NCBI GenBank assembly: GCA_964035545.1
Contig: CAXIUT010000076.1
Location: 1 to 19,843, forward strand
DNA length: 19,843 nt
DNA from: Bugula neritina
Taxonomy: Eukaryota > Animalia > Bryozoa
Direction: 5' to 3'
Part shown: in pieces, positions 1-19,843 of the stretch
Position numbering within the stretch: position 1 is the first letter of the stretch
Layout: each line of letters starts with the position of its first letter
The notes under the pieces: model-generated
What the model was told of the DNA's origin: nothing
The model's input: the letters and a program-made list of their open reading frames with translations, nothing else
Database searches by the model: none
Translations under genes and position numbers: made by a program

Positions 1-79
1 CCCAACCCCAACCCCAACCCCAACCCCAACCCCAACCCCAACCCCAACCCCAACCCCTCAACCCCAACCCCAACCCCAA
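1..79 (+). repeat. Left telomere, (CCCCAA)n
   Basis: Tandem CCCCAA from base 1, with one variant unit (cccctcaa, 54-61). This is the Tetrahymena-type ciliate telomere repeat. Confidence 0.99.
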
Positions 80-129
80 ATTAAGATATTTAGTTTGATA
101 TAATTCAATATTAATAAAATAATCAAGCC

Positions 130-458
130 ATGGCTCGTAAATTTTGGACTCTTCGTCCTGATCCATACTATACTTATAAGCAATTGCCGAAAGGAGGAAG
201 AAACTAAATATTGTTTACTGCTGTTGGTACTACATTATATATTAAGGATGTCTTGCTTACTATGTTATGTACAAAAGCTTCCACAAAAAACCAGAGCCAA
301 CTCCTGAAAGACCACAAATCATCAATGGCAAACAGATGGTTCTGAGTGATTCTCTATTCAAAAATGAATCTACTTTCATCTAGTACATTGAATATTAAAA
401 AAAAAGTAAATCAAGAAGATCACTTTTAATCATTTATAGGTTGATTTAGATAGTTTGA
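130..458 (+). CDS. Small (~100 aa) single-pass membrane protein, function unknown; one 20-nt intron (227-246)
   Basis: ATG 130. With TAR=Glu and intron gtactacattatatattaag removed: MARKFWTLRPDPYYTYKQLPKGGRNEILFTAVGCLAYYVMYKSFHKKPEPTPERPQIINGKQMVLSDSLFKNESTFIEYIEYEKK... The stop is TGA 456-458 as written, or TGA 442-444 if the A9 run at 397-405 has one extra A. Confidence 0.65.
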
Positions 459-488
459 GGTAGATGATGGTTATAATTAGATAATAGA

Positions 489-921
489 TCACTCAATATC
501 AAAGGTTTAGGCTGGATCTTTATTGATGTTATCGATTACTAATTAAGGTTATTCGTTGTTTGAGTGGTTTGAGTGTTGTGTTAGTCTATCTTTCTTCCTT
601 TTTCTTTTCTTTTTTGATTATATTGTTGTATTTATATCTTCATCTTCTTTTGCCATCACGATATCTTTAGTCTAATATCCAAGGTTGTTTATTGTCCCAG
701 ATACTCCTACTTTTGAATTCTTACTTGAATTTGCTGTAGGTTAGTTAGAAAAACACCTAAAATTCTACTCTTTGTTCTTGTCTTCTTTTCCTACAGTAGC
801 AATATAAAACAATCAGTAAAGCGACTACTCCTCCAATAGCAATAGCGATCATAGCTGTATCGCTGATGGTCTTTTCAGTGAGCAGTCGTATATTTGTCTA
901 GCTAAGAGTGAGATAACCCAT
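489..921 (-). CDS. Hypothetical single-pass membrane protein; 3' part frame-ambiguous
   Basis: ATG at 921: MGYLTLSETNIRLLTEKTISDTAMIAIAIGGVVALLIVLYCYCRKRRQEQR, a hydrophobic helix followed by Cys residues and a basic stop-transfer patch. The downstream frame needs an intron or indels, so the end is approximate. Confidence 0.55.
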
Positions 922-1012
922 GCTACACTATGATTTATATAATATGAATTTAAATATTTATCATATCATCGATAATAGTAAATATTATGTTTTACTATTT
1001 AATATGTATATT

Positions 1013-2753
1013 TCAACATACTCCATCTTGTTTCTAGTCCTTCTTAGTCAAATATTTATGAATAGCTGTTGGGACCCTACCATCCGAGTCGATGAAGCTA
1101 TGTGATGATCTTTTGCATGTTGGTCTATTTGATTCTTTTTTGTTGTCTATCTGAATAATCTCAGTTATAAGATTTAGCCGCATACTTCACTTATCAAAGC
1201 TGGAGAAAGATTTTAGATCTATTATATTTATATTTATTTTGATTTTAGCCATTCTATTATATTTTGTTTTTATCCCTCAGTTATATGATATTCTTTTTAT
1301 TTACGCTATCTTTATGCTTCAACTCTTTTGGCTTTTTATGTATTTGATTTATTTTCTGATTCCTATTTTATCTACCAAAGAATGCTTAGATAATTTTTTA
1401 TAGATAGGTTTGCTTGTTGAAAAACTTTCTACCTGATTATAATCCTCTTCTAGTGATACAGTTGATCACTTCTGACATATTTTTTATCTATATCTTTTTT
1501 ATTTTTAGGATATTTGTTGATGTTTACTTTACCTAATTGCATTCTCATTACGATTGAACCTAATAAAATTCCATTTAGTAAAGGATTCTCTAATCTACTT
1601 GTGATATTTTTAGCTTTTATTTAATGAATATTAATAACCTAGTTGATTTTTTACCCAGAATTCAGCTAAATTTGCTTTTTACTCACTATATTAGTATATT
1701 ATCTCTTTTTTAACCATTTTGTTCTAATTTTTTATTTAAGGTTCTATATTATCAATAAGTATATTTTATTTATTAGATTCTGCTTATCTTTTTACTTAAA
1801 AGTTTTTTTTATAAACTTCTACTATGCTTTCTAACTTTTCTTTGATGACTTGCTTTGATGTTCATGATATCTTCAATAACATTCCAAAAGGTTTATTCTC
1901 TCATAAAACCGGTATCTACTTCTTACATCATAATGAGTATATTTTGTTTTGGCATTCTTTATATATTAAGGAGATAGTCCTCCTACTTTTTTGAAGACAG
2001 TTGCTGAACCTAATTGATAATGAGATTGTTTTATAACTTTTTAGTGATCTAATCTACTACCTTTAAAAACTGAATTTACTAATTATCCTATAATTTATTC
2101 AGGAGTTGTATTTTAAACATCAATGTGATATTTATTTTATAACCACTGACAGATATTTTTATATTTTTTATTGTTAAAGATCTATTTATTACTTTTTTTA
2201 TATTTATTTAATGATAATTTTTTTGATTGGTTTTTATCTAAATTATTTCCTTTTATTTAATTACTACCAATTATGCTAGATAAATTGGCTATATCACTGA
2301 TCTATTCTACTCCTAGATGAGTTTATTTAATAACTTATTCATAAGGTGTTGAATTTGTCGTTTAAAGTGGTATAATAACAGTCTATATGAATGTCTCCAT
2401 CATATTGAAATCAAAATAAAGTCCTTAAGCATTGAAGTCATCAATGCAAAACATTGATTTCTTGGTTTTGAATAAAATATTTTTTAAGAGCATTGAGAAT
2501 AACTTTTAAATTAACAATGGAACGTTGAGAAGTCAAGTTGTAAATTTCAATATTAGGCATGAAAAGATGATAATAGCTTTTTTGGCAATTTTTATGTTAG
2601 AATCTAGGCTATTGCGATACCTACATCAATGTTGATATACCTGTTCTTAGAGAAGATAGATTGTTGACATTTTTTGCAGTGAGGGTAGTTATGTTTTTGG
2701 AACCAGTGAATGATAGACGAAGGTTATTGGTTATCTTTGTAGGTGGTATTCAT
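1013..2753 (-). CDS. Protein with several calponin-homology (CH)-like repeats; 20-nt intron 2621-2640; several 1-nt frameshifts
   Basis: Joining frames gives IIHWFQKHNYPHCK-NVNNLSSLRTG|IAIAEIL, ICQWLENKY...FWNVIEDIM, FWVKNQLG...LENPLLNGILLGSIV...PKNKKDIDK-NMSEVINCI...LSILWEIK and IIEWLKSK. These resemble the CH pattern (W-containing first helix, L-x-x-G-hydrophobic, N-hydrophobic helix, terminal LW). The end is approximate (1013-1050). Confidence 0.5.
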
Positions 2754-2786
2754 ATCAGTTATTATTAGTTTTAATTTCAAATATAA

Positions 2787-3090
2787 TCAATATGCTTGAT
2801 ATTATTCTGCTTAATTTCCTTTGATTTGTTTGATGAGGTCACTTTTTTCTGATACTTAGCTCTTTACTTCCTTGGAAAATACTTGTATAAAGTGATTTCA
2901 TTTTGGCTCGAAATTCTTATAGTTATGATTGTAAATTTTGCATATCTTTTGATTGTCTTCGATCTTATCCCATCTATCTTTGTAGCTATTTGATGCGAGT
3001 ATTCACTGCTTTCTGTTTGTTTGCTTAGGTTTATTTTAATTTATTTTATATACGTTGTTATTGTCCTTCTCCCCAACTTGTATTGTGCAT
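2787..3090 (-). CDS. Small coiled-coil hypothetical protein
   Basis: ATG 3090: MHNTSWGEGQEQRIENKLKETEANKQKAVNTRIKELQREMGEDRRQSKDMQNLQSELEEFRAKMKSLYTS. The stop is TGA 2841-2839 as written, or 2789-2787 with one indel. Confidence 0.5.
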
Positions 3091-3175
3091 TTTAAATTAT
3101 CAATATTAATTACAGTAATAAATTATCTTTTCTCATCAAATTCTGATTCTATTGTCATATTATTCTCGAAGAGTT

Positions 3176-4241
3176 ATGAACTTCAAGAATATTTTGAGCT
3201 AGAAAATTAAAAGAATTAAGGTTTTGCTTTTTATTTTATAGAAAAAGCTCTAATTAAATATATCGACTAAAGATTGTAATTTAGATATATTTTTCAGACA
3301 TTTCAAGAACTAATTGATTTTATAACAATAAAATATATGATTTTAGATTAACTAACATCCCAAAAAGGCCACAAAAGATTTTCTACTAACTTAATGAATC
3401 ATAAAAAGAAGGTTTTAAATCATTAAATATTGATTGAGCCTTGGCATGATGATCATAAAAATAGAAAAATAGAAAATAGATAAAAAGGAAGGATAAAAGT
3501 TAAAGTTTATTGAGAAGAACTAAAAAGTAAGAAAAAAAATCTGTTGAAGAAAGAATAGAGTAGATGTATAAAAAATACAATAGACACGAGATGAACATAG
3601 GAAGTAATCTTGGATAGTCAAGCAGTAGAGAAATTTATCGATAGAAGTTGCAGTGGTTATAAAAAGGAAATGAATTTAAGCAACTGGGATGTTAGAAGAT
3701 GTAGAATAGTTTAACATAAAGGATAGATGAGTAATCTCTTTTGGATTTACAAAAGCCAAGAAATGTTTCTCAATTTTATTGTTTAAATTAGAAAAAGGCA
3801 ATAAAGAATAAGTAAATATCTTTAACTCCCAGTCCTGATTGTAAATATAATCGTAATTTTCAACGAATGATAAAGATAAAAGAAAAGATAAAAAAAAGAC
3901 ACAATATAACAGTATCAAAGTATAAAGACCTTTATTAAAATTATAAAAAACATCAATTGAAGACATAAAGATAGAATACTATTGATATTCCAACTAAAGC
4001 AGTCTATTAAAGAAATAAGTTGAAAATAAAAATGAAAGGATTAGTGGCTAACAATAATAAGACTTTGGAATAGGAATCAAAAAAGATGTAAGTTGTTGGA
4101 GTTTGTTCTAATACACATTAGTATGGATCTTCCAGGGAAGACTACAACTTTACTTCTTTTAACTTTTGGAGGGGATAAAAAGACAAAGCTGCCAAAATAT
4201 TAGGATTGATGAGTCGAGATTATCGACAATTTAGTCGTTGA
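3176..4241 (+). CDS. Low-complexity Lys/Glu-rich hypothetical protein with frameshifts; candidate introns 3221-3241 and 3276-3297
   Basis: ATG 3176, then long TGA-free segments in alternating frames with purine-rich coding-like composition. It ends ...FTSFNFWRGEKDKAAKILGLMSRDYRQFSR-TGA (4239-4241). Confidence 0.45.
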
Positions 4242-4293
4242 ATCATGATTATTGTATGAATAAAAAATATTGTGCTTGTTTGATTCAAATAAA

Positions 4294-7200
4294 ATGTTAC
4301 CAAGGGGAAATACCCAGGCTTCACGCCTTTGGAACGTTCAAGACCCAGGATAATCATACGATATACGCAAATCTATGATCGCTAGACTTCCTGACCATCC
4401 TCCTAAACCAATGGGCGAACATCTTTAATTGGTCTGTCTTCTCCAATCTGCATAAATAGAAAGACTTTCAGATTATCTGACTGAAATACAAGCAAAATAT
4501 AAAGAAATTTAACGTAAATAGTACGACAGACATTCTTATGAGGTTCAAATCAAATAGTTAGCTGAAAAGAATTTAATCTATGCCTCACTTAAAACTTAAA
4601 ATGATCGATTGAAAGATTTTATTCGTAGACAAACTCAGGAACTTTAGTAGTTACAGAAACTTCATCTTCAGACTATGAATGTTTAAGCTTTGCAAGCAAA
4701 GTATGAGGAAGTTTTACGTGAGTTACGTATTGCACGAGAGCAAACAGAAAGGTCTTAAAATCATGTAGTAAAACTTAATTATGAAATAAATGAATTAAGG
4801 ATAAGGTGTGAAAGATTTGAAGTTTAAAAAAATACTTTAAGAAGTCAATTTGAAAATCAGATTAAAGAGAGAATAGCTATAGAAGTTAAGATGCATCGTG
4901 ATCAAAGTGAATAAAGAAATAATAAGTTATTGATAGAAATTAAGCAACTAAAAGAATATTTGGAAAGCAAAAATTTATAAATTCAGCTTCTTAATTCACA
5001 AAGAGAGCAACTAATAAGAGAAAAACAAAGTTATTAATAGAAAAATCGTAGTAGAGGAAATATAGAAGACTCTCTTAATTAAAGAAATAGATAAATACAA
5101 AAATTATCTATGTTACTTAATTAAAAAAGTAGCAAATTAGATCAAACTGATGCTTCTCTTCAAAAAGCTATTAGAGATTTCAAAATGTTATAAGAAAGGT
5201 ATCTTTCTGAGCAAAGATAAAAATAAAGCATATTAATTAAGCTAAGATAATTAGAGCAAATAAATAAAAAAAATTAGGCATTAGATAAGTATGAAGATAG
5301 AGTGGCTATGATGTCGATGGAAATATAAAGACTTAATGGATTAAATTCTAACAAATCAAGATAGTGTAATTAGCTGATAGGTTAAATATAAAGACTTAAA
5401 TCTGAGCTTACAAGAAATAAAGTTCTAATTGAACAACTATAGAGATAGAAAGGTCGACTTCAACAAAATCAAACTGACATCCAAATAATAGCATCTCATG
5501 AAAGTAAAATACATCATTTAACTCAATAACTTGAGAGAATAACTTTCCAACTTAAAGCTAAAAATGATTAAGTAGTGACTCTTCAACAAAAGTTCATAAT
5601 AACAGAAACAAATAACTCTCAAATGGCTGCTTTGGCTGCAGATAAAAGCAGACTTTAACAATAACTTCAAGCATCGAAAACATAGTTAAGAAATTATAAA
5701 ACTATAACTGAGAGTGAAATAAATACATTGAAATCTGAATGTAATAAACTAAGAAGAGATTTTGAGTTACAATCTTCAAATAAAGGAGATGTTTAAAAAT
5801 ATAAAACAGAGTGTTAGAGAGTGAGAGTTGAACTTGAAAGAGTGAGAAATTAATGCATTAATTTAAGACGAAATTATGATTAAGAAAAAATAAATAACAA
5901 TCGATTGATGGGCTAAAGAAATATATTAATTTAATAAAATAAAAAGTTTGGATTATAGTTGACTCAACTTCGTAGAGATATTTAGTAGTTAAAAATGGTT
6001 GCTTATGACTATCAGTAAAAAGATAAATTGGTTCAAAGGTTACAGTCTGAACTAAAAGATTCAAATAATCGTAGTTCTCAAGTTGAAGGTACAATGGAAA
6101 GTATTTATAAGTAAGTTTAAAGGTTGCATTCAGTGCTTTCATCGAAAACTAATGAGTTGATTACTATGGCTAAATAAAATAGTCAATATGATGAAAAAAT
6201 TAAATTTTTAGAGGCTAAATTAACTAATTTAAATAATTAGAGATAATATTATGAAAAGGAAATGAAAAGATATAAATCATAGTTGTAGGTTAATTCTAGA
6301 AGTCAAAATTAATATAATTAATTATTAATAGTAAAATAGAAATGTGAAGGAATATTAATTCAAAAAGATAAATTAATTCTTGAGCATATTAAAGATAAAT
6401 AAATGTTAGAAAAACAAATAATTGATCTTCAAAGATAACTTTCTCAGAGAGTTCCTCTTCAAGAACAAGTAACTAAAGATTATAAAAAAGTAGTTTAAGA
6501 AGTAAGAACTAAGGAAACTATTATAATTAATCTAGAGACAGTTATTAGATAGAAAGATAATGAAATTAGAGAATCAGGAGAAAGAGCGAGAAAATGGGAA
6601 GGTAAAATATTTTAATGGGAAAATCGTCTTAAAGATGCATAAAGAAATATGATGCTTAAAGATCAATAAATAAACAGACTTAATTAATAAATATCTAGAT
6701 TAATTAGAACAAAAAAAGAATAATAATTTAAATTTAAAGATCTTGAAAAGATTTCTCAATAAAATTTACTTCTTAAAAGAAGACTAGAATAATTTTAAAG
6801 GTCAAAAGTCAGTGGGTAAGATAATTTAAGAATACAGATTCAAAGAGCTGAATAAACTATCAAATTAGAACGTTCTGAAGCTGATAATTTGAGAAGACAA
6901 CTAAAAAGATTATAAGAGTTGATAAACAACCAAAATATTGAAATTTAGTCTTTAAGAGAGAGTATAAAGTAATATCAGATGAAGATTATGCATATCTAAA
7001 ATACAAATAATAAAGTTTTACAGTAAAAGCTGAAAGAATATTAAATAAAACTTGCAGATAGAGATCATTTGGTCATAACTCTTCAAAAATAGATCAAACA
7101 TTTGGAAACTCAGTTTAGTACTTATGTAGAAAGAGATAGGTTAGCTCTTGGTAATTTATCTCAATATGAGGAGAAAATAGCTCTTTTATCAACCGAATTC

Positions 7201-8419
7201 GATAGATTGAATAGAGTGGTAGAGGATAAAAGTCGTTAATCAAAATAGAAAGATAGATTTATTGATGAGTTGAAGCTTCAGTTAAGTCGGGTTCCTCATC
7301 AATAAAATTCAAATTCATAGCAATATAAAATCGAGATAACAAATTTAAAAATAGCATTAGAAGAGCTATAAAATATCAATTTACATACTATTGCTTAGAG
7401 AGATGAGCTTTTTAAGATATCTCATGAACTAAAGACAGAATATGATTAAAAATTGGCAAAAATAGATTAATAATGTAGAAACATAAAAAATTAATTGCAG
7501 TTCCGTATTTAATAAAATAGAAATATTGGAGAGGAAGTTAATGTTCTCAGAAAAAAATAACAAAATTATCTTATACAAATCAGGTAACTTGAAGAATTAG
7601 CATCAAGAAGGCAAGAAGATCCTAATTTACGAAGAAAAATAGCTGAACTTGAACAGATATCAGCTTCTTATACTAGAAAAATCAATTAATTAAGTATTGA
7701 GAACACCAATCTTAGGACTGAAGTTAATCAGCTGGAAATAATGATTCAATAACATAAGAGTCGAGGCGACACTGCATCTCGAAATGAGGTTAATTCTTTA
7801 ACAATCAAAATTAATTAATATATGCAGATTATTAGTAGCAAAGAAGAGGAAGTAGTGATGTGGGAAAATAAATACACTTCGTTATATTCTGCTTATGAGG
7901 AGCTTTATACTAACTATAATTTGACTAAGTCAGAATATGAGATTACAATGACTAATATTAGAAGTTATGAGTCTAAGTAAGTCTCTATTTATGTAGAATT
8001 CTTCAGCTTTAAGAAGACTTTTCAACTTTAAGTGAAGCTCTTAGAGGATCTAAAATTTAAATATAAAATCTGAGACAAGAAAACTATTCTCTTAAAGTCA
8101 AGTTACAAGGTGATTCAGATTTAGTTTAAAAGGTAGTAATTATGTAATTTAGAACCTTCTCTTATCAAAAGAAATTGATCGATTAACTTAAATCAATAAA
8201 AGAACTCAAAGTGATATATCGGATACAAGGCTGAGATTAACTGATAATGTAAGTTTAAACAAAAGAATGGAAGAGAATATGGCACTATTTGTTGTTCTTT
8301 TTGCTGAAATTTAATCTTTGCGTTCAAGACTTGCTAATAGTGAAAGAGAATGTGAAGATGTGAGGAGAAGTAGTCTTGTTCCTCTCAGAGTTGATAAGAG
8401 TATGGGTCCACGACCTTGA
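4294..8419 (+). CDS. Large (1361 aa) coiled-coil protein, probably ciliate cortical/cytoskeletal; introns 7977-7996 and 8133-8152
   Basis: A 3.68-kb first exon with no in-frame TGA under TAR=Glu. Two 20-nt GT-AG introns restore the frame to TGA 8417-8419. Recurrent motifs: YEDRVAMMSMEIERLN, HESKIHHLTQELERIT, YEEKIALLSTEFDRLN, LLLSKEIDRLT, LFVVLFAEIESLR. Confidence 0.92.
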
Positions 8420-8463
8420 CTATTTTATCTTTATTTTCATCATTATAATTAGTTAAATCGAAT

Positions 8464-8754
8464 ATGGGAAACGCTCTGGAAGGAAAAACTTATGCAAAGG
8501 GTAGTCAGCACATGATTCAACCCAAGATAATAGAAAAAGTGGTTCCTTATAAATCCCAGCAGAAAGTATCATCTTCTTCTAACATTCATTCTCAACTATC
8601 TTTTAGTCGTCCCAGATCGGAATTTGTACCAGCGAAGAGAGCAACAAGAAAAGTAATAGATGATATTCAAATTATAAACGAAGAATAGTATGACGATGTT
8701 AAATATGCAGTTAAGAGGATAATTAGCAAAAGTCAGGTAAATCTAAATATGTGA
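8464..8754 (+). CDS. Hypothetical 96-aa protein, possible N-myristoylation (MGN...)
   Basis: The track ORF 8464-8688 reads through TAG into EYDDVKYAVKRIISKSQVNLNM-TGA (8752-8754). Confidence 0.7.
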
Positions 8755-8860
8755 TTATCTTTTCTTATTTAAAAAAATGTTCCAATTTAAGCTTCTTTTG
8801 AATAATCATTCATAAATAAAGTCATTAGCTAGAGATAAAATTTTAATCAAAGAAAATCAA

Positions 8861-9373
8861 TCAACCTTGTTTGATATTATAGGCAGGTAGCTACTATCCT
8901 AACGGTCTTTTTTCATTTATAAACTATTCAATAAGTTATCTAAATTAAGGGTCTTACCAAGCACTCTTTGTTTTCAAGTTTCCAAGTCTCATTTTATTAT
9001 TTTTTATTCCTTTTTCAATTTCAAACTATTCAACCATAGCTTCATCATCTTCTATCATACCAAGGTAGTTGATTTGCTGTTATTTTACAGCTTTTTTTGC
9101 TCTTTAAAGTTATATTTCTACACTTTAGTGGATATAAAATGGAGAAAGTTAATGAATAGTGGCACATGAGATGACACTAGCTTTCGGGATCTTATTGAGA
9201 ACTGACTCAGGAATAGTTTAGCGAAGAGGAATATTACTTTTAAAAATATTAGGAACTTGAACACAGTTGACTTTATTTCTTGTTGGCAGGTTTCTTGGTC
9301 TCATATATGCAGAATGGCTCAACTAGAAGAATAATATTGAACCAAAATTAAAGCTCAGCAAAAATTAATGCAT
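8861..9373 (-). CDS. Hypothetical protein (~170 aa)
   Basis: Uninterrupted frame from ATG 9373 to TGA 8863-8861 (MHEFLLSFNFGSILFFELSHSAYMRPRNLPTRNKVNCVQVPNIFKSNIPLRETIPESVLNKIPKASVISCATIHELSPFYIH...). The start could instead be the ATG at 9304. Confidence 0.65.
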
Positions 9374-9483
9374 TTATAAAAAGAGTCTGCTTAAATATGA
9401 AATTAGTTAATTTAATATATATTAGATCGGTATCTATTATTTAATAATCATTTTTAAAAGAATGATAAAAATTTTTATTGTTA

Positions 9484-10422
9484 TCAATTAAAATATTTTT
9501 TCCTTAAGATAAATTATTTATTTCTTGGCTAACTATTCGCCCTAATATGTCTTGATAGCCTATTCTTCGGAGTTCCTTTTTCTGTTTAGTATCGCTCTTT
9601 TTCTTTTATTTGAGTATTTGATTATTGTTTGAGTACAGGCGCTACCCATTTACAATAAAGAGGCAGCTATCTTACAAATTAATCTAAATTGAATCTTTTA
9701 AGAGCTAATCCGTTTAAAATGAATGTTCCCCATTGATTTTTTTAATATTATTACATCACTCTCTCTTTTAAAGGAATTACCATATCTTCTATACTGGAAT
9801 AAGCCTAGAGTTGTTCTTTCAGATGTATATTTTATATATTCAGATTCTAGACTGTTTTATCATAAGTTTGTAGTTGTGAATCATATTTTTTAACTACTTT
9901 CTATAGGATTTATTCGATGTTATGAAGATAGTTATCAAGTAGATCTTGTAAGAGCTGATCTACCTCATCGAATAGATCAAGTTGTTTCCATTATTTTATT
10001 AAAGAAAGATACTCGTCATGATCGTCTTCTAGTTGTGATACCATCTAGTTACATTATCCTCTTAATCTTCTTCCGAGAATAGCTTTTATTCTCATCATTT
10101 TAGATTTAGTACTTAGTCCATTTTGACGATTTAAGCTTACTCTTTCTGTGGCTCTTTGTTTAGTTAAAAACCTTTAAAGTGACTTTTGTCTTTTTGTTTT
10201 ATCTTTACTTTATGATTTATTGGGTGATCCTTTGACTTAGGTTTTACGATATGGTTAGAGTGGTCTAACAAAATTAGAAGAAGTAGATGTTGGAGGTTAG
10301 AACATCTGATATTTCTTTTTAAAGTTTTTCGCTATAACTTCCATTCTATAAGGTGATATTTATGTTGCTGATTGTTTAACTACTTTGAGTTACTGACTGA
10401 TCTGTCTTTCGTGATGCTTCAT
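9484..10422 (-). CDS. Hypothetical 312-aa protein with basic N-terminus and central coiled coil
   Basis: Intronless 939-nt frame from ATG 10422 to TGA 9486-9484, with no internal TGA. Confidence 0.8.
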
Positions 10423-10451
10423 TTTTATCTATCTAATTATTATAAATATCA
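10423..10451. promoter_or_regulatory. Putative 29-nt bidirectional promoter/5'UTR interval
   Basis: AT-rich spacer between the divergent ATGs at 10422 (-) and 10452 (+). Function is inferred from geometry only. Confidence 0.45.
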
Positions 10452-12158
10452 ATGAGTGATCTCTAAGAACAAATCAAAACTAAAAATAAACCTCTCAGTT
10501 ATGAATAGTTGATAGTGATGATTAAACATCAATATAGTAATTTGGATGAAGATGATCTTCATGCATTGATCTAGGTACATATTCCTAAGGGAGAGTAGAT
10601 GCCTGTAAATGAATGTTTATTTTCAGTTGAAAGCATGAGAAGAGATGTGTAGAAGTTACAGCCACGTAAGAGTGAGTTGACTTGTTTCCATGTGAATTCA
10701 TTGATGTGTATGCGTGATGGTGGTATATATATTTAGAAGTTGGATATTCCCACATAACTTGATGTTAATCTTGAATTCAAAGATATTGTTGGATAGGACC
10801 TCTATAAAAACCTTATTAACTATGCTTCTGTTGGTCTTCTTTTCTTGAAGTTCTAGGAAAAACCTCATAGGAGATATACTTTTTTCCAATGGGTTTAGTA
10901 TAATCTAGACCTTTCTATCTACTAAGATGTTAATACCCCTTATTTACTTCTTCTCAAACAAGTTTGGAGCTTTAAGTTTCGTCAAGCTTTATAAACACTT
11001 GAAATGATTCGTGCTAAATTTCCTGAAGATGAATAAGTGAGTAGTCTCGAGGTAGGTTTAAATATTTTTGTTGAAGTTTGTAATACGATGATGCGAAATT
11101 AAGAGTTGAAGGAAGTTTTTGTGGATCGTAAGTAATTTGGAATTAAGTTTGAAAGTGAACATAATAACAAAATTTAATAAAAATACTTTAATAGCAGTAT
11201 TAATGAGATTAAGCAGCAATTGTTATTTGCTTCAAATTATTTTTATTCTCTTAAAAATCATTTCAAGAACAAATGTTATCATGCTATAGCAATATTTTTG
11301 AGCAATCGTGAAGATAACTATTTGAGAGAAGCTGATCCAACTATACATCTTTAATCTTTTTCGATAGTTGATAGATTTTTCTATGCCAAACGGTTTTATC
11401 GTTCATAGGACTTTTAAACTCTCAAAAGACAACTTTTATAAAATTATATTAATATATCAAGACTTGACTATATCATGCTTTTTGGAACAAGAAAGGAATC
11501 TTAACAAATTTTACAAAATTATATTGACTAGACTAATGAGTTAAGAACTGTTGCATTTATAAGTGTTCTTTTAAGAATCTTTCTAGAACAAAGTAGAATG
11601 GGATCAAAAGATACAAAAGTATCTCTTTTTAACAAATTTATAAAATGTTATTAATCTTTACTAGTAAATATGGATTCTGGAAAAGCAAAACACAATTTCG
11701 ACAAGAAGTGTATTTCGATATAAGTATAGCGTAAAAAAAAGAACCTAAGCAAGACATATTCATTTAATTGTATTCATTGTAAGGCAAGTCAATGTTTGTT
11801 GTCAGTGACTAAGAGGATAGCGATAGATGCTAAGCAATATCAGTTGCGGATGAAGGGGAATAATTTATATTCTAAAGATCAGAGGAACCAGGTGATGTAT
11901 TGCCTTGATTGTATGGAGTTATTGCCTAAGTGTGCGGTTTGTTTGTACCCAATAACTGTCTATAACGGTTTTGCCTAGGAAAATAAAAGAAACAGCGTAA
12001 ATGATAAACTTAAGAATAGTGGATAGGCTTTATAAAATGCATTGGTTTGGTGTCCTAAGTGTTTTCATGGAGGACACTTTGAACATTTAATGGACTGGTT
12101 TAAAATTTAAGAAAAAAAATGTCCTGTCTTTAGTTGTAAATGTAAATGCACATTTTGA
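10452..12158 (+). CDS. MIOS: GATOR2/SEA complex MIOS (Sea4)-like protein, 568 aa, alpha-solenoid plus C-terminal Zn-finger/RING
   Basis: Intronless frame to TGA 12156-12158. FSIVDRFFYAKRF, RLDYIMLFGT and ILQNYIDETNELRTVAF resemble MIOS solenoid motifs. CIHC...CLDCMELLPKCAVC...VWCPKCFHGGHFEHLMDWF...CPVFSCKCKC is the GATOR2 C-terminal Zn-binding signature. Confidence 0.82.
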
Positions 12159-12293
12159 TCTTCGTATTTGTGCTTATTTTTGATTATTATTACTATTTTA
12201 ATAATGATAATAAATAATTTAGGTCTTCAGTACTTTTTAATTTTGAATTACGACGTGGAATAAGGAGATTTATATTATTTAATAGATAGCATA

Positions 12294-13003
12294 ATGTTCA
12301 TCAAAGAAGCCGTTGTTAGTGCTAGTCGTAAACTCTTTCCTGAGAAGGAAATCGCTAAATGGAATCAAGACATCTTCTTGCAATTTCTATTTTTCACCAC
12401 AGTACTTTATCCTTGATTTAGATAAAGAACTATTTCTATAGTTGGCTTCCAGAAGATAATCCTTTCATGATTCCTCAAACTGTCAGAGAAAGAACAAACA
12501 AAAACAAAATTATCTTGGTCTTAGATATGGACGAAACTTTGGTTTATACAAGAAGAACATCATGTCCTCCTCATTCCAACTATATTAAAACAGATGTAAG
12601 GATTCTATTTATTTAGATAAAAGGATAAACTATGTTTGTTGAACCTAGACCTCTTGTTAAACATTTTTTAGAATCAGTGGCTGAAATATTTACTATTTAT
12701 GTTTATACAGCTGGTGAGAAAAAGTATGCGGATTCGGTTCTTAATGTTCTTGATACAAAGAATTTGATTGAAAAACGATTTTACAGAGATTCTTGCAAAA
12801 AACAAAATGGAACCATGATCAAAGACCTCAAATATCTGAAAAAAACATTAAGAACCAAACAGGAAATGGTCTTGGTTGATGATAATTCTATGTCAATTAA
12901 CAAAAACTATCCCTTTGCCATTCAAGCTGAGCCCTTCGAAGGAGACCAAAAAGATCAGGAGTTATTGGCTATTTTCAGCAAATTGTTGAAATTCTACATC
13001 TGA
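12294..13003 (+). CDS. NIF/FCP1-SCP family HAD phosphatase (~222 aa); introns 12402-12421 and probably 12596-12616
   Basis: Motifs ILVLDMDETLV (DxDxT), PRPLVKHFL, VYTAGEKKYA, YRDSC, IKDL and VLVDDN. A hydrophobic N-terminal segment is present. Stop TGA 13001-13003. Confidence 0.92.
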
Positions 13004-13019
13004 TCAAATCAATCAATAA

Positions 13020-13809
13020 TCATTCTTCTTTTTTGTCTTCACTTAGACCATTTGCCTTTAACAGATCTTTAATTCTTTCTTCACTCATAGTATCTCCTTT
13101 GATCTATTCATCCATGTTGAAAGAAATCGACACAAGTTCAATTTTTTTAGGTGAAGGAGTTGTTGTTTCCATTGTTTTTACAAGAGTTTTCAAAGCGAAT
13201 CCAAGTCCATCTTCTTGTGAAAAATCTTATTTATACTCTTGCTTCAAAAAAGAGTTAGCAGCTATATGGTTGCTACCTATGGCTGTAGCCTTCCATCCAG
13301 CATAGTTTCCTGAAGGATCTGTGGAATAGAGTTGGAACTTTCCTTGCTTATCGTAGCCAGCAAAGAGGAAAGCAGCTCCAAAGGGTCTTGATCCTCCCAT
13401 TTGGGTGTAATATTGTTTAATATCACAAATATAGACCACAATTTCTTCGATAGGAATGCTTGAACGATATTTGACTCTGTGGTTCTAAATAGAGGTGTAA
13501 ATACTTGGGCGTGTTCTCTGAGAAGGTTGATGAGGTAGTTAGCATCAGCAGATAGTCCAGAAACAACACAGTAGAGATGTTTGTCGATGGCATAGATCTT
13601 TTCTGAGACTTTGCTTTGTTCGAGGAGGAAGGAAGCTTCGTGTTTTTCAGTAGCTAAAACTACTCCTTATTTGGTCACGATTCCTGGGTAAGTAGATAAT
13701 TACCAATAGCTGATCCAGTTTTGTTGATGGCTTATACAGCATATTATATTTGTTGAAGGCGCCCATCAGGAGTGAAAGTTGTGGTTCTTGAGTCATATCT
13801 TCTTGACAT
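13020..13809 (-). CDS. PSMA4: 20S proteasome subunit alpha-3 (PSMA4/Pre9), 249 aa; introns 13684-13703 and 13485-13504
   Basis: [49 protein letters not shown]...CDIKQYYTQMGGSRPFG...FQLYSTDPSGNYAGWKATAIG. Two 20-nt introns are required to keep the frame. Stop TGA 13022-13020. Confidence 0.97.
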
Positions 13810-13991
13810 TTTTAAATATTTTTCAAATCAATTTTATAATTATCAATTAAAAGGTTAATATCTATTGAAATGATAAACAACTGAAGATATTAAATAAAAA
13901 AGGAGTTATTGATCAAAGGTATTATTTGATAGATTTGAAAAGTTTATTCTATTGATTAAATTTTATTTGATTTGGATATAATATCTAAATA

Positions 13992-15306
13992 ATGATGCTA
14001 TACAATGTGGAATATATCGTAAATCACAGATCGAATCAAAGACCTCTGACTAATAGAAATAAAAAGACTAAAGTTGAATAATTTGTTAAAACTATTGCCG
14101 TTTTTTAAAACAAATGTAACAAAATATCAAAAACTAATGCTTTTTTTAGATTAGTATCAATCGAAGACCCAGAATTTAAAAATTGCTAATCATTTAAGAA
14201 ATATTTAATAGAAGAATGAAGTAAAGATTTTTGATTTGGTCAGATTTTGTTCTCTATCGAAATCATAGATTATTTCTTCTGGTAAAGAATTTAATTTACC
14301 TTAACATTGATGAAACTTTTCGTTGATTCTCAATAAAAAGAATGAAGAAAGATTTTGTTTAACTTTTAATTAATAACAATTTAGTTTTAAAAAAGGTGGA
14401 AAAAGGATTTCATGTACTTGAAGATATTTGTAGATAAATGAATAAAAGAAGAGTTTATTCTTATTTTCTAAGAAGACTAAATGCTAAATCTATAAAAGTG
14501 TCCATCTATAGTGGTTTAATGAACAATTTTGAATATCTCATTGATACTTTTAGAGTCAAAAACTATTTTAAGCATTTCATATCTGTCAATCAAAACACTT
14601 AAAAAAGATATTAACTAACTTGAAGATTCAAGACATTCTAAACGATCTCAAGCAAAACAGGATATATTAAAAAAACATAGATAAGTATCTAACTTAAAAG
14701 AAAGATTACGATGACTATTGGACAGATCAATTAGAATCAAATTCAAAATAATCGAAGAAAAGTCAATGGAGCTAGATAAAATGAATCAAATTTTTAAAGT
14801 TAAATGAATAAGAAGAAGAATTGAAATACAAATTGATTATCTTGAATACTAAGCAAAGAAACTATAAAATTAAATAAAAAGAAAAACAAGGAGTTTATAG
14901 ACTAGATCAACTAATCTCATGGATTTCGAAGATCTTCAGTAAGTTTATGACTATATCCTATCAATAGATCCTAAAGTGCTTAAAAAATAGATAATTCAGA
15001 AGGTAACTGTAAGATACAACCTCGTGGACTTTAGAATAGTTTAAATCATTCAATTCAATAAAACATAAAGCTAAAACATATAATAAGGCAGATATGAACG
15101 AGGAGGAGGAGGAGAAGGTAAGAAGACAGAAACATACAATAATGTGAATAATTAGAACACTATTTAAGAATATAATAGGTAGTTTTATGCAGCATTTTTA
15201 TTCATCAAAAAATGCATAATAAATGGTTTAGGTTTCAGGAGGTATTCAAGGGATTGTTAATAAGTTTAAAAAATAATATAAGAAGAAGTTAGTGTATACA
15301 AAATGA
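13992..15306 (+). CDS. Hypothetical protein(s), multiply frameshifted as written
   Basis: ATG 13992 (MMLYNVEYIVNHRSNQRP...), then coding-like segments in shifting frames, ending ...GGIQGIVNKFKKEYKKKLVYTK-TGA (15304-15306). It could be more than one gene. Confidence 0.45.
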
Positions 15307-15357
15307 TTATTTATCATATTATTTTAAACTGATATTACGTTATTTTTGAATAAATAA

Positions 15358-17028
15358 ATGCAGCAAATCATCGACTATCTTCAATAAAAAAACATTTAAT
15401 TCTAACAAAATGATCCTTTATTGAGTACTTTGAGCTAGCTCTTTGAAGAGAAAGAAAAAGTGATATCTAACTTATCGGGACAGATAACAAAATATAAATG
15501 TGAATAAATAAAAAATAGTAAATTAATTAAAACTTTACAGGAAAAGATTATTCAATTAGCACCAAGTATAAGTGATACTGGTTCTACTTTTATGATGGCT
15601 TCTTAGTTTAAAGTAAAATTTTAGGAGATGATAACAAGTATATTACCATTATCTCTTGGATCTGTAATTGATCGACCTTATTTGTTTAGTAAATGTGTTG
15701 GAGATCTTTTTAGTTTGAGTTATAATAGTATTCAAACAAAAATAGCTTCAATTGTTAGTAGTATTAGTTAGTTGTTAAAAATAAAAAATAGGTCTGATAA
15801 TCATTTAATAGAAAATAAGATAAAGTTGGCTTTGATGAAAATACTACAAGAGTTTAATCAATAAATAGTTCCTTTTTAATTAGAGTTTATAGTTTTAGTA
15901 TAAAAATAGATAATCATTATAGCTAATTAAGAGTTAAATGAGATCGTTTCTAGCTAGGATTATTTATAATTAAGAAAGAATATTCACTAACTTGTAGTTT
16001 ACATGATATTGCAGTAAAAAGAGTGGTAATTTGAAAGTTTAAATGATATGAAATTAATTAAATATTCTAAAAAGTAGTATACTTGTCTTGATGGATGGAT
16101 CAAATAAGGATAAAATGCTCTTCTAATATTGGGAGGACTTAAAGAGATGGACATTTACATGCTAATCTCAAAAACTTTGTTATTCCTTATGAATAATAAG
16201 ACCAACCGTCACTATATTCAAGTTTATAACTTGTTGTTAAATAAAAAAAGTTGAATATTTCTGATTTAGTTTGTTAAAAAAATAAAGAATTATAAATTGT
16301 TAATCAAAGGACTGAATCTTTAGCTTCATAGGAGATAAGTTATTCAAATAAAAACAATCAGTTGAATGTTTGAAGGAAAACAAAGAAAATATTCCTCATT
16401 TATTTAACAAAAAAATCAAAAAGAAAGATAGGTTAAAAATATCTCAATAAAATAGTTTAGCTGGATAAAAATCACCTAAAACCAAAAAGAGACAAGATTC
16501 ATCTAAAAGCAAAAAGATATAAAACTTAATAAAAAAGATAAACTATTGAAGAAAGAATGTTAATTTGAAATAAGAGTATTTTGCTAAAAAGAAAAATTCA
16601 ACAGCTGTAACAACTAAAAATACAAACAAGACAAACCTAGCTAGTCATAGATGATATTTCTTTATTTCAAATAAAAAAGAAAGTTTTAGAAGATTTACCC
16701 TGTAAGTAAAGAAATTCCTTTAAGAAAGAAGACCAAACCAGCTAGTAGTCGAAAAAATAGTGTTGGGAAGATAGTGAGTCAGCAACATATCCTTAAAGAT
16801 AAATAAAATAATCAGAACATGCCTGTTTCTAAGATGAAAATGAAATAAAAGGGATACAAGGATATTATTAAAGAGAAGTTATTGGATGATAAATATCCTT
16901 AAAAGACTCAATTATCGTTGAATTTATTGCAGCCTAAGCCGAAGACGGATAGATAGAGGAGAAAATAAGATAGGCCTTTGAAGATACAAGGGAATGTGAG
17001 TAAATTGAGATAAAAATATATAACTTGA
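15358..17028 (+). CDS. Hypothetical protein: N-terminal coiled coil, central globular region (YTCLDGWIKEGENALLILGG), basic low-complexity tail
   Basis: Clean frame from ATG 15358 for more than 260 codons. An apparent 1-nt deletion near 16141-16143 is followed by further indels. It ends ...VSKLREKYIT-TGA (17026-17028). Confidence 0.65.
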
Positions 17029-17046
17029 TATAAATATTATTAATTA

Positions 17047-18019
17047 TCATTTTGACGATAATCTATTCCTTAGATGTTTAATATTTTTGGATTTTATCTC
17101 TTATTTTGAGAAGAATGGATTGTCCTTCGAAGGTTTTTATATTCTTTTTTTGCTACAACTACAGAATTAGTCTTTCCTATCACCTCGATCTGGTATTATA
17201 GAGTTTTATTCGGTCTATCTCTCTGAGAGCAACTTGTTCTTGGAACTAATTTTCTTTTATTCTTTTGTAAAACTGAAGGATTTTAACTATGTATGGTATT
17301 TCTGAGAAAGGATTCATTTTATTAAACTGAGAAATCAGTATCAAGTTTTTGTCTAGATGATTATGAGCTTTTGAGGTTTCTTTTTCTGATACCTTATTTA
17401 AGTTTAAGCATTTTTTGAAAGGCATCACTACCTAACTTGGATGAAATATTAATTTTCGAATCTTCTTAACTATTTTGTTTATTTTTATTGATTTTAAAGG
17501 AATGAAATCTAAGAAATGATTTGATATCTTTATGTCTTTGTTTTTTTTTGATCTTTTTAAGTTTAATAGTACATAATCATACTCCAATTGACTGGTTCTA
17601 CTTGTGGATGTAGTAATTATTATTTTAATTGAAATTTATTTTATTGTATGATGGTTTATTTATTGAATAGTTTTCTTTACTGGGGATGGTTGAGTATGAT
17701 TTCTTAGTTGATTTATTTTCTATTTTTTTATATGAAGTTAATATCACTTTTATTTTTGATTTAATCTGCTTTTTTGATTTAGTATTTTCTAAGGTTGTTG
17801 ATAAAATTGTTTATTGACTTTTTATTTTTTTGTTAAATTATTAACGTTTGTTTTATCATTTTATGGATTACATGATATAGTTTGATGATTGATATTTTGA
17901 TATGGACTAAAGGAGACTGACTAGAATGTGTTATTTTGGAGTGAATCTTATGCGTTCCAGGGATTTATTGATTATTCGTTTACTTTTAATTTAGGGGGAT
18001 TCTTTATCTTATGTGACAT
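17047..18019 (-). CDS. Low-complexity K/N/S-rich hypothetical protein with frameshifts
   Basis: ATG 18019 (MSHKIKNPPKLKVNEESINPWNAEDSLQNNTF...), ending ...KHLRNRLSSK-TGA (17049-17047). The track ORF 17246-17428 lies within it. Confidence 0.5.
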
Positions 18020-18153
18020 TTTATTTTTATCATTAGTATGTGATATCAAATATCGTTTTTATCTTATAAAATAAAAGTATCAATATTTGATTAATTAAAG
18101 TAAAAATGAAATATTTGTCTTATTATGAAGATTAGTATCAATATATTTATTAA

Positions 18154-18863
18154 ATGAGCAAAAGATCAACAGAGCGAATTCATATCCATAAGATGAATGG
18201 GGTGAAATCAAGTAGTACAGCAGATATAAACAATAATAATCAATAATTTGATGATTCAGTGATAAGTAATCGACCTCATACTAAATTATCTTATCATGAT
18301 GGTTCAATATATTAAAGAATTGAAGATAATAGAAATAGGAGCAATAGTTGCTAAAATAGAGGATGAGAAATAAGAGGTTATGGCAAATAAAACGAAAAGT
18401 AAAAGATAACTATTTGATGAATATCTTTTTAGTGTTCAGAAATGTAAATTTGAGGAATAAAACATAGATGAATCACTTAATTTATTTAATCAATAGAATC
18501 AGATCTTGAATGTTAGTACTAGATATGAAGTAGCAAGGAAGATGTATCCTTCTTTTGATAATAAAAGAAATTTTTATCATCCTCTAGAAATGCAACAGTA
18601 TATTGATAAAAAACCTATGCAAATAAGATCGAGACCATTTCATTCATCTATTATTTCAAGAAAAAGGTATAATAGTCAATTGATAAATAAACGAGGCAAT
18701 CGCTAATAAAAAAATAGAGTTTCTTATATTTAGCCTTGTTAAAATAATTATGATAGAGTTTAACCTTGGAATAACTTACTGATGATTCCATGATCTAAGA
18801 AAGCAACTTTTAATGAAAAATAGATTTCCTACTTTTAAGTAAAGTAAAAAAAATAAAAAATGA
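18154..18863 (+). CDS. Hypothetical protein, frameshift before 18364, end uncertain (18793-18988)
   Basis: ATG 18154 (MSKRSTERIHIHKMNG...). The +1 frame continues through the track ORF 18506-18706. Confidence 0.45.
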
Positions 18864-19022
18864 ACTTTGTTGATTCTCTAAGATATTTTTTCTTTTATTT
18901 TACTTATATTTAGAATTAAATCACTTTGAACAATCAAAAGATTAGACAAAACTAGTTATCTAAAAGTAGTTATTTTGACTAACATTGATTATTTTATATG
19001 AACAGATCAAATTTATTTAATT

Positions 19023-19620
19023 ATGTTTAGAGCTTTAAAATTGATCACTAAGTGTTCATCAGCTAAACCTTCTCTAGGATTTCAGGCCCTTCATAATAAA
19101 CAAATAAGATAGTAGATATAGCAAAGAGGAAGTCCAAAATTAGATGCATTGGTAGATGTTTTACTATCACTATCAAATCGATAAACTTAGTATCTCAACC
19201 TTCTGATGTCATAAAAAGCACTTAATAATGGCAAAATTATCCTTCATAATAAACTAATTAATTCAAAGGATACAAATTGAACCTCTTTAATATTTTTATC
19301 AACAAGAATGGATTAAAAAATAATGGAAAGATACAGAGTTGTTGATGTTTATTTTATCATCTTAGATGTAATAAGCTGGAGAATAAGTTGAAGTTGAAGT
19401 TATTAGATAAAATTATGATGTTGAATTGACTAGTTTGGATGTGTCTCAGAAAATTAAGATTATTAAATCTTTAAGAGAAAGATTTAGTTTGGGATTAAAA
19501 GAGGCTAAAGATCTAGCTGATAAAGCTCCTTCTATGTTGCAGAAGAATATGAAAAGAGAGGAAGCATAAAAACTTCAAAAAGAACTCGAGGCTGCTGGCT
19601 GTGTTATCACTCTCAAATGA
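19023..19620 (+). CDS. MRPL12: Mitochondrial ribosomal protein L7/L12 (bL12m), nucleus-encoded; one apparent frameshift before 19278
   Basis: Presequence-like MFRALKLITKCSSAKPSLG, N-domain-like SPKLDALVDVLLSLSNRETEYLNLL, and C-domain YDVELTSLDVSQKIKIIKSLRERFSLGLKEAKDLADKAPSMLQKNMKREEAEKLQKELEAAGCVITLK-TGA. Confidence 0.9.
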
Positions 19621-19682
19621 TTATATATCTTCTTAAATATCTAATAAAAGTATTGCTATATATCTAATAAGGATAATGATAA

Positions 19683-19843
19683 GGGGTTGGGGTTGGGGTT
19701 GGGGTTGGGGTTGGGGTTGGGGTTGGGGTTGGGGTTGGGGTTGGGGTTGGGGTTGGGGTTGGGGTTGGGGGTTGGGGTTGGGGTTGGGGTTGGGGTTGGG
19801 GTTGGGGTTGGGGTTGGGGTTGGGGTTGGGGTTGGGGGTTGGG
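19683..19843 (+). repeat. Right telomere, (GGGGTT)n
   Basis: Tandem GGGGTT to the end of the sequence, the reverse complement of the left telomere. Two G5 variant units (19767-19771, 19834-19838). Confidence 0.99.

Follow-up and report, generated by a model that had tools for sequence, protein, structure and literature searches.

What do the TAA and TAG codons that lie in frame within the genes of this locus specify? The question arises from a proteasome alpha-subunit gene in which a preliminary description of the DNA had noted four in-frame TAA codons, from which it had proposed that TAA encodes glutamate and that the organism uses a code in which both UAR codons mean Glu and TGA is the sole stop. 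We analyzed the window, by which we mean the whole stretch of DNA of 19,843 bases, together with homologous contigs from related organisms, and treated TAG separately from TAA throughout.

C4A2 repeats open the window and G4T2 repeats close it, so that both of its ends are telomeric. The window is thus an entire ciliate macronuclear chromosome of small size, running 19.8 kb from telomere to telomere and carrying several genes. A few variant telomere units are present (CCCCTCAA and GGGGGTT). The G+C content of the window is 24–34%, and if TGA alone is allowed to stop translation, extended reading frames rich in TAA and TAG appear. Five of the genes in the window are confident, and together with the telomeres they are arranged as follows.

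1..79, no strand: telomere, C4A2 repeats
about 4294..8073, plus strand: long coiled-coil gene, with 74 TAA and 25 TAG in about 1,259 codons and TGA only at its end
10452..12158, plus strand: gene whose product has a zinc_ribbon_16 domain (Pfam PF17034) at its C-terminus, with 17 TAA and 13 TAG in frame and a TGA end
12422..13003, plus strand: 3' part of a NIF/CTD-phosphatase-like gene (Pfam PF03031), with one TAG and one TAA in frame and a TGA stop
13020..13809, minus strand: proteasome alpha subunit gene of the alpha-3/PSMA4 type, 249 codons plus TGA in three exons (Pfam PF00227 on two pieces)
19228..19620, plus strand: bacterial-type L7/L12 ribosomal protein gene (Pfam PF00542), aligned to E. 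coli rplL
19683..19843, no strand: telomere, G4T2 repeats

The PF17034 match of the zinc-ribbon gene is to one piece only, weak and under the curated cut-off. The zinc_ribbon_16 domain is known at the C-terminus of GATOR2-type WD40 proteins; the protein encoded here has about 570 residues, and its searched pieces gave no WD40 match. The bacterial-type L7/L12 gene is presumably mitochondrial. The NIF-like gene on the plus strand and the PSMA4 gene on the minus strand converge at 13001–13022, where 16 nt separate their TGA stops, a gap into which two 3' UTRs would barely fit unless they overlap. A tRNA gene search returned none in the window and none in ten related loci, an Rfam family search of the window gave no match and no rRNA, and the gene for eRF1 is absent from the window.

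The PSMA4 reading frame runs from an ATG at 13809–13807 to a TGA at 13022–13020 on the minus strand. Its two introns and its in-frame TAA and TAG codons are given below, with the codons found at the same positions in relatives (L001 and following) and, where available, in alpha-subunit chains of the PDB.

13684..13703, minus strand: intron 1, 20 nt, GT..AG; its removal restores collinearity with the PDB chains, and it is absent exactly from contigs of the runs X3 and X4
13485..13504, minus strand: intron 2, 20 nt, GT..AG; it is absent exactly from the X3 and X4 contigs, and the Pfam profile runs on across it (15–69, then 70–154)
13744..13746, minus strand: TAA codon 22, first Glu of QVEYAxEAI; GAG in L004, L005, L006, L010 and L013, TAA in L001, Glu in the PDB chains
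13732..13734, minus strand: TAA codon 26, second Glu of QVEYAxEAI; GAG in L006, GAA in L013, TAA in L001 and L004, Glu in the PDB chains
13667..13669, minus strand: TAA codon 41, one residue before chain residue 42; GAA in L001 and L006, TAA in L004 and L013
13227..13229, minus strand: TAA codon 181; GAA or GAG in all four relatives compared
13104..13106, minus strand: TAG codon 222, part of the C-terminal tail, which is variable; three close relatives have CAA or CAG (Gln) and L013 has GAG

The introns at matching sites of the relatives are 25 and 25 nt long in L001, 20 and 20 nt in L004, L005 and L010, and 20 and 21 nt in L006; L013 has a 17-nt first intron and the second is missing.

The meaning of the N-terminal TAA codons can be read from solved structures. 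The stop-free pieces of the PSMA4 protein align without gaps, and in collinear order, to alpha subunits of the alpha-3/alpha-4 type: the first piece corresponds to chain residues 1–21, and the piece after the third TAA begins at chain residue 42. It follows from this gapless alignment that the first three TAA codons occupy positions 22, 26 and 41 of the chain, the first two of them coinciding with the two glutamates of the QVEYAxEAI signature in the solved subunits. The relative L013, which comes from an NCBI assembly, carries GAG at codon 22 and GAA at codon 26; its stop-free N-terminal 36 residues align with the signature, and in each of the five alignments shown, to plant, Plasmodium, Leishmania and yeast subunits, both positions are Glu. 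At codon 181, Glu is found in 39 and Asp in 13 of the 69 database fragments that span the site. The four TAA codons of the preliminary description thus stand at exactly the positions it gave, and its assignment of two of them to the signature glutamates is borne out; to these we add the TAG at 13106–13104. It had also pointed to a TAA in L7/L12 (19567–19569), and this codon does align with a Glu of E. coli L7/L12 (...DDAEALKK...). The motif EI*RLN, which it cited from the coiled-coil protein, is present, but it is weak as evidence for Glu, and we set it aside.

To extend the comparison beyond single sites, relatives of the window were collected; these are uncultured organisms from metagenomes, plus the one NCBI assembly. 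A word search with an 85-residue piece of PSMA4 returned 86 proteasome fragments, many of them 80–96% identical to the window protein. All 86 are partial, with 48–148 residues against 249 in the full protein, as is expected if public gene callers stop at TAA and TAG. In 16 cases a fragment ends opposite a Glu of the window at an internal position (178, 186, 201 or 230), and Glu makes up only 6.8% of the window protein. Contigs were fetched for several fragments and aligned codon by codon. In this alignment the PSMA4 orthologues have GAA or GAG opposite the window TAA at codons 22, 26, 41 and 181, and the exchange also runs in the other direction: at codons 63 and 92, which are GAA or GAG in the window, one relative has TAA and another TAG, and at codon 178 TAA is found. 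The PSMA4 genes of the relatives are about 75% identical to the window at the DNA level and their proteins are 87–96% identical, from which we conclude that the swaps between TAA/TAG and GAR behave as synonymous changes under purifying selection.

A second gene, the zinc-ribbon gene, could be treated in the same manner: when metagenomes were scanned with part of it, two orthologues spanning its full length came up (L011 and L012), which share about 57% identity with it and can be aligned over about 570 codons. Tallies were pooled over PSMA4 and the zinc-ribbon gene. As the relatives evidently have the same code, their own TAA and TAG codons are uninformative, and we counted only their sense codons, with GAA and GAG scored as Glu; several relatives contribute at each site, and the pooled counts are not mutually independent. 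Opposite window TAA, the relatives' sense codons specify Glu in 26 of 34 comparisons, Lys in one, and Gln and Tyr in none. Opposite window TAG, they specify Glu in 13 of 20 and Gln in three, all three of the latter at PSMA4 codon 222. Counted per site, with the zinc-ribbon TAA codons 12 and 15 dropped because they lie upstream of the likely ATG (10452), the result is as follows.

Window TAA, 21 sites: 14 with a Glu codon in at least one relative, 3 with only TAA/TAG, 4 with only other residues
Window TAG, 14 sites: 10 with a Glu codon in at least one relative, 2 with only TAA/TAG, 2 with only other residues

In a log-likelihood comparison whose substitution profiles were derived from the alignments that gave the counts, both codons are best read as Glu; Asp comes second, 43 units behind for TAA and 23 units behind for TAG. 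Two JGI metagenome contigs, L008 and L009, were left out of the tallies since they are too divergent for alignment at the codon level. In a rough DNA-level alignment they show TAA opposite the window Gln codons 20 and 123, and this homologue probably belongs to another ciliate, one that reads UAR as Gln in the usual way. The evidence on the code thus comes from orthologue tables of two genes and from a single site in one more, L7/L12.

The use of stop codons across the window completes the picture. In the five confident coding sequences, TAA and TAG together account for 145 of 2,400 codons (6.0%) and, read as glutamate, for 145 of 324 Glu codons (45%), with TAA (104) almost as common as GAA (129). 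TGA is wholly missing in frame from these 2,400 codons, whereas the two alternative frames contain it 58 and 110 times. Each of the five genes terminates in TGA, so that the earlier proposal of TGA as sole stop holds for the confident genes of the window. Wherever the end of an orthologue is readable it is a TGA at the same position, as seen for PSMA4 in L001, L002 and L004 and for the zinc-ribbon gene in L011 and L012.

Contigs from four sequencing runs were compared over window positions 12950–13900; no run that carries the stretch is recorded as RNA. Two of the runs, X3 and X4, which belong to two other studies, each contain one contig of about 720 bases that covers nearly the whole PSMA4 coding sequence and is without exactly 20 bases at both intron sites. 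These contigs differ from the window at 13–14 positions, none of which falls within a TAA or TAG codon, and all five such codons are kept. Most of the differences also occur in the intron-containing contigs of a further run, X2, and are thus strain alleles. Since both introns are missing to the base, the contigs from X3 and X4 look like spliced transcripts of a closely related strain. Read as transcripts, they confirm both introns and indicate that the mRNA still carries UAA and UAG, which makes RNA editing unlikely.

Several other readings of these codons have to be weighed against glutamate for both. The two codons could have parted, with TAA meaning Glu and TAG another amino acid such as Gln; this would be a new code, a split of the reverse kind to that of Oligohymenophorea sp. 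PL0344. We tested TAG apart from TAA because an oligohymenophorean with UAA = Lys and UAG = Glu is known (PMC10553269), and because the sole TAG of PSMA4, codon 222, stands opposite CAA or CAG in three close relatives; the preliminary description, moreover, had offered no evidence on TAG. Codon 222 is, however, a variable site that by itself is uninformative on the meaning of TAG, and a single CAG to TAG transition, replacing Gln by Glu, would suffice to explain it, with L013 having GAG there. At the TAG sites of the zinc-ribbon gene, by contrast, GAA or GAG is found in a relative at 9 of 13 and CAA or CAG at none, and the log-likelihood favors Glu over Gln for TAG by 27 units, so that we regard a divided meaning as very unlikely. 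A uniform reading by one of the other known ciliate codes (UAR = Gln, UAA = Lys with UAG = Glu as in PL0344, or UAR = Tyr of the Mesodinium type) has in its favor that Gln would be expected by default from the C4A2 telomeres and from a chromosome of oligohymenophorean appearance, and that TAA is one base change away from CAA, AAA and TAT. Against it stand the TAA codons at invariant Glu positions of the alpha-subunit signature and the near absence of Gln, Lys and Tyr among the 34 sense comparisons, so that TAA does not lie mostly on Gln or Lys columns in these two genes, the pattern on which the earlier reading would have foundered. The converse comparison agrees: TAA and TAG of the relatives fall on 17% of the Glu and 6.5% of the Asp codons of the window, but of its 196 Lys and 104 Tyr codons they hit none, and of its 74 Gln codons one. 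As judged from these alignments, Lys, Gln and Tyr are excluded as the meaning of TAA and TAG in the genes compared, and we give almost no weight to another known code.

Nor is it credible, to any appreciable degree, that the codons are edited to sense in the RNA or that the genes are pseudogenes. The recorded run types leave room for such an explanation, but the X3 and X4 contigs, in which both 20-nt introns are gone, retain every TAA and TAG, the outcome opposite to the editing that the preliminary description had named as contrary to its reading. Pseudogenes would further have to account for the excess of amino-acid over DNA identity among the PSMA4 orthologues, which points to purifying selection, and both editing and pseudogenes are at odds with an in-frame TAA/TAG load of this size combined with complete avoidance of TGA. 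Context-dependent codes do exist in ciliates, in Condylostoma and the karyorelicts (PMC4967479), and one could suppose that UAA and UAG mean Glu here yet act as stops at some gene ends, or that UGA also encodes Trp. The first of these is opposed by the TGA at the end of all five window genes and at the same positions in the PSMA4 and zinc-ribbon orthologues, and the second by the lack of in-frame TGA and by the conserved Trp of PSMA4 (AGWKA), which is encoded by TGG; an ambiguous code is accordingly quite improbable.

Taken with the homology to solved structures and the codon swaps with orthologues, on which the assignment of TAA to Glu now stands, and with TAG shown separately to have Glu in a relative at 10 of its 14 sites, the locus is very probably read with a ciliate nuclear code in which UAA and UAG both specify Glu and translation terminates at UGA alone. 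This code is that of the peritrichs, NCBI table 30, which the preliminary description had named. By analogy with other reassigned ciliate codes, decoding would rely on tRNAs derived from tRNA-Glu with UUA and CUA anticodons, and on an eRF1 that recognizes only UGA.

The same assignment, UAR = Glu with UGA as sole stop, is established in the peritrichs Campanella umbellaria and Carchesium polypinum (PMC10553269; see also PMC11687900), and table 30, which also covers Vorticella and Opisthonecta, shows no difference from the code of the window, whose membership in Peritrichia we infer. Like the organism of the window, peritrichs are ciliates with C4A2 telomeres of the oligohymenophorean type and with tiny introns of narrow length range; three peritrich genomes are reported to have narrow intron-length distributions similar to that of Paramecium (PMC13685798), and the introns of the window, fixed at 20 nt, agree with this. 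Oligohymenophorea sp. PL0344, a freshwater oligohymenophorean, shares UAG = Glu and UGA as the only stop with the window, but reads UAA as Lys and has a median intron of 57 nt (PMC10553269), whereas window UAA is Glu and its introns are 20 nt long; the PL0344 organism and code were rejected for the window on these two grounds. In the standard ciliate code (table 6; Tetrahymena, Paramecium, Oxytricha) both UAR codons are likewise reassigned together and UGA is kept as stop, but their meaning is Gln rather than Glu. Outside the ciliates, the nonstop code of Blastocrithidia also has UAR = Glu (PMC12153298); in this trypanosomatid, however, UGA is reassigned as well, to Trp, and UAA doubles as a stop, while in-frame UGA in the window is found only at gene ends.

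The preliminary description held that the code also places the organism taxonomically. The C4A2 telomeres and tiny introns do fit an oligohymenophorean and a peritrich, and from code, telomere repeat and intron size together a peritrich placement is plausible; the taxonomic claim is in this respect only partly supported. It is unlikely that the lineage lies outside Peritrichia or represents a deep, uncultured freshwater branch of the peritrichs. Were that the case, UAR = Glu would have a second origin, or one far older than has been assumed, and the genome would be an extreme case, with TAA and TAG making up 45% of Glu codons, introns fixed at 20 nt and multigene chromosomes of 20 kb. As it stands, the code is one already described for peritrichs, and its presence here is a fact of annotation and no discovery; no new principle of stop-codon reassignment is added. 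Its practical consequence is that the genes of this genome and of many metagenomic relatives need to be translated with table 30, as public gene calls now break such genes at each TAA and TAG.

The chromosomal setting of the PSMA4 gene varies among these organisms. In a DNA-level alignment of the window with the contigs of L001–L005, only the PSMA4 gene aligns, and the neighbors of PSMA4 in L001, L006, L013 and L018–L020 differ (CKS, AAA ATPase and WD40 genes), with none matching the window. Chromosome content seems to have been reshuffled between close relatives. In L018–L020, no more than 3 kb separates PSMA4 from the end of a contig. A protein atlas returned only generic eukaryotic proteasome clusters for the proteasome protein. 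Close relatives are widespread in lake and other metagenomes (proteins P0001–P0105; loci L018–L025), and their genes are everywhere called as fragments broken at TAA and TAG; a single 90%-identity cluster comprises 61 members, on contigs of up to 190 kb.
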